From Candidatus Sumerlaeia bacterium (GTDB lineage Bacteria > Sumerlaeota > Sumerlaeia > MVZB01): 64,000 bases of DNA. The stretch covers positions 6,424-70,423 of the forward strand of contig JBDKRG010000038.1 in assembly GCA_039683515.1 (NCBI GenBank). Reading direction: 5' to 3'. Below the pieces are notes generated by a model that saw only the letters and a program-made list of their open reading frames with translations, was not told where the DNA came from and searched no databases. Every line of letters starts with the position of its first letter. The first letter of the stretch is position 1. The translations under genes were made by a program, and so were the position numbers. Of the stretch, positions 1-64,000 are shown piece after piece.

Positions 1-1018
<1,018 letters not shown>

Positions 1019-1054
1019 CCGTTAATTCCAATCGCTTGCTATCCATCCGTTCGT

Positions 1055-1100
1055 TCGTGCTCGTGCGTCGTGCTCGTAATCGTAATCGAAAATCGAAAAA
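1055..1100. repeat. Hexamer/heptamer micro-repeat element (GTGCTC/GTGCGTC)n(GTAATC)n(GAAAATC)n
   Basis: Same ordered composite recurs at about 16693-16750, 24611-24655 (reverse), 28402-28452, 32398-32447, 55739-55825, 58090-58255 and 63922-63941. Confidence 0.9.
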
Positions 1101-1108
1101 TCTCACCC

Positions 1109-1543
1109 CTAAGCGCTCTTGAGTTCCCGACCCTCGTCAGTTGTCTCCGCCCCCGCTTCCGCGCTCTCCTCGGCCGGGCCGCTCAGCTCGGCGATGAGCT
1201 TGTCGAGCTCGGCCGGGCCGTTGTTGGCGGCGGTGCGGATCGCCGCGAGCCGCTCGGCGACCGAGCGCGGCGTGAGCCCGGCGCCCGTCCAGTCGGCCCA
1301 GCCGCTGTCGACGAGCTTCAGGGCGCGCTCGAACTTCTCGAGCGACTCTTCGCCGTGCTTGACGGCGTCGAAGATGGCCTGGCGCGAAACCCCCTGTTCG
1401 CGGGCGATCTCGCCGAACGACATGTCCTGCTCGAAGTAGCGCTGCATGAACGAGCGCTGTTTTTCGGTCAGCAGCCCGCCGTAGACGTCGAGCAGCAGGC
1501 TCATGCGGTAACGTTTCTGTGCCGAGACGACTTGCGAAGCCAC
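1109..1543 (-). CDS. ylxM: YlxM/UPF0122 family DNA-binding protein
   Basis: LLDVYGGLLTEKQR...DMSFGEIAREQGVSRQAIFD motif; directly upstream of ffh; GTG start after an AAGAAAGG RBS. Confidence 0.9.
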   Translation of the reverse strand: MASQVVSAQKRYRMSLLLDVYGGLLTEKQRSFMQRYFEQDMSFGEIAREQGVSRQAIFDAVKHGEESLEKFERALKLVDSGWADWTGAGLTPRSVAERLAAIRTAANNGPAELDKLIAELSGPAEESAEAGAETTDEGRELKSA

Positions 1544-1630
1544 GAGGCAGCCTTTCTTATTGAAAGTCGGGCCAGAGCCCCGACCTACCACATGCATGTC
1601 AAAGCCGAATGCTTTACATGCTTGGACAAT

Positions 1631-1660
1631 AGGATAGCTAAGCGGCAGGGGCAAAGTCAA
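1631..1660 (-). promoter_or_regulatory. Sigma70-like promoter for ylxM-ffh
   Basis: TTGACT-N18-TATCCT on the minus strand with an AT-rich UP-like tract upstream. Confidence 0.55.
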
Positions 1661-1720
1661 TTGAAACAAATAAACAAAACAACCCCGCGATTCATCGCTT
1701 GTCACTCCCCCAATTTTTCG

Positions 1721-1848
1721 GCCCCGGCGGGGCCGGCGCGAGTAGCCCCCGGCGAAGCGAAGCGCCGCCGGGGGTCAGGATGCCATCCAACACGCGCCCC
1801 GGCGGGGCGCCCGCGACATCAGGCTTGCGAGCGCCCGCTTCGAGGCGC
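1721..1848. repeat. Tripartite palindromic element (half unit)
   Basis: GCCCCGGCGGGGC - AGCCCCCGGCGAAGCGAAGCGCCGCCGGGGG - GCCCCGGCGGGGC; same short-long-short hairpin layout as 5168-5258 and 40671-40870. Confidence 0.75.
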
Positions 1849-1870
1849 GATGACTGTCAACCGAAAGCAC

Positions 1871-1901
1871 AAAAACACCCCCGCGTTCGGATCGCGGGGG
1901 G
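1871..1901 (-). terminator. Probable intrinsic terminator for the sigma/anti-sigma unit
   Basis: CCCCCGCG...CGCGGGGG stem followed on the minus strand by TGTTTTT. Confidence 0.6.
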
Positions 1902-1948
1902 CTGAATCAAGCGATAAAAGATTCTACAACGATAATTTAATATCCAAT

Positions 1949-2034
1949 CGCCGGCGAGGGCGCCGGCGCCACATTGCATCCGGCTGTTCTACAGAGTGGC
2001 TTTCTGAAGTGTGGGGCCGGCGCCCCCGCCGGCC
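1949..2034. repeat. GTGG-type REP-like doublet
   Basis: Inverted pair of GTGG(G)GCCGGCGCCC(C/T)CGCCGGC units; single copies at 6966-6990, 14803-14826, 55749-55771 and 56647-56670. Confidence 0.8.
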
Positions 2035-2055
2035 ATTCTATGAGGTCCATCAGGT

Positions 2056-3687
2056 TTAATGTCTCGATGAATCAGGAAAATACTCGGGCAAGGCTTTTTC
2101 GATCTGGGCGAGGTCGATCGCACGGCCATCCTTCCAGGCGCTGACGGTCAGGTCGGAGACGCTCTTCAGAAGGCGGTAGTTTTTGGATTGCGTGCTGCCC
2201 TCGATCATCACCCGGTGAGGGCCGTTGAGCCATTGGATGACCTCGTCCATGTGGCCGTTGGCCTTGGCCAGCTCGGCGTAGCGCAGGAGCCAGCGAATGT
2301 AGTTTTCGGGCTTTTCGCCAGTGTTTCTCGCCAAATTGATGGATGAACTGGAGGCGCCGTGGAACGCCGTCCGCTCCTCGAATTCGGCGAACGAGTTCCA
2401 TGTCGAGCGGGTGAACCCGGACGCCCAGATCGCGTCGCCGACAAGCTCCTGGAAGTTGTCCGCCGTGAATTCCTCCGTGACACGCAGCGGAATGTTTACC
2501 CTGACCTGCGGTTGGGTCTTATACAAGTCGCATGCAAGCGAATAGACACGCTGGCGCCAGTTCGGGCCCTTGGCCGCGCCGGACAGGTACAAATCGAGAT
2601 CGTTGGGGAACCAGCACACCCATGTCAGTCGCTCGCCCGGCTTTTCGTAATTCACATTGAGGAAGCCGAGGCCGTACAACCGGCAGTCGTCGCACATGAG
2701 CATTGGCGCGGCGATCGGCGGCATGGACCCGTCCGGCGTGCGCTCGACGATGCAGGCCACGACCTCGCCGCGCGGGCCGATCATGACGTTGCGCAGCTCG
2801 ATCGTGAAATCGTTGCGGTTGACGATCATCACGCCGGGCTTGTCGAACCGCGCCCGGGCGGCGGTCACGTCGCGGACCTGGTCCGGCCCCGGGAGCGCGA
2901 CGGCCAGTTTTTCGTCCGGAATGACGGGGTCGTAATCGATCTCCATCGCGCCGCAGGCGATCATCTTGCCGTCGTCGGGGTGCTCCCAATCCATGTCCCA
3001 TTCATACATCTGGACGATCCGGTTGGTCTCCTTGTCGGCCAGGAAATGGCGGGTATGGTATGGCTGTTTGCCCGCCATGTAGCGGACTTCCCAGACCTGC
3101 ACGGCGCGGCCCTTGTAGGTCGCGTCGGGCTGTTTCGTGACCTCGGTCTGGCGGTGGGTGGTGCCGATCGCGCCCTGCAGTTCCGTGAGCAGGTCCTTGA
3201 GGCCGGCCTGCGAGGCGAGCACGTCGTCCATCGTCTGCGCGCGGACGATGACCGGCAGGCGGTCGAGCAGCCATGTTTTCTGGTTCTCATTGTATAAAAC
3301 CGGCTTGCCGTCCCGGTACTGGATCAACTTGCCGTCGCGCAGGAAAACTTCGCCCGAGGGGATCGGCTTGTTGTTGCGCACCGTGTAGATCGTCGCGTGG
3401 AACGTCTCCCCCATGGCCGCAAGCGTCTGCTCGATCACTTCGGCGAGGCTGGCCTGCGGCGAGCTGGCGAGCATGAAACACAGCCCCGCGACGAGCAGCA
3501 CGGTCGCCGCCGACGCCGACGCCCAGCGCATCGGCGTGAGCCAGCGGGCCGGCTGCGGATCGCAACGCGGCGGCTGAGCGGCCGCGGCGACGACTTCGCG
3601 CTCCAGGGCCTCGCGGTGCGCAGGATTTTCAAAGATTGGAAGGGTTTCCTGATCAGCCAGAATCCGTTCAATATTTTCGGGCTTCAT
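2056..3687 (-). CDS. Putative membrane-anchored anti-sigma factor with a large extracytoplasmic domain
   Basis: ATG 3687 overlaps the sigma factor stop (ATGA); short N-terminal region, one TM helix (WASASAATVLLVAGLCFML), then SLAEVIEQ and a long soluble region. Confidence 0.7.
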   Translation of the reverse strand: MKPENIERILADQETLPIFENPAHREALEREVVAAAAQPPRCDPQPARWLTPMRWASASAATVLLVAGLCFMLASSPQASLAEVIEQTLAAMGETFHATIYTVRNNKPIPSGEVFLRDGKLIQYRDGKPVLYNENQKTWLLDRLPVIVRAQTMDDVLASQAGLKDLLTELQGAIGTTHRQTEVTKQPDATYKGRAVQVWEVRYMAGKQPYHTRHFLADKETNRIVQMYEWDMDWEHPDDGKMIACGAMEIDYDPVIPDEKLAVALPGPDQVRDVTAARARFDKPGVMIVNRNDFTIELRNVMIGPRGEVVACIVERTPDGSMPPIAAPMLMCDDCRLYGLGFLNVNYEKPGERLTWVCWFPNDLDLYLSGAAKGPNWRQRVYSLACDLYKTQPQVRVNIPLRVTEEFTADNFQELVGDAIWASGFTRSTWNSFAEFEERTAFHGASSSSINLARNTGEKPENYIRWLLRYAELAKANGHMDEVIQWLNGPHRVMIEGSTQSKNYRLLKSVSDLTVSAWKDGRAIDLAQIEKALPEYFPDSSRH

Positions 3688-4334
3688 CTCTCGCTCCCTT
3701 TCGTGGGCTGGAGTCGCGCGGCCAGTTTTCGCAGTCCGTGGTAAAGGCGCCATTTGACCAGCCCGACGTTGCTGCCGGTGACGCGCGCGATCTCCTTGAG
3801 CGAGAGGCCTTCGAAATAGCGCAGCGTAACAGCGTCCTGGTATTTGAGGGGAAGCCCGTCAATGGCGTCGTGAAGCGCCTTGAATCGTTCCAGTTGGATC
3901 AGCCGCTCGGATTGGGATAATCCCGTGTCGGCCAGAAAATCGATTAAATTGGCTTCGCCTGATTGGGCGCCGTCGATACTGACGACGCGGACCTTGTTCC
4001 GTCTGCGCAGGCAATCTGTGATTTCGTTGACGAGGATGCTGAACAGCCATGATGAAAACGGGCGGCCCGTCCAGCGGTAGCGCGGCAGGTTGGCAACCAT
4101 CTTCAGGAACGTCGCGGCCGTGACATCCTCGGCCTCGGCCACGCGCATCAGCCGCCGCATGGCGTAGTTGAACAGTCGGTCATAATAGATGCGGTAGAGC
4201 TCGGCCATGGCGTCCGGATCGACCACGGCCCGCTCGATGAGTTCCCGCCCCGCTTCACGGCGCCGATCGACGGCCGCGGCCCCTTCGCCCGCGCCCACCA
4301 TCCCGGCCATGAACTCGCCTTGATCGCCGATCAT
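3684..4334 (-). CDS. ECF RNA polymerase sigma-70 factor
   Basis: Region 2 (AEDVTAATF...FSSWLFSI) and region 4 (LPLKYQDAVTLRYFEGLSLKEIA...VKWRLYHG). Confidence 0.93.
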   Translation of the reverse strand: MIGDQGEFMAGMVGAGEGAAAVDRRREAGRELIERAVVDPDAMAELYRIYYDRLFNYAMRRLMRVAEAEDVTAATFLKMVANLPRYRWTGRPFSSWLFSILVNEITDCLRRRNKVRVVSIDGAQSGEANLIDFLADTGLSQSERLIQLERFKALHDAIDGLPLKYQDAVTLRYFEGLSLKEIARVTGSNVGLVKWRLYHGLRKLAARLQPTKGSER

Positions 4335-4354
4335 CTCCAGCCTCTCACCATTGC

Positions 4355-4381
4355 TAACGGGATCGGGGCCGGGAAGTTAGA
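4355..4381 (-). promoter_or_regulatory. ECF-type, probably autoregulatory, promoter
   Basis: Minus strand TCTAAC-N16-CGTTA about 20 nt before the sigma gene; fits the generic AAC...CGT ECF promoter pattern. Confidence 0.55.
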
Positions 4382-4388
4382 AATAAAT

Positions 4389-5129
4389 TTAAAGCCGTTT
4401 GCGTTCACAGAACCGCTGCTGGCGAATGTATTTGGGGATAAATAAGATCATCAACGGCAGGCAGATTCCGCCCATGAAGAGAAGCATCACGACGTCTTCG
4501 TTATCGATCAAGTCATACCTGATCGTGATCAACCCGATGGCCGGCACGGCGGCGGCGAACACAATCAGAAAAATCATCTCTCCCATCCATTTCATCCACG
4601 TCGTCGGATCGGACCAGACGAGCGTCGATTTTTCGCGCCAGTCGTCGTAGCCGAACGGCTCGGCAAGGCGCTCGCGCACCAGCTTGTAAACGTCCCAAAT
4701 ATCCTTGATCCGCATGCTCGAACTCGTCATCCATATGCTTTGGTTGGGCATGACGATTTTCTCGCCGCTTGCGCCGACGAGCACCATCGGCGTCCATTTG
4801 ACTTTCGCGATTTCGTCCCACGCGAGCCGAACCGTCGCGCCGCGCCGAGGCTCGAACGAGACGCCCTGCGCGTCGATCGTCCACGTGCCGCGTGGACTCA
4901 TCAGGTAAATGAGACCAAACGAACCCAATGTTAACGTAAATATAAACGCGATGAATAAGACGGCGTTCAGGGCATCGGGGCGCCTGGCCGGTTCCGCGCC
5001 GAAATACGCGAATGGCAGAATGACCGCGAGGAACGCCTGGATGGCAATGAGACCCAGCCACCCCTGGCGCCGCGCCTTCGGCGACTCGGTGGTGATCACG
5101 ATCGGTTCGCTGGGCTCTGCACTCTGCAT
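4389..5129 (-). CDS. Hypothetical membrane protein (4 TM, possible bPH-like soluble domain)
   Basis: Two pairs of hydrophobic helices flank a WTIDAQGVSF...RLAWDEI segment; no family recognised with certainty. Confidence 0.65.
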   Translation of the reverse strand: MQSAEPSEPIVITTESPKARRQGWLGLIAIQAFLAVILPFAYFGAEPARRPDALNAVLFIAFIFTLTLGSFGLIYLMSPRGTWTIDAQGVSFEPRRGATVRLAWDEIAKVKWTPMVLVGASGEKIVMPNQSIWMTSSSMRIKDIWDVYKLVRERLAEPFGYDDWREKSTLVWSDPTTWMKWMGEMIFLIVFAAAVPAIGLITIRYDLIDNEDVVMLLFMGGICLPLMILFIPKYIRQQRFCERKRL

Positions 5130-5167
5130 TGATACTACTTCGCCCCTTCGCTGAAAGATCGAATTTT

Positions 5168-5258
5168 TGCGCTGAAGGCGCAAGAGAATATAGCCTGGGG
5201 CGGAGCGAAGCGCAGCCCCAGGTTACGAATCCATATCGACCGAAGCGCTGAAAGCGCG
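5168..5258. repeat. Tripartite palindromic element (half unit)
   Basis: GCGCTGAAGGCGC - TATAGCCTGGGGCGGAGCGAAGCGCAGCCCCAGGTT - AGCGCTGAAAGCGCG; the core is identical to about 40692-40727. Confidence 0.85.
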
Positions 5259-5278
5259 AAAGAAAGCTGTCAAACCGA

Positions 5279-6151
5279 TCACGACTCGCGCAGTATCCGG
5301 AACATCCGCCTGAACTCCTCGGGCCGGAGCATTTCGGCGCGGGTGTTTTCGTCGTGGCCGATTTTTTCCAAGGCGGCGGTGGCCAGCTCCTTCATGCCCG
5401 GCACGCCGAGCCGCGCCGCCAGCGAATTGACCATCTTCTTGCGCCGTTGGTTGAACGCGGCGTCGATGAATTTCGACAGGCCGGGCCATTCCTCGGCCGT
5501 CGGTTGCTCTTCGGCCGCGACCGGCTCGAACGACACGACCGTGGCGTCGACCTCCGGCGGCGGCGAGAACCGGCGCGCCGGGACTTCCATCAGCCGCGAC
5601 GCGCGCCACCACATCGCGAGCTTCACGCTGAGCACGCCGTAATCCTTGCGTCCCGGGGGGCTCACGATCCGGTCGGCGACCTCGCGCTGGACCATGAACA
5701 CCATCCGCGACCACGGCAGCCCCGGCCCGCACTGGTCGAACAACAGCGGCGAGGTGATCTGAAACGGCAGGTTGCCGGTCAGCTGCATGCGCGTCAGGTT
5801 CAGCTCCGCGGCGCGCTCGCGCGCGATCTCGACCAGATTGATCCGCATCGCGTCGCCATAAACAAATTGCACCGACAGGGCCGTGCCGAACGCGTCGGCG
5901 TGGATCGGCTTGAGCCGTTCATCCAATTCGATCGCGGTGACGGCGCCCGCCCGCGCCGCTAAATTCGTCGTGAGATAACCGGGCCCGGCGCCGATCTCGA
6001 CGACGTGCGAATCGGGCCCGGCCTGAACGTCGTCGGCGATCCGCCCGAGCAGTTGTTCATCGATCAGGAAATGCTGCCCCAACCGCCGGGTCTGATGGAT
6101 GCCCTTGAGCTTGAGCTGGAGCTTGAGGAAGTCGATGGTGGGCAGGGACAT
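5279..6151 (-). CDS. rsmA: 16S rRNA m6,2A dimethyltransferase RsmA/KsgA
   Basis: LGQHFLID, VEIGAGPG, GNLPFQITSP, MVQREVADR, FSPPPEVD and FNQRRK motifs. Confidence 0.97.
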   Translation of the reverse strand: MSLPTIDFLKLQLKLKGIHQTRRLGQHFLIDEQLLGRIADDVQAGPDSHVVEIGAGPGYLTTNLAARAGAVTAIELDERLKPIHADAFGTALSVQFVYGDAMRINLVEIARERAAELNLTRMQLTGNLPFQITSPLLFDQCGPGLPWSRMVFMVQREVADRIVSPPGRKDYGVLSVKLAMWWRASRLMEVPARRFSPPPEVDATVVSFEPVAAEEQPTAEEWPGLSKFIDAAFNQRRKKMVNSLAARLGVPGMKELATAALEKIGHDENTRAEMLRPEEFRRMFRILRES

Positions 6152-6170
6152 TTTTTATCCATTTCATATG

Positions 6171-6228
6171 AACCACTGAGACACGGAGACTCGGAGAATT
6201 CTCCGTGCCTCAGTGTCTCCGTGGTGAA
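6171..6228. repeat. 9-bp-period inverted micro-repeat hairpin
   Basis: ACCACTGAGACACGGAGACTCGGAG...CTCCGTGCCTCAGTGTCTCCGTGGT; related units at about 12713-12732, 28460-28495 and 54395-54478. Confidence 0.75.
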
Positions 6229-6240
6229 AATTTGTTTCAA

Positions 6241-8922
6241 TCAATATTCCAATCCGTCCGCATCAAAGAAACTTCTCATGGAGTGGAGAACCTCATCCCC
6301 GCCGACGCAATGAATGTTTTGCGTCGGCAGGCTGCGCAGGAACATCCTGCCGTAATGCCGCGTGTTGACGCGGCGGTCGCAGATGAGCACCACGCCCCGG
6401 TCGCCGCGGTGGCGGATCAACCTCCCGAATCCCTGCCTGAACCGGATCACCGCCTGCGGCACGATCATGTGGTAAAACGGGTCGAGCCCCTTGCGGCGCA
6501 GTTCCTCGATCCGCGCCTCGACGAGCGGCTCGCCGGGAACCCCGAACGGCAGGCGCGTCAGCACCAGGCACGACAATGCCTCGCCCTGGAAGTCGACCCC
6601 TTCCCAGAAACTCGACGTCGCGAACAATACCGAGCCGATCTCGCGGCGGAACGATTCGGTCAGCAGCGTGCGGCTCGCGGTTCCCTGGCGCAGGCACGGG
6701 TAGCCGAGGTCCTCCAGTTGCGGCGCGAGGCGCTTGTGGACGCGATCGAGCAACGAATACGCCGTGAACAGGATCATCGCCCGCCCGCGCGAGATCTCGA
6801 GCGCGGGCGCAAGGAACCCGCTCAGCGCCCCTTCGAATTCCGCCGCGGTCGGCTCGGGCAGGTCCATCGGCACGCCGACGTAGACCTGCCGGTCGTAGTC
6901 GAACGGGTTGTCGAGCGCCATCGTGCGCAGCGGCCGCGCCGCCGGCCCCGTGTCGTTTTCGGAAAGGCCGGCGGGGGCGCCGGCCCCACATTGGTCGACC
7001 TGGGCGCTCGGCTGCATCGCGTTCTGGCCGACGACGCCGAGGAGGAACGGATCGTCCGCCCCGACCTGGCGCAGGAAGTAATCGAACCGCCGCTCGACGG
7101 TGAGCGTCGCCGACGTCATCACGACCGTGTGGTGGCGGCGCAGGACGTTTTCGCGCAGCGAGGCGGTGACGTCGAGCGGCGCGATGCACCACGTCACTTC
7201 CGGGCCGCGGCGGCTCTCGGGCCGGCGCCGATACTCGATCCAGCGGCAGTGGCCGTCCGTGTCGCCGATGAACCGCATGAGCCGCGCGGCGACCGACTCG
7301 ACCTTGTTGATCGCCGACTGCAGCTCGAGGATCGGCGTGGCTTCCTCGGGCGTGGCGTCCTCGAGGAACCGCGAGAGAATCTTTTCCACCTCGCGCAGCT
7401 TCTCGACGTACTGGCGCGCGGCCGTGAGCACGGCCCTGAGAGGCGCGTCCCCCTCATCCTCCCACCACGCGGGCGCGTTCGTCTCCTCGATCCGCTTCTT
7501 GATCTCGACCGGCCGGTTGAGCGGCACGTTGGACTCGCGGTCGAGCGCGTCGGCCAGGCGCTCGGTCGCCTCGTCCATCGCGTGCACCACTTCGCCGTGG
7601 AGCACCGGCAGCTCGCGCATCAGCTTGAGCAGCAATTCGTCGTGCTCGGACGCGGTGACCGGCCACAATTTTTCGTGAATTCTATTTGATAAAAAATTCA
7701 ACAATCCATCGCCCGTCTTCGGCGCCATGAGCCGGCGCATCGCGTAGCGCAGCGCCCCGCGCCCCGCCCGCGCGCCGAAATACTCCGTCGCCACGGGCTC
7801 CAGGTTGTGCGCCTCGTCGACGATCACGCGGTGATACGACGGCAGGACGGCGGTCGCCGACCAGTTGCCGGTCTCGGCCCGGATCGCGATGTCGGCCATC
7901 ATCAGGTGATGGTTGACCACAAGGATGTTGGCGCGCGCGGCGCGGCGGCGCGCGTTGTAGAAAAAGCATTTCTGGTAATGCGGGCAGCGCGTGCGCAGGC
8001 AGTTGTCCCCCTCGCTCGCGACCGATTCCCACACGTCCTCGTCGGGCCGGAACGGCAGATCGTCGCGCCCGCCGTCGCGCGTCGTCTTGACCCACGCCTG
8101 GATCTCGACGAGCTGCTCGTCCTTCTCGCCGAGGACGATGAACCCGGCGTGATTCTTGAGGTATTCGGCCTTGCGCAGGCACAAATAATTGTTGCGCCCC
8201 TTCATGAGCGTGGCTTCGAACTTGAGCCCCGACGACTGCAGGATCGTCGGCAGGTCCTTCTCGATGAGCTGCTCCTGCAGGTTGATCGTGCCCGTGGAGA
8301 CGACGACCTTTTCCTGGTTGCGCAGCGACCACGCGATCGCCGGCAGCAGGTACGCGAGCGACTTGCCGGTGCCGGTGCCGGCCTCGATGACGGCGAGGCC
8401 GTCGCGGTTGAACGCCTCGGCGACGGCCGTGAGCATCTGGCCCTGCTGCGGCCGGTCCTCGTAGCCGTCCATCGACTCGGCGATCCGCCCGCCGGGCCGC
8501 AGCCAGTTGGCGAGCGCCTCGGCGTCGATCGGCTCGAGCCCCGGCCGCTTCATGGCCTTCACCACGACGCGCACCGCCGAGCAGTCGTTGTTGACGATGT
8601 AGGAGCCGATCCCCTGGCCGCCGAGCTCGCTGCTCACCGCGATGTCGGCGTCGGAGGGCTCGAGATTGCCCGACGGGTGGTTGTGGATGACGATGTCGCC
8701 GGGCCGGGCGTATTGCATGAGGGCCGGGACGGCGCGCTTGTTGCCGAACGCGTAGGCCTCGACTTCCTCGATGCGCAGCGCCGAGTCGAGCCGGGCGATG
8801 AAATAGACCTCGGCCCCGCCGACGTCGGCGATCTCGCGCCGGATCTGCTCGCGGCACTCGGGCAAAATCAGCGCGTCGAGCCGGTCGGTTGAAATGGCGG
8901 GGGTGGGCTGGGAGTCGGACAT
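6241..8922 (-). CDS. DinG/YoaA-family ATP-dependent helicase with an N-terminal JAB/MPN domain
   Basis: HNHPSGNLEPSDAD (JAB), EAGTGTGKS, KGRNNYLC plus Fe-S cysteines (CLRTRCPHYQKC), DEAH, SATL, FWEGVD, QGFGRLIR. Confidence 0.93.
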   Translation of the reverse strand: MSDSQPTPAISTDRLDALILPECREQIRREIADVGGAEVYFIARLDSALRIEEVEAYAFGNKRAVPALMQYARPGDIVIHNHPSGNLEPSDADIAVSSELGGQGIGSYIVNNDCSAVRVVVKAMKRPGLEPIDAEALANWLRPGGRIAESMDGYEDRPQQGQMLTAVAEAFNRDGLAVIEAGTGTGKSLAYLLPAIAWSLRNQEKVVVSTGTINLQEQLIEKDLPTILQSSGLKFEATLMKGRNNYLCLRKAEYLKNHAGFIVLGEKDEQLVEIQAWVKTTRDGGRDDLPFRPDEDVWESVASEGDNCLRTRCPHYQKCFFYNARRRAARANILVVNHHLMMADIAIRAETGNWSATAVLPSYHRVIVDEAHNLEPVATEYFGARAGRGALRYAMRRLMAPKTGDGLLNFLSNRIHEKLWPVTASEHDELLLKLMRELPVLHGEVVHAMDEATERLADALDRESNVPLNRPVEIKKRIEETNAPAWWEDEGDAPLRAVLTAARQYVEKLREVEKILSRFLEDATPEEATPILELQSAINKVESVAARLMRFIGDTDGHCRWIEYRRRPESRRGPEVTWCIAPLDVTASLRENVLRRHHTVVMTSATLTVERRFDYFLRQVGADDPFLLGVVGQNAMQPSAQVDQCGAGAPAGLSENDTGPAARPLRTMALDNPFDYDRQVYVGVPMDLPEPTAAEFEGALSGFLAPALEISRGRAMILFTAYSLLDRVHKRLAPQLEDLGYPCLRQGTASRTLLTESFRREIGSVLFATSSFWEGVDFQGEALSCLVLTRLPFGVPGEPLVEARIEELRRKGLDPFYHMIVPQAVIRFRQGFGRLIRHRGDRGVVLICDRRVNTRHYGRMFLRSLPTQNIHCVGGDEVLHSMRSFFDADGLEY

Positions 8923-9080
8923 AAGGCCTCACACCTGCCGCTACGCGGCAGGTGTTGGAGCCACCTTAGCACACGATTTCATGATTTTGAGAAACAAAAT
9001 CAGGCCCCGCGCGTCTAATGTATTTGAATGTAGCCGCTTACGCTGCCGCCGAAGATTCAATGAATTGAGAAACGAGTAAA

Positions 9081-10406
9081 ATGCCGGAACAAAAACCGCC
9101 CAGTGAGAGGAAAATCATCGACCTCTACGTCAGGGTCGCGATCCTGATCGTCCTTGGCTTCCTCATTTATGCACTCTTGTGTCATGGCGTCTCTTCGGGA
9201 CAGAAACAGCGACTCACGGAGCTCGGCGCGAGGGTCGAAGCCCTGCATCAAAATGCATCTGCGAACCACACCGTTTCATCCAACGCCGCCACAAGCGCCT
9301 CGTTGGCCCGCGCCGCCGCCCAGACGCGTTGCAATCAGCTCGCCCGGGAAATCTTCGGCGAATTTAAAATCGTTTCCAAGGACAACGATGCGAATAAAAA
9401 ACTGGCGGACAAGCTGCTGCCCAAGGCGCGCGAGTTGGCCTCGCTCTATGACCGGCACGTCAGGGTTTCTGAAAACGTGAAGATCGATCTTTGCACAAAT
9501 GATCGATTCTCCTTGATGGGATACCTTGTCGGAGGCCTGACGAAGGAATCCGGTTATGTGAAGATTGTTCTAAAACGTGACATGAACTCGCCGGGAACCC
9601 CCAAGGCTGTTGCGGGGGACGGCTCGACGGAGGACATCACGCCGGACCAGGTCGTCAATGCCCTGATCCCGGCCGCGAAATTCCTGCGAGTGATGGGCAT
9701 GCCGGAACACACCGATCCGGTCGCGGATGCCTTGCAGTTCATGTTCGACCCGGACCCGATGGACGCAAACGCGAAAAGCTCGCCGATCACCGCGACGCTT
9801 CAAGCGCTCGATCTCAACCTGATTTCGCCGCAGGAGCCGTGGATGTGGCAGAAACAGATTCCATATCATGTCCAGATCGCATTGACCGAGGCCAACGATC
9901 TGGCTCAACGCCTCTCGACCTTCCAGGGCACATACGATTACGTCGGCGCCGGGCCCAACGAGTTCACGCATTACTTCAACGTGCTTAAGTATATGCCATT
10001 TCGCCAGCGCGACGTTGAACGGCGGCTTGAGAAGGCCGAGGATCTCGCCTCACGAGCGGACAAGATCACGACCTACCAGGACCTGTTCACACCCGGACTT
10101 TCCAATCAAGGCCGCGGCAATGTTGGCATCAACTCGCAAGGCCAGGCGCGGGCGCGTCTGGCGTGCGCGGCGATCGAGATGCTGCGCGGCAACCCGGCGC
10201 CGAGCGAGGCCGGACCGGCTTCGAATTTCTACGACATCTACACCGGCGGCCGCGTGCAGATTCAGAAGACACCGATCCAGAACGGAAACGTCCGCGTGAA
10301 GCTGATCACGAACTGCAGCGCCCCGGGCAAGAACTACGCGTGGGGCGCCACCGATTTCAGCTTCGTCGTGCCGGCGAATCACCCGTGCCTGAACGGGTTA
10401 AAATAG
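9081..10406 (+). CDS. Hypothetical protein with an N-terminal membrane anchor
   Basis: 441-aa ORF with normal amino-acid composition and one N-terminal TM helix; no family recognised. Confidence 0.7.
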   Translation: MPEQKPPSERKIIDLYVRVAILIVLGFLIYALLCHGVSSGQKQRLTELGARVEALHQNASANHTVSSNAATSASLARAAAQTRCNQLAREIFGEFKIVSKDNDANKKLADKLLPKARELASLYDRHVRVSENVKIDLCTNDRFSLMGYLVGGLTKESGYVKIVLKRDMNSPGTPKAVAGDGSTEDITPDQVVNALIPAAKFLRVMGMPEHTDPVADALQFMFDPDPMDANAKSSPITATLQALDLNLISPQEPWMWQKQIPYHVQIALTEANDLAQRLSTFQGTYDYVGAGPNEFTHYFNVLKYMPFRQRDVERRLEKAEDLASRADKITTYQDLFTPGLSNQGRGNVGINSQGQARARLACAAIEMLRGNPAPSEAGPASNFYDIYTGGRVQIQKTPIQNGNVRVKLITNCSAPGKNYAWGATDFSFVVPANHPCLNGLK

Positions 10407-10449
10407 CGCGGTGACTGCGACCGGACGAACCGGCCGGCGGGCAAAACGT

Positions 10450-10863
10450 TCATATTGTCTTTGTTTTTATTTTCGCGCGTCTGGCCGCGGCAATCTGGCG
10501 GTGGTCCGACGAAGCAAACAGGTCCGCGCCGGAAGCCAGCGCGCATGCGACGTGGATGGCGTCCAACGTGCGGACCGAATTCTTTTCCAATACCTCGATG
10601 CTCAATTGAACGACATCGGGCGTGATTTCGACGACAATCGCGTCGCGCACGTCCTGGACGAGCCGCTGCTTCGCCAGGGCATATTGTTTTCTTGTCATGC
10701 TTTTTTCGCGGCAGCGCCGGCTCAACGCGGACACGATTTCGGGAAGGCATATCGCGCTGAGACACAACTCATCGGCGGAGGATATCAGCGATTCGACTTG
10801 CGCGCTGCCGGGTTCTTCAATGAAGTGCTTGGCAAACGCCGAGGAGTCAAGAAAGAGTCTCAT
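10450..10863 (-). CDS. vapC: VapC-family PIN-domain toxin
   Basis: MRLFLDSSAFAK...E...RTLDAIHVACA...SSD acidic PIN motif; overlaps the antitoxin stop. Confidence 0.92.
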   Translation of the reverse strand: MRLFLDSSAFAKHFIEEPGSAQVESLISSADELCLSAICLPEIVSALSRRCREKSMTRKQYALAKQRLVQDVRDAIVVEITPDVVQLSIEVLEKNSVRTLDAIHVACALASGADLFASSDHRQIAAARRAKIKTKTI

Positions 10864-11077
10864 GCTCGCGCTCCTCGATGATTGCAGAGGAAAGACCGGC
10901 GCCCTTGATGGCCAGACGCAAGCCGGGCTTTTTCCATGAGGGCTGTTCGCCCTCAACCGGGGTCAATCTCACAACCGGGCGGCCGTGTCGGTTTAGGACC
11001 ACAGTCTCCCCTTTCTCGATGCGCGAAATAATCTTGGAGGCATTTTTTCTGAATTCGGTGAAGCTGACGTTTGTCAT
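10847..11077 (-). CDS. Phd/YefM-family antitoxin
   Basis: MTNVSFTEFRKNASKIISRIEKGETVVLNRHGRPVVRL is a typical Phd fold; upstream of the PIN toxin. Confidence 0.92.
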   Translation of the reverse strand: MTNVSFTEFRKNASKIISRIEKGETVVLNRHGRPVVRLTPVEGEQPSWKKPGLRLAIKGAGLSSAIIEEREHETLS

Positions 11078-11090
11078 AGCGCCCTCCATT

Positions 11091-11123
11091 CTGTACATAA
11101 TTATACACATATCTGTACAGATA
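11091..11123. promoter_or_regulatory. Probable antitoxin operator
   Basis: Perfect 14-bp palindrome TATCTGTACAGATA (11110-11123) plus a second TGTACA (11092-11097); TGTACA-core operators are known for YefM-type antitoxins. Confidence 0.7.
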
Positions 11124-11140
11124 GCAATGAGATAGAAGTC

Positions 11141-11169
11141 GGATGCCGGGGCCGGCGAACCCGGCCTAC
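11141..11169 (-). repeat. GTAG-type REP-like hairpin overlapping the nuoM stop
   Basis: Minus strand GTAGGCCGGGTTCGCCGGCCCCGGCATCC; relatives at 28500-28570, 29535-29597 and about 56742-56765. Confidence 0.8.
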
Positions 11170-12689
11170 TTCATCGCGATCGGCGCCGGCGGGGGGTTGC
11201 CGACGATCTGGACGATGTGCTGGGCCGAGGGGGTCAGCGCATCGGCGTAGGGCTTGGGGTAGAGCCCGATCCAGAACGCGAAAATGATGAGGACGACGAG
11301 CGTGATGATTTCGCGCAACCCCAGGTCGGCGACGTTCTTGTTGGCTTCCTTGTCGAGCGGGCCGAAGAACGTCATCTGCACCATGCGCAGCAGGTAGACG
11401 GCCGCCAGGACGATGCCCGTCGCGGCGATCACCGCGGCGGCCGGGTGGGCCGCGAACGTGCCGACCAGGATCCAGAACTCGCCGACGAAGCCGTTGAGGC
11501 CGGGCAGGCCGACCGAGCTCAGCACGATCACCATCGTCAGCGTGCAGAAGATCCGCATGTTGTAGGCGAGGCCGCCGAAATCCTTCATCTCGCGCGTGTG
11601 GCGGCGCTCGTACAAATACCCGACGCACAGGAACAGCCCGCCGGTCGAGATGCCGTGGTTGATCATCTGGAGCGACGCGCCGACGATCGCCTCGCGCTGG
11701 AACGCGAACACCCCCAGGATGATGAACCCCATGTGGCTCACGGAGCTGTAGGCGACGAGGCGCTTGATGTCGGACTGCGCCAGCGCCGTCAGCGCGCCGT
11801 GGATGATCGCGACCACCGCGAGCGCCATGATATACGGCGCGACCTGCAGCGCGAGGCCCGGGAAGAGCGGGATCGCGAAGCGCAGGATGCCGTAAACGCC
11901 GGTCTTGAGCAGCACGCCGGCAAGGATGACGGAGCCGGCCGTGGGGGCCTCGGTGTGCGCGTCCGGGAGCCAGGTGTGGAGCGGGAAGAGCGGCACCTTG
12001 ATCAGGAACGCCAGCATGAAGGCGCCGAAGATCATCGGCGCCAGGCGCGGATCGATCCGCCCGCTGATCACCAGCAGGTCGCCGAGCGCGAAGCTGCCGA
12101 CGCCCCAGTAGGCCCGGTGCTGGAAGTACAGGGCCAGGATTCCGAGCAGCATCAGGACGGATCCGGCGAAGGTGAACAGGAAGAACTTCATCGTCGCATA
12201 GATGCGGTTGCCCGAGCCGAACACGCCGATCAGGAAATACAGCGGCACGAGCATCAGCTCCCAGAAGATGTAGAACAGGATGAGGTCGAGCGCCAGGAAC
12301 GTGCCGATGATGCCGGTCTGAAGCAGCAGCAGCCAGAAGTAGAACTCGCGCTGGCGCCGGTCGATCGCGGTCCACGACCCCATCACCGACACGACCATCA
12401 GCAGGTTGGTCAAAAGAATCAGCGCCCCCGACAGGCCGTCAAGCCCGAGCATGAACCGGATCCCGGCCCGCGGGATCCATTCGGCATCGACCGCGGCGAC
12501 CCAGGACGCGGGCGCATTGACGATCCCGGCGACGTACTTGAGCGAGACCAGCAGCGTGACGCACGTGGCCGCGAGCGCGACGACGCGCGCCGCCTGCCGC
12601 GGCATCGCGATCAGCGCGACCGCCGCGACCATCGGCAGGAAGGTCATCGCGACAAGCCAGAAGGAGTCGATGTTCGTCAATGGGGGCAT
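11166..12689 (-). CDS. nuoM: NADH-quinone oxidoreductase subunit M
   Basis: FYIFWELMLVP, KVPLFPLHTWLPDAHTEAPT, LLKTGVYG, AYSSVSHMG, GLPGLNGFVGE. Confidence 0.97.
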   Translation of the reverse strand: MPPLTNIDSFWLVAMTFLPMVAAVALIAMPRQAARVVALAATCVTLLVSLKYVAGIVNAPASWVAAVDAEWIPRAGIRFMLGLDGLSGALILLTNLLMVVSVMGSWTAIDRRQREFYFWLLLLQTGIIGTFLALDLILFYIFWELMLVPLYFLIGVFGSGNRIYATMKFFLFTFAGSVLMLLGILALYFQHRAYWGVGSFALGDLLVISGRIDPRLAPMIFGAFMLAFLIKVPLFPLHTWLPDAHTEAPTAGSVILAGVLLKTGVYGILRFAIPLFPGLALQVAPYIMALAVVAIIHGALTALAQSDIKRLVAYSSVSHMGFIILGVFAFQREAIVGASLQMINHGISTGGLFLCVGYLYERRHTREMKDFGGLAYNMRIFCTLTMVIVLSSVGLPGLNGFVGEFWILVGTFAAHPAAAVIAATGIVLAAVYLLRMVQMTFFGPLDKEANKNVADLGLREIITLVVLIIFAFWIGLYPKPYADALTPSAQHIVQIVGNPPPAPIAMK

Positions 12690-12829
12690 GGAGAGCGTTC
12701 CTTAAATCAATTAACCACGGAATACACGGAAAAATATTTCGAATTGATTATTCTTTATTTAAATCATTTTCCTTGGCTTTGTTTCGAATTTCTGACCGAT
12801 TTTCTCCGATTTTGGCCGATTATCCTTCT

Positions 12830-14782
12830 TTACTTGAACCAGATGATGATCCCGATCACGATATTGGCGCCGATCAGCAGGATGAGCGCGTAGGCCTGCG
12901 CCTGGCCGTTCTGCAGCGCGCGGACGCCGCGGCTGGCGAGCGACGCCGCCCCGGCGACCGAGTGCAGCAGGCCGTCGATGATCCAGCGGTCGATCCACGT
13001 CGCGGCCCGCGCGACGAACCACGTCCCGCCGGCGACATACTTCATGTAGATGTCGTCCCACCACCAGCGGTTCAGGCTGATCCTGTAAATCGGGCGCAGC
13101 CGCCGCGCGAGCGTCTGAGCCCCCGACGGCCACGCGGCCAGGGCGTAGCGCCACGCGAGCGCCACGCCGAGGACGGCGGTGACGATCGACAGGCCCATCA
13201 GCGCCTTCTCGAGCCCCGGGTTGTGCATCTCGTGCGCGTGCATCTCCGCGACCCGGCGCGCCGGCTCGAGGACCGGGGCGAGCAGGCCGTTCACGCCGCG
13301 CCAGGCGCCTTCGCCAAAGACCCCCGGCAGGTTCAGCGCCCCGGCGACGATCGCGCCCGCCGCAAGCAGCACCATCGGCACGGTCATCGTCCACGGCGAC
13401 TCGTGCAGGCGATGTTCTTTCTCGCGCGACAGGCGCGTCCTCCCCTCGAACGCCATGAAGTAGGCGCGGAACGCGTAGACGGCGGTCATGAGCGCGCTGA
13501 TCATGGCGATCGCCCACAGGAGGAGCGAGCCGGGCGCCCCCGAGGCGAACGTCATCCACAGGATCTCGTCCTTGCTGATGAAGCCGGCCAGCGGCGGCAG
13601 CCCCGCGATCGACAGGCACGCGATGAGGAACGTCCACGCGGTGATCGGCATGCGCCGGCGCAGCCCGCCGAGGTGGTCGAGGTTCTGCGCGTGCGCGGCG
13701 TGGATCACCGACCCCGCCCCAAGGAACAGGCACCCCTTGAAGAACGAATGCGTGAAGACGTGGAAAATGCCCGCGCCGAACGCCCCGACGCCGCACGCCA
13801 GGAACATGAACCCGAGCTGGCTGACGGTCGAGTAGGCGAGAACCTTTTTGATGTCCTGCTGCGTGAGCGCGATCGAGCCGGCCACGAACGCCGTCGCCGC
13901 GGCCACTCCCGCGATCACCGTCATCGTGATCGGCGCGAGCACGAACACGGCCGACATGCGCACGATCAAATACACGCCGGCGGTGACCATCGTCGCCGCG
14001 TGGATGAGGGCGCTGACCGGGGTCGGGCCGGCCATCGCGTCCGGCAGCCACGTGAAGAGCGGGATCTGCGCGCTCTTGCCCGTGCAGCCCAGGAAGAACG
14101 CCAGCGTGACGAGCGTCACGAACCAGCCGCCATAGGCCAGCGGCCCGGCGCCGTGCGCCCCCTGCCCGGCCACCGCGACGATCTTCTGGATGTCGAGCGT
14201 CCCCAGCACCGAGAAGAGCGCCATCATGCCGACGAGAAAGCCGAAGTCGCCGATGCGGTTCACGATGAACGCCTTCTTGCCCGCCTCCGGCGCTCCGGCC
14301 AGGTCCATGTAGAAACCGATCAGCAGGTACGAGCAGAGCCCCACCCCTTCCCAGCCGACGAACAGGACCGGCAGGTTGTCGGCCAGCACCAGCACCAGCA
14401 TGCTGAAATCGAACAGCCCGAGGAACGAGAAGAACCTGTTGAAGCCGGGGTCGCCGGCCATGTAGCCCATCGAGTACAGGAAGACGAGGAAGCTGACGCA
14501 CGTGACGAACAGGAGCATCAGGCAGGTGAGCTGGTCGACGCGCAGGCCGATCGAGATGTCGATGCGGCCGTTGGCCATCCACTGCCAGAGCGTCACCTGG
14601 ATCGGTTCGAACCGGCCGAACATCGCCTTGATAAACAGCGGGATCGAGATCGCGGCCGAGCCGCCCATGCACGCCACGGCGATCCAGCCGCCGGCCCGGT
14701 GCAGCCACCGGCCGAACAGCCCGTTGATCAAAAACGCCGCCAGCGGCAGCGCGGGGATGAGAACGATCCAGAAAGCAGTCAT
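12830..14782 (-). CDS. nuoL: NADH-quinone oxidoreductase subunit L
   Basis: GWEGVGLCSYLLIGF, KAFIVNRIGD, GKSAQIPLFTWLPDAMAGPTPVSALIHAATMV. Confidence 0.97.
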   Translation of the reverse strand: MTAFWIVLIPALPLAAFLINGLFGRWLHRAGGWIAVACMGGSAAISIPLFIKAMFGRFEPIQVTLWQWMANGRIDISIGLRVDQLTCLMLLFVTCVSFLVFLYSMGYMAGDPGFNRFFSFLGLFDFSMLVLVLADNLPVLFVGWEGVGLCSYLLIGFYMDLAGAPEAGKKAFIVNRIGDFGFLVGMMALFSVLGTLDIQKIVAVAGQGAHGAGPLAYGGWFVTLVTLAFFLGCTGKSAQIPLFTWLPDAMAGPTPVSALIHAATMVTAGVYLIVRMSAVFVLAPITMTVIAGVAAATAFVAGSIALTQQDIKKVLAYSTVSQLGFMFLACGVGAFGAGIFHVFTHSFFKGCLFLGAGSVIHAAHAQNLDHLGGLRRRMPITAWTFLIACLSIAGLPPLAGFISKDEILWMTFASGAPGSLLLWAIAMISALMTAVYAFRAYFMAFEGRTRLSREKEHRLHESPWTMTVPMVLLAAGAIVAGALNLPGVFGEGAWRGVNGLLAPVLEPARRVAEMHAHEMHNPGLEKALMGLSIVTAVLGVALAWRYALAAWPSGAQTLARRLRPIYRISLNRWWWDDIYMKYVAGGTWFVARAATWIDRWIIDGLLHSVAGAASLASRGVRALQNGQAQAYALILLIGANIVIGIIIWFK

Positions 14783-14866
14783 TTCATTTTCAACCTATCG
14801 GTGTGGGGCCGGCGCCCTCGCCGGCCATTCCTGATTTCAATCGCACTCGGCAACCTTTGCCCATCT

Positions 14867-16336
14867 TCACCCGCTGTAGAGCCACGGGAAGATTGCAAAC
14901 ACGAACACGCAGACGGCGCCGACCACCAACGCCAGCGTCTGCGCGGCGTTGGGGAACCCCACCCGCCCGGCGCCCTCGGCCGGCTCCGACATGTAGATCG
15001 CGATCACGACGCGCAGGTAATACGAGACCGAGACGACCGACGCGAGGATGCCGATGACGGCCAGCCGGATGTGCGCGCCGTCGATCGCCACGCCGAACAG
15101 CGCGATCTTGCCGAAGAAGCCGACCGTCGGCGGCAGGCCGATGAGCGACAGCATCGCCAGCGCCATGAACGCGGCCCGCATCGGCGCGCGCCGGCCGAGC
15201 CCCGCCCAGGCGGCGATCGGCCCCTCGCCCTCGGGCGCGAGCGTCGAGATCACGCCGAACGCCAGGAGCGTCATGATCGTGTAGGCGAGCAGGTAGTAGG
15301 CGACCGCGTCGCGCGCCGCCCCGATCAGGTCCGGCCGCGGCGCCAGCACGACGGCCAGCGGGATCATCATGTAGCCGCTGTGCGCGATCGACGAATACGC
15401 CAGCAGCCGCTTGATGTTGGGCTGGACGACCGCGCCGACGTTGCCGACGACCATCGACGCCACCGCCGCCGCGTAGAACGCGCCCCACACGCCGACCGGC
15501 AGCCCCTTCCACCGCGCGACCATCTCGACGACGTGGAACAGGGCGGTGAAGCCGGCGACCTTGGTCCCGGTGGCCAGCGCGGCCACGACGGGCGTCGGCG
15601 CGCCGTCATAGACGTCGGGCGCATACATGTGGAACGGGGCGAGCGTGATCTTGAACGCGAAGCCGACGAACAGGAGCCCGAGCCCGACCGCCATGAAGAG
15701 CGGCTGCCGGACCGCGCCGCCGTCGAGGGCCCGCGCGATCGCCTCGAAGCGCGTCTGCCCGCCCGTCGCGCCGAAGATGAACACGATGCCCATCAGGAGG
15801 AACGCGGCCGCCAGCGAGCCGATGATGAAGTATTTGAACCCGGCCTCGCTCGAGCGCGGATTGCGCTTTTCGATCCCGAGCAGGACGTAGAACGAAATCG
15901 ACAGGAGCTCGAAGTTGAGAAACAGCGCCAGAAGCTCGTTGGAGTGGGCCAGCGCCATCATCGCCATCGTGGCGAAGAGGAGCAGGGCGTAATACTCGCC
16001 CTGCGGGACCCAGCGGCCGCGCAGCCAGCGCGGCGAGATCGCGATCAGGTACAGCGCCCCGCCGAGGATCACCGCGTCGGACAGGAACGTGAGCCGGTCG
16101 ATCACGAGCGCGCCGTTGAAAAGCGTCAGGGCGATGCCGTTGATGCCGGTCCCGGCGAGCGCCAGGGACGAGGCCGCGACGCCGATGCCGGCGATCCACG
16201 GCAGCGCGCCGCGCCAGTCGCGCGGCATCATGACGTCGGCCGCCAACACGACGATCGCGGCGATCATCAGCAGCAACAGCGGCGAAGTCAGCAGCAGCGA
16301 ATCGACGACATGGAAGTAGAACAGGTTTAAATTCAC
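14867..16336 (-). CDS. nuoN: NADH-quinone oxidoreductase subunit N
   Basis: SEAGFKYFIIG, FKITLAPFHMYAPDVYDGAPTP, KRLLAYSSIAHSGY, GLPPTVGFFGK. Confidence 0.97.
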   Translation of the reverse strand: MNLNLFYFHVVDSLLLTSPLLLLMIAAIVVLAADVMMPRDWRGALPWIAGIGVAASSLALAGTGINGIALTLFNGALVIDRLTFLSDAVILGGALYLIAISPRWLRGRWVPQGEYYALLLFATMAMMALAHSNELLALFLNFELLSISFYVLLGIEKRNPRSSEAGFKYFIIGSLAAAFLLMGIVFIFGATGGQTRFEAIARALDGGAVRQPLFMAVGLGLLFVGFAFKITLAPFHMYAPDVYDGAPTPVVAALATGTKVAGFTALFHVVEMVARWKGLPVGVWGAFYAAAVASMVVGNVGAVVQPNIKRLLAYSSIAHSGYMMIPLAVVLAPRPDLIGAARDAVAYYLLAYTIMTLLAFGVISTLAPEGEGPIAAWAGLGRRAPMRAAFMALAMLSLIGLPPTVGFFGKIALFGVAIDGAHIRLAVIGILASVVSVSYYLRVVIAIYMSEPAEGAGRVGFPNAAQTLALVVGAVCVFVFAIFPWLYSG

Positions 16337-16351
16337 GGCCAGGACTCCGCC

Positions 16352-16657
16352 TTATCGTTGCAGCAGGTTCAGATCTTCGGCGTCGATCTTTTCTCGGTCG
16401 TCAAAAATCTTGATGAACAGCGCGAGGCCGACGGCCGCCTCCGCCGCGGCGATCGTGATCACGAACAGAAAGATCGCGACCCCCTCGGGCCTGCCGAGGC
16501 TCTGCGTCAGCGTGATGAACCCGAGGTTCGCGGCGTTGAACATCAGCTCGACGCACATGAACATCGTGATGGCGTCGCGCCGCCACAGGACGCCCCCCGC
16601 GCCGATCGCGAAGATCGCCACCGCAAGGATCAGATTGCCGGGTATCATGTATTGCAT
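16352..16657 (-). CDS. nuoK: NADH-quinone oxidoreductase subunit K
   Basis: MCVELMFNAANL and IAAAEAAVGLA motifs. Confidence 0.96.
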   Translation of the reverse strand: MQYMIPGNLILAVAIFAIGAGGVLWRRDAITMFMCVELMFNAANLGFITLTQSLGRPEGVAIFLFVITIAAAEAAVGLALFIKIFDDREKIDAEDLNLLQR

Positions 16658-16757
16658 CGCTATTATCCGCTCCCGCTCTTTCAGCCCCAATTTTCGTGCT
16701 CGTGCGTCGTGCGTCGTAATCGTAATCGAGTAATCGAAAATCGAAAATCGCTCTCCC

Positions 16758-17300
16758 CTACTCCACGTCCGGCTTCTCGATCATCGTCTCGACCCCCTGC
16801 ACGAGGTTTCTTCTCGCCAGCACCACCGCGCCGACCACCGCGATCAGCAGCAGGACCGAGACCATCTCGAAGGCGTAGAGGTAATCGGTCAGGATGAGCC
16901 GGGCGACCTGCTCGATCGTGATCGACGCCGCCCCGCCGGGCATGGCCATCAGCATGTTTTTCATCGAGAAGACCAGCGCGCCCATCTGCAGCGCGATCCC
17001 GAACGCGAAGACCAGACCCAGCCAGCGGACCGGGCGGCTGCGGTGCGACAGCGGCGGCTGCCTGCCGAGGTTCAGCAGCATGATCACGAACAGGAACAGG
17101 ACCATGATCGCCCCGGCGTAGACGATGATCTGCAGCGCCGCCGCGAGCTGGGCGTTCATCAGCACGAACATGCAGGCGATCGTCACCATCGTCAGCACCA
17201 GGAAGAGCGCGCTGTAGATGGCCTTGCGCGCGACGACGACCATCAATGCCGAAGCCAGCGCAATCGCAACGAACAAGCCGTAGATGATTTGTATCAACAT
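16758..17300 (-). CDS. nuoJ: NADH-quinone oxidoreductase subunit J
   Basis: LQIIVYAGAIMVLFLFVIMLL and FEMVSVLLLIAVVGAV motifs. Confidence 0.96.
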   Translation of the reverse strand: MLIQIIYGLFVAIALASALMVVVARKAIYSALFLVLTMVTIACMFVLMNAQLAAALQIIVYAGAIMVLFLFVIMLLNLGRQPPLSHRSRPVRWLGLVFAFGIALQMGALVFSMKNMLMAMPGGAASITIEQVARLILTDYLYAFEMVSVLLLIAVVGAVVLARRNLVQGVETMIEKPDVE

Positions 17301-17304
17301 GCGT

Positions 17305-17442
17305 CAAATCCGAATATCGAATTTCGAAATCCTAAACAAACCCAAAATCCAAAATCAAAATGGTGTCTTCATTTTCTCATTTCTCATCTCTCATCGCTCC
17401 ACCCATCATTCCGCAATCCGAAATCCGCAATCCGCAATCGTC
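17305..17442. repeat. Stack of 7-bp-period micro-repeats (AAATCCG/AAATCCA, TCTCATC, AATCCGC)
   Basis: Three heptamer families abut between nuoI and nuoJ; relatives at 23900-24040, 25980-26051, 32450-32482, 38747-38803, 40070-40158, 48943-49045 and 55840-55866. Confidence 0.85.
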
Positions 17443-17908
17443 ACAGCGGTTGGTTGACCTTGAGCGCGATCGGCTCGCCGAAGCCCTTGTCGGGCGGGTC
17501 GAGCATCTGTTCCTTGTTGCACACGAAGTCGCCGCGCGTGTAGTTGGCCATCTCGAAGATCGGTCCCATCACGATGGCGTCCTCGGGGCAGGCCTCCTCG
17601 CAGAACCCGCACCAGATGCAGCGGATCTGGTTGATCTGGTAGAGCCGCGCGTAGCGCTCGCCGGCGCCGACGGGGTGCTTGGGATCGTTCTCCTCGGCCT
17701 CGAGGTAGATCGCCTCGGGCGGGCAGACCGCCGCGCACAGCGCGCACGCCACGCAGCGCTCCAGGCCGTTGGCGTAGCGCTGAAGCCGGTGCCGCCCGCG
17801 GTAGAACGCCGGCTGCGGCCGCTTGACCTCCGGGTAGTTGAAGGTCACCGGCTTCTTCCAGATGTGCTTGAAGGTGACGGCAAGGCCCTTTATGAGATCA
17901 ATGAGCAT
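17441..17908 (-). CDS. nuoI: NADH-quinone oxidoreductase subunit I
   Basis: Two CxxCxxCxxxCP 4Fe-4S motifs (CVACALCAAVCP, CIWCGFCEEACP) and YRGRH. Confidence 0.97.
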   Translation of the reverse strand: MLIDLIKGLAVTFKHIWKKPVTFNYPEVKRPQPAFYRGRHRLQRYANGLERCVACALCAAVCPPEAIYLEAEENDPKHPVGAGERYARLYQINQIRCIWCGFCEEACPEDAIVMGPIFEMANYTRGDFVCNKEQMLDPPDKGFGEPIALKVNQPL

Positions 17909-19163
17909 GCCCCAGTATCCTTCTCTTGCGTGCAGTCAGGATGCGATCGATCACGACCACCTGGATGATGCCGGCCACGAACAGCCCGGCCGTCAGCGCC
18001 GGGCCGGCCGGCACGGAGGCGTCGGTCATCGGCCCGACCAGCGCCACGACCGCCGCCGTGACGGTCATGTTGACGAACGCGGCCGGCAGCATCACCTTCC
18101 AACCCAGGTCCATGAGCTGATCGTAGCGGAACCGCGGCAGCGTCCCGCGGATCAGGATGTAGAAGCAAATCAGGACGAACACCTTGGCGGCGAACCAGAA
18201 GATCCCGATCAGCGCCGACCCGACGCCGCCCGCCACGCCCAGGACCGGCTGGTCGATCGCCGCCAGGACAGGCTCCGGCAGGATCGGGAACGGCCCGTGA
18301 AACCCGCCCAGGAACAGCGTCGTCATGATCGCCGAGCTGGTGAACATGTTCATGTATTCGGCCATGAAGAACATCGCGAATTTCATCGAGCTGTATTCGG
18401 TGTGGAACCCCGCGCCGAGCTCGCTCTCGCCTTCGGGCAGGTCGAACGGCAAGCGGTTGGACTCGGCGAACCCCGCGACGAGGAAGATCGCCGCGCCGAT
18501 CGGCTGTTTCCAGATGTTCCAGTTCCAGATGCCGCCGTCCTGGATGCCGATGAGGCGGCTCAGGCTGAAGCTCCCCGCGATGAGCAGCACGCCGACGAGC
18601 GACAGCCCCATCGCCAGCTCGTAGCTGATCATCTGCGCGCTCGAGCGGATGCCGCCCAGGAGCGAATACTTGCTGTTCGAGGAATACCCGGCCAGCACGA
18701 TGCCGTAGACGGCGATGCCGGTGACGGCCAGGTAGAACAGGATGCCGACCTCGAGATCGGTGATCGCCAGCGGCACGTGGAACGGCCGGCCGAGGATCGT
18801 GAGGTCGATCGCCGGCCCGACCGGCACGATCGCCAGGATCATGATCGCCGGCACGATCGTGATCAGCGGCGCGAACTTGTGCAGGATCGGGTCGGCGGCG
18901 CGCACGCGCACTTCCTCCTTGAGAAACAACTTGGCGCCGTCGACGATCGCCTGCAGGATGCCGCCGATGATGAACTTGTTTTTCAGGAACCCGAGGCCGG
19001 GGATGAAGTCGAGGCCGACGCGGTTGGGGCCGATGCGGTGCTGGATGCGCGCCAGCAGGATGCGCTCGAGCAGGACCATGAACGGCACGCACCCCAGCAC
19101 GACGCCGAAAATCACGAGGATTTTCACGGCGTAAATCATGATCTGGATCGCCAGGTCGCTCAT
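17898..19163 (-). CDS. nuoH: NADH-quinone oxidoreductase subunit H
   Basis: Start MSDLAIQ overlaps the nuoG stop; RIGPNRVG, AQMISYE, AESNRLPFDLPEGESEL, RGTLPRFRYDQLM. Confidence 0.97.
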   Translation of the reverse strand: MSDLAIQIMIYAVKILVIFGVVLGCVPFMVLLERILLARIQHRIGPNRVGLDFIPGLGFLKNKFIIGGILQAIVDGAKLFLKEEVRVRAADPILHKFAPLITIVPAIMILAIVPVGPAIDLTILGRPFHVPLAITDLEVGILFYLAVTGIAVYGIVLAGYSSNSKYSLLGGIRSSAQMISYELAMGLSLVGVLLIAGSFSLSRLIGIQDGGIWNWNIWKQPIGAAIFLVAGFAESNRLPFDLPEGESELGAGFHTEYSSMKFAMFFMAEYMNMFTSSAIMTTLFLGGFHGPFPILPEPVLAAIDQPVLGVAGGVGSALIGIFWFAAKVFVLICFYILIRGTLPRFRYDQLMDLGWKVMLPAAFVNMTVTAAVVALVGPMTDASVPAGPALTAGLFVAGIIQVVVIDRILTARKRRILGHAH

Positions 19164-21685
19164 CGCGCCGCGGCCTCCTCTTCCTTTGGCCCGTTCTCCG
19201 CCGGCGGCGCGGCCTTGACGAGCTTGACCGCCGGCAGCCCGGCGCCGTCGTCCAACCGAAGCCCCAGCACGTTGGCCGCGCCGTAGGCCACGCCCTCGGC
19301 CAGATACCGATTGATGCGCACCTGGCTCGGGATTTCGGAGCCGCCCTCGATCATCACCCAATCGCTTTCGCTGAGCCCGAGCCGCGCCGCGTCGGCCGGG
19401 CTGAGCTCGAGGCGCGGCCGCGGCCGCAGCGCGTCGAACTCGCTCGAGCGCGAGCCGAGATGATCCGGCCCCTGCGAATGCTGCACCCACCAAAGCCGTA
19501 GGTCGCTTCGGCCCGAAGCGACATGGGTTTTCATTTCCGGCCGCCCGCTCGAATGCAGCTTGAACGCCGGCCGCTTCGTCACGCCGAAGTAGTTGTGCGT
19601 GCGCTGCGGGGCCTCGGGGCCGGGCTGCTTGAGCACGAACGCGTCGAGCGTCAGCTCGGGCCGCCCCCACGCGCGCGCCAGCTGCGCGAACACCTCGTGC
19701 GCGCGCTTCGTCGCCATCGTGTCTCCCATTTTCATCCCGATCAGCTCGAGGAGCCGCCACTCCTCCTGCGCCCGGCCCGGCGCGCGGACCCCCTTGCTCA
19801 TCCGTTGCAGCGTCCCGTCGATGTCGGTCATCGAGCCGTCGCACTCCATGAACATCGAGCCCGGCAGCACGACCGCCGCCCGCTCGGTGATCCACGACGG
19901 GAAGACGTCGATCGCGATGACGGTCGGCGTCGCGGCGAGCGCGCGCTCGATCAGCCCGCGGCGCGGGTGATGGACCAGTTCGTCGGCGCGATGCAGGAAC
20001 AACACCTTGAACCTGCCCGCGGCGGCCAGCTCGAGCAGCCCCGGCGCGGCCGGACCGGCCTCGGCGACCGGCTCGCCGCCGGCCAGCCGATCGCACTGCG
20101 CGCCCGAGTGATAAGCCCCCTTGGCGTTGCGAGCGGCCGTCACCGGGAGGAAATGCCACCCCTCGCCGAGCGCCCGCGCCAGCCGCAGCGCCACCGGCAC
20201 GAGCTCCGGCGCGAGCGCGCCGCCCGCCGCGTCGAGCGAGAGCGCAAGCAGCCCCTGTTCGGCAAGGAGCAACCCGAACAGCCGCTCCATCCCTTGCGGC
20301 GCGTTGGCCGCGTCCTTGCCACGCTCGAGCCCCTCCGCCAGCGCGCCGAGCGCCGCCGCAAGCTTCTCCGGCCGTTCGAGCCACGCCGTTTCGGCCTGGC
20401 CGCCCAGCCACGCGTCCACGCGCGAATCGATCAGGCCCAGCCGCGTCCGCTTGAGCCGCGCCCCCTCGCGCAGCCGCAGCGCGATGTCCGGGGCCGTGTC
20501 GATCAGCTCGCCGCACGCGACGGCCACCGTCGATTGATACGCCTTTCGGTCGAGCAGGTCGAAGTCGCCGTCGCTCGCGCCGAGCGCCACCCCCACCGCC
20601 TGCGCGGCCGCCTCGCTCCCGAACCGCCCGCGCCAGTCGACGTGCGGCGTTTTGCAGACCTCGCGCGCCAGCCGGCCAAACAGGTAAAACTCCTCGTTCG
20701 TCGAGCGCTCGCCCGCGATGAAGCACGCCTCGCCCGGCGCGCACGCCTTGAGCGCCTCGGCGGCCGCTTCGAGCGCCTTTTCCAGATCGGCCGCCTTGCC
20801 GCGCACAAGCGCCTCGAGCAGCCGGTCCTCGCTGTTGGCGTGCAGCGACCCGAACCGCGTCTCGTTGCTGATGAACCGCGTCGTGTCCTCGTCGATTGTG
20901 TAGAGCCCGTGCCGCCGCCGCGCCGGGGGCGTCACGCGGTAGAGCCGCCCGCCACGCGTCCAGGCCGTCACGATCCCGACCGCGTGGCGCGGCGTCGTGA
21001 TCGTCTGGCGCAGTTCCCACGGCCGCGCCTCGAACCGGAACGGCTTGCTCGTCAGGCACCCGACCGGGCACAAATCAATGACGTTGCCCGAGAACGGATT
21101 GGCGACCGGCCCATTCCCGAATGTCCCGATGTAATTGCGGCTGCCGTGGCCGAACACGCCCATGACGTGCTCGCCCGCGACCTCGTCGCAGAACCGCACG
21201 CACCTCGTGCACATGATGCAGCGGTTGCGCTCGATATCGATGAGCGGATCGAACTGGGGCTTGACGAACCGCCGCCGCGCGTCGACCGTCCGCGCCGTCC
21301 CCCACCCGTATTCCATTGAATACCGCTGCAGCATGCACTCGCCGCCGCGGTCGCAGACCGGGCAGTCGAGCGGATGGTTCATCAGCAAAAATTCCATCAT
21401 CCCCTTGCGGCAGTCGTCGATCAGCTCCGAATCGGTGCGGATCTTCAAATTTTCCGTAACGACCATGTTGCACGAGATTTCAGATTTGGGCCGCCCTTCG
21501 ATTTCAACCAGGCACAGCCGGCAATTGCCCGCCACCGACAGCGCCGGCTGGTAGCAGTAATGCGGCACGTAATGCCCGACATCGAGCAGCGCCTGAAGCA
21601 AATTCCTGCCCTTGGGCAGCATCAATTCCTTGCCATTAACGCTGACGGCGACAAACGGAGGTGAATCTGGAATTCTAATGGTCAT
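19160..21685 (-). CDS. nuoG: NADH-quinone oxidoreductase subunit G
   Basis: CY...AGNCRLC, HPLDCPVCDRGGEC and CIMCTRC...CPVG Fe-S motifs; molybdopterin-oxidoreductase-like C-terminal part. Confidence 0.95.
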   Translation of the reverse strand: MTIRIPDSPPFVAVSVNGKELMLPKGRNLLQALLDVGHYVPHYCYQPALSVAGNCRLCLVEIEGRPKSEISCNMVVTENLKIRTDSELIDDCRKGMMEFLLMNHPLDCPVCDRGGECMLQRYSMEYGWGTARTVDARRRFVKPQFDPLIDIERNRCIMCTRCVRFCDEVAGEHVMGVFGHGSRNYIGTFGNGPVANPFSGNVIDLCPVGCLTSKPFRFEARPWELRQTITTPRHAVGIVTAWTRGGRLYRVTPPARRRHGLYTIDEDTTRFISNETRFGSLHANSEDRLLEALVRGKAADLEKALEAAAEALKACAPGEACFIAGERSTNEEFYLFGRLAREVCKTPHVDWRGRFGSEAAAQAVGVALGASDGDFDLLDRKAYQSTVAVACGELIDTAPDIALRLREGARLKRTRLGLIDSRVDAWLGGQAETAWLERPEKLAAALGALAEGLERGKDAANAPQGMERLFGLLLAEQGLLALSLDAAGGALAPELVPVALRLARALGEGWHFLPVTAARNAKGAYHSGAQCDRLAGGEPVAEAGPAAPGLLELAAAGRFKVLFLHRADELVHHPRRGLIERALAATPTVIAIDVFPSWITERAAVVLPGSMFMECDGSMTDIDGTLQRMSKGVRAPGRAQEEWRLLELIGMKMGDTMATKRAHEVFAQLARAWGRPELTLDAFVLKQPGPEAPQRTHNYFGVTKRPAFKLHSSGRPEMKTHVASGRSDLRLWWVQHSQGPDHLGSRSSEFDALRPRPRLELSPADAARLGLSESDWVMIEGGSEIPSQVRINRYLAEGVAYGAANVLGLRLDDGAGLPAVKLVKAAPPAENGPKEEEAAAR

Positions 21686-21734
21686 GCCTTATGAACGCCT
21701 CGTATCTCTATGATCCCGCATCTTCTTGGCCGTG

Positions 21735-22392
21735 TCCCAGTCCCGGAGGGACGATCGCTTTCAGCCCGCCATGACAATGGCGGGTAACGGACGATTAAAA
21801 ACACCGAGTCCCGGAGGGACGGTTGATCAACCAAACACGTAATCCTCCTGGTATTCGATCATGTGCATTTTCAAGAACGCCTTGTATTCGTCTTCAAATG
21901 TTCTCTTTCGGTGATGCTCGCCTTGGTTCCGAATGTACTTCGTCGTAGCCTCAATCTGTGAGAATCCATTCGTGAAAACGCCATAACCTTCCTGCCACTG
22001 GAACCTGACACTCGGCGCAATCTCCTCGTTGGCCCATTTTGACGATCCCGCCTTGATGAGTTGAATGCCTTTCGCCGGCGCCATCGATGGCGGAATCATC
22101 AGGAAAATGTGGCAATGATTTTCGGTTCCTCCCGCGATCAACGATTTCATCCCGTTTTCCCGGGCGATCCCGCCCATGTAATCCCACAACCGCCCCATCC
22201 ATTCCGGCAGTATCAGTTTCGTCCGGTTCCGAGTCGAGAAGACGAAATGATAAAGACAACTACCGTAGGTATGGCCGCCCATTGCATGGGTCCTTTCTCA
22301 TTCGTCCCTGCCGGGACTCGGTTATTCTCTCCGTCATCGTTTCCCGCCATTGTCATGGCGGGCTGAAAGCGCCCGTCCCTGCGGGACTGGGA
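21735..22392. mobile_element. IS200/RAYT-like Y1 element with ~87-bp palindromic inverted ends, inserted between nuoF and nuoG
   Basis: 21735-21821 and 22303-22392 are imperfect inverted repeats (TCCCAGTCCCG.AGGGACG..CGCTTTCAGCCCGCCATGACAATGGCGGG...CCGAGTCCCGG.AGGGACG) enclosing tnpA. Confidence 0.88.
21827..22282 (-). CDS. tnpA: IS200/IS605-family (Y1, HUH) transposase
   Basis: YHFVFSTRNR, NHCH (HUH), IKAGSSKW, WQEGYGVF and catalytic YIRNQ motifs, all intact. Confidence 0.95.
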   Translation of the reverse strand: MGGHTYGSCLYHFVFSTRNRTKLILPEWMGRLWDYMGGIARENGMKSLIAGGTENHCHIFLMIPPSMAPAKGIQLIKAGSSKWANEEIAPSVRFQWQEGYGVFTNGFSQIEATTKYIRNQGEHHRKRTFEDEYKAFLKMHMIEYQEDYVFG

Positions 22393-22415
22393 AGTCATTT
22401 CTCATCCAAAGGGTT

Positions 22416-22583
22416 TTACTTGATGTTCTGCTTCACATACCCAAACGCCATTAAAGCAAGCAAGGGACTCGTGATGATCACCACATCAAGTCCTGTTGGC
22501 CTGTTCATGTAACCAATCGCGTAAACAATAGCCTCAAGTGGCAGAAAAATAAGTAAAAAGAAAATTGCTTGTTTTCCTTTCAT
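22416..22583 (-). CDS. Small AT-rich 2-TM hypothetical protein (55 aa)
   Basis: MKGKQAIFFLLIFLPLEAIVYAIGY...VVIITSPLLALMAFGYVKQNIK; starts 7 nt after the nuoF stop on the same strand. Confidence 0.5.
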   Translation of the reverse strand: MKGKQAIFFLLIFLPLEAIVYAIGYMNRPTGLDVVIITSPLLALMAFGYVKQNIK

Positions 22584-22590
22584 GGTATTA

Positions 22591-23898
22591 TCAGAACTTC
22601 GTGTATCCCTTCTCAAACGGGCATTTCCCCTGGTCGATGTGCGCCTGGAATTCTTCCCGAAACCTCGGTATTGTCCGCACTAGGCTTCCTGTCGCGAACT
22701 CGCCCAGCGCGCAGATCGACCGGCCCGTGATGTTGCCGCAGATTTCTTCCAGCAGCTCCACGTCCCCCTGCACGCCCTGGCCGTTTTCCAGCCTTTTTAA
22801 AATCTTGTACATCCAGTTCGTCCCCTCGCGGCACGGCGTGCACTGCCCACAGCTCTCTTCCCAATAAAAATGCATCAAATTCAGCGAGGCCCACGCGAAG
22901 CAAACCGTCTCGTCCATCACGATGATCCCCGTCGATCCCAAAAACGTTCCATACTTGCGCGGGCCGTCGAAATCCATCACCACGTCGAGCTCGTCCTCGA
23001 ACAGCATCGGCACCGACGACCCGCCGGGGAAGACGGCCTTGAACTTGTTGCCGTCGCGGATCCCGCCCGCGTAATCATAAATCAGCTCGCGCATCGTGAC
23101 GCCGAGCGGCAGCTCGTAATTGCCGGGCCGTTTGACGTGCCCGCTGATCGAATAGACCGTCATCCCCGGCGATTTTTCGGTGCCGAGGCCCTTGAACCAC
23201 TCGCCGCCGCGGCGCATCACCTCGGCCGCGATCGCCAGCGTCTCGACGTTGTTGACGACCGTCGGCGACATATACAAACCCTGGATCGCGGGGAACGGCG
23301 GCCGATTGCGGGGGTATCCGCGCTTGCCCTCGATCGACTCGATGAGCGCCGTTTCCTCGCCGCAGATATACGCGCCCGCGCCGAGGTGGATCGCGATCTC
23401 GCAGTTGAACTCGCTCCCCAGAATCCCGCGCCCCACAAGCCCCGCGTCGCGCGCCTCGTCGAGCGCCCGCCGCATCTGCCGCGCCGCCTCGTAGTATTCC
23501 TTGCGAATATAAATATAAACATTTTCGGCGAGCGTCGCCAGCGCCGCGATGAGCGCCCCTTCGATCAACAAATGCGGCCTCTGTTCGAGCACCGGCCGGT
23601 TGCTGAACGTTCCCGGCTCGCTTTCGTCGGCGTTGACGCAGACGTAATGCGGCCGCTCGCGGTTACGCGGGATGAACCCCCACTTGACGCCCGCCGGGAA
23701 CCCCGCCCCGCCGCGCCCGCGGATGTTGGCGGCCTTGATCAGTTCCAGGACCTTGTCCGGCCCCATCTCCAGCGCGCGCTTCAAGCCATCATACCCGCCC
23801 TTGGCGCGGTAGTCGGCGAGCGATTCGGCGCTGCCGGAATACACGGTCCCGGTCACGCCGTGGGTCAGGACGGGTTTGTAGGAATTCGTGGGCCCCAT
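22591..23898 (-). CDS. nuoF: NADH-quinone oxidoreductase subunit F
   Basis: RGRGGAGFPAGVKW, NADESEPGTF, GAGAYICGEETAL, ESCGQCTPCREG. Confidence 0.98.
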   Translation of the reverse strand: MGPTNSYKPVLTHGVTGTVYSGSAESLADYRAKGGYDGLKRALEMGPDKVLELIKAANIRGRGGAGFPAGVKWGFIPRNRERPHYVCVNADESEPGTFSNRPVLEQRPHLLIEGALIAALATLAENVYIYIRKEYYEAARQMRRALDEARDAGLVGRGILGSEFNCEIAIHLGAGAYICGEETALIESIEGKRGYPRNRPPFPAIQGLYMSPTVVNNVETLAIAAEVMRRGGEWFKGLGTEKSPGMTVYSISGHVKRPGNYELPLGVTMRELIYDYAGGIRDGNKFKAVFPGGSSVPMLFEDELDVVMDFDGPRKYGTFLGSTGIIVMDETVCFAWASLNLMHFYWEESCGQCTPCREGTNWMYKILKRLENGQGVQGDVELLEEICGNITGRSICALGEFATGSLVRTIPRFREEFQAHIDQGKCPFEKGYTKF

Positions 23899-23899
23899 T

Positions 23900-24040
23900 G
23901 AAGAAATCCTGAATCCTAATATCTAAATCCTAAACAAATCTAAATTCACAATATCCAAATCATATCCAGGGCCGGTTTCGAAAATTCGAATTTCGGATTT
24001 CGAATTTGTTTCGGATTTCGGGATTAGGATTTCGTGCTTC
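23900..24040. repeat. Inverted pair of heptamer arrays (AAATCCT.../...TTTCGGA)
   Basis: The left arm GAAATCCTGAATCCTAATATCTAAATCCTAAACAAATC is approximately complementary to the right arm ...GAATTTGTTTCGGATTTCGGGATTAGGATTTC; lies between nuoE and nuoF. Confidence 0.8.
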
Positions 24041-24045
24041 ATTCT

Positions 24046-24606
24046 TTACGCTTTCCGGCCGTTGCGCCCGGTGAAATACGGCTTCCGTTTTCCCTGCCTG
24101 CATTCGTCAAGAATCCTGTCGACCTTTTCGCGCGTCAGCCTGGTCTCCAGCTCCTGGTTGACCAGCATGACCGGCGCCTCGCTGCACGCCCCGAGGCATT
24201 CGCGCCGCTCGATCGTGAACAGCCCGTCCTTCGTCGTCTCGGCCCACTCGATCCCGAGCTTTTCGCTCAAATACGCATACAGCCCGTCGGCCGCCTTGAG
24301 CGCGCACGGCAGCGTCGCGCAAATCCCCAATACGTATTTGCCGACCGGCTCGCGGTGATACATTTGATAAAAGCTCAGGACCTCGTAGACCTCGGCCGGC
24401 GTGCAGCCGCAGATCTCCGCCGCTCGGACGGCCAATTCGTCGCTCACATAACCGTCCTCCTCTTGAATGAGCCACAGCACCGGCATCAGCGCCGATTGCC
24501 GCCGCGGGTAGCGCGCCAGGACCGGATCGATGTCCGCGCGCCGGCGTAAATAAAGGTCGTTTTCAGCTAGCGGGGTTTTGAGGTTTACTTCGGGCATTCG
24601 GTTCAT
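24046..24606 (-). CDS. nuoE: NADH-quinone oxidoreductase subunit E
   Basis: SALMPVLW, CATLPC...CLGAC 2Fe-2S motif; the upstream ORF extension lies in a micro-repeat and was trimmed. Confidence 0.95.
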   Translation of the reverse strand: MNRMPEVNLKTPLAENDLYLRRRADIDPVLARYPRRQSALMPVLWLIQEEDGYVSDELAVRAAEICGCTPAEVYEVLSFYQMYHREPVGKYVLGICATLPCALKAADGLYAYLSEKLGIEWAETTKDGLFTIERRECLGACSEAPVMLVNQELETRLTREKVDRILDECRQGKRKPYFTGRNGRKA

Positions 24607-24675
24607 CCGATTTTCGATTACGATTACGAGTACGAGCACGAGCACGAGCACGATTCTTCAAGTTCAGTTCGCGCG

Positions 24676-25944
24676 CTAGCGGTCGATCTCCCCCAGCACG
24701 ACGTCGATCGAGCCGATCACGGCGATCGTGTCGGCCAGCAGCCCGCCCCGGCACATCGGCCCAAGCGACTGCAGGTTCACGAACGACGGACTTCTTATTT
24801 TCAAACGGTACGGCGTGTAGCCGCCCATACTGACGATATAAAAGCCGAGCTCGCCCTTGCTCCCCTCGATCGGCGCGTAGGCCTCGCCGGGCGGGACGTA
24901 GATCCCCTCGCTCGCCAGCAGAAAGTGGTGGATCAGGTCCTCCATCGAGCGCTTGATGCGGGCGCGCGGCGGGTAGCAGACCTTCGGGTTGTCGATGTTG
25001 AGCGGCCCGTCCTGGGGCATCTTGTCGAGGCACTGCAGGATGATCCGGCAGCTCTGGAGCATCTCCTGCATGCGGCATTCGTATCGCGCGTAGACGTCGC
25101 CCTGGGTCCGCACCGGCACCTCGAAGTCGACCTGGTCGTAATTCAGGTACGGGTTGATCTTGCGGACGTCGTAGTAGACCCCCGAGCCGCGCAGCGACGG
25201 CCCGGTCAGGCAATGGTCGATCGCCTCCTCGCGGCTGATGACCCCCACCCCGCGCGTGCGCATGACGAAGATGTCGTTCATCGTCAGCAGGTCGGAGTAG
25301 TCCTTGTATTTGGACGGGAAATCCTCGACGAACGCGCGCACCCGGTCGAGCCAGCCGGCCGGCCAGTCGCGCGCGACGCCGCCGACGCGCATGTAGCTGA
25401 CGGTGAACCGCGCCCCGCTGATCTCCTCGAACAGGTCGTAGAGCGTCTCGCGCTCGCGGAACGTGTAGAGGAAGACCGTCATCGCGCCCAGTTCCATCGC
25501 GTGCGTCCCGAGCCACAGCAGGTGGCTCGAGATCCGCGCCATCTCGCACAGGATCATGCGCAGCCACTTGCAGCGCTCGGTGATCTCGACCCCGAGCAGC
25601 TTCTCGACGCTCAGCACGTAGGCCGTGTTGTTGAGCATCGGCGCGAGGTAGTCGAGCCGGTCGGTGTAGGGAATAAATTTATGATACGTCTTGACCTCGG
25701 CCAGCTTTTCCTTGCCGCTGTGCAGGTAGCCGACGACGGGCCGCACGTCGAGGACCGTCTCGCCCTCGAGTTCCATGATGAGGCGCAGCACGCCGTGCGT
25801 CGACGGGTGCTGCGGCCCGAGGTTGAGCGTCATGATCTCGGCCGTCGGGTAATCGTGCTCGACCGTGCGCCGCCCGCCGGGCTTGCCGGGAAGCGTCCAA
25901 TCGGGCTGGCCCTGGGGCTTGATGTGCGGCTCATTCATAGGCAT
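24676..25944 (-). CDS. nuoD: NADH-quinone oxidoreductase subunit D
   Basis: NLGPQHPSTHGVLRL, DRLDY, KGELG, C-terminal GEIDR. Confidence 0.98.
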   Translation of the reverse strand: MPMNEPHIKPQGQPDWTLPGKPGGRRTVEHDYPTAEIMTLNLGPQHPSTHGVLRLIMELEGETVLDVRPVVGYLHSGKEKLAEVKTYHKFIPYTDRLDYLAPMLNNTAYVLSVEKLLGVEITERCKWLRMILCEMARISSHLLWLGTHAMELGAMTVFLYTFRERETLYDLFEEISGARFTVSYMRVGGVARDWPAGWLDRVRAFVEDFPSKYKDYSDLLTMNDIFVMRTRGVGVISREEAIDHCLTGPSLRGSGVYYDVRKINPYLNYDQVDFEVPVRTQGDVYARYECRMQEMLQSCRIILQCLDKMPQDGPLNIDNPKVCYPPRARIKRSMEDLIHHFLLASEGIYVPPGEAYAPIEGSKGELGFYIVSMGGYTPYRLKIRSPSFVNLQSLGPMCRGGLLADTIAVIGSIDVVLGEIDR

Positions 25945-26052
25945 TTATCTTCAAGCACCGATCTGCGTATCAACTTTCACCATCTCTCATCTCTCATTTC
26001 TCATCTCTCATCGCTCATCGCTTTTTTTCATCATTCATCATTCATCATTCCC

Positions 26053-26625
26053 TCAAACGTCCCCGTCCTGCACGCGGATGCGCGGCACGAGGTCGCTCGG
26101 CTCGCCGGCGTATTCGTCGGTGTCCTGCTTGTAGTAGAAGCTGGTCGAGCCGCCCAGCGGGAAGTCCTTGCGCAGCGGGTAGCCTTCCCAGTTGTCGGGC
26201 ATCAGGATCCGGCGCAGGTCGGGGTGGCCGTCGAAGACGATGCCGAACATGTCGAAGACTTCGCGCTCGAGAAAATCGGCGCCCTTCCACAGCGGGACGA
26301 TCGACCGGATCCGGCAGTCGGCCTCGGGGACCGGCGCCCGCAGCCGGATGCGGTGGTGGTGCGCGAGCGAGAGGAGCGCGTAGACGACGTCGAAGCGCGG
26401 CTCGCGCCCGGCCTCGAGGTAATCGATCGCCGTGATCTCGACGAGGATATCAAAGGCGAGCGCCGGATCGCGCCGCAGCGCCTCGACCGCTTCGTAAACG
26501 TTCCCGCGATCGACGACGAGCGTGACCTCGTCGCGGAACACGATCGCGTCGAGCAGCGCCTCGGCGCCGACCGCCTTGACGGCCGCCGACGCGGTCTCGA
26601 GCAATTGGGCTGGCTCAAGCGGCAC
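26053..26625 (-). CDS. nuoC: NADH-quinone oxidoreductase subunit C
   Basis: EREVFDMFGIVFDGHPDLRRILMP...GYPLRKDFP. Confidence 0.97.
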   Translation of the reverse strand: MPLEPAQLLETASAAVKAVGAEALLDAIVFRDEVTLVVDRGNVYEAVEALRRDPALAFDILVEITAIDYLEAGREPRFDVVYALLSLAHHHRIRLRAPVPEADCRIRSIVPLWKGADFLEREVFDMFGIVFDGHPDLRRILMPDNWEGYPLRKDFPLGGSTSFYYKQDTDEYAGEPSDLVPRIRVQDGDV

Positions 26626-26637
26626 GTCGGATCTCCT

Positions 26638-27216
26638 TTACACCAGCGCCTGCGGGCTTTTCTGGATTTTCTTCTGCAGCAGCATGATCCCGTAGAGCAG
26701 CGCCTCGGGCCGCGGCGGGCAGCCCGGCACGTAGACGTCGACCGGGACGATCTGGTCGACCCCCTGCAGGACCGCGTACGAGTTGTGCATCCCGCCGCAG
26801 CTGGCGCACGCCCCCATCGAGATCACCCACTTGGGCTCGGCCATCTGATCGTAGATGCGGCGCACCACCGGCGCCATCTTCTTGCTCACCCACCCCGACA
26901 CGATCATCAGGTCGGCCTGGCGCGGCGACGGCCGGAAGACTTCCATGCCGAAGCGCGACAGGTCGTAGCGGCTGGCGGCCGTGGCCATCATCTCGATGGC
27001 GCAGCACGCCAGGCCCATCGTCACCGGCCAGATCGAATTCTTGCGGCACCACGCAATGACTTCGTCGAGCGTCTTGACGAGCCGCGCGTCGTGTTCGGCC
27101 GGCTTCAATTGATCCAGCTGCGCGAGGCCGTCCTCGTTGATCCATGGCGGGCGCTTGATCTTGTCGTCCCACGGCGGCGGCGGCGGTTGAGATTTCAGAT
27201 GGCGCTTCAGCTCCAT
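26638..27216 (-). CDS. nuoB: NADH-quinone oxidoreductase subunit B
   Basis: [38 protein letters not shown]; start overlaps the nuoA end. Confidence 0.97.
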
Positions 27217-27581
27217 TTGAGCGCTCCCTTCCGCCATTCGTACAGCAGCCCGATCACCAGGATGAGCATGAAGAACAGCATCGCGAAGAACGCGAACCCC
27301 TGGAAACCGGGAATCGGCGCGCGGAACGCCACCGCCCACGTCAGGATCAGGACCGTCTCGACGTCGAACAGCAGGAACAGCAGCGCCACGATGTAAAACT
27401 TGATCGGCAGGCGGATATTGGCCTCGTGGAACGGCAGCATGCCGCTCTCGTACGGCAGCGACTTGACCTTGCCGGGCCGGTGCGGGCCGATGATGCCCGA
27501 CATCACCAGCGTGACGACGCCGAACGCCGCCGCCAGGCACACGATCATCAGGATGGGAATATACGGGTGCAGGTATTCCAT
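27207..27581 (-). CDS. nuoA: NADH-quinone oxidoreductase subunit A
   Basis: [29 protein letters not shown]. Confidence 0.97.
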
Positions 27582-27844
27582 CGAGCTTGCCCCTCGCGCC
27601 CCCAGTTGCAAAAGCTCCCCCGTCATTCGGCCCAGATTGAGCCACAAACCAACAGTGCTTGCAAGGCTATCGATCGCAATGCTTTGTCTATCGGCACACT
27701 CGTGAAATATTCACCAATGCCGATTACCATAGTACAGTCGCGCCGTGAGCGCCCAAAGGAAAATCGGTTGTGATTTGGGCCCGGTTCTCTAAACTCAATA
27801 CAAGCGCGCGAACGCGTCGGGCGCAATCTTTTCATCCGGGGGCA

Positions 27845-28372
27845 ATGACGATGGACGTCATGGAAGCGATCAGGAAACGGCGCAGCGTGCGCGACTACGA
27901 GCCGCGGCCGATCCCGCGCGAGGTCCTCGAAAGCGTCACCGAGGCGCTGCGGCTTGCCCCGTCGGCCTGCAACTTCCAGCCGTGGCGGTTCGTGATCGTC
28001 ACCGACCCCGACGTCCGCGGCCGGCTCGCCGCGGCGTGCCGCAACCAGCGCTTCATCGCCGAGGCCCCGGTCATCGTCGCCGGCTGCGCCCTGACCGACG
28101 AGTCCTACACGCGCATGGGCGGCTACTGGAACAGCTGCGACATCGACGTGGCGATCGCCCTCGATCACCTGACGCTCGCCGCCGCCGGCGCCGGCCTGGG
28201 CACGTGCTGGATCGGCGCGTTCAGCGAAAAGGACGTCAAGGAAGTCCTCGGCATTCCCAAAAACGCCAAGCCCATCGGCCTGATCGTGATGGGTTACCCG
28301 AGGGAAGGCGTGGACCTCCCCGCCACCCCGCGCAAAAGCCGCGACCAGGTCTTCGGCGAAAACAAGTTTTAA
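27845..28372 (+). CDS. Nitroreductase family protein
   Basis: RRSVRDY, LAPSACNFQPWRF, GLGTCWIGAF. Confidence 0.95.
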   Translation: MTMDVMEAIRKRRSVRDYEPRPIPREVLESVTEALRLAPSACNFQPWRFVIVTDPDVRGRLAAACRNQRFIAEAPVIVAGCALTDESYTRMGGYWNSCDIDVAIALDHLTLAAAGAGLGTCWIGAFSEKDVKEVLGIPKNAKPIGLIVMGYPREGVDLPATPRKSRDQVFGENKF

Positions 28373-28499
28373 CCCGCTTTGGCCTGTGGCGCCGCCCATT
28401 TTCGTGCGTCGTGCTCGTGCGTCGTGCGTCGTAATCGTAATCGTAATCGAATCTCAAATCATCCGCGCGAATCCGCCCAATCCGCGTCATCCGCCCGCC

Positions 28500-28570
28500 G
28501 TAGGCCGGGTTCGCCGAACCCGGCATCACATTCGATCAACCAGATGCCGCCGTCGGCGACGTCGGCCTAC
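28500..28570. repeat. GTAG REP-like doublet (left flank of the AEC gene)
   Basis: GTAGGCCGGGTTCGCCGAACCCGGCATC...GATGCCGCCGTCGGCGACGTCGGCCTAC. Confidence 0.85.
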
Positions 28571-29523
28571 CGAAAAATCGGCAGCCTGAGCGCCCAGATC
28601 ATCAGCGGCAGCCCCACCACCATGAAGATCCCGGTGCTCCACATGTAGCCGGCGTTGGCCAGGTCCACGTCCAGGTCGTTGATCGTCGCGATCGCCGGGC
28701 CGTAGACCCCGGCCGGCATGCACGCCGCGATGAACAGCGCCCCGGCGAGCATCCCGTGAATGCCGAACGCCATGCACAGCAGGATCATCGCCACCGGGTG
28801 CGCGATGAACTTGACGCCGCACAGCCACACCAGCAGCGGCGTGTAGCCGGTCAGCCGCCTGAAATGCATCCGCGCCCCGATGGCGAACATCGTGATCGAC
28901 GTGCTGACGAACACCATGAATTTCAGAAAACCAAACAGGGCGTGCGGCATCGGCGGCGCCCACACGTTGAGCATCGTCCCGGCGCCGATCCCGACGATGC
29001 TCATCGACGGCGGCGAAAAGATCACCGTCATGAACGACTTGAAGATCGAGCCCCCCTCGCCGTGGCGCCAGTAGTAGGACAGCGGCATCCACACGAAGAA
29101 CGTCGCGGCCAGGTACGGGTACATCATGATGGCGTTATACGGGTAGGCTTCCTGCGGCAGGAACAGCAGCGTCAGGAACCCGGCCATCGTGTACGAGATG
29201 TTGTTCATCGGGATGAGGAGCATGAGGCTGCCGGCCGCCGACTGGTTTTCGGTCAGCTTCGGGCTCAGCCACACGGCGAACGCGGTCGAGACCGCGACCA
29301 GAATCCCCATTAAAATCGGCGACCAGTACCAGTCCGGCAGCGAGCGGTTGAGCGGCCAGATCCCGAGCGCGAGCGTGACCGGCGCGAGGATCGCCATGTT
29401 GGTCCAGTGGAGCGGCCGCGCGATCGAGCCCTCGATCCACCCCAATTTGCGAAACCGATGCCCAAGGACCAAAGGTCCCCAGATCAGCGCCTGCGATATC
29501 AAAAACCGCCCGGTAACAGTCAC
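28567..29523 (-). CDS. AEC (auxin efflux carrier/malate permease)-family transporter
   Basis: GTG start after GGGAGA; about 10 TM helices; family-like motifs NISYTMAGF, MFAIGA, VKFIAHP, ACMPAG. Confidence 0.8.
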   Translation of the reverse strand: MTVTGRFLISQALIWGPLVLGHRFRKLGWIEGSIARPLHWTNMAILAPVTLALGIWPLNRSLPDWYWSPILMGILVAVSTAFAVWLSPKLTENQSAAGSLMLLIPMNNISYTMAGFLTLLFLPQEAYPYNAIMMYPYLAATFFVWMPLSYYWRHGEGGSIFKSFMTVIFSPPSMSIVGIGAGTMLNVWAPPMPHALFGFLKFMVFVSTSITMFAIGARMHFRRLTGYTPLLVWLCGVKFIAHPVAMILLCMAFGIHGMLAGALFIAACMPAGVYGPAIATINDLDVDLANAGYMWSTGIFMVVGLPLMIWALRLPIFR

Positions 29524-29534
29524 GATTTCTCCCA

Positions 29535-29597
29535 GTAGGCCGACGTCGCCGACGGCGGCATTCGGTAACAATGCCGGGTTCGGTGAACCCGGCCTAC
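29535..29597. repeat. GTAG REP-like doublet (right flank; inverted copy of 28500-28570)
   Basis: GTAGGCCGACGTCGCCGACGGCGGCATTC...ATGCCGGGTTCGGTGAACCCGGCCTAC. Confidence 0.85.
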
Positions 29598-30758
29598 TTA
29601 CACATAATTCAGCCCGTACAGCGGCAGCGGCAACGGCAGCGCCCGCCGGAGCGCGTCGGCGAGGCGCCCCCTGGCGTGCGCCAGCGGGTCGAGCTCGGTC
29701 GAGCCGAACAGCGCCGCCAGCGCCTCGACCTCGCCCTTGACCGCAAGCCTCTCGCCGTCGAGCTCGAACGTGAGCCGGTTGACGATCCCGTCCTCGATCT
29801 GGCTGGTCGCCACGAACCCCTCGGCCATGCCGCCGAGCCGCTCGCGCAGCAGCGGCTTGAACTGGCTCATCAGCCGCTCGACGCTGAGCAGCTTGACCGT
29901 GCCGTAGTGCGCGGCCTTCCGGCGGCCGGCGCCGATCGCCAGGCAGGCGTCGGCCAGGGCGGCGTCGCGCGCCTGGCCGTCCCATTCGATTTTTTGCGTG
30001 CCGAAGCGCCGCGCCAACTCGCCCAGGGCCGCCAGCGCCGCCGGCCTCGACCCGCCCGTCTCGCGCACGCCGAACGCCTCGATCCGCGTCGGGTCGGCCA
30101 GCCGCTTGTGGTTGATCGAGAATACGGCCACCGGCCGGCCCGCGCGCTCGACCAGCCACGTCGAGCCGGGGTAGCCCACGACCCAGTCCGTCGCCAGGAG
30201 CTTTTTGTATTCGTCCAGCGTGCGCCGGAACCGGATCGGCTCGGCCTCGAGGAGCGTCCACGCATCCTCGGCCCGATCCGGCGCGAGTTGCGTCACCGCA
30301 AGCCCTTCGGCCTTGGGCAGCCTGGCGGGGTCGATCGCATACTTCACGAAATCGCCGCAGTAGTGCGAGCCGCGCCGCGTGTAGAGCGTCCGCCCCCCGG
30401 AGATCAGCATGATGCCGTAGCCGTCGGCCGTGGCGCGCGCGATCGCGTCGTCCATGAGCGTCCCGGCCAGGCCGCGCCCCTCGCGCTCCTTGCCCGTGCA
30501 GACGAGGCCGACCAGCGCGATCCGCACGTCGCACCCGAGCAGCGCGCCGCGCCCCTCGACCGTGCACACGAGCGAGACCGGCTTGCCGTCCTCTTCGAGA
30601 ACGCGCAGCTGGCTCAGCTTGTCGCGACGCAGCACGAGCGGGTATTGCGCGCGCATATCGGCCCACCCATCCGGCCGGAACACCCGGTTGCACAAAGCGG
30701 TGACGTCATCGTACTGCTCGTCCGAAGGCGTCAATGGCCCGACCAGTTTTACCGGCAT
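29598..30758 (-). CDS. GNAT family N-acetyltransferase (Eis-like architecture)
   Basis: VGLVCTGKEREGRGLAGTLM acetyl-CoA motif, LYTRRG, C-terminal LPLPLPLYGLNYV. Confidence 0.85.
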   Translation of the reverse strand: MPVKLVGPLTPSDEQYDDVTALCNRVFRPDGWADMRAQYPLVLRRDKLSQLRVLEEDGKPVSLVCTVEGRGALLGCDVRIALVGLVCTGKEREGRGLAGTLMDDAIARATADGYGIMLISGGRTLYTRRGSHYCGDFVKYAIDPARLPKAEGLAVTQLAPDRAEDAWTLLEAEPIRFRRTLDEYKKLLATDWVVGYPGSTWLVERAGRPVAVFSINHKRLADPTRIEAFGVRETGGSRPAALAALGELARRFGTQKIEWDGQARDAALADACLAIGAGRRKAAHYGTVKLLSVERLMSQFKPLLRERLGGMAEGFVATSQIEDGIVNRLTFELDGERLAVKGEVEALAALFGSTELDPLAHARGRLADALRRALPLPLPLYGLNYV

Positions 30759-30816
30759 GATTATCTCCGATTTTCCGTGCTGGTGCTTTTAATCGCACCT
30801 TGCAAAGCCAGAACCA

Positions 30817-31058
30817 GGAACCGCGTCAGCGGTTCGACTTTCAAAGCCGTGGGTTGAATCGCCGCTGTTGCGATTCAACCCACGGATCGATCGGATCATT
30901 CAACGAACCGATTTATCGGTTCGACAACAAACCCGGCCACCGGATTGTCGAACCAATAAAATCGGTTCCACTCGCCTGCGCCCATGACCGTGGGTTGCCG
31001 ATTCGAAAACAGAATCGGCAACCCACGGCTTTGAACGTCGAACCGCTGACGCGGTTCC
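30817..31058. mobile_element. Gene-less miniature inverted-repeat element built from tripartite palindromes
   Basis: About 40-bp near-perfect terminal IR (GGAACCGCGTCAGCGGTTCGAC.TTCAAAGCCGTGGGTTG) with internal hairpins; lower GC than the flanking genes. Confidence 0.8.
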
Positions 31059-31114
31059 ACAAACTGCTTAATTTTGCGTGTATTTTGCATTCAATTTAAC
31101 CCAAAGCTCAGCCC

Positions 31115-32332
31115 TCATTCGTAGATCGGGTCGCGCTGGGGCGCCGGTTCCGGTTCCGCCGCCGCGGAGAGGCTGTCCCACGCTTCCCTGAGCATGAAGC
31201 TGATGTGCGGCGTGAACAGTTCCGGCTCGAGCAGGAAGCTGTCGTGCCCCTTGTAGGAGTGGACGGTGATGTATTGGTAGGTCGCCCCGAGCGCCTCGAG
31301 CGCCTCGGCGATCTCGGCCTGGTCCTCCGGCCAGAAGCAGACGTCGGAGTCGATCGAAAACAGCAGCCAGCGGTGCTGGCGGGCCGGGCGCAGCGCCTCG
31401 ACGAGGCTGCTGCCGGCGCGCGCCGTCAGGTCGAAGTGCTGCCACATCTCGATGATGCGCAGGTAGGTGTTGGCGTCGAACCGGCGCACGAACTTCTTGC
31501 CCTGGTGCAGCATATAGCTTTCGATCTGGTGGCGCAGCTTGTAGCCCTTGAGGTCGCCCGCCTCCTGCACGAGCTCGCCGCGCGCGCGGTCCTCCATGAC
31601 GAGCAGGTGCACAAAGTATTTGTGCGAGATCATCCGCGCCAGCATGAGCCCCTTGGTCGGCGGCTCGTCGCCGTAGTAGTCGCCGAAGCGGAAATGGGGG
31701 TCGTTCTGGATCGCGAAGATCTGCTCGAAGTTGCAAAGCTTCTGAAGCGTCGTCGCGCGCGCGCCGGAGGCGATCGGGATGACGCAGCGCGCCCGCTTCG
31801 GGAACCGCGTCGCGAAATCCATCGCCATCATCCCGCCGAGCGAACCGCCGACGACCGCCAGCAGCGTGTCGATCCCGAAGTGGTTCAGCAGCCGCACCTG
31901 CGTGTTCACGACGTCCTGCACGGCGACCGTCGGGAAGCGCTTGCCGTACGGCTTGCCGGTTTCGGGGTCGATCGAGCCCGGCCCCGTCGAGCCGTAGCAG
32001 CCGCCGAGGTAGTTGACGCAGATCACGAAATACCGGTCGGTGTCGAGCGCCCGGCCCGGCCCGATGAAGTCGTCCCACCAGCCCAGGTGGTTCTCCTCCA
32101 TCCACAGGTTCTCGGCGTCGCGGACCTTGGGGTTGTAACCAGCGGCATGATGGCTTCCCGACAATGCATGAAACAGGAGGATCGCGTTGGTCCGCTCGGC
32201 GTTGAGCTCGCCGTAGGTTTCGTAGGCCAGCGTGATCGGCCCGAAAAACGAGCCGTCCTGCAGCTGAAAGCGGTCGTCCGGTTTGTCGGCAAAGGTGAAA
32301 TATTGGCTATGGATGCGCTGGTGAGTCTTCAT
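31115..32332 (-). CDS. metX: Homoserine O-acetyltransferase
   Basis: LAYETYGELN, HALSG, GWWDDFIGPG, GGSLGGM nucleophile elbow, FDANTY, GHDSFL. Confidence 0.93.
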   Translation of the reverse strand: MKTHQRIHSQYFTFADKPDDRFQLQDGSFFGPITLAYETYGELNAERTNAILLFHALSGSHHAAGYNPKVRDAENLWMEENHLGWWDDFIGPGRALDTDRYFVICVNYLGGCYGSTGPGSIDPETGKPYGKRFPTVAVQDVVNTQVRLLNHFGIDTLLAVVGGSLGGMMAMDFATRFPKRARCVIPIASGARATTLQKLCNFEQIFAIQNDPHFRFGDYYGDEPPTKGLMLARMISHKYFVHLLVMEDRARGELVQEAGDLKGYKLRHQIESYMLHQGKKFVRRFDANTYLRIIEMWQHFDLTARAGSSLVEALRPARQHRWLLFSIDSDVCFWPEDQAEIAEALEALGATYQYITVHSYKGHDSFLLEPELFTPHISFMLREAWDSLSAAAEPEPAPQRDPIYE

Positions 32333-32351
32333 TTCAATTCCTCGGACCCTC

Positions 32352-32380
32352 ATTGTGTCCGCTGATTAGCTTCGCGTCAA
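32352..32380 (-). promoter_or_regulatory. Sigma70-like promoter of metX
   Basis: TTGACG-N17-CACAAT, about 20 nt before the ATG. Confidence 0.6.
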
Positions 32381-32483
32381 GGCTCTCTCATTGCGTTCTC
32401 GTGCGTCGTGCGTCGTGCGTCGTGCGTCGTAATCGTAATCGAAAATCGATCCCGCAATCCGCAATCCGAAATCCGCAATCAAA

Positions 32484-33275
32484 TCACTTCCGCCCCGCTT
32501 CCCTCAGCCTCCTGCGGTGTTCGATCATGACCTTGAGCGTCTCCATGATCGTCGCGCCCAGCTTCATCTTGCTGGGGCTCGGCTTGAGGTCGTATCGCAG
32601 GATGAACGGCACTTCCTGGATCTTCGGCCCGAGCATTGACAGGTGGACCAGCAGCTCGTCCGTGCACGCGAAACCTTTTCTGGTCACGAGCCCGTCCTTG
32701 CCGAACCGCTCGAGCCCGGCCTCGATGAGCGAGGCCCGGAACCCGCGGAACCCGCACGTGTAGTCGTGCACGCCCGGCAACCTCAAAAGCTGGCGGAACA
32801 TGTGGCGGGCGCCCCAGCTCATCAGCTGGCGGAAGGGCGGCACGCCGTGCTGCTCGCTGCCGGGCTGGAACCGCGACGCGATCACGAGGTCCGCCCCGGC
32901 CTCGGCCGCCGCGATCATCTCGGCGATCGTCTCGGGCGGGTGGGTCAGGTCGGCGTCCATGAACACGACGAGGTGATCGGGCGCGGCGCTCGACTCGATG
33001 GCCGACATCATGCCGGTCACCAGCGCCGTCCCCAGGCCCTTGTTGACGCCGTGCCTGACGAGCCGCACGTGCGGGTCGCCCGCGGCCAGCGCCTCGACCT
33101 GCGCGGCGGTGTCGTCGGCCGAGCCGTCGTCGACGACGATGATCGCCCAGCCGGGCCGCAGCCCGGCCAGCACCCCCGCGGCGCGCTTGACCAGGGCCCC
33201 GATCGCCTTGGACTCGTTGTACGCCGGCAACACCAGCGTCACGGATTCGATGTGTTTGTCAGGCTGTTCGTTCAC
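32484..33275 (-). CDS. GT2 glycosyltransferase (DPM1/polyprenol-phosphate glycosyltransferase-like)
   Basis: LPAYNE, VDDGSADDT, NKGLG, MDADLTHPP, DYTCGFRG. Confidence 0.93.
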   Translation of the reverse strand: MNEQPDKHIESVTLVLPAYNESKAIGALVKRAAGVLAGLRPGWAIIVVDDGSADDTAAQVEALAAGDPHVRLVRHGVNKGLGTALVTGMMSAIESSAAPDHLVVFMDADLTHPPETIAEMIAAAEAGADLVIASRFQPGSEQHGVPPFRQLMSWGARHMFRQLLRLPGVHDYTCGFRGFRASLIEAGLERFGKDGLVTRKGFACTDELLVHLSMLGPKIQEVPFILRYDLKPSPSKMKLGATIMETLKVMIEHRRRLREAGRK

Positions 33276-33304
33276 AATCCCCCCCACTTGCTCGTGCCGG
33301 ACAG

Positions 33305-33357
33305 GCAAAGCTACCCGATTGTGATCCGTTCAACCCGCCAACCGCAAGCGAAATGGC
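33305..33357 (-). promoter_or_regulatory. Triplicated promoter-like element, copy 1
   Basis: Minus strand CCATTTCGCTTGCGG-N13-CGGATCACAATCGG..AGCTTTGC (TTGCGG-N18-CACAAT); copies at 37398-37451 and 38623-38675. Confidence 0.7.
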
Positions 33358-33425
33358 AAAACCCCGCCGCGCCATTGACAACCCCGGCGCCGTTGTGGAT
33401 AGATACTTACCCTGAGGTTGTTGAG

Positions 33426-33989
33426 ATGCGTTATTTGGTGATCATCGCCCTGTTCGGCATTCTGGCGCCCCGCGCCGCGGCCGCCGGCCCATCCGCCGGC
33501 CCCGATGAGTTGGCGCGGTTCTGCCGGCGCGCCGATTACATCCTCCACGGCCGCGTCACGGCCCAATCCTTCATCCGCGACCGCGACGGCCTCATCTGGA
33601 CGAGCTACACGCTCGTCGTCGCCGAACCGCTCAAGGCCCCCGTGCCGGCCGCGGTCAAAACCTTCCAGTTCCGCCAGCCCGGCGGCTGCTTCGGCGACCT
33701 GCGCCAGGTCGCGACCGGCTCGGCCGACATCCGCCGCGACGACGAGGTGATCCTCTTCACGCGCGATTACGGCGCGGGCTTCCAGTCCGTCGCCGAAGGC
33801 GACCGCGGCTGTCTTCGCGTGCGGACGGTCACGGACGCCCGGCGCGCCGCCGCGAGCCGGGACCGCCGCATCGTGCCCGCCGCGTGCAAAGTCGCCCCCG
33901 GCCGGGCATCGATCGACCTCGACCGCCTGAAAGAGCAGCTGCGCGAAGCCGTCAAGCAAGGCGCCGGAGCCGGGGAGGCGGGCCGGTGA
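33426..33989 (+). CDS. Secreted hypothetical protein (partner of the matrixin-like protein)
   Basis: Signal peptide; ADYILHGRV...FRQPGG...EVILF pattern; stop overlaps the next GTG start. Confidence 0.75.
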   Translation: MRYLVIIALFGILAPRAAAAGPSAGPDELARFCRRADYILHGRVTAQSFIRDRDGLIWTSYTLVVAEPLKAPVPAAVKTFQFRQPGGCFGDLRQVATGSADIRRDDEVILFTRDYGAGFQSVAEGDRGCLRVRTVTDARRAAASRDRRIVPAACKVAPGRASIDLDRLKEQLREAVKQGAGAGEAGR

Positions 33990-35452
33990 AAACGACGCGC
34001 CTCGGCCTCATGGCGGTCGTGCTGACCGGCCTCTGCGTGAACCTCGCCGCCGCCTACACCCACTACGGCACGAGCGTGACCGCCAACGGCGGCCTCCTTT
34101 ACTGGCCCAGCGGCTCCATGACCTACCGGGTCAACTCGCAGGCGGCGTCCCAGTTCAACATCGTTCAGCCCGGCAATGTAAGCAGCGTCATCGACCAGGC
34201 TTTCGGGATTTGGGAGTCCGGCTGCGGATTCAATTTCACGCGCGGCTCGCAGACGAGCGTCACGAACGCCGGCTACGACGCGATCAACCTCGTCACCTTC
34301 GCCGACACCGCCGCCAACCGCTCCGCGCTGGGCGGGATCGCCTGCCGCACGATCCTCACGTTCAACTCCAGCAACGTCATCTTCGACGCCGATATCCTGT
34401 TCCACCCCGATCTGACCATCACGACCGTCAGCAGCTCGACCGACGTGCGCCAACCCAACGCGCACCCCCTGCTGCCGATGATGCTCGGGCAGGCGGGCCA
34501 TTGCATCGCGGTCATGTCGAGCCCGATCCAGTCCGCCTCGATGATGCGCTATGTCGCCGGCCGCACGGCCAAGACCGAGGCCGGCCGGCTCGGCACGTTC
34601 CTGACGCGCGACGACCAGATCGCCGCCAACGTCGCCTCCGCCAAAACCGGGTTCTTTACCGGCACCGGCACGATCTCCGGCTACGTCACCCTCGGCGGCG
34701 CAAAGGTCTACGGCGCGCATGTCGTCGCCGTCGACGCCGCCACCGGCATCGTGGCCGCGGGCAACGTCTCGCTCGGATCCAACCAGGGAACCAAATTCGG
34801 CTACTATCGGATCAAGGGCCTGCCGGCCGGCGCCTACAAGCTCTACGCCGAGCCCGTCGATGCACCCTACGCGTCGGACAACTGGGAAGGCATCCCGTCG
34901 TGGGGCGATTACTGGGGTGGCGATTTTACCGGCGGCTACCGGACGACGTTCCAGGGCGGCAACGCCGCGCCGGCGAGCGTGCAGGTCGCGGCCGGCGGCA
35001 CGACGGCCGTCAACCTGGCGGTGAGCTCGGGCAGCCACTCGATCCTGCCGATCTACAACGCGCTCGTCCCAGCCGGGATCTCGCCCGCGCAGGCCGAAAC
35101 CGGCAGCGTGCTTTACCAGACGTTGAACGTCCACACGCCGATCGTGCTCAAGCCCGGCGAGCGCCGCACGGTCGCGGTCAACGGCGTGGGGCTCATCGGG
35201 ACGACGATTTCCTGTTCGGATCCGGCGATGACGGTCGACGTCTCCGGCCTGCGCACGGGCGTCCTGGGCGACGACACCGAATACCTGATCTTCCAGCTCG
35301 CCGTCCCGGCGACCAGCGCCGAAGGCCCGCGCAACCTGATCTTCAAGTCCGGCGCCGAGACGGCCGTGATGACCGGCGCGATCTACATCGACCCGCAAAA
35401 GCCCTTCATCCGCCGCAACAGCGCCGACAGGACGTGGCGCCTGATGGAGTAG
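33986..35452 (+). CDS. Secreted matrixin/M10-like protein with a degenerate zinc motif, plus carboxypeptidase-regulatory-like and Ig-like domains
   Basis: Signal peptide; QAFGIWE, DAINLVTF, IFDADILF, Met-turn-like ASMMRY and DDQ are present, but HExxHxxGxxH reads GQAGHCIAVMS; GTISGYV...GAHVVA...GLPAGAYKLYAEP. Confidence 0.75.
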   Translation: MKTTRLGLMAVVLTGLCVNLAAAYTHYGTSVTANGGLLYWPSGSMTYRVNSQAASQFNIVQPGNVSSVIDQAFGIWESGCGFNFTRGSQTSVTNAGYDAINLVTFADTAANRSALGGIACRTILTFNSSNVIFDADILFHPDLTITTVSSSTDVRQPNAHPLLPMMLGQAGHCIAVMSSPIQSASMMRYVAGRTAKTEAGRLGTFLTRDDQIAANVASAKTGFFTGTGTISGYVTLGGAKVYGAHVVAVDAATGIVAAGNVSLGSNQGTKFGYYRIKGLPAGAYKLYAEPVDAPYASDNWEGIPSWGDYWGGDFTGGYRTTFQGGNAAPASVQVAAGGTTAVNLAVSSGSHSILPIYNALVPAGISPAQAETGSVLYQTLNVHTPIVLKPGERRTVAVNGVGLIGTTISCSDPAMTVDVSGLRTGVLGDDTEYLIFQLAVPATSAEGPRNLIFKSGAETAVMTGAIYIDPQKPFIRRNSADRTWRLME

Positions 35453-35566
35453 GCCGCAGTGGCGTCGACGTCAACGTGATGGGTTTCTTCTCTTTCCCCT
35501 TGGGTCCCTTGGGTCCTTTTGGTCCTTTGGGTCCTTTTCCAAACCCATCCCAAGCAGCTGGTCAGC

Positions 35567-37378
35567 CTACTCATCGACCCGAACGAGAAGCCCGTGGATC
35601 GGCACGCCCGTCCGGCTTTGCGTCGTCAGCGTGATCTGCATGCGTTCGGTTGTGCCGCTGGTCGCGCATTGAACCAGCTCCGGGCGCGGTCCGAGCACGG
35701 TGACGCGCGGCCTGCCGGGGAGCCGCTCCAGCACGATCCCCGCCGGGTGCGTCGCGTTGATCCCGGCCACGAGCCGCCCGCCGTCCAGGTACGCGCACGT
35801 GTGGCCGAACGCGTCCAGGCAATGCGCCGGGATGGTCAGGGTGTCGCCGCTCCGCCCGTATCCGAGCCTGGCGCTCGTCTTCCGGAAGAAGACGATCCCG
35901 ACGTATTGCGGCGGGTACGCGGTCAGCACCGGCATCCGCGCGTAATCGCGCTTGAACGCCGGCTCCGCCGCGAACCCCTCCTTGTAGCGGTACATCGGGT
36001 CGGAGCCGGCCGTGAACACGATGATGTCCGGAGCGCGGCGCAGGATGTAGCCGGCGTCGCCCAGCTCGTGGCCGAGCATCCCCCCGCCGACGTCCGCGGG
36101 TTTGTGGCGCGCCAGGTATTGGTCGTTGAGCCCGAGCATGTCCACGCTCGGGAACCCCGTCCAGTACGGCAGGCTGCCGGCCGCCGTGACCGCAAGCAGC
36201 GGCCGATTCGCCCCGAACGCGTCCCTGAGCGTCAGCGCCAGCGATCGCCCCTGCCATTCCCACAGCTCATGCCTCGCCCGCGCGTTCTCCGCGAACAAAA
36301 ACTGCACCGGGAAAACGGCCGCCGATGCGACGATCAGCGCCGCGGCCACGGCCCTCCGCCTCCCCCCGGCCGTCAACGCCCCCACCCCCTCGATCAACGC
36401 GAACGTCAGGATCACGGCGAGGGGAACGACATGGCGGTACGCGGGCATGACGTCGCCGCCCATCGCGACGACGTAGCCCGTCCAGAGCGCGAACATCGCG
36501 GCCAGCGGCGCCATGCGCCCGCGCGTCTGCCTGCGGGCGACGCCGGCGGCCATCAACCCGATCGCGACCAGCGCCGCCGGCATCAGCGACAGCAGCCCCA
36601 TGCCCGCGTATTCAAGCCCGCCCGCCAGGTGGCGCGCCGACGGCGTGACCTTGACCCGCGCCGTGTTGGGGATCCATTCGCCGTAATAAGAAAGCCGGAA
36701 CAGAAGCTGGCCGCCGTAGCATGCGACGGGGATCGACGCCAGCGCGAGCGCAACGGCCCAGAACTTCCGCCGCCGCGGCGAGAGCCCCGCCAGCGCCGGC
36801 GATGCGACGGCCGCGGCCGTGAACAGCGGCCCGTCGGGGCGCGTCAGGCACAGGATCCCAAGAAAGAGCGACGCCGCCACGAGCGCCGGGCGATTCTCGT
36901 AATCCGCCCCCGCCGCCCGCAGCAGGAAGAAGATCGCCCCCGCCAGCGCCGCCGCGACCAGCGGCTGCTCGAGCCCGCCGATCGCCCACGCGGCCACCGG
37001 CGCGGCGCTCACGAAGAAAACCGCCCCGGCCGCGAACGCGAGCCTCGACGCGCTTCTTTTGGCCGCGAACACAATCACCACCGCCATGCAACCCACGCCC
37101 AGCAGCCGCGCCGCGACGATCAAATCCATCCCGCACCGGCCGAGCCCGGCGACGAGCAGGACCCACATCAGGTTGGAATAGCCCTCGACCCGCGGCCCGT
37201 CGGTCCAGGTGAGGCCGAAACCATGGATCAGCCGGTCGGCATAGCGCAGCGAGATCAGCGCGTCGTCGGCCAGGAACGGCATGTAGCAGCGGGCATGCGC
37301 GACGAGGATGCCGATGAACGCGAAAACCAGCCCCATTCCGAGCCATTGATTGTCCGGCAAGTTCGTCGGCGGCCTCAC
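35567..37378 (-). CDS. GT-C fold membrane glycosyltransferase (arabinofuranosyltransferase-like)
   Basis: GTG start after GAGGAG; DDALISLRYA, VEGYSN, GLEQP, TRPDG, YYGEWIPNT, GGDVMP and DMLGLND motifs; many TM helices. Confidence 0.85.
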   Translation of the reverse strand: MRPPTNLPDNQWLGMGLVFAFIGILVAHARCYMPFLADDALISLRYADRLIHGFGLTWTDGPRVEGYSNLMWVLLVAGLGRCGMDLIVAARLLGVGCMAVVIVFAAKRSASRLAFAAGAVFFVSAAPVAAWAIGGLEQPLVAAALAGAIFFLLRAAGADYENRPALVAASLFLGILCLTRPDGPLFTAAAVASPALAGLSPRRRKFWAVALALASIPVACYGGQLLFRLSYYGEWIPNTARVKVTPSARHLAGGLEYAGMGLLSLMPAALVAIGLMAAGVARRQTRGRMAPLAAMFALWTGYVVAMGGDVMPAYRHVVPLAVILTFALIEGVGALTAGGRRRAVAAALIVASAAVFPVQFLFAENARARHELWEWQGRSLALTLRDAFGANRPLLAVTAAGSLPYWTGFPSVDMLGLNDQYLARHKPADVGGGMLGHELGDAGYILRRAPDIIVFTAGSDPMYRYKEGFAAEPAFKRDYARMPVLTAYPPQYVGIVFFRKTSARLGYGRSGDTLTIPAHCLDAFGHTCAYLDGGRLVAGINATHPAGIVLERLPGRPRVTVLGPRPELVQCATSGTTERMQITLTTQSRTGVPIHGLLVRVDE

Positions 37379-37397
37379 ATCGAACTCCTCGCGCAAC

Positions 37398-37451
37398 GCA
37401 AATCTGGGCCGATTGTGATCCGCCGGAGCCGGTCGCCACAAGCGAAATGGC
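37398..37451 (-). promoter_or_regulatory. Triplicated promoter-like element, copy 2
   Basis: CCATTTCGCTTGTGG-N13-CGGATCACAATCGGCCCAGATTTGC immediately upstream of the GT-C RBS. Confidence 0.7.
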
Positions 37452-37556
37452 ACTTCGGCTCTTTGGTTTTGGGTTTGAGCTTTGCGCCCACGGTCTCTTT
37501 GCGGCATGCCGATCGGCCGATTCATGGATTGAACCGAACGTGGACTCCCCACGCGG

Positions 37557-38402
37557 CTATTTTCGCGAAGGCCGTTGATACCGCAACATCAACACGCACG
37601 TTTGTTTACGAAGGTAATCCCACGATCCGGAGTACTCATACATATTGCCGTCGCGATGACTATGCTCTTCGGGCGTTTCGTAATCGGGGTGCTCGATTCT
37701 GAAGTATGGCACTTTGGCTTTATCCGTCGGACTGTACTGCACTTGATCCGTCACGTGATCGAAGTGCCAGCGCCCATCATGATCGCTGGTTGTAAACACA
37801 CCGTGCATATAAGGTCTCATGACAAAAGCTGCCGTCGGGAACGAACCCCTTCCGGCGCTGATCCTGATCACCGCGCCGGAAACAGGCTGCCCCTGCTCAT
37901 TGATGATCCGCCCCCCGATCGCGAACCCCTTTTGCATGCGTATTGTGTAACTTGCCGGCAATTTGTCGATACGCCCCTGCAACGCCGTTTGCGCTTCCCA
38001 GGCCGTGCTGTATTTGTAATGCCGATCTTTTGATGGAAGGGACCCCGCAATCATCTTGAGCCTTTCGACGCAAAACCAATCGACCAGGATCGGCACGTAC
38101 CGCGGATCACGGATGGTCAGGTGGATGAATTGCGGCTCATGAGGCAGCTTGATTTTGAACGTGCCGTCCTGATTGGTCGTTGCGGTCGTCAAGGGGCACA
38201 GACGCGGTGGTTCTCCGGGCTTTCGCTTCTCGAGGCTGAGATATTGTTCGACTTTCAGCCCCGCCAGCGCCTTGCCATCCGGATCGAGCACCTTCACAAC
38301 CATCTCGCCGGGATACTGCAGCGGCGTCCACGTGTTCTCTTCCGCCCGCACGTGCCCCGCCAGTACGGCCAGCAATAAGATTTGGCAGGCCACCCTCATC
38401 AC
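37557..38402 (-). CDS. Secreted protein with two carboxypeptidase-regulatory-like beta-sandwich domains
   Basis: Signal peptide; VLDPDGKALAG...TTNQDGTF and GRIINEQGQPVSGA...TSDHDGRW...HPDY; lower GC than neighbours. Confidence 0.75.
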   Translation of the reverse strand: MMRVACQILLLAVLAGHVRAEENTWTPLQYPGEMVVKVLDPDGKALAGLKVEQYLSLEKRKPGEPPRLCPLTTATTNQDGTFKIKLPHEPQFIHLTIRDPRYVPILVDWFCVERLKMIAGSLPSKDRHYKYSTAWEAQTALQGRIDKLPASYTIRMQKGFAIGGRIINEQGQPVSGAVIRISAGRGSFPTAAFVMRPYMHGVFTTSDHDGRWHFDHVTDQVQYSPTDKAKVPYFRIEHPDYETPEEHSHRDGNMYEYSGSWDYLRKQTCVLMLRYQRPSRK

Positions 38403-38531
38403 ATGCCCCTTCCATTGCGATCTTGGTTATCCTCCCCCCCTGAAAGTAGACGTTTTCCCTGGATGGATCGTGACAAAGAAAATCGACACACCTTCATCAC
38501 AACGCGGCGTGGAACCGCCCCGGCCGTGCAT

Positions 38532-38603
38532 TCAAAACAAAAAAAGGCCGGCGACGACGCCGACCAGTCCCAGTCCGATCCATTGATCCCGCGAGTTTCT
38601 CAC
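38532..38603 (-). pseudogene. Truncated 5' remnant of a GT-C paralog (or a 23-aa peptide)
   Basis: GGAG RBS, then GTG: VRNSRDQWIGLGLVGVVAGLFLF*, similar to the GT-C N-terminus VRPPTNLPDNQWLGMGLVFAFIGIL. Confidence 0.6.
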
Positions 38604-38622
38604 GCCCGGCTCCGTGCAAAGG

Positions 38623-38675
38623 GCAAAGCTGGGCCGGTTGTGATCCGCCCACGCCGCTCACCGCAAGCGAAATGG
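38623..38675 (-). promoter_or_regulatory. Triplicated promoter-like element, copy 3
   Basis: CCATTTCGCTTGCGG-N13-CGGATCACAACCGGCCCAGCTTTGC. Confidence 0.7.
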
Positions 38676-38803
38676 GCATGAATTCCCGTTGAGAAAAACA
38701 AAATTCCGGCCCGCGCGGGCCGGAAAGTCATGTTCCAAGCAACCGTGCGGATTTCGGATTTAAATTCCGCAATCCGCAATCCGCAATCCGAAATCCGCAA
38801 TCG

Positions 38804-39961
38804 CTACATTCCCAGCTGCCGCCGCAGCTCCTCGGGCTTGTTGCAGGCCAGCAGCGCCGTTTCGCGCGTGATCCGGTCGCCGCGCAGCAGGTCCATGATC
38901 GAGCGGTCCATCGTGACCATGTTCCACTTGCCGCCCGACTCGATCGTCCCCTGGATCATGTGCGTGTTCCCCTCGCGCACCTGGTTGCGGATGGCGTCGG
39001 TGGCGATCATCACCTCGTAGGCGATCTCGCGGCCGCGCCGCGTCGAGGGCAGAAGCTTCTGGCAGATGACGCCCTCGATGACGCCCGCGAGCTGGATGCG
39101 GACCTGTTCCTGCTGGTGCGGCGGGAAGACGTCGATGACGCGGTCCATCGTCGCCACCGCGCTGACCGTGTGCAGCGTCGAGAACACGAGGTGGCCCGTT
39201 TCGGCCGCCGTCAGGGCGGCGCTGATCGTGTCGAGGTCGCGCATCTCGCCGATCATCAGCACGTCCGGGTCCTGGCGCAGCGCGTACTTCAAGGCGTTCG
39301 CGAAACTGAACGTGTCCTCGTTGACTTCGCGCTGCTCGATGAGCGCGCGCTTGTGCGGGTGCAGGTATTCGATCGGGTCCTCGATCGTGATGATGTGGCA
39401 GTCGCGCTCGCGGTTGATGAGGTCGATCATCGACGCCAGCGACGTCGACTTGCCCGACCCCGTCGGCCCCGTGATCAGCACGAACCCGTTAGGCCGCCGC
39501 GATAGATACTCCATGACGCGCGCCGGCAGGTTCAGCTCCTCGAACGAGCGGATCTTGGAGTCGATCATGCGGAACGCCGCCGCGACCGTCCCGCGCTGCA
39601 GGTGGATGTTCACGCGGAACCGGCCCATGTTCGAAATCGACAGCGAAAAGTCCAGTTCCTTGTTCTGCTCGAATTTCTGCTTCTGGACGTCGTTCAGGAT
39701 GCCGTAAATCAGCCGCCGGCATTCGGGCGGGTTGAGCACCGCGCCCGACAGGTCCCGCAGCGCCCCGTTGATGCGCAGCACCGGCGGGCGCCCCACGGCC
39801 AGATGCAGGTCCGACGCCTTCTGCTCGATGCAGGCCTTGAGCAGGTCGGCCATTTCGTAGTGGTCCTGCGCAAACGGAACCTTCGACGGCCTCCCCATGG
39901 TCGGGTCGGTCGAGGAGCGGAAACTCCCGATGTCATCCATGACGTGCGCGTTCAGTGCCAT
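38804..39961 (-). CDS. pilT: Type IV pilus retraction ATPase PilT
   Basis: ASDLHL, GPTGSGKSTS, TIEDPIEY, ALRQDPD, AETGHLVFSTLHT and AIRNQVRE (AIRNLIRE-like) motifs. Confidence 0.95.
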   Translation of the reverse strand: MALNAHVMDDIGSFRSSTDPTMGRPSKVPFAQDHYEMADLLKACIEQKASDLHLAVGRPPVLRINGALRDLSGAVLNPPECRRLIYGILNDVQKQKFEQNKELDFSLSISNMGRFRVNIHLQRGTVAAAFRMIDSKIRSFEELNLPARVMEYLSRRPNGFVLITGPTGSGKSTSLASMIDLINRERDCHIITIEDPIEYLHPHKRALIEQREVNEDTFSFANALKYALRQDPDVLMIGEMRDLDTISAALTAAETGHLVFSTLHTVSAVATMDRVIDVFPPHQQEQVRIQLAGVIEGVICQKLLPSTRRGREIAYEVMIATDAIRNQVREGNTHMIQGTIESGGKWNMVTMDRSIMDLLRGDRITRETALLACNKPEELRRQLGM

Positions 39962-40069
39962 GCGAACACCTCTCCCAAATAGGCGCAGCAGCCCGCAAGG
40001 GTGCGATCCGTGCCATCATCCTTATCGCCGCGCACGCCTGAAAAGTTGAGAGGGCGTCAAAAAAAGATC

Positions 40070-40158
40070 AATGATGAATGATGAGTGATGAATGATGAAA
40101 AACAAGGCGCCTGTTACGGACGAACATTCATCATTCATCACTCATCATTCATCATTCC
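40070..40158. repeat. Inverted heptamer arrays (TGATGAA/G)n...(T/CTCATCA)n
   Basis: ATGATGAATGATGAGTGATGAATGA pairs with TCATTCATCACTCATCATTCATCAT; a similar element lies at 48943-49045. Confidence 0.88.
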
Positions 40159-40489
40159 TGATCGCTTTCCTCCGCATCTGCTTCTTGGCGGAGGTTTCCT
40201 TTTTGGTCTTCAGAATCCGCTCGCGCACGCCCCTGGGCATCTTGGTCGCCTTGCGCGGCCGGCGGCGCCGGTTGCGCTGGGCGATCTTTTCGCGTAGCCG
40301 CTCCAGCGCGATCTGCCGGTTGCGCCACTGCGTGCGCTCCTCCTGGCAGGTCACGACGATCCCCGTCGGCCGGTGCGTGAGCCGCACCGCCGTCTCCCTC
40401 CGGTTGACGTTTTGCCCGCCCGGCCCGCTCGACCGGAATGTCTCCAGATCGCACTGGGCCATCAGTTCGTCGTCGCTCAGCATGACCAT
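40145..40489 (-). CDS. Peptide chain release factor-like protein (ArfB/YaeJ-like ribosome rescue factor)
   Basis: [14 protein letters not shown] domain plus a basic C-terminal tail; no codon-recognition domain. Confidence 0.88.
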
Positions 40490-40593
40490 CGCTCCTGTCC
40501 ATAGCCTCGATCCAGTCCAGCCCATTGTCAACCGCTATGGCTGGTTTGCGCATCTGGCCCCTTGGCGTGGTGTCCCGGAAATTCTTGGGAAAT

Positions 40594-40913
40594 AGCCCGC
40601 TTGAGCGGGCTGAACCGGTTGCCACCGGCTTCAGCCGGATACTATGTTTAGCGTGTCGGTCATGCAGCAAAGCGCTGAAAGCGCGAAACAATATAGCCTG
40701 GGGCGGAGCGAAGCGCAGCCCCAGGTTGCGTGACAGTAAAATTCGGAGCGCTGAAAGCGCGGGAGAAATTGGTTCCTCTCGCTCTTTCAGAGCTCCGGGT
40801 TATTGCGATTCTCGACCTGGGGCTGCGCTTCGCTCCACCCCAGGCTCTTGTCTCTTGCGCCTTCAGCGCAAAAAAAACAGATCAACCACGCTAAACGCAT
40901 GCTCAGCCGGTGG
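40594..40913. mobile_element. Nested palindromic miniature elements
   Basis: Inner full tripartite IR element 40671-40870, inside GTTTAGCGTG/CACGCTAAAC and CCACCGGCTTCAGC/GCTCAGCCGGTGG inverted pairs. Confidence 0.75.
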
Positions 40914-41106
40914 TTCAAGGCTTTATATCAAATTTTAGCCGGCTTTTCGTTCCGCGGCTTTAGCCATCAACAATTAAATGCTATTTCCGGGACACTGTAA
41001 TAGCCCCATCCTTCCCATCGCCCCCCATCGCCGGAAATTTAGGCTTTTCCCCGATACCCCTCGGAGGACCCCTGAGGGATAATTGTCATCGGGAAAGGGG
41101 CGCCTC

Positions 41107-41472
41107 ATGAAACGCGACGAGCCGCTGATCCACTCCTTCGCCATCCGTTCGAGCGGCTTCGGACGCACAAGCTGGCAACCCTCCGTCGACGTCTACTCCG
41201 GCCGCGACGGCTGGCTCGTCAAGTTCGACCTGGCCGGCGTCCGCCCCGAGGACATCCAGCTCCTCGTCAACGACCGCACGATGACCGTGACCGGCGTCCG
41301 CCGCGACTGGACGATCCTCGAGGAGCAGCGCGCCTGGTCGATGGAAATCGCCTACAACCGCTTCGAGCGCAGCGTCAGCCTCCCCTGCCGGCTCGAGGAC
41401 CTCGCCATCCGCAGCGAATACCGCGACGGCATGCTGCTCGTCATCATTTCACGCGAAAGGCCGCGCCCATGA
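41107..41472 (+). CDS. Hsp20/alpha-crystallin small heat-shock protein
   Basis: WQPSVDVY, DLAGV, MEIAYNRFERSVSLP, YRDGML; overlaps the lon start. Confidence 0.92.
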   Translation: MKRDEPLIHSFAIRSSGFGRTSWQPSVDVYSGRDGWLVKFDLAGVRPEDIQLLVNDRTMTVTGVRRDWTILEEQRAWSMEIAYNRFERSVSLPCRLEDLAIRSEYRDGMLLVIISRERPRP

Positions 41473-43805
41473 GCGAAGACATCCATAACCTGCCGGTCCT
41501 GCCGCTGAAGAACACCGTCCTGTTCCCCGGCCTGATGATGCCGCTGTCGGTCGGCCGGCCCCAGTCCCTCCACGCCGTCGAGTCGGCCCTTGCCCGCGAG
41601 GACAAGACCCTCCTGGCCGTCTCGCAAAAGGACGCCGACCTGGCCGAGCCCAAATTCGGCGACCTGTTCCACGTCGGCACCCGCGCCGTGATCAAGAAGC
41701 TCGAGCGCTCCGAGGAGCGCCTCCAGATCATCGTCCAGGGGCTCGACCGCGCCGCCACGATCGCCGCCGACCAGGAGCAGCCCTTCATCATCGCCCGCTA
41801 CCGGCTCCTCTCCGCGCCCGAGGACAGCGGCACCGAGATCGAGGCCCTCACTCAGGCGATGCTCGAGGAAGCCGGCAAAATCTTCGAGCTGGTCAACCCC
41901 CAGGCCCACGCCGCGATCCTGCGGCTCGACCAGGAGATCCCCGAGCCCCTCCAGCAGGTCTACCTGCTCGCCTCGCTCCTGGCGCTCGACACCGAAAAGG
42001 AGCAGGCCCTCCTGGCCGCCAACACCCGCGCCGAGGCGCTGCGCCTCATGATCCAGTACCTCACGCACGAGCGCCAGGTCGCCGAGCTGCGCCAGCGGAT
42101 CACCAACCAGGCCCAGACCGAGATGACCAAGCAGCAGCGCGAATACCTCCTGCGCCAGCAGATGCAGGCCATCCAGCAGGAGCTCGGCGAGCAGGACCTC
42201 GAGCACGCCGAGATCACCGAGCTGCGCAAGCGCCTCGACGAGGCCGAGCTGCCCGACGAGGCCCGCGACGAGGCCCGCCGCGAGCTCGCGCGCCTCGAGC
42301 GCATGCCCCCGGCCGCCCCCGACTACCAGCTCACCCGCACCTACGTCGAGCTGCTCATTGAAATGCCTTGGCGCAAAAGCACGGACGACAACCTCGACAT
42401 CGCCCACGCGCGCCAGGTCCTCGACGAGGACCACTTCGACCTCGAGGACATCAAGGAGCGCATCCTCGAGCAGCTCGCCGTCCTCAAGCTCAACCCGGCG
42501 GCCAACGCCCCGATCCTGTGCTTCGTCGGCCCGCCCGGAGTCGGCAAGACCTCCCTCGGCAAGTCGATCGCCCGCTCGCTCAACCGCAAGTTCGAGCGCA
42601 TGAGCCTGGGCGGCATGCACGACGAGGCCGAGCTGCGCGGCCACCGCCGCACCTACATCGGCGCCATGCCCGGCCGCATCATCCAGGCGATCCGGCGCGC
42701 CGGCGTGCGCAACCCCCTCCTCATGCTCGACGAGGTCGACAAGCTCGCCCACGACTGGCGCGGCGATCCCTCCTCCGCCCTCCTCGAGGTCCTCGACCCC
42801 GCGCAGAACTTCGAGTTCCGCGACAATTACCTGAACCTGGCGTTCGACCTCTCGAAGGTCTTCTTCATCACGACGGCCAACACGCTCGACACGATCCCCA
42901 CGCCCCTCCTGGACCGCATGGAAGTCATCCACCTCGCCGGCTACAGCGACGAGGAAAAAAAGGAGATCGCGCGCCGCTACCTGGTCGCGCGGCAGGTCGC
43001 GGCCTCCGGCCTCAAGCCCGACCAGATCCGGATCCCCGACGACACGGTCATGGAGATCATCCACCGCTACACGCGCGAGGCCGGCGTCCGCGAGCTCGAG
43101 CGCACCCTCGGCAGCCTGTGCCGCAAGGTCGCGCGCCGCTTCGCCGAGGGCCGCACCGAACCGGTCGCCGTCGCGCCGGCCGACCTCGGCGAGTGGCTCG
43201 GCCCCGAGCGCTTCTTCGAGGAGGACGCCCGCAAGCAGCTCGACCCCGGCGTGGCCATCGGCCTGGCCTACACCCCCGTCGGCGGCGTCGTGCTCTATAT
43301 TGAAGCGGTCATGCTGCGCGAGGGCGCCGAGCTCACGCTGACCGGCCAGCTGGGCGACGTGATGAAGGAGTCGGCGCGCGCCGCGCTCAGCTTCATCCGC
43401 GCGCACCTGCCCGAGTTCGACCCGGGCGCCCCCCCCGCCACGGGAAGCGTCCACATCCACGTCCCGGCCGGCGCCACGCCCAAGGACGGCCCGTCGGCCG
43501 GCGTGGCGATGGCCACGGCGCTGGCCTCGCTCTTCACCGGCAAGCCGATGCGCCAGGACACGGCGATGACGGGCGAGATCACGCTGACCGGCCTCGTGCT
43601 CCCCATCGGCGGCCTCAAGGAAAAGATCCTGGCCGCCCACCGCGCCGGCCTCAAGCGCGTGATCCTGCCGCGCCGCAACATGAGCGACCTGGCCGATCTG
43701 CCCGACCACATCCGCAACGCCATGGAGTTCATCCCCGTCGACCGCATCTCGGATGTGATCGAAGCCGCGATCCCGCAACTCGCCAAGCAAGCCCGCGCCG
43801 CGTGA
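41469..43805 (+). CDS. lon: ATP-dependent protease La
   Basis: LPVLPL..VLFP N-domain, GPPGVGKTS, LDEVDK, catalytic DGPSAG and GGLKEK. Confidence 0.98.
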   Translation: MSEDIHNLPVLPLKNTVLFPGLMMPLSVGRPQSLHAVESALAREDKTLLAVSQKDADLAEPKFGDLFHVGTRAVIKKLERSEERLQIIVQGLDRAATIAADQEQPFIIARYRLLSAPEDSGTEIEALTQAMLEEAGKIFELVNPQAHAAILRLDQEIPEPLQQVYLLASLLALDTEKEQALLAANTRAEALRLMIQYLTHERQVAELRQRITNQAQTEMTKQQREYLLRQQMQAIQQELGEQDLEHAEITELRKRLDEAELPDEARDEARRELARLERMPPAAPDYQLTRTYVELLIEMPWRKSTDDNLDIAHARQVLDEDHFDLEDIKERILEQLAVLKLNPAANAPILCFVGPPGVGKTSLGKSIARSLNRKFERMSLGGMHDEAELRGHRRTYIGAMPGRIIQAIRRAGVRNPLLMLDEVDKLAHDWRGDPSSALLEVLDPAQNFEFRDNYLNLAFDLSKVFFITTANTLDTIPTPLLDRMEVIHLAGYSDEEKKEIARRYLVARQVAASGLKPDQIRIPDDTVMEIIHRYTREAGVRELERTLGSLCRKVARRFAEGRTEPVAVAPADLGEWLGPERFFEEDARKQLDPGVAIGLAYTPVGGVVLYIEAVMLREGAELTLTGQLGDVMKESARAALSFIRAHLPEFDPGAPPATGSVHIHVPAGATPKDGPSAGVAMATALASLFTGKPMRQDTAMTGEITLTGLVLPIGGLKEKILAAHRAGLKRVILPRRNMSDLADLPDHIRNAMEFIPVDRISDVIEAAIPQLAKQARAA

Positions 43806-43815
43806 CTATGGCGAC

Positions 43816-44640
43816 TCAGCGATTTTCATTTTCCTCAAGTCGCTTGATGCTTGTCTCGCTCGTTAAAAGCTTCATCTGGTGTATAGCGATCTGGTTCAGT
43901 TTGCGAAGTCGTTCCGCCTGAGGCGTTTTCGCCTGAATGAATAAGGCGTTGATGTTTTCCAGATTGGAAAGGCACACAAGCTGTGACATGTCGGCGTAAT
44001 CCCGGATGTTCCCTTTTTTGTCCGGATTGAGTTCCCTCCATTCCTGCGCGGTCTTGCCAAACAATGCGACGTTCAGGACATCCGCCTCCGAGGCATATAC
44101 CAAGTTCACCTGGCGCGACGACAATTCCTGTGGAATAAGATTCTCCTTAATGGCATCGGTGTGAATGCGGTAGTTGATCCTCGCCAGATTGCGCCGAATG
44201 TCCCATCCAAGTTGCTTTCGTTCCCCCTCCTTGAGTCTTTGAAACTCCTTGATGAGATAGAGTTTGAACTCGACGGATATCCAGGATGCGAACTCGAAGG
44301 CAATATCCTTGTGGGCGAAAGTGCCGCCATACCGGCCCGTCTTGGAAATTAAACCTATCGCGTGGGTCGCGTCGACCCAACGTTTTGCCGTCAGGATGAA
44401 ACTATTGAGTCCAGCCTGTTTTCTAATCCCATCGAATTCGATGGGATTAAAACGGGGGTTGTTCAGGTGCTCCCAGATTCCCAGGAACTCGATCGTGTTA
44501 CGGTTCCGCAACCAATTCTGAATGATATAATCGGTGCGTTCCGAGTCTTTGTACCGGGCAATATCGGTCAGGCTGATATAGTCCTCTGAATCCCGCGTCT
44601 GAATTGTGATCTCTTTACTCAAAACCTTGATCTTTGACAT
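43816..44640 (-). CDS. KilA-N domain DNA-binding protein
   Basis: DYISLTDIA, IQNWLRNRNTIEFLGIWE, GRYGGTFAHKDIAFEFASWIS; low GC. Confidence 0.93.
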   Translation of the reverse strand: MSKIKVLSKEITIQTRDSEDYISLTDIARYKDSERTDYIIQNWLRNRNTIEFLGIWEHLNNPRFNPIEFDGIRKQAGLNSFILTAKRWVDATHAIGLISKTGRYGGTFAHKDIAFEFASWISVEFKLYLIKEFQRLKEGERKQLGWDIRRNLARINYRIHTDAIKENLIPQELSSRQVNLVYASEADVLNVALFGKTAQEWRELNPDKKGNIRDYADMSQLVCLSNLENINALFIQAKTPQAERLRKLNQIAIHQMKLLTSETSIKRLEENENR

Positions 44641-44686
44641 GATTCCACCCCTCTGTTCTTGACGCTCGATCCAGTGGTCTCGCCTC

Positions 44687-44836
44687 TAACATCTCGATTT
44701 CCAGAGGCTTAAAACCCGGACTGCTCAACATCTCCCACAGACCGAGCTGCCATTGTCACTCTCCTGCATTTGGTCTAATCCCGTCGAATTCGACGGGATT
44801 AAAATCCGGGTTGTTCAAGTGTTCCCAGATGCCCAA
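44687..44836 (-). repeat. Two tandem variant copies of an internal 60-bp KilA-N coding segment
   Basis: 44776-44836 reads LGIWEHLNNPDFNPVEFDGI and 44687-44746 reads LGLWEMLSSPGFKPLEIEML; the gene segment 44424-44484 reads LGIWEHLNNPRFNPIEFDGI. Confidence 0.88.
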
Positions 44837-44853
44837 CGTGAGCCAAACAAATG

Positions 44854-45477
44854 TCATGAGATTGGAAGCAACTCGAAACATACCCTATACTTTACCAACT
44901 TCACATTGGGCAATGCCCTTGCCGCGTAGACGACCCTTGGCTCGAAATCCGACGCAACCAGAATCCCCCTTACAGGATCGGGACCACCCATTGCGAAACA
45001 CCCCATGTAGCCCAGTATCTGGCCCAAGGCCGCGTCCTTCGCTTTTCCAGCCTTGAACTCAATGACCACGCGGTTGCCTTGGGCGTCCCGGGCAAGCAGA
45101 TCGATCCTCCCGGCCTCGACCTGATATTCAATGCCGTTCTCGACCAGTACAAGCCCTTCTTCAATCTCCTGGACACGCGATGCATCGTAGGAATGCAGAT
45201 CCCGCTCGAGCGAGAGGCTCGCGTCGATGATTTCCTGAACTTCGCATTCGGCCTCGTCGGTTTCTCCGGATTCGTTATGCATATTGGAATCGAAACCCGG
45301 CACGGCAATCTCTCCGTTTTTGATTTTCGATTTGTACCACGCATAATGGGATTTCTGCCATTTGCTCGCGGGGAAATGTTTTAGAACAAGCGATGTGAGC
45401 ATTTCATACGACGGGAATGTACCTTCGTTCATGCATGTCTCAATCACTAATTCCTTGATTGTGCCGTAGTCGCCCAT
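44854..45477 (-). CDS. NucS/EndoMS-like (DUF91) PD-(D/E)xK endonuclease domain protein
   Basis: LERDL...GRIDLLARD...VIEFK...ALGQILGYMG nuclease motif; small N-terminal helical domain; low GC. Confidence 0.85.
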   Translation of the reverse strand: MGDYGTIKELVIETCMNEGTFPSYEMLTSLVLKHFPASKWQKSHYAWYKSKIKNGEIAVPGFDSNMHNESGETDEAECEVQEIIDASLSLERDLHSYDASRVQEIEEGLVLVENGIEYQVEAGRIDLLARDAQGNRVVIEFKAGKAKDAALGQILGYMGCFAMGGPDPVRGILVASDFEPRVVYAARALPNVKLVKYRVCFELLPIS

Positions 45478-45616
45478 GTGATCCCACCCATTGTGTTGGT
45501 CTACAACCGTCATTGTTCAAATCCAGCTTGCATTGGCAAGCGGAATTCGGCGGCACAGCTATTTCCGGCGTTTCCACCGAGATCCTTGTTATTGCGCGCG
45601 CCCTTCCTCCCCTTCC

Positions 45617-45645
45617 TTGACCATTCCCCCCCGCATCGTCATACT
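45617..45645 (+). promoter_or_regulatory. Sigma70-like promoter
   Basis: TTGACC-N17-CATACT about 45 nt before ATG 45691. Confidence 0.55.
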
Positions 45646-45690
45646 GTTTGGCTGAACGGGATGCGATGTTGCCGAAGGGAAATTGTTGCA

Positions 45691-48180
45691 ATGATGGTGG
45701 AGCGTTCCAGGGAATCCTTGGCGGCGGCGATGGCGGCGGTGCTGCTCGTCGGCGCGGGCATGCTGCTGCAGTTTTATCATCTGTCGCGCCCCAACTTTTA
45801 CCGCGACGTCCCCGCGCGCGACGGCGCCTACGTCCAGCAGATGAACCTGGACGGGACGTGGCTCGCCCCGAGCGTCGACGGCAAGCCGCAGTTCGACGTC
45901 TCGCCGATGCACCTGTGGTCGATCAAGGCCGCCTCGCGCCTGCGCCCCGAGGTCGAGTTCTTCCACGTCCGCGCCCCCGGCGCCCTGTGCGCGCTCCTGC
46001 TGGCGATCCTCGTCGGCTGGTGGTTCTACCTGCACGCCGTCCGCTACGGCCGCGAGGACATGGCCGAGGTCCCCCCCGAGGGCTTCGCCCTGCTGGCCGC
46101 CCTCGTGACCGCCTCCAGCCCGTTCCTGATCATGGCCGGCCGCTCCGGCACGCCCGTGGCGATGTTCACGCTCGTGTGGCTGGCGGCGGCGTTCTGCTGG
46201 GGCGAGTCGCTCGAGGCGCGCCGCTCGTTCTACGCCGGCCGCCCCTGGCGCGTGTGGGTGATCTGGGGTTACCTGCTCGCCGGCCTCGGCATGCTCGTCT
46301 ACGGCCCGGCCATGCTCGTGCTTTTGTGGGTCCCGTACGTCCTGGCCGCGCGCGCCTACCACCTCAACCGGCCGAGCTTCATCCACCTTCCGGGCCTCGT
46401 CCTGGCGCTGCTGATCGGCGCCTCGGCGCCGGCGGCCGCCTGCCTCGAGTGGCCCGACCGCTCCGCCGAAATCTGGCGCGCGTGGGCGACCCTGCCGCTC
46501 ACCGGCCAGCCCCCGGTCAGCCTCGCCGCCAAAGCCGGCCTGTTCACCCTGAGCCACCTGCCGTGGCTCCTCCTGGCGCTGATCATGTGCGTGCGCGTCT
46601 GGCTGCGCAAGGACCGCTCCCCCACCCTGGTTTTCTGGATGAGCTCGCTCGTCGGCCTGGCGGTCGTCCTCGGCGTGGCCGGCCCGCGGTCGGGCGGGGT
46701 GCTCCTGCCGCTCGTGCCGATCGTGGCGCTCCTCGCGGCCGACGCCCTCTACCGCTGGAACTTCGAGCACGGCTCCGCGATCCTGCTGCGCGCCGTCATG
46801 CGCGTGACGATCGTCGTCGGCATCCTCGTCGGCATTTTCCTGGCCGTCCTCACCGAATCCCGTCTCGGCCAGGCGCTCCTCGGCCTGCTGGCGCTCAGCT
46901 GGCTCGTCTGGACGATCCGCGTCCGCCGCCACGGCATCATCTACACCCAGTGGCAGACGACCGCGCGCCTGGCGACGATCATCCTGCTCATGATCATCGC
47001 CTGCGAGGCCGCCGTGCTCTCGGACTGGGTCCCGCGCGAATACATGTTCCACTCGACGATCGGCTACTTCGCCCGCGTCCACGAGCGGATGAAGAACGTC
47101 GACGCGCCGGCCGTCTACCTCGGCCGCCGCCTCCCCGGCCTGTACGCCTATTACCTGCACAACAAAACGCTGCGCCCCGTGGCCGACCTGAACCAGGTCA
47201 CCCGCATGCCCAATGGCCGGCAGATCCTGTTCACGCGCGGCAACTTCGAGGCCCTCGCCGGCAAGCCCGGCTTCGTCCAGCTGACGACCAACCCGCGCGG
47301 CGCTGACGCCCTGCGCCCCTATGACGCCATGTACCTCGTCCTGCCGGCCGGCGTCGACTCGACCACCATCCCGCTGCGGATCGCCCTCGTCGGCAACAGC
47401 GGCACGCGCCGCTCCGCCGTCCGCGACGTGGCGCGCAAGCTCGGCGAAGAAAACGACGCCGCCCCGCTCGACCACGTCCTCATGCTCGGCAACAATATCT
47501 GGGGCCCGCGGCTGACCGACCACCTCGACTTCACGTCGAGCTTCGAGCGCCCGTTCCGCAACCTGTTGCGCAAGGGCGTCCTGTTCCACGCCGTCCTCGG
47601 CCACGAGGACCAGTCCTACGGCTGGATCCAGACGCATTACCCGCCGTTCCACATGGAGGGGCGCCGTTACTACTCCGCGCCGATGCGCGACGGTCTCGTC
47701 GAATGCTTCATGCTCGACACCGAATCGATGAACGCCGGCAAGGCTCAAGCCGACGAGCAGATCGCGTGGCTCGACAAGGCGCTTGGGGCCTCGCGCGCCC
47801 GCTGGAAGATCGTCGGCATGCACGAGGCGCTCCTCACGGCCGCCGGCAAGGGCAAGGCCTCGCCCCAGCTCGCCGCCAGGCTCATCCCCCTCTTCGAGCG
47901 CCACGGCGTCAGCCTCGTCGCCTGGGGGAACAACCCCTGGTACGAGCGCCTGCGCCAGAAGCCGGCCGGCCCGGTCTACCTGAACGACGGCTGGAGCGGC
48001 AGCGCCGAGACGACCTCCTTCGCGCAGTCGCCCCTGCTGCAGGCGGCCAACTGCGAGCACGGCGGCTTCGTGCTGCTCGACGTGACCGACCGCGCGATGC
48101 GGCTGCGCGCGATCAACCGCAAGGGCGACCTGATCGACCAGCTCGAGATCCCCGCCCCCGCCGCGCCGCCGCGCCCATGA
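45691..48180 (+). CDS. ArnT/PMT-like (GT-C) membrane domain fused to a degenerate metallophosphoesterase domain
   Basis: YVQQMNLDGTWLAP...RAPGAL...GLGMLVYGP multi-TM N-terminal part; C-terminal calcineurin-like fold (ALVGNSG, MLGNNIW, VLGHED, MLDT, WKIVGMHE, WGNNPWYER). Confidence 0.75.
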   Translation: MMVERSRESLAAAMAAVLLVGAGMLLQFYHLSRPNFYRDVPARDGAYVQQMNLDGTWLAPSVDGKPQFDVSPMHLWSIKAASRLRPEVEFFHVRAPGALCALLLAILVGWWFYLHAVRYGREDMAEVPPEGFALLAALVTASSPFLIMAGRSGTPVAMFTLVWLAAAFCWGESLEARRSFYAGRPWRVWVIWGYLLAGLGMLVYGPAMLVLLWVPYVLAARAYHLNRPSFIHLPGLVLALLIGASAPAAACLEWPDRSAEIWRAWATLPLTGQPPVSLAAKAGLFTLSHLPWLLLALIMCVRVWLRKDRSPTLVFWMSSLVGLAVVLGVAGPRSGGVLLPLVPIVALLAADALYRWNFEHGSAILLRAVMRVTIVVGILVGIFLAVLTESRLGQALLGLLALSWLVWTIRVRRHGIIYTQWQTTARLATIILLMIIACEAAVLSDWVPREYMFHSTIGYFARVHERMKNVDAPAVYLGRRLPGLYAYYLHNKTLRPVADLNQVTRMPNGRQILFTRGNFEALAGKPGFVQLTTNPRGADALRPYDAMYLVLPAGVDSTTIPLRIALVGNSGTRRSAVRDVARKLGEENDAAPLDHVLMLGNNIWGPRLTDHLDFTSSFERPFRNLLRKGVLFHAVLGHEDQSYGWIQTHYPPFHMEGRRYYSAPMRDGLVECFMLDTESMNAGKAQADEQIAWLDKALGASRARWKIVGMHEALLTAAGKGKASPQLAARLIPLFERHGVSLVAWGNNPWYERLRQKPAGPVYLNDGWSGSAETTSFAQSPLLQAANCEHGGFVLLDVTDRAMRLRAINRKGDLIDQLEIPAPAAPPRP

Positions 48181-48962
48181 CGCGGCCGCGGCCGCTGACC
48201 GCGCTCCGCGACTGGGGCGCCGCCGTCGTCGATTTCCTCTACCCGCCCGTCTGCATGCTGTGTCTGGGCCGGCTCGGCCGGGGCGAGCGCATCGTCTGCG
48301 ACCGCTGCCGCGCGCGCCTCGCCCTGGAACCCCGCTGGCGCTGCGGCGTCTGCGGCGCGGCCGGGATCGGCGGCGAACCCGACCCGGGCCGCCGCTGCCG
48401 GCTCTGCCCGCCGTTGGGCGCGTCCTACAACGGCGTCCTGAGCGTGATCGGCTACGGCCCGCTCCCGGCGCGCTGCGTCCACCTGTTCAAATACCAGCGC
48501 CGGGTGGAGCTGGGCGAGCTCATGGCCCGGCTCATGTGCGAGCGCCTTGTCGGGCCGCTCGATACGTTATCGGGCAGGCTGGATGTCATCGCGCCGGTGC
48601 CGCTGCACTGGGCGCGGCGGATGGGCCGGGGGTTCAACCAGAGCCAGACGCTGGCGCGCCCGCTCGCCGTCGCGCTGGGGTTGCCGCTCGAGACGGACCT
48701 GCTGCGCCGTACGCGTTACACCCGGCGCCAGGCGCTCCTGCCCCGCGAGCGGCGCGGCGACAACATCCGCGGCGCCTTCGGCCTCGGCCGCGGCGCCGGC
48801 GTCGACGGCCTCGGCGTCCTGCTGGTCGACGACGTCGTCACCAGCGGTGCGACGATCGAGGAATGCGCCCGCACGCTGCGTGCCGCCGGCGCGCGCGAAG
48901 TCTGGGCCGCCAGCTACGCCCGCGCCGGCATGGGGGGAGGAGAAATGATGAATGATGAGTGA
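48177..48962 (+). CDS. comF: ComF family protein (double zinc ribbon plus phosphoribosyltransferase domain)
   Basis: LYPPVCMLC...CDRC, FKY, PVPLH...RGFNQS, LLVDDVVTSGAT; ATG overlaps the upstream stop. Confidence 0.92.
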   Translation: MTRPRPLTALRDWGAAVVDFLYPPVCMLCLGRLGRGERIVCDRCRARLALEPRWRCGVCGAAGIGGEPDPGRRCRLCPPLGASYNGVLSVIGYGPLPARCVHLFKYQRRVELGELMARLMCERLVGPLDTLSGRLDVIAPVPLHWARRMGRGFNQSQTLARPLAVALGLPLETDLLRRTRYTRRQALLPRERRGDNIRGAFGLGRGAGVDGLGVLLVDDVVTSGATIEECARTLRAAGAREVWAASYARAGMGGGEMMNDE

Positions 48963-49045
48963 TGAATGTGTCCGGTGATTCCGGCTCTCATCGCTCATCT
49001 CTCATCGCTCATCTCTTTTTTCATCATTCATCACTCATCACTCAA
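48943..49045. repeat. Inverted heptamer arrays between convergent genes
   Basis: (TGATGAA/G)n...(TCTCATC/GCTCATC)n(TCATCAT/C)n; overlaps both stop codons. Confidence 0.85.
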
Positions 49046-52000
49046 TACCGCTTCGCGCATCTTCGCCGCCAGCGTCTCCAGCGTGAACGGCTTCTGCAGG
49101 AAGTGGACCCCGCGGTCGAGCACGCCCCGGTGCGCGATCACGTCGGCCGTGTAGCCCGACATGAACAGGCACTTGATATCGGGCCTGAGCTCGTGGAGCC
49201 GCCGTTGCAGATCGCGCCCGCTCATTTCGGGCATGATGATGTCGGTCAGCAGCAGGTCGATCTTCCCCCGATGCTTCCGGAAAATCTCGATCGCCTCGCC
49301 CGGGCTCCTCGAGGCGAGGACCGTGTAGCCGAGGTTCTCCAGCATGTAGGTGGCCAGCTTCAGGAGCGCCGCCTCGTCCTCGACGAGCAGCACGGTTTCC
49401 GTGCCGCGGGGCGTCCCGGCCGGGGTGCGCGGCGCGTCGGCGTCGTCGCCCTCGACCTCGTGGCGCGGCAGGTGGATGTCGAACGTCGCCCCCCGCCCCG
49501 GCTCGCTGCGGACGTCGATGAACCCGTTGTTCTGCTTGACGATGCCGTAGACGGTCGCCAGTCCGAGCCCCGTCCCCTGCCCCTTGGCCTTGGTCGTGAA
49601 AAACGGCTCGAACAGGTGCGCCAGGGCCTCGCGGTCCATCCCGCAGCCGGTGTCGCTGACCTCGACCAGCACGTAGGGGCCGGGCAGCGCCCCGTCGCGG
49701 CTGCCGCCGTAGGATTCGCTGACTTCGACGTTGCTGGTCCGGATCGTGATCCTGCCGACGCCCGTGATCGCGTCGCGCGCGTTGACGACGAGGTTGGCCA
49801 GGATCTGGTCGATCTGCGCCGGGTCCATCATCACCGGCCACAGGCTCGCGGCCGGCTGCCATTCGAGCCGCGTGTCCTCGCCGATGAGCCGCCCGAGCAT
49901 GTTCAGCATCCCCTCGATCGTGCTGTTGAGGTTGAGGACCCTCGGCGCGATCGTCTGCTTGCGCGCGAAGGCCAGCAGCTGGCGCGTCAGCCCGGCCGAG
50001 CGCTCCGCCGCGCTGAGAATCTCCTGGAAGAACCGGCGCATGGGATCGTCCTCCCCGAGCCGGTCCAGCGCCATCTCCGAGTAGCCGACGATGACGTTGA
50101 GCATGTTGTTGAAGTCGTGGGCGACGCCCCCCGCCAGCCTCCCGACCGACTCCATCTTCTGCGCTTGCCGCAGCTGCGCCTCGAGCCTCCCCCGCTCCTC
50201 CTCGGCCCGCTTGCGCTCGCTGATGTTGCGCGCGATCCCCTCGACCGACGTCACGTTGCCGGCCCGGTCGAACAGCGGGATCTCGAACACCTCCAGGTGC
50301 CGCGACGAGCCGTCCTTGTGCTTGACCGCGACCTCGAACGGCGGCTGCGGCTCGCCCACAAGCGTCAACTCCGAGTGCCGGATCGCGACCTTGTTGATGA
50401 TCGAGTCCGTCAATGACTCCGAGAAATGGACCATGCATTCTTCGGGCGCCCAGCCGAGCACGTTCGACACCGACGGGCTCAGGTACGTGTAGACGCCGTT
50501 GCGGTCCTCCTGGTAGAGGAAATACTCGTTCTGAATCCCCTCGAGCAGGCGCCGGAATTTGTCCTCGCTGTCGCGCAGGGCGTCCTCGGCCTGGCGCTGA
50601 ACGACCGCCACCGCCAGCTGGCTGGCCAGCTGCTCCATGAACCCCACCAGCTCCGGCGTGAACCGCCCCGGAGCCCGGTCGTTGATCTGGATCAGCCCGA
50701 TGATCTGGTCGCCGTGGCGCAGCGGGATGAGCGCCACCGACTCGTAGCCGGCCTCGGTGCAGAAGCTGCGTGTCAGCGACCGGCGCTCCTCGTCGCTCAG
50801 CCCGGCCATCAGCTCCGTCGTGCCGTTGGTCCAGAAACTCCCGTTCGGCGTGCAGTACGGCAGGTCCGCGCCGATGCGCCCGCGCAGGATCCTGCCGCAC
50901 ATGCACTCGAGCACCAGGTTGCCGGTCTCGTCGCGGACGGGCCGCCCGTCGGCGTCGCGGCGGCAGAGCAGGTTTTCGCCCCCGATGAATTCGGGATCGA
51001 ACCCCCTCGATTCGCAGTACGGGAAATCCTCCCCCTCGCGCAGCCGGATCCCGACCGCCTCGCACCCGGTCCAGTTTTGCAGCAGGCCCAGCACCAGGCG
51101 GATCAGCTCGTGCAACTGGCTGCGGTCGTTGAGCAGCCGCAGCAGCTCCAGCATCGCCTCCCGCTCGCGCCGGCCGCGGCGCGTTTCCGTCACGTCCCGG
51201 AACGATTCCTGCACGACCTTCTGGCCCGCGATCTCGAGGATGTGCGCCTTGACCGCGACCTCCTTGAGCGGCCCCGATTTGGTCAGCAGCCGCTTCTCCG
51301 AGACCCGCCCGCCGTTGCCGGAGATCGCCGCCGGACCGGTCCCCCCCGCATCGGGCGGGTCCAGGACCGACAGCGGCCGCCCGACCAGCTCGGCCTTCGC
51401 ATAACCGGTCAGCTCCAGGAACGCCTCATTGCAGTCCAGCAGCGCGCCCGTCTCCGGGTCCGACAGCGCGATCCCCTCGATCGCCTTGTCGAACAGCGTC
51501 CGGTAGCGCGCCTCGCTCGCGCACAGCTCCTCCTCGGCCCGCTTGATGTCGACGAATTTCCACACCGCATCCATCAACAGCGTGAGCTGGAGCACGTCCG
51601 ATTCGTCATAATCCTCGGCCTTGTTGGCCACCCCCACCACCGCGACGATCTGGCCCTCCCGGAACACCGGAACGGTCATGAACTTGGTCAGCGGGGCATG
51701 CCCCTCGGGATAGCCGCGCTTGCGCGGGTGATCGGCATTGAAGTCGTTCAGGATGATCGGCTTGCGCTGGCGGACGGCCTCGCCCCACAGGCCCGTCTGG
51801 TCCAGCTCATAGATGTCGTGCGAATCCCGTATCGAGCATTGCGCCATGACCCCCAACGACCATGTGTTCAGGACGAAGAGCTTCTTGTCCTCGTGGTAGA
51901 AGAAGATGTAGCCGATTTCGCTTTCGGTCAGATTGATCGCCTCGTTGAGCGCGTTGTCCAGAAACTCCTGCGTCGTCTTGGCGCGATACTGCAAGATGCT

Positions 52001-53077
52001 CACGAGCCCCCGCAGCCGCGTTTCGGTGCGGCGGATCTGCTCCTCGGACCGCTTGCGCTCGGTGATGTCGCGGAAATACCAGACGCGGCCGTGGTAGCGC
52101 CCGTCCGCCCCGAACATCGGCGCCGAATAACGGTCCAAGACCCGGCCGTCGGCCAGAAGCAGCTCGTCATGGCCCGTCTCGGTCTTGTGGTCGTACAGGT
52201 ATCGAACCCGCTCCAGGAACGACGCCGGATCGGCGTTGCAGCTCGCCACGAACTGCAGGATCGGCCCGTCGTTGCCGCCCTCGATCAGCTCCGCCGGAAC
52301 CTCCCAGATCTCGACAAACCGCGGGTTGTGCATGAGGATGCGGCCTTGCTCGTCCACCACGAGAATCCCGTCAATCGAGGCCTTCATCTGCGTCGACAGC
52401 AGGACGTTCCCGAGCCGCAGCTCCTCCTCCGCCCGCTTCTGCTCGGTGATGTCCCAGACCGTGGAAACCACCACCCCCATGTCGGGCAGCGGCGTGTTCG
52501 TGACCGAGATGTAATGGGTCTCCTCGCCGCCGCGGGTGATGGGGATGCCGTCCCACCGCATCCGTCCGGCGTCCCCGCTCGCGCAATCCTCCAGCACGCG
52601 GGCCCGGAGTTCCTGCCTGAACTCCGGATCTTCATAGACGGCCTCCCAGAATGCATCCGGGTCGGCGAGCTTGTCGCGCGTCGTCCGGTGGATGGCCGCG
52701 AACGGATCGTTCATGTACTCGAACCGCGCCGGGTTCGACGTCGAAATCACCGCGATCCCGATCGGCAGGTTGTCGAACACCGTCTTGAGCTCGTTCCGGC
52801 TCTCCTGGATCGCCTTGCGCGACTCGAGCTCGGACTGCCGCATCGCGCGGCGGAGCGCCGCCTCGCGCCGCCGGCAGGCGATCACGACCACGGCCGGCAC
52901 GATCAGCGCCAAAACGATGAAGCCGACGGCGCCGGCCGCCTCGTATGGCTCGCGCCGCGCGCCGGCCGCCGCCCCGCCCTCGCCGCCGCAGCCCAGCAGC
53001 GCCATGAAGAGCGCACTCAACGCCAAAACCGCCGCGCGCGGCCGGCGTCCCCATCCGGTCCTGAACATCTCGGGCAT
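49031..53077 (-). CDS. Hybrid sensor histidine kinase/response regulator (TM, multiple PAS, 2 GAF, HisKA, HATPase, REC)
   Basis: GRLAGGVAHDFNN, NLVVNARDA, FEPFFTTK..GQGTGLGL, LLVEDE...LLTDIIMP...QKPF. Confidence 0.96.
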   Translation of the reverse strand: MPEMFRTGWGRRPRAAVLALSALFMALLGCGGEGGAAAGARREPYEAAGAVGFIVLALIVPAVVVIACRRREAALRRAMRQSELESRKAIQESRNELKTVFDNLPIGIAVISTSNPARFEYMNDPFAAIHRTTRDKLADPDAFWEAVYEDPEFRQELRARVLEDCASGDAGRMRWDGIPITRGGEETHYISVTNTPLPDMGVVVSTVWDITEQKRAEEELRLGNVLLSTQMKASIDGILVVDEQGRILMHNPRFVEIWEVPAELIEGGNDGPILQFVASCNADPASFLERVRYLYDHKTETGHDELLLADGRVLDRYSAPMFGADGRYHGRVWYFRDITERKRSEEQIRRTETRLRGLVSILQYRAKTTQEFLDNALNEAINLTESEIGYIFFYHEDKKLFVLNTWSLGVMAQCSIRDSHDIYELDQTGLWGEAVRQRKPIILNDFNADHPRKRGYPEGHAPLTKFMTVPVFREGQIVAVVGVANKAEDYDESDVLQLTLLMDAVWKFVDIKRAEEELCASEARYRTLFDKAIEGIALSDPETGALLDCNEAFLELTGYAKAELVGRPLSVLDPPDAGGTGPAAISGNGGRVSEKRLLTKSGPLKEVAVKAHILEIAGQKVVQESFRDVTETRRGRREREAMLELLRLLNDRSQLHELIRLVLGLLQNWTGCEAVGIRLREGEDFPYCESRGFDPEFIGGENLLCRRDADGRPVRDETGNLVLECMCGRILRGRIGADLPYCTPNGSFWTNGTTELMAGLSDEERRSLTRSFCTEAGYESVALIPLRHGDQIIGLIQINDRAPGRFTPELVGFMEQLASQLAVAVVQRQAEDALRDSEDKFRRLLEGIQNEYFLYQEDRNGVYTYLSPSVSNVLGWAPEECMVHFSESLTDSIINKVAIRHSELTLVGEPQPPFEVAVKHKDGSSRHLEVFEIPLFDRAGNVTSVEGIARNISERKRAEEERGRLEAQLRQAQKMESVGRLAGGVAHDFNNMLNVIVGYSEMALDRLGEDDPMRRFFQEILSAAERSAGLTRQLLAFARKQTIAPRVLNLNSTIEGMLNMLGRLIGEDTRLEWQPAASLWPVMMDPAQIDQILANLVVNARDAITGVGRITIRTSNVEVSESYGGSRDGALPGPYVLVEVSDTGCGMDREALAHLFEPFFTTKAKGQGTGLGLATVYGIVKQNNGFIDVRSEPGRGATFDIHLPRHEVEGDDADAPRTPAGTPRGTETVLLVEDEAALLKLATYMLENLGYTVLASRSPGEAIEIFRKHRGKIDLLLTDIIMPEMSGRDLQRRLHELRPDIKCLFMSGYTADVIAHRGVLDRGVHFLQKPFTLETLAAKMREAVLSDE

Positions 53078-53259
53078 GATCCAACCTCAATGACGTAACG
53101 AACATGAGCCGGTCCGGGAAAACACACCCGAACGGCCAATATTTGGCACGGCTACGAACCGGCGCATGTTACCCGAACGCACCGCTTTTTTACAGGAATA
53201 CCTTGGTTTTTTATAATAGTTATTATCATAACTTCTGCGATTGAACGCGCCAATTCGAC

Positions 53260-53275
53260 TGTGACATTATTCACT
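53260..53275. promoter_or_regulatory. Possible CRP/FNR- or Rex-like operator
   Basis: TGTGA-CATTAT-TCACT in the AT-rich region upstream of the hybrid kinase; a single motif match only. Confidence 0.3.
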
Positions 53276-53326
53276 GGCGCAATCATTTCAAGCCCTTGTT
53301 TTGCGGCTTGGAACCATGAACCGCAT

Positions 53327-53369
53327 AAAAGAACCGCCATTTCTCCGGCTGGGGGAGAAATGGCGGGCT
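53327..53369 (-). terminator. Intrinsic terminator downstream of csp
   Basis: CCGCCATTTCTCC/GGAGAAATGGCGG stem followed by TTCTTTT on the minus strand. Confidence 0.8.
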
Positions 53370-53439
53370 GCTCGCGCGTCTGGGCAGAGCTTTTCCAATG
53401 CCGTTCACGACTCGAAATTATGGCGGCTGGCGAGGCGGA

Positions 53440-53658
53440 TCAACTCACGTCGGACGTGTTGACCCGCACAACATTGATTGCCTTATCGCCCTTGGGCCCA
53501 TCGACGATGTCAAATTCCACGCTCTCGCCTTTGACAAGCGTCCGGTAACCGTCGCCTTGAATGTCCGAATAATAAACGAAGACATCCTTGCCGTCATCGC
53601 GCTCGATGAAGCCCCACCCTTTCTTGTCATGAAAAAACTTCACCTTGCCGATCGCCAT
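53440..53658 (-). CDS. Cold-shock domain protein
   Basis: GKVKFF..KKGWGFI (RNP1), DVFVYYSDI (RNP2), GPKG..A.NV; GAGG-like RBS. Confidence 0.95.
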
Positions 53659-53907
53659 GTGAAACCCCTCACCTCGTAAACGCTGTTCGGTCGACGACTC
53701 GCTCCCACGGCAGCGGACCGTGATATCATTTGCCTGCGGCGTCGGCACGAACACAACCCTGTCGCCCTGGTTCTGTTTTGCGCCGGCGGAACCCACAACC
53801 ACGCAACCAACTCAAGATCCGGCTGCTCTCGCGCCGGCCTGATGAATCGTTGCGCCATGCTGCCAACCCTACATCGCGCAAAACAACTCACCGCTGTTTA
53901 ATGGCTC

Positions 53908-53938
53908 TACATTATTCATCACCCCCGCCCCCGGTCAA
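53908..53938 (-). promoter_or_regulatory. Probable csp promoter giving a ~245-nt 5' UTR
   Basis: TTGACC-N16-AATAAT (or N18-TAATGT) with an AT-rich upstream tract. Confidence 0.5.
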
Positions 53939-54506
53939 GCCAAATATCAAAATATAATTATAACATTACTAACATATGGGTTTTTATGCGTGAAACTCCG
54001 GATCATCAAAACATATCCCCACGGCCATCGCAAAACCCAATGTTTTCCGGCCTGAAATCGCAATCGGCTCATTCGGCCCGCCCCTCCCGCCGCCCCACTT
54101 TCGGATTGGTCGATTGAATGGGGGATTCCCCCAATTTATCATCCCCCGCCCATAACCCCATCATCCCCATTGCCCCCCATCCCCCCAATCCGGTTTGCGC
54201 TAAGCATTGTATGGGGGATTCCCCTATTTATAATCTTCGTTTCGGCTATTGATAATGTCGTTCGGAACAATCCACCCGCCCCTCCCAGCCAGATGCGGCG
54301 TCTCGTCCCAACGATCCCGGTTCGTCGAACCGCGAAGCCCTGGCGCGGCGGAGCCCCAACCAAAGGATAGGACATTCACCCTGAGCCCCCGAGAAATTCT
54401 CCGTTTCCTCCGTTGCCGTCTGTTCATTCCAGTCTTCAGGAATTTCTCCGCATCTCCGCCGAACTCCGCGCCTCTGCGACAAGATTGGGGTTTTCGTGGT
54501 TTTTCG

Positions 54507-54534
54507 TTGACTTTGCGGATGGGAGGACTAAGCT
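54507..54534 (+). promoter_or_regulatory. Probable gap promoter
   Basis: TTGACT-N16-TAAGCT with T-rich upstream tracts. Confidence 0.5.
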
Positions 54535-54662
54535 GTTTGGCCGGGTGTACCACGACTGTGACGAATATGCCCAATCGCCAGCCAGGCCATGCGAACCGGC
54601 CGGCCGACGTGCTAAAATCGAGGTTTCTAGAGTTCAACAAATAGCCACAGGAGGCGAATGTC

Positions 54663-55667
<1,005 letters not shown>

Positions 55668-55686
55668 GCATCACGCAATCGAGCCC

Positions 55687-55727
55687 GGGGGCGCGGGAGC
55701 GCAAAGCGCCCGCGCCCCTCTTTTTTA
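55687..55727 (+). terminator. Intrinsic terminator after gap
   Basis: GGGGCGCGGG...CCCGCGCCCC stem followed by TCTTTTTTT. Confidence 0.75.
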
Positions 55728-55884
55728 GGCACTCTTTTTCGTGCTCGTGTGGGGCCGGCGCCTCGCCGGCCATTCGCATTCGTGCTCGTGCTCGTAATCG
55801 TAATCGAAAATCGTAATCGGAAATCGGACCCTGCTTCATTCCGCAATCCGCAATCCGCAATCGCAAATTCAAAGGAGACTTCCC

Positions 55885-56637
<753 letters not shown>

Positions 56638-56800
56638 GTCGTTCCCGTGGGGCCGGCGCCCGCGCCGGCCCTCATTTTTTGTTTTTGGTGGTCAGTTTTT
56701 AACTTTTGGCCCAAACTTGTTTCCCAAGACCCCGGTCTGATGGTAGGCCGGGTCTCTGACCCGACAGCCCATAGGACCCATAGGACCCAGACCCAGTTCC

Positions 56801-58063
56801 ATGCAGACGTATCCCTCCATGCCTTCCGTGATCCCGGCCTCGTGCCCCGAACGGCTTCACCTGACCCTGGAAGGACTCCTCGAGATCAGCAATCTCGTCG
56901 GTTCGGTGATGCTCCTCGACGACATCCTCGACCGCATCGTCCAGATCACCGCCGGCCTCGTCGGCGTCCCGGTCTGCTCCATTTACCTCCTCGACGAGCA
57001 GGAGAAGCTCGTCCTGCGCAGCACATGGGGCCTTGAAACGGACCTCAAGGGCAAGGTCGTGTTCGAGCCGGGCCAGGGGGTCGTCGGGACCGTCGCGCAG
57101 ACCCGCCAGACGCTCGCCCTGGAGGACAGCACCGTCGACCCGCGCTACCGGCCGCTCCCCTCGAGCCTCTCCCACGGCTACCGCGCCTACATCTGCTCGC
57201 CGATGCTGATCCGCGACGAGCTCGTCGGCGTCATGACGGCGCGCAAGACCGACGTCTATCACTTCACGAGCGACGAGATCCTGTTCTTCGAGACGATCTG
57301 CAAGCAGGTCGCGATCCTGATCGAGAAGGCGCGCATTTACGAGGAGAAGATCCAGGCCGAGCGCCTCGCCGCCGTCGCCGTCTCGCTGTCGGGCGTCGCC
57401 CACTACATCAAGAACGTGCTGCTGACGATGCAGGGCGGCGAGTACCTCGTCGAGCGCGGCATCGAACAGGGCGCCCTCGACCGCGTCAAGGACGGCTGGA
57501 GCGTCCTCAAGCGCGCCAACCGCAAGATCCGCGGCCTGGTCGAGAACATCCTCAACTACTGCCGCCAGAACGAGCCCAATTTCCGCCGCGTGAACCTCAA
57601 CGCCATGATCACGGACATGGTCCAGACCGTCGGCGACTCGGCGCGCGAGCACGGCGTCGAGCTCGCCACCAGCCTCGACCCGCAGGTCGGCGAGGTCTGG
57701 ATCGACTCCGAGCAGATCTACGACGGCCTGCTGAACCTCGTCACCAACGCCGTCGACGCGATCCCCGAGGGCCGCGGCGGCCGCGTGCGCATCCTCACCG
57801 AGCTCCTCGACGGCCGCCACCAGGTCCTGATCGACGTCAGCGACGACGGCGTGGGCATCGCCGACGACGTCAAGGACAAGATTTTCAATTTGTTCTTCTC
57901 GACCAAGGGGCGCAAGGGGACGGGCATCGGCCTGGCCGCCACGCGCAAGATCATCGAGGATCACGGCGGCACGATCGAGCTGACGACCGTGGTGGGCGAG
58001 GGGACGACGTTCTCGATCTACCTGCCGACCAACGCCCCCGAAATGACCCACCCCCCCGAATAA
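56801..58063 (+). CDS. GAF-domain sensor histidine kinase
   Basis: GAF (CSIYLLD...GQGVVGTV...DPRY), AHYIKN H-box, NLVTNAVDA, DDGVG, FFSTKG..GTGIGL. Confidence 0.94.
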   Translation: MQTYPSMPSVIPASCPERLHLTLEGLLEISNLVGSVMLLDDILDRIVQITAGLVGVPVCSIYLLDEQEKLVLRSTWGLETDLKGKVVFEPGQGVVGTVAQTRQTLALEDSTVDPRYRPLPSSLSHGYRAYICSPMLIRDELVGVMTARKTDVYHFTSDEILFFETICKQVAILIEKARIYEEKIQAERLAAVAVSLSGVAHYIKNVLLTMQGGEYLVERGIEQGALDRVKDGWSVLKRANRKIRGLVENILNYCRQNEPNFRRVNLNAMITDMVQTVGDSAREHGVELATSLDPQVGEVWIDSEQIYDGLLNLVTNAVDAIPEGRGGRVRILTELLDGRHQVLIDVSDDGVGIADDVKDKIFNLFFSTKGRKGTGIGLAATRKIIEDHGGTIELTTVVGEGTTFSIYLPTNAPEMTHPPE

Positions 58064-58089
58064 CCCTCGCGAGATTCACCCCCACGCAT

Positions 58090-58370
58090 CTCGTGCGTCG
58101 TAATCGTAATCGTCTCGCCAGCCGAAGCCTCGGCGCAGGCTCGTGCGTCGTGCGTCGTGCTCGTGCTCGTAATCGTAATCGTCTTGCCAGCCGAAGCCTC
58201 GGCGAAGGCTGGTGCGTCGTGCTCGTGCTCGTAATCGTAATCGTAATCGAACGATTTCGAGCGCGGCCCTGTCTGATCGACCGCGCCATGCGCGAGCGAT
58301 GTTGGCTCGTGCGAAATACCTATCGGGCCAATCGCACCCATGGGACGCATCCGCCCCATGGGACCCATTC
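58090..58370. repeat. Composite repeat: hexamer arrays interleaved with two GCCAGCCGAAGCCTCGGCG(A/C)AGGCT palindromes, then CCCATGGGA nonamers
   Basis: Direct repeat units of about 68 bp between two convergent genes. Confidence 0.85.
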
Positions 58371-58387
58371 TTTTTTCGGCAAGCCGA

Positions 58388-59983
58388 TCAGGCTTTCCCG
58401 ACCGGCACGCGCTCCGGTTCCGGTTCGGCCATGACGCTGTTTTTCTTCCGCAGAACGCTGTGCCGCATCCCGTAACCGAAGTAAACCAGCAACCCCACCG
58501 CCTGCCACACCAGTAGCCGGAGCCAGTTGGCGGGCTGAAGCGACAGCATCAACATCAGGCTGAGGGCCATGCCAAAGATGGGGATCGCAAGCCCGCCCGG
58601 GCATTTGAACGGCCGCCGGGCGTCGGGGTTGATCCGGCGCATGACCAGCACCGCCGTGCACACGATGAAGAACGCCATCAGCGTTCCGATGTTGACCAGC
58701 TCCAGCAACACGCCCAGCGGGAAAAACCCGCCGAGCAGGGCCACGGTGATGCCGGTCAGGATCGTGGCTTTCCACGGCGTCCGGAACTTCGGGTGCACGT
58801 CGGCGAAGAAGCCCTTGGGCAGCAGCCCGTCGCGGGCGATCGCCATCAGGATGCGCGGCTGGCTCTGCATCATGACGAGGATGACCGACGTGAGGCCCGC
58901 GATGGCGCCGACGCTGATGATGAAGTGCGCCCAGTTCTGGCCGTACTTGGCGAACGCGTCGGCGATCGGGGCGTCCTTATCGAGCTGGTTATACGGGATC
59001 ATGCCGGTCAGCACCGCCGTCACGGCGATGTAGAGCGCGGTGCAGATCAGCAGCGAGGCGATGATGCCGATCGGCAGGTCGCGCTGCGGGTTTTTGGCCT
59101 CCTCGGCGTGTGTGGATATTGCATCAAACCCGATGTAGGCGAAGAAGATCGAGCCGGCTCCCGCCAGCATGCCGATCGGATTGCCTCCCGCATCGGTCTG
59201 TCCCCACACGAATTCTTTTCCAAAGAAGCTCAGTCCCATCCAGCCCTTGGGCGCAAACGGCGTCCAATGCGTCGTCCCGGCCTTGATCAGCAGGTACGTG
59301 CCGACCGCGATCACCATCAGCACGACCGAGACCTTCGTCACAACCATGATGTTGTTGAACACGGTCCCTTCCTTGACGCCCCGCACGATGATGATCGTCA
59401 GGATGACCGCGATCGCAAACGCCGGAAAATTCAGGATGGGGTGGATGATCGACCCGTCCGCCAATTTGATTTGCGTCAGCATCCAGTGGCCGTCGACAAA
59501 ATCGAACGGAGCCTTTTGCAGGTAGGGCGATAGGTGAATATTTTGTAAAAATCCGCCTGTATATGGACTCATATGCCCGAGGAACGCCTGGAAGTAACCC
59601 GACCACCCGACAGTCACCGTGGCCGCCGTGAACGTGTACTCGATGATCATGTCCCAGCCGATGAACCACGCCAGCAGTTCGCCCAGCGTCGTATACGCAT
59701 ACGTGTATGAGGAACCGGCCACCGGGGTCATTGCCGCGAATTCGGCGTAGCACAGCGCGGCGAAGACGCAGGCGATGCCCGCCACGATAAACGAAACGAT
59801 CAGCGCCGGACCGGCCTTGTCATGGGCGGCCGCCCCGACGATGACGAAGATCCCCGCGCCGATGATCGCGCCGATGGACAGGCTCGTCAGCCCGACCGGC
59901 CCCAGCACCCGCCGCAGCCGATGCTCGCCATCCATCTCGGCGCTAATCTGCCCGAGACTTTTCCGTGCAAACAATTGGTTCAC
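58388..59983 (-). CDS. Amino acid permease (APC/CAT family)
   Basis: GTG start after GGAGGA; IGAIIGAGIF, CYAEFA...PVAGSSY, FFAYIGFD..ST.AEE, ARDGLLP. Confidence 0.95.
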   Translation of the reverse strand: MNQLFARKSLGQISAEMDGEHRLRRVLGPVGLTSLSIGAIIGAGIFVIVGAAAHDKAGPALIVSFIVAGIACVFAALCYAEFAAMTPVAGSSYTYAYTTLGELLAWFIGWDMIIEYTFTAATVTVGWSGYFQAFLGHMSPYTGGFLQNIHLSPYLQKAPFDFVDGHWMLTQIKLADGSIIHPILNFPAFAIAVILTIIIVRGVKEGTVFNNIMVVTKVSVVLMVIAVGTYLLIKAGTTHWTPFAPKGWMGLSFFGKEFVWGQTDAGGNPIGMLAGAGSIFFAYIGFDAISTHAEEAKNPQRDLPIGIIASLLICTALYIAVTAVLTGMIPYNQLDKDAPIADAFAKYGQNWAHFIISVGAIAGLTSVILVMMQSQPRILMAIARDGLLPKGFFADVHPKFRTPWKATILTGITVALLGGFFPLGVLLELVNIGTLMAFFIVCTAVLVMRRINPDARRPFKCPGGLAIPIFGMALSLMLMLSLQPANWLRLLVWQAVGLLVYFGYGMRHSVLRKKNSVMAEPEPERVPVGKA

Positions 59984-60178
59984 GATGTGAAATCCTCCGG
60001 TGGCGTTTGTGTGAAAGACTCGTGGAACTGAACATAAACCCATTGTCAGCCCCATTGCAACCCCAATGAGAACGCGCCGCACTATAAATTTCGAGCCCGT
60101 GAAATAATGAACGCCAAACGCCCGCGCGAGGTCTTTTTCGGCCCGGTTTTGGTCGCGTCCGCCGGCCTGGGAACCCGT

Positions 60179-62662
60179 TTACTCGGCGAGCAGCCATTGG
60201 CGCGCGGCGGCGCCTTGCACGAAATCGTAATACCTCGCCGTCGAGCGCTGGAGCCACGTGCTTCCGTTGTTGCGTCCGCCGGCGAAATAACCGGTCGCGC
60301 GAACGTAGTGATTCTGGTTCGTCGGCAGCTTGAGGCCGCCCAGCCGGTAACCCACCCCGGCCACGGCCCCTCCCCAGCCGAGCGGCGTCCAGTGTTCCCC
60401 GTCGCTCGACGCCTCGAACTGGACCTGGTACGGCCACGGATGGCCTCCCCCCAGCGTCCACGTCACGGTCCCCGACCCGACCGTGAGCTTCTGCGTCGCC
60501 GCATCCGGGTTGGTGTAGCGGACGAGATTTGACCGCACGCCGCAGTTGGCCAGGATTTTGCCGTCCGGTTGCAGCGCCAACCCATACCCCATCCGGTCGC
60601 CGTTGTTTTCGTGGATGTAGCCGAAATTCGGATCGATCGTGCCGTCCGGGTTCAGCCGCTCGGTATAGAAATTCCACTTGAAAACCCCATCGGTGATCTG
60701 GTGCATGCCGTGAATGATGATTTGTCCGTTGGCTTGCACGATGATCGAGCCGATCTCGTTGAAACCGGTCAGGTTTGTCTGGACCAGGCCGAACGCCGGG
60801 TCGCGCTTGCCGTTCTCGTGCAGCCGCATGATTCCGTAGCACGCGACGCTGCGCAGCTCGATGAAACTGCCGCCGACGATGATCTTCCCGTTCGGCTGCA
60901 CCGCGAAGCACATGGCTTCTCCGCTGACCCCGACGCTCCGGCTGAATCCCGTGTCGGCCGACCCGTCCGCATTGAGCCGCAAGATCTCGCCCCCCTCCCG
61001 GCCCACCACGATTTTCCCGTCCAGCTGCAATGCGAGCGCCCGGCAGGTAAAAGAGCTCGATCCGGTATTGAAACTGGTGTCGACCGTTCCGTCCGGCTGA
61101 AGCCGGACCAGCCCCCCGCGAGCCACGCCATTGACGTTCCTCATCCGGCCCCCGGCAAGGATTTTGCCGTCCGGCTGGAGCGCGAACACATCGATGCCGT
61201 AACGGTCGACCGTGACCGGCTGGAAAGTCGTGTCGGTGGTGCCATCGGCGTTCAGGCGCCGGATGGTTGAGCGGTAGCCGCGCATGTAGCTCCCGCACAC
61301 GACCATCTTGCCGTCGGGCTGGACGAGGATTGCAAACGCATCCGCATTGTAACCGGTTTGGCCGTTGAACGCGGTGTCCGCCGTGCCGTCGGGGTATTCC
61401 CGGATCAGTTTTCCGGGATAATCGTACGGACTGCCCCCGGTCAGGCCGCCGCCCACGATTTTGCCGTCCAGCTGCAGCGCCATCGCATAGATCCCATAGG
61501 TGGGGGTTGTGATGTTGAAGGTGACCTCCAGCCCGCCGTCCGGGTTCAGCCGCGCGAGCCGGTTGCGCGCGGTTCCGCCGACGCTCGTGAAGTCGCCGCC
61601 CAAAAGCGCCTTGCCGTCGGGTTGCACCGTGACCGCATAAACGCGGCTTCCCTCATCCACGTTCGGCGCAAACCCCGGGTCGACCGAGCCGTCGACGTTG
61701 AGCCGTGCGATCCCGCGGTGGGTTTGCCCGCCCATTTTCGAGAATTCTCCGCCGACAATGATCTTGCCGTCCGCCTGCAGCGCCAGCGCGTCGACGAAAT
61801 CATCGGCCGCCTCGCCCGGGTCAAACGTCTTGTCCAGCGAACCGTTCTCGTTGATCCGCGCCACGCAACGCCTGTGCCAGCCGTTGATCGCCATGAACGT
61901 CCCGCCCAGGACCATCTTGCCGTCGGGCTGGATGACGAGGGCGTTCACGTAGCTGTTGGCGTCCGTGCCGGGATTGAAGTTCTCGTCCACCTTGCCGTCG
62001 GCGTTCAGGCGCACGATCCGGTTGTGAATCACCCCCCCGACCCGTTCGAAATACCCGCCCAGCACAATCTTCCCATTGCGCTGCACCGCGACGGCGTGGA
62101 TCGAGCTGTTGGACCCGGTGTTGGCCGGCACGAACGACGTGTCCAGCGAACCGTTGGCGTTGAGCCGCGCGACCGCGACCCGCGCAACGCCGTTGACTTG
62201 CGTGAAGTCGCCGCCAATGAGCGCCTTGCCGTCGGCCTGGATCGCCACGGCGTTCACCGTGCCGTTGGCCCCCGCCCCGGGGTTGAACGACGCGTCCAGC
62301 GACCCGTCCGCGTTGATCCGGGCGATGCGGCTGCGCGCCTGCCCGTCGATCGCGGTGAATTCACCCGCCACCAGGATTTTGCCGTCGGCCTGCGGCGCGA
62401 TCGCGAGGACCGCCCCGTCCGCGTCGGCCAGAAACGTGCTGTCGCTCGTGCCGTCGTTCAAGAGGCGCGTCATGTGGCGTCGGGCCCCTTCGCCCGTGCT
62501 GAAATCGCCGCCGAGGAGAATCCTGCCGTCGCCCTGCACGGCCAGCGCGCGCACCGTCCCGTTGACGTCCGGATCGAACCCGTCGATCACCGAGGGCACA
62601 GCCCCAACCACCGGCTGGGCAAGCACAGCAACGAGCGCCAGCGCCACAAACACCTGTTTCAT
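60179..62662 (-). CDS. Secreted delta-60 repeat (beta-propeller-like) protein
   Basis: Signal peptide; about 13 repeats of A.Q(P/A)DGK..vGG.F...RLN.DG..D..F. Confidence 0.92.
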   Translation of the reverse strand: MKQVFVALALVAVLAQPVVGAVPSVIDGFDPDVNGTVRALAVQGDGRILLGGDFSTGEGARRHMTRLLNDGTSDSTFLADADGAVLAIAPQADGKILVAGEFTAIDGQARSRIARINADGSLDASFNPGAGANGTVNAVAIQADGKALIGGDFTQVNGVARVAVARLNANGSLDTSFVPANTGSNSSIHAVAVQRNGKIVLGGYFERVGGVIHNRIVRLNADGKVDENFNPGTDANSYVNALVIQPDGKMVLGGTFMAINGWHRRCVARINENGSLDKTFDPGEAADDFVDALALQADGKIIVGGEFSKMGGQTHRGIARLNVDGSVDPGFAPNVDEGSRVYAVTVQPDGKALLGGDFTSVGGTARNRLARLNPDGGLEVTFNITTPTYGIYAMALQLDGKIVGGGLTGGSPYDYPGKLIREYPDGTADTAFNGQTGYNADAFAILVQPDGKMVVCGSYMRGYRSTIRRLNADGTTDTTFQPVTVDRYGIDVFALQPDGKILAGGRMRNVNGVARGGLVRLQPDGTVDTSFNTGSSSFTCRALALQLDGKIVVGREGGEILRLNADGSADTGFSRSVGVSGEAMCFAVQPNGKIIVGGSFIELRSVACYGIMRLHENGKRDPAFGLVQTNLTGFNEIGSIIVQANGQIIIHGMHQITDGVFKWNFYTERLNPDGTIDPNFGYIHENNGDRMGYGLALQPDGKILANCGVRSNLVRYTNPDAATQKLTVGSGTVTWTLGGGHPWPYQVQFEASSDGEHWTPLGWGGAVAGVGYRLGGLKLPTNQNHYVRATGYFAGGRNNGSTWLQRSTARYYDFVQGAAARQWLLAE

Positions 62663-62740
62663 TACGACCAGGCTCCGCGATCAAAATGTTTCCCACCTGC
62701 CGGGAGTTTAGAACATCACGACGCACCCATCAACCAGATT

Positions 62741-62780
62741 AAAAACGTCCCCGGGCCCTTGCGGAGCCGGGGACGTTTTT
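62741..62780. terminator. Intrinsic terminator after ilvC (symmetric, could act on both strands)
   Basis: AAAAACGTCCCCGG...CCGGGGACGTTTTT. Confidence 0.85.
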
Positions 62781-62798
62781 GAGCTTTGACGGGCCGAT

Positions 62799-63797
62799 TT
62801 ACTTGTTCTTCTTGAGCCACGCCATCTTGGAGCGGATGCCGGCGCCGACCTCTTCGATCTGGTGCTTGGCGCCCTCGGCGCGCATCTGCTTGAAGTTCGG
62901 CATGCCCGAGTTGGCCTCGGCCAGCCATTCCTTGGCGAACGAGCCGCTCTGGATCTCGCCCAGGATCTTCTTCATCTCGGCGCGGGTGGCGTCGGTGACG
63001 ATCCGCGGGCCGCGCGTGAAGTCGCCGTATTCGGCCGTGTTGCTGATCGAGTCGCGCATGCGGGCGATGCCGCCTTCGTAGATCAGGTCGACGATGAGCT
63101 TGACCTCGTGGCAGCACTCGAAGTACGCCATCTCGGGGCTGTAGCCGGCGCCGACGAGCGTCTCGAAGCCCGACATGATCAGGTGCGACAGGCCGCCGCA
63201 CAGCACGACCTGCTCGCCGAACAGGTCGGTCTCGGTCTCTTCGCGGAACGTCGTCTCGTAGACGCCCGAGCGGGTGCCGCCGACGCCCTTGGCCTGCGCC
63301 AGGCCGTACTGCATGGCCTTGCCGGTGGCGTCCTGGGCGACCGCGACGAGGCACGGCACGCCGCCGCCCTCGACGAACGTGCGGCGGACGAGGTGGCCGG
63401 GGCCCTTGGGCGCGACCATCCAGACGTCGACGTCGGGCGGCGGGACGATGGCCTTGAAGTGGATGTTGAAACCGTGGCTGAAGACGAGGGCCTTGCCGGG
63501 CTTGAGGTTCGGCTTGATGTCGTTCTCGTAGAGCTTGGCCTGGACCTCGTCCGGGACGAGGATCTGGATGATGTCGGCCTTGGCGGCCGCTTCGGCGGCG
63601 TCGACCGGCTTGAAGCCGTGTTCGACGGCGAGGTCGTAATTCTTGGAGCCCTTGCGCTGGCCGATGATCACATTGAGGCCGCTGTCGCGCATGTTCTGGG
63701 CCTGGGCATGGCCCTGGCTGCCGTAGCCGATGACGGCAATGGTCTTGTCCTTGAGCAGCGACAGGTCCGCATCTTCATCGTAGTATAACTTGGCCAT
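62799..63797 (-). CDS. ilvC: Ketol-acid reductoisomerase
   Basis: [42 protein letters not shown]; GAAGGAG RBS. Confidence 0.99.
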
Positions 63798-63876
63798 CTG
63801 ACGATCTCCTTCAGGATATGAGCTTGCGCCGCCGAGGGTGTCATGCCGCTCGCATAGGCGACTCCGAAACCCAACC

Positions 63877-63905
63877 AAGGTAGTCTTTGGCGCGGTGAAG
63901 ATCAA
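63877..63905 (-). promoter_or_regulatory. Probable ilvC promoter
   Basis: TTGATC-N17-TACCTT. Confidence 0.45.
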
Positions 63906-64000
63906 GATTTATTGCCCCCGGCTCGTGCTCGTAACCGTAACCAGGCATAGCCAGAACCAATTCGGCTGACCAACAAAAAGCGCCTTTGGCGCTCAGCGAG

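Follow-up and report, generated by a model that had tools for sequence, protein, structure and literature searches.

The window considered here is a stretch of 64,000 nucleotides from the genome of a Candidatus Sumerlaeia bacterium (contig JBDKRG010000038.1), and it contains a gene for a Y1/HUH enzyme, i.e., one of the type that acts on single-stranded DNA (ssDNA), which is enclosed by two inverted modules of three hairpins each and lies between nuoF and nuoG (Table 1). The original prediction had placed this gene inside the nuo operon in the same orientation as its two neighbors, and this is confirmed by the common strand of the three genes and by the Pfam families of the two host genes. Between the right module and nuoF lies a small ORF without a Pfam or NCBIfam family, which tblastn over the relatives found only in this genus (genomes G000 and G001). 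In the ORF list of the window, no ORF of tnpB size adjoins the Y1 gene.

Table 1. Features of the Y1 locus and related hairpin modules in the window
Feature	Position	Strand	Description
nuoG, downstream host gene	19160..21685	-	Pfam Fer4_Nqo3, NADH-G_4Fe-4S_3, Fer2_4, Molybdopterin
Left module, 3' of Y1 stop	21735..21826	+	hairpins: short 21740-21752, long 21765-21784, short 21808-21820
Y1/HUH ssDNA enzyme gene	21827..22282	-	ORF, 151 aa; Pfam Y1_Tnp
Right module, inverted, 5' of Y1 start	22298..22392	-	hairpins: short 22375-22387, long 22343-22362, short 22304-22317
AT-rich 55-codon ORF between nuoF and right module	22416..22583	-	neighbor, element membership unsupported; GC 0.40
nuoF, upstream host gene	22591..23898	-	Pfam Complex1_51K, NADH_4Fe-4S, SLBB
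Solo three-hairpin module, family of the C36 paralog	5168..5260	-	RF01687 36.7 bits; family by sequence
Gene-less inverted doublet, C36-type family	40671..40870		RF01687 47.3 bits at 40671-40725 (-)

The product of the Y1 gene matches Pfam Y1_Tnp with an E value of 2.5e-23 and NCBIfam transpos_IS200 with 65.4 bits (cut-off 55), from which it receives the label IS200/IS605 family transposase. Its motifs are NHCH (the HuH motif), WQ, and YIRNQGEHH. H56, H58, and Y116 are invariant in an alignment with 16 relatives, and in an alignment of 49 sequences H56, Y116, Q120, and H124 are invariant, while H58, F129, E132, and L137 are conserved in at least 90%; the WQ motif is invariant in both. One locus (L057), in which a stop codon interrupts the reading frame of the matched part, was left out of the larger alignment and kept in the flank count given below. 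The claim that the gene encodes a Y1 enzyme with its HUH and tyrosine motifs in place is therefore borne out by Pfam, NCBIfam, and the invariant residues. The AF2 model of the protein (pLDDT 92) has extra helices at residues 129-139 and 146-150, and in a Foldseek search of the PDB its top 29 matches are IS200/IS605 TnpA proteins, followed at rank 30 by the E. coli RAYT with 14% identity. Sequence matches in the PDB are the TnpA proteins of IS200, IS608, and ISDra2, with the region of the catalytic tyrosine aligned, and these are also matched in fold (E values from 1.5e-8 to 3.7e-7).

In fold, catalytic motifs, and closest solved structures, the protein thus resembles the IS200/IS605 enzymes (subclass 1.1, including IS608 and ISDra2), and by analogy it presumably shares their chemistry on ssDNA hairpins. 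It differs from them in being present as one copy (the next best is 39% identical), in the lack of tnpB, and in its long inverted ends, which replace the two different subterminal hairpins of those elements. It also falls outside the clade that six reference IS200/IS605 TnpA proteins form with 98% UFboot, in a tree where the monophyly of the remaining sequences is supported by 50-61% only and where Bacteroidota are represented among the references by the annotated Bernardetia tnpA alone, which groups with the Bacteroidota loci.

Judged by its Y-x3-Q-x2-HH signature, the protein is of a type already described, namely TnpA-Y1 subclass 1.2 in the published classification (Quentin 2018, PMC6006769), and the same pattern is present in all six paralogs of the genome, the window protein among them. 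Quentin class 3 (Y-x4-Q, CnGA foot) was ruled out on the Y motif, which here is Y-x3-Q. The HuH motif reads NHCH in the window gene and DHIH or DHLH in the paralogs, next to DH[IV]H in the description of the subclass. According to the same paper (PMC6006769), proteins of subclass 1.2 have about 148 aa, of which some 30 form a conserved C-terminal tail, carry a WQ motif, occur mainly in Cyanobacteria and Bacteroidetes, have few and diverged copies within a genome (mean identity 36%), and are listed as "REP: no". The window protein agrees with this description in its signature, its WQ motif, its 151 aa with a conserved C-terminal tail, the lack of IS behavior, and the company of diverged copies, six in all with identities of 26-39% against the published mean of 36%; it departs from it in the inverted multi-hairpin flanks and dispersed copies that accompany all six genes here. 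These flanks extend the description of the subclass without excluding membership, and the published "REP: no" may be accounted for by loci such as those of the Bacteroidota, which are without RF01687 flanks (0/7, see below). The original prediction of an intermediate between IS200 and RAYT is a fair picture in that sequence and fold are IS200-like and the way of life is RAYT-like, but the type of protein was not a new one; in the phylogeny of TnpA the protein lies outside the IS200/IS605 reference clade, and by its Y motif it is of a published subclass that is listed without REPs.

Each of the modules is about 92-95 nt long and has three hairpins. The two arms are 93% complementary over their outer 55 nt and 76% over 25 nt of their inner parts, so that the long inverted ends of three hairpins that were first proposed for this element are real. 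Two copies of the 20-nt long hairpin are present in the window where 0.01 would be expected by chance, and the pattern of the short hairpin is found three times (0.14 expected); single-strand folds reach z values from -1.9 to -4.0. The left module ends with GGTTGA immediately against the Y1 stop codon, and the short hairpin of the right module at 22304-22317 has a 4-nt loop. With the Rfam model RF01687 (gathering score 37), the left end matches at 21739-21784 on the minus strand (41.8 bits) and the right end at 22343-22388 on the plus strand (39.3 bits), and by this match the Acido-Lenti-1 motif corresponds to the two outer hairpins of each module. RF01687 is filed as an sRNA gene of unassigned function (Weinberg 2010, PMC2864571), and the arrangement here follows its seed in the long hairpin, the spacer beginning with CU, and the short hairpin (PMC2864571). 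The locus differs from the entry in that the motif is two-thirds of a three-hairpin module, and that it behaves as a DNA repeat tied to a Y1 gene. Neither GT[AG]G, on either strand, nor GGGGWSAS is found in either arm. An identity with the CGTC-tagged REPs (PMC3733652) was considered, as the other strand of the short hairpin begins with CGTC, and was rejected because the REP stems described there have 8-9 bp and an A-T start, while here there are five G/C-rich pairs.

The Y1 gene is present once in the genome, where neither near-identical copies nor fragments of it occur elsewhere. It lies between nuoF and nuoG, in the same orientation, in G000, G001, G003, G004, and G005, i.e., in four genera of one Sumerlaeota family, and these orthologs have 64-91% amino acid identity, declining roughly in parallel with nuoF. 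The dN/dS of Y1 is 0.045-0.17, with the value of 0.045 for the same-genus ortholog, compared with 0.07-0.18 for nuoF, and the dS of about 1.2 to the same-genus ortholog implies that the gene is old. The Y1 tree and the nuoF tree agree in joining G000 with G001 and show no supported conflict; as support at the deeper nodes is 35-49% in either tree, congruence can be judged for this pair only. The gene is vertically inherited, under purifying selection, and without the behavior of an active IS.

These data bear directly on the possibility that the locus is an autonomous and still mobile IS200-type element with long terminal inverted repeats, newly inserted in the nuo operon. Such an element would agree with the NCBIfam label, with a nearest fold and sequence among the IS200/IS605 TnpA proteins, with a GC content of 0.51 and a GC3 of 0.65 that are well under those of the host genes, and with the tight empty nuoF-nuoG junctions of 40-81 nt in G006, G008, and G010. 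It is nevertheless very improbable given the single copy, the identical site and orientation in four genera with an identity that falls roughly with that of nuoF, the age indicated by dS, the position outside the reference clade, and a Y motif of subclass 1.2 instead of Y[IV]ENQ (PMC6006769). The comparison of empty sites suggested along with the original prediction shows empty junctions in relatives; the gene is syntenic in four genera and is no mobile IS copy. One feature is odd and sits badly with long residence, namely that the Y1 genes of this genome have a GC3 of 0.57-0.69 against 0.79-0.93 for the nuo genes.

In addition to the two flanks of the Y1 gene, the genome holds 17 scattered solo modules that have no gene, so a genome-wide count upholds the supposition that the ends exist without the gene. 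In an alignment of these 17 with the flanks, 97.9% of the pair cells hold a pair, and at two pairs both partners vary; in hairpin 1 the only meaningful pair count is that of 18-28 (UA 12, CG 7), since the U-G counts and five unpaired cells are an artefact of five rows with a longer stem that are three columns out of register. Fourteen of the 17 solo modules are intergenic. Their spacer of about 23 nt is wholly different from copy to copy, which leaves recent movement in this genome unsupported, and the comparison of a 19-kb region with three solos to G001 and G002 gave no clean presence or absence of a solo module, only fragmentary, rearranged matches of 66-86% identity with many repeat matches. 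For RF01687 as a whole, the genome has at least 130 matches at E≤0.01 and at least 71 above the cut-off, both being floors from 150 scored candidates. The pattern of the long hairpin occurs 18 times in G000, 44 in G001, 35 in G003, and 75 in G005, compared with 8 in G002, where the gene is absent from the nuo site, and the reversed control gives 0 in all genomes; G002 is the lone case of gene loss with fewer repeats.

The genome encodes five further Y1 paralogs, 26-39% identical to the window protein, and all six genes are flanked by multi-hairpin inverted repeats and have their own dispersed family, found at 17, 11, 38, 116, 7, and 20 places. Two other elements of the window belong here, namely the solo module at 5168-5260 and the doublet at 40671-40870, which consists of a complete three-hairpin module and, after it, a long and a short hairpin in inverted orientation. 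The window gene had been proposed as a candidate for the kind of enzyme that mobilizes such tripartite elements elsewhere in the window; these two do not belong to it, as both carry the flank sequence of the paralog on contig C36.

The association extends well beyond this genome. Among 77 homologous loci from other phyla, which were searched with a 7-sequence alignment of closer relatives, 49 have an RF01687 match on the minus strand upstream and one on the plus strand downstream within 400 nt, at median distances of 60 and 53 nt, while 11 have a match on one side only, 17 have none, and 4 show the opposite arrangement. The flanked loci come from Acidobacteriota, Planctomycetota, Verrucomicrobiota, Calditrichota, and others, and none of the seven homologous loci of Bacteroidota has an RF01687 flank; the motif is thus found in Sumerlaeota and in many phyla beyond Acidobacteria and Lentisphaerae. 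In a set of 41 relatives, 20 of the 29 with a Y1 match have at least seven RF01687 matches (7 of the 29 have none), compared with 0 of the 12 without a Y1 match, ten of which have no RF01687 match, one three, and one a single match; these counts are floors from 113 scored candidates, and the genomes are related rather than independent.

The modules could instead act as RNA, in the form of sRNA, terminators, or mRNA stabilizers, with Y1 genes that insert or persist beside pre-existing hairpins. In favor of this, Table 1 of Weinberg 2010 grades the motif "y" for RNA (PMC2864571), and clusters of RF01687 favor the spacers of convergent genes (27 of the 69 clusters that could be classified, compared with 19% of background spacers; 27 convergent, 36 tandem, and 6 divergent, with a background of 357, 1121, and 414), a placement that also resembles that of REPs. 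Moreover, a short hairpin stands just after the Y1 stop and is followed by a T-rich run with a terminator-like score; this hairpin is the only one taken as informative among four terminator-like sites (1.3 expected), and a promoter scan gave one promoter-like site against 1.2 expected. Assembled contigs of an RNA library cover 21020-21239, 21380-21606, 22111-22300, 22333-22507, and 23047-23296, and thereby include the right module, but such contigs cannot establish strand, ends, or real transcription, nor do they reveal one transcript across nuoF, Y1, and nuoG. The single contig joint, which leads from 21773 to 21732 through 26 letters of other sequence, is not an excision product, because it matches the flank of another genomic copy at C9:75124. 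Several observations speak against a role as RNA. The flanks are mirror images (49/77, against 4/77 with the opposite polarity), so that one transcript would hold one module in sense and the other in antisense; gene-less doublets keep the "-+" polarity of the gene flanks in 33 cases against 1; solo copies between co-directional genes lie four times in one orientation and twice in the other; each of the six paralogs has a private family; and relatives that lack a Y1 gene have almost none of the motif. Taken together, we consider the RNA explanation unlikely.

The reading that we favor, with a probability of roughly 0.7, is that the locus is a REPtron-like unit, made of a domesticated Y1 enzyme of the subclass 1.2 type and its cognate ssDNA hairpin repeats. 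It is built on what is observed, namely the pairing of enzyme and repeats, its recurrence across phyla, the single copy, synteny, and purifying selection of the gene, and the dispersed solos, whereas for the Y1 enzyme we infer binding, cleavage, and mobilization. The enzyme, probably a dimer like the IS200/IS605 TnpA, would bind the hairpins in single-stranded DNA, and would cut and rejoin beside them through a 5'-phosphotyrosine at Y116, with H56 and H58 holding the metal. Gene-less modules would in this way be excised and re-inserted, giving rise to a small dispersed population that is kept in gene-end spacers, while the Y1 gene itself is no longer mobile and has resided in the nuoF-nuoG spacer since before the split of the four genera, and the five paralogs are paired with hairpin families of their own.

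Two described systems are close to the REPtron-like unit proposed here. REPtrons of E. coli and Pseudomonas have RAYT (TnpA-REP) genes between inverted REPs, with dispersed REP and REPIN populations (PMC6006769), and they share with this locus the single-copy vertical gene, the inverted hairpin flanks, the families private to each paralog, the repeats in gene-end spacers, and the gene-less inverted doublets. The differences are that the protein here is of class 1 (Y-x3-Q) and not of class 2 (Y-x3-NP, as in the RayT of E. coli), and that the repeat is a three-hairpin module of about 92 nt without the GT[AG]G foot, compared with a palindrome of 20-40 nt. TIRtrons have a tyrosine transposase gene (TIRYT) and long, partly self-complementary TIRs that form moderately abundant families, and a group from Acidobacteria has been described (Di Nocera 2013, PMC3733652). 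The locus is like them in having a tyrosine transposase gene between long TIRs whose copies make up a repeat family, and unlike them in the absence of GGGGWSAS, which most members carry, and in a protein of the Y...Q type; the 26 TIRYT examples are assigned to subclasses 2.1, 2.2, and 2.5, which have the Y...NP motif and in many cases an HTH tail, and not to 1.2 (PMC6006769).

In the literature searched, we found no publication linking Acido-Lenti-1 with Y1 genes. The pairing reported here offers Acido-Lenti-1 a concrete, testable role at the DNA level, subclass 1.2, which is published without a DNA partner, gains candidate substrates, and the labels "IS200/IS605 family transposase" and "Acido-Lenti-1 sRNA" are probably both misleading at such loci. 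The data also bear on the persistence of partnerships of the REPIN-RAYT style outside Proteobacteria. A bolder and tentative view is that Acido-Lenti-1 is no RNA gene but belongs, as a DNA partner, to an IS200-like branch of enzymes that is widespread and was domesticated long ago, that the six pairs are orthogonal, and that the nuo copy is kept for the benefit of the host. If this is true, the six pairs would be a natural set of mutually specific enzymes that cut and join ssDNA, with readable recognition modules, and pairs of such specificity could add orthogonal HUH tags for linking proteins to DNA. The genome is a compact test bed for these ideas, with six pairs of enzyme and repeat and one gene fixed in an essential operon, and the sister genome G002, with the gene lost and fewer repeats, is part of it.

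It is finally conceivable that enzyme and hairpins have been wholly co-opted for a host function and that nothing is mobilized, for example the processing of hairpins at replication forks or the setting of the ratio in which nuoF and nuoG are expressed. Purifying selection equal in strength to that on nuoF, a position fixed across four genera in an essential operon, and family copies that look old in this genome, with unrelated spacers, are compatible with complete co-option. We hold it to be improbable, as in G002 the gene has gone from this site and left nuoF and nuoG intact, and the nearest homolog in G007 (53% identity) has neither nuoF nor nuoG within 1.5 kb. In G005, moreover, most of the 64 listed among the 75 exact matches to the long hairpin share one identical loop variant, a uniformity that looks like recent amplification.

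The Y1 gene lies within the nuo operon, where the original prediction had placed it between inverted three-hairpin ends, and this arrangement is borne out by the ORF call, Pfam, NCBIfam, and a comparison of the two arms. Its product, the window protein, matches the NCBIfam family transpos_IS200 at 65.4 bits (cut-off 55), and the Pfam matches put it on the same strand as nuoF and nuoG, confirming the proposed co-orientation. The left module, i.e., one of the three-hairpin units, directly abuts the stop codon, the arms are complementary at 93% over the outer 55 nt, and the inner short hairpin of the right module has a 4-nt loop. The long- and short-hairpin patterns match 2 and 3 times in the window versus 0.01 and 0.14 expected by chance. 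A 55-codon ORF directly after nuoF, AT-rich (GC 0.40) and with two hydrophobic stretches, is present only in G000, the genome holding the window, and G001, of the same genus; no family was found for it, and an RNA-library contig spanning 22333-22507 overlaps it.

Features of the nuo locus, related spacers, and repeats (window positions unless a contig or locus is named)
Feature	Position	Strand	Remarks
RF01687 match	5168-5222		within solo three-hairpin module; C36-type
nuoG	19160-21685	-	Pfam; downstream of Y1 gene
Left module	21735-21826		short hairpin 21740-21752, 20-nt long hairpin 21765-21784, short hairpin 21808-21820
Y1 ORF	21827-22282	-	151 aa; Pfam Y1_Tnp, E 2.5e-23
Right module	22298-22392		inverted copy of left module
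55-codon ORF	22416-22583	-	
nuoF	22591-23898	-	Pfam; upstream of Y1 gene
Palindrome	40068-40158		short tandem units, 26-nt centre
Hairpin module	40597-40640		C4-paralog flank family
RF01687 match	40671-40725		within inverted doublet reaching ~40870; C36-type
RF01687 array	C36:86170-86682 (L004:1967-2479)		seven modules in tandem
TIGR02436 ORFs	L019:1019-1429 (G002), L120:989-1417 (G007)		136-142 aa; 83.8 and 74.9 bits

The ends also occur without the gene, and a genome-wide count of such copies found 17 solo modules of this sequence family on 11 contigs of G000 (4.35 Mb, 60 contigs), 14 of which lie between genes according to a crude gene call based on GC3. Their conserved block runs from the A preceding the first short hairpin through the terminal TGA, and the ~23-nt spacer ahead of the third hairpin is not conserved. 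Across 19 copies (the solos plus the two flanks) 97.9% of pair cells are paired, and two pairs covary on both sides (UA 12/CG 7 and UA 13/CG 6). Both ends score above the gathering score (37) of the Rfam family RF01687, "Acido-Lenti-1 RNA", with 41.8 and 39.3 bits; the match covers the long and the outer short hairpin, on the strand opposite to the module orientation used here. At E ≤ 0.01, G000 has at least 130 matches, at least 71 above the gathering score, both being floors with 150 of 1240 candidates scored. Copy numbers are further underestimated because the repeats break the assembly, 12 of 86 clusters lying at contig edges (e.g., C50:1-54, C57:1-54, C13:22-76). The other clusters listed occupy tandem (36), convergent (27), and divergent (6) spacers or the inside of a called ORF (5); the background spacers number 1121, 357, and 414, respectively.

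G000 contains six parallel enzyme-repeat pairs. Its RF01687 matches split into several sequence families, two of which flank the Y1 paralogs on contigs C36 and C42, while the three remaining paralogs are flanked by 37-49-nt inverted repeats built from other hairpins. By blastn-short (E ≤ 1e-4), the arms of the six genes match 17, 11, 38, 116, 7, and 20 places, sets that may overlap. The window enzyme had been put forward as a candidate for the kind of enzyme that mobilises the gene-less tripartite elements elsewhere in the window; their sequence is C36-type, and for this reason their cognate enzyme is the C36 paralog. The array of seven modules directly adjoins this paralog, and the spacing from one start to the next is mostly 76 or 77 nt (six modules came from the own-genome search, one more from a locus scan). 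In the window, a module of the C4-paralog family directly adjoins the C36-type doublet, an accumulation of different repeat families within a single spacer that resembles BIME mosaics. Doublets, i.e., gene-less inverted pairs, have the polarity seen around Y1 genes, with 33 "-+" (e.g., C3:10423-10622) versus one "+-" among the 86 clusters, and the halves of the former are mostly 140-145 nt apart. An inverted 8-mer stands at both borders of 12 of the 33 (eleven of these elements measure 270-274 nt, one 289) and on one side of eight more, which suggests that the "-+" doublets may form part of larger, MITE-like units that have termini of their own.

The window gene itself is not a moving IS, and the evidence for its long vertical residence in the complex I operon is unusually clear. 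It is single-copy in G000, the five other Y1 genes being 26-39% identical to it at the protein level, and G001 and three other genera of the family (G003, G004, G005) have a co-oriented ortholog in their nuoF-nuoG spacer. Amino acid identities in these four genomes are 91, 64, 70, and 69% for Y1 and 90, 83, 80, and 78% for nuoF, and dN/dS is 0.045-0.167 and 0.073-0.184, respectively, with saturated dS (0.8-2.2). The empty-site comparison gave tight nuoF-nuoG junctions in G006 (~40 nt), G008 (53 nt), and G010 (81 nt). Small cassettes seem to have landed in this spacer repeatedly, because in two relatives, G007 and the same-genus G002 (535-bp spacer), it carries a TIGR02436 four-helix-bundle ORF instead of the Y1 gene. 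These ORFs are bordered by inverted simple-sequence repeats. A ~90-nt palindrome in the window, with weak, sub-threshold Rfam matches only, on both strands, resembles the arms of such a cassette without its gene.

The enzyme keeps its HUH and catalytic Tyr motifs, as predicted. An alignment of 49 sequences shows no variation at H56, W96-Q97, Y116, Q120, and H124. In the PDB, the sequence matches the transposases of IS200, IS608, and ISDra2, at E 2.4e-7 to 5.5e-3, and the alignments include the Tyr-bearing helix. An AlphaFold model from 49 relatives (pLDDT 92, pTM 0.86) has transposases of these types as its top 29 fold matches, at TMq 0.59-0.63 and E 1.5e-8 to 3.7e-7; RayT, the REP-associated transposase of E. 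coli (4er8), ranks 30th (E 4.3e-5, 14% identity). The motifs NHCH, WQ, and YIRNQGEHH appear to fit TnpA-Y1 subclass 1.2 in Table 1 of Quentin et al. 2018 (PMC6006769), derived mainly from Cyanobacteria and Bacteroidetes and listed with ~148 aa, the motifs WQ and Y-x3-Q-x2-HH, an average of 1.7 copies in a genome that share 36% identity, and "REP: no"; all six Y1 genes of G000 have the motifs of this subclass. GC is 0.46-0.56 and GC3 0.57-0.69 in every Y1 gene analysed (the six of G000 and six orthologs or homologs of relatives; window gene and loci L002-L012), below the GC3 of the nuo genes (0.77-0.93), which is odd given the apparently ancient residence of the gene.

The pairing extends to other genomes. 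A Y1 match is present in 29 of 41 relatives, 20 of which have at least seven RF01687 matches (E ≤ 1e-4), two one or two, and seven none; of the 12 Y1-negative ones, ten have none, one has three, and one has one (up to 113 candidates scored per genome; kin are not independent). A contig scan confirmed 591 relatives and kept 80 loci, of which three duplicate G004, G005, and G007; the remaining 77 were scanned with Rfam and tallied by script. In 49, a "-" match lies within 400 nt upstream and a "+" match within 400 nt downstream (medians 60 and 53 nt), 11 have RF01687 on one side only or otherwise arranged, and 17 showed no RF01687 flank; the opposite polarity occurs in four. The flank-less loci include most of one Acidobacteriota subclade and all seven from Bacteroidota, which form one clade (100%) and fit the tabulated "REP: no" of subclass 1.2. 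An ML tree with E. coli RayT as its root places six annotated IS200/IS605 TnpA (three beside tnpB) in a separate clade (98% UFboot), outside which fall the window protein, its paralogs, the relatives, and the 30 of the 77 loci included, with weak support for their joint monophyly (50-61%).

The locus is REPtron-like; its enzyme is of a described subclass for which the literature searched names no DNA partners. The original interpretation was partly right: the Y1 gene with hairpin ends and the solo copies stand, but the gene is a single-copy resident and not a mobile IS copy, and the other elements of the window go with the C36 paralog. Beyond the observed pairing, and by analogy with IS200/IS605 and RAYT biology as described in PMC6006769, a dimeric HUH/Tyr enzyme would bind the hairpins in single-stranded DNA, and would cut and rejoin the DNA beside them. 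No excision, cleavage, or new insertion was seen in a solo-module region compared with same-genus genomes or in sequencing-run contigs. Acido-Lenti-1 is rated "RNA? y" in Table 1 of Weinberg 2010 (PMC2864571), whose supplements hold the seed alignment and match count; the literature searched yielded no paper tying RF01687 to a Y1 enzyme and no follow-up on subclass 1.2. The TIR-flanked tyrosine transposases (TIRYT) of Di Nocera 2013 (PMC3733652) include one Acidobacteria group, but Quentin 2018 assigned 26 examples to subclasses 2.1, 2.2, and 2.5, unlike the window protein. Finally, the long-hairpin pattern of the window-gene family occurs 18, 44, 8, 35, and 75 times in G000, G001, G002, G003, and G005 (reversed-pattern control, 0 in each), and one identical loop variant, common to most of the 64 exact matches listed for G005, points to a recent expansion of the repeat in this genus.
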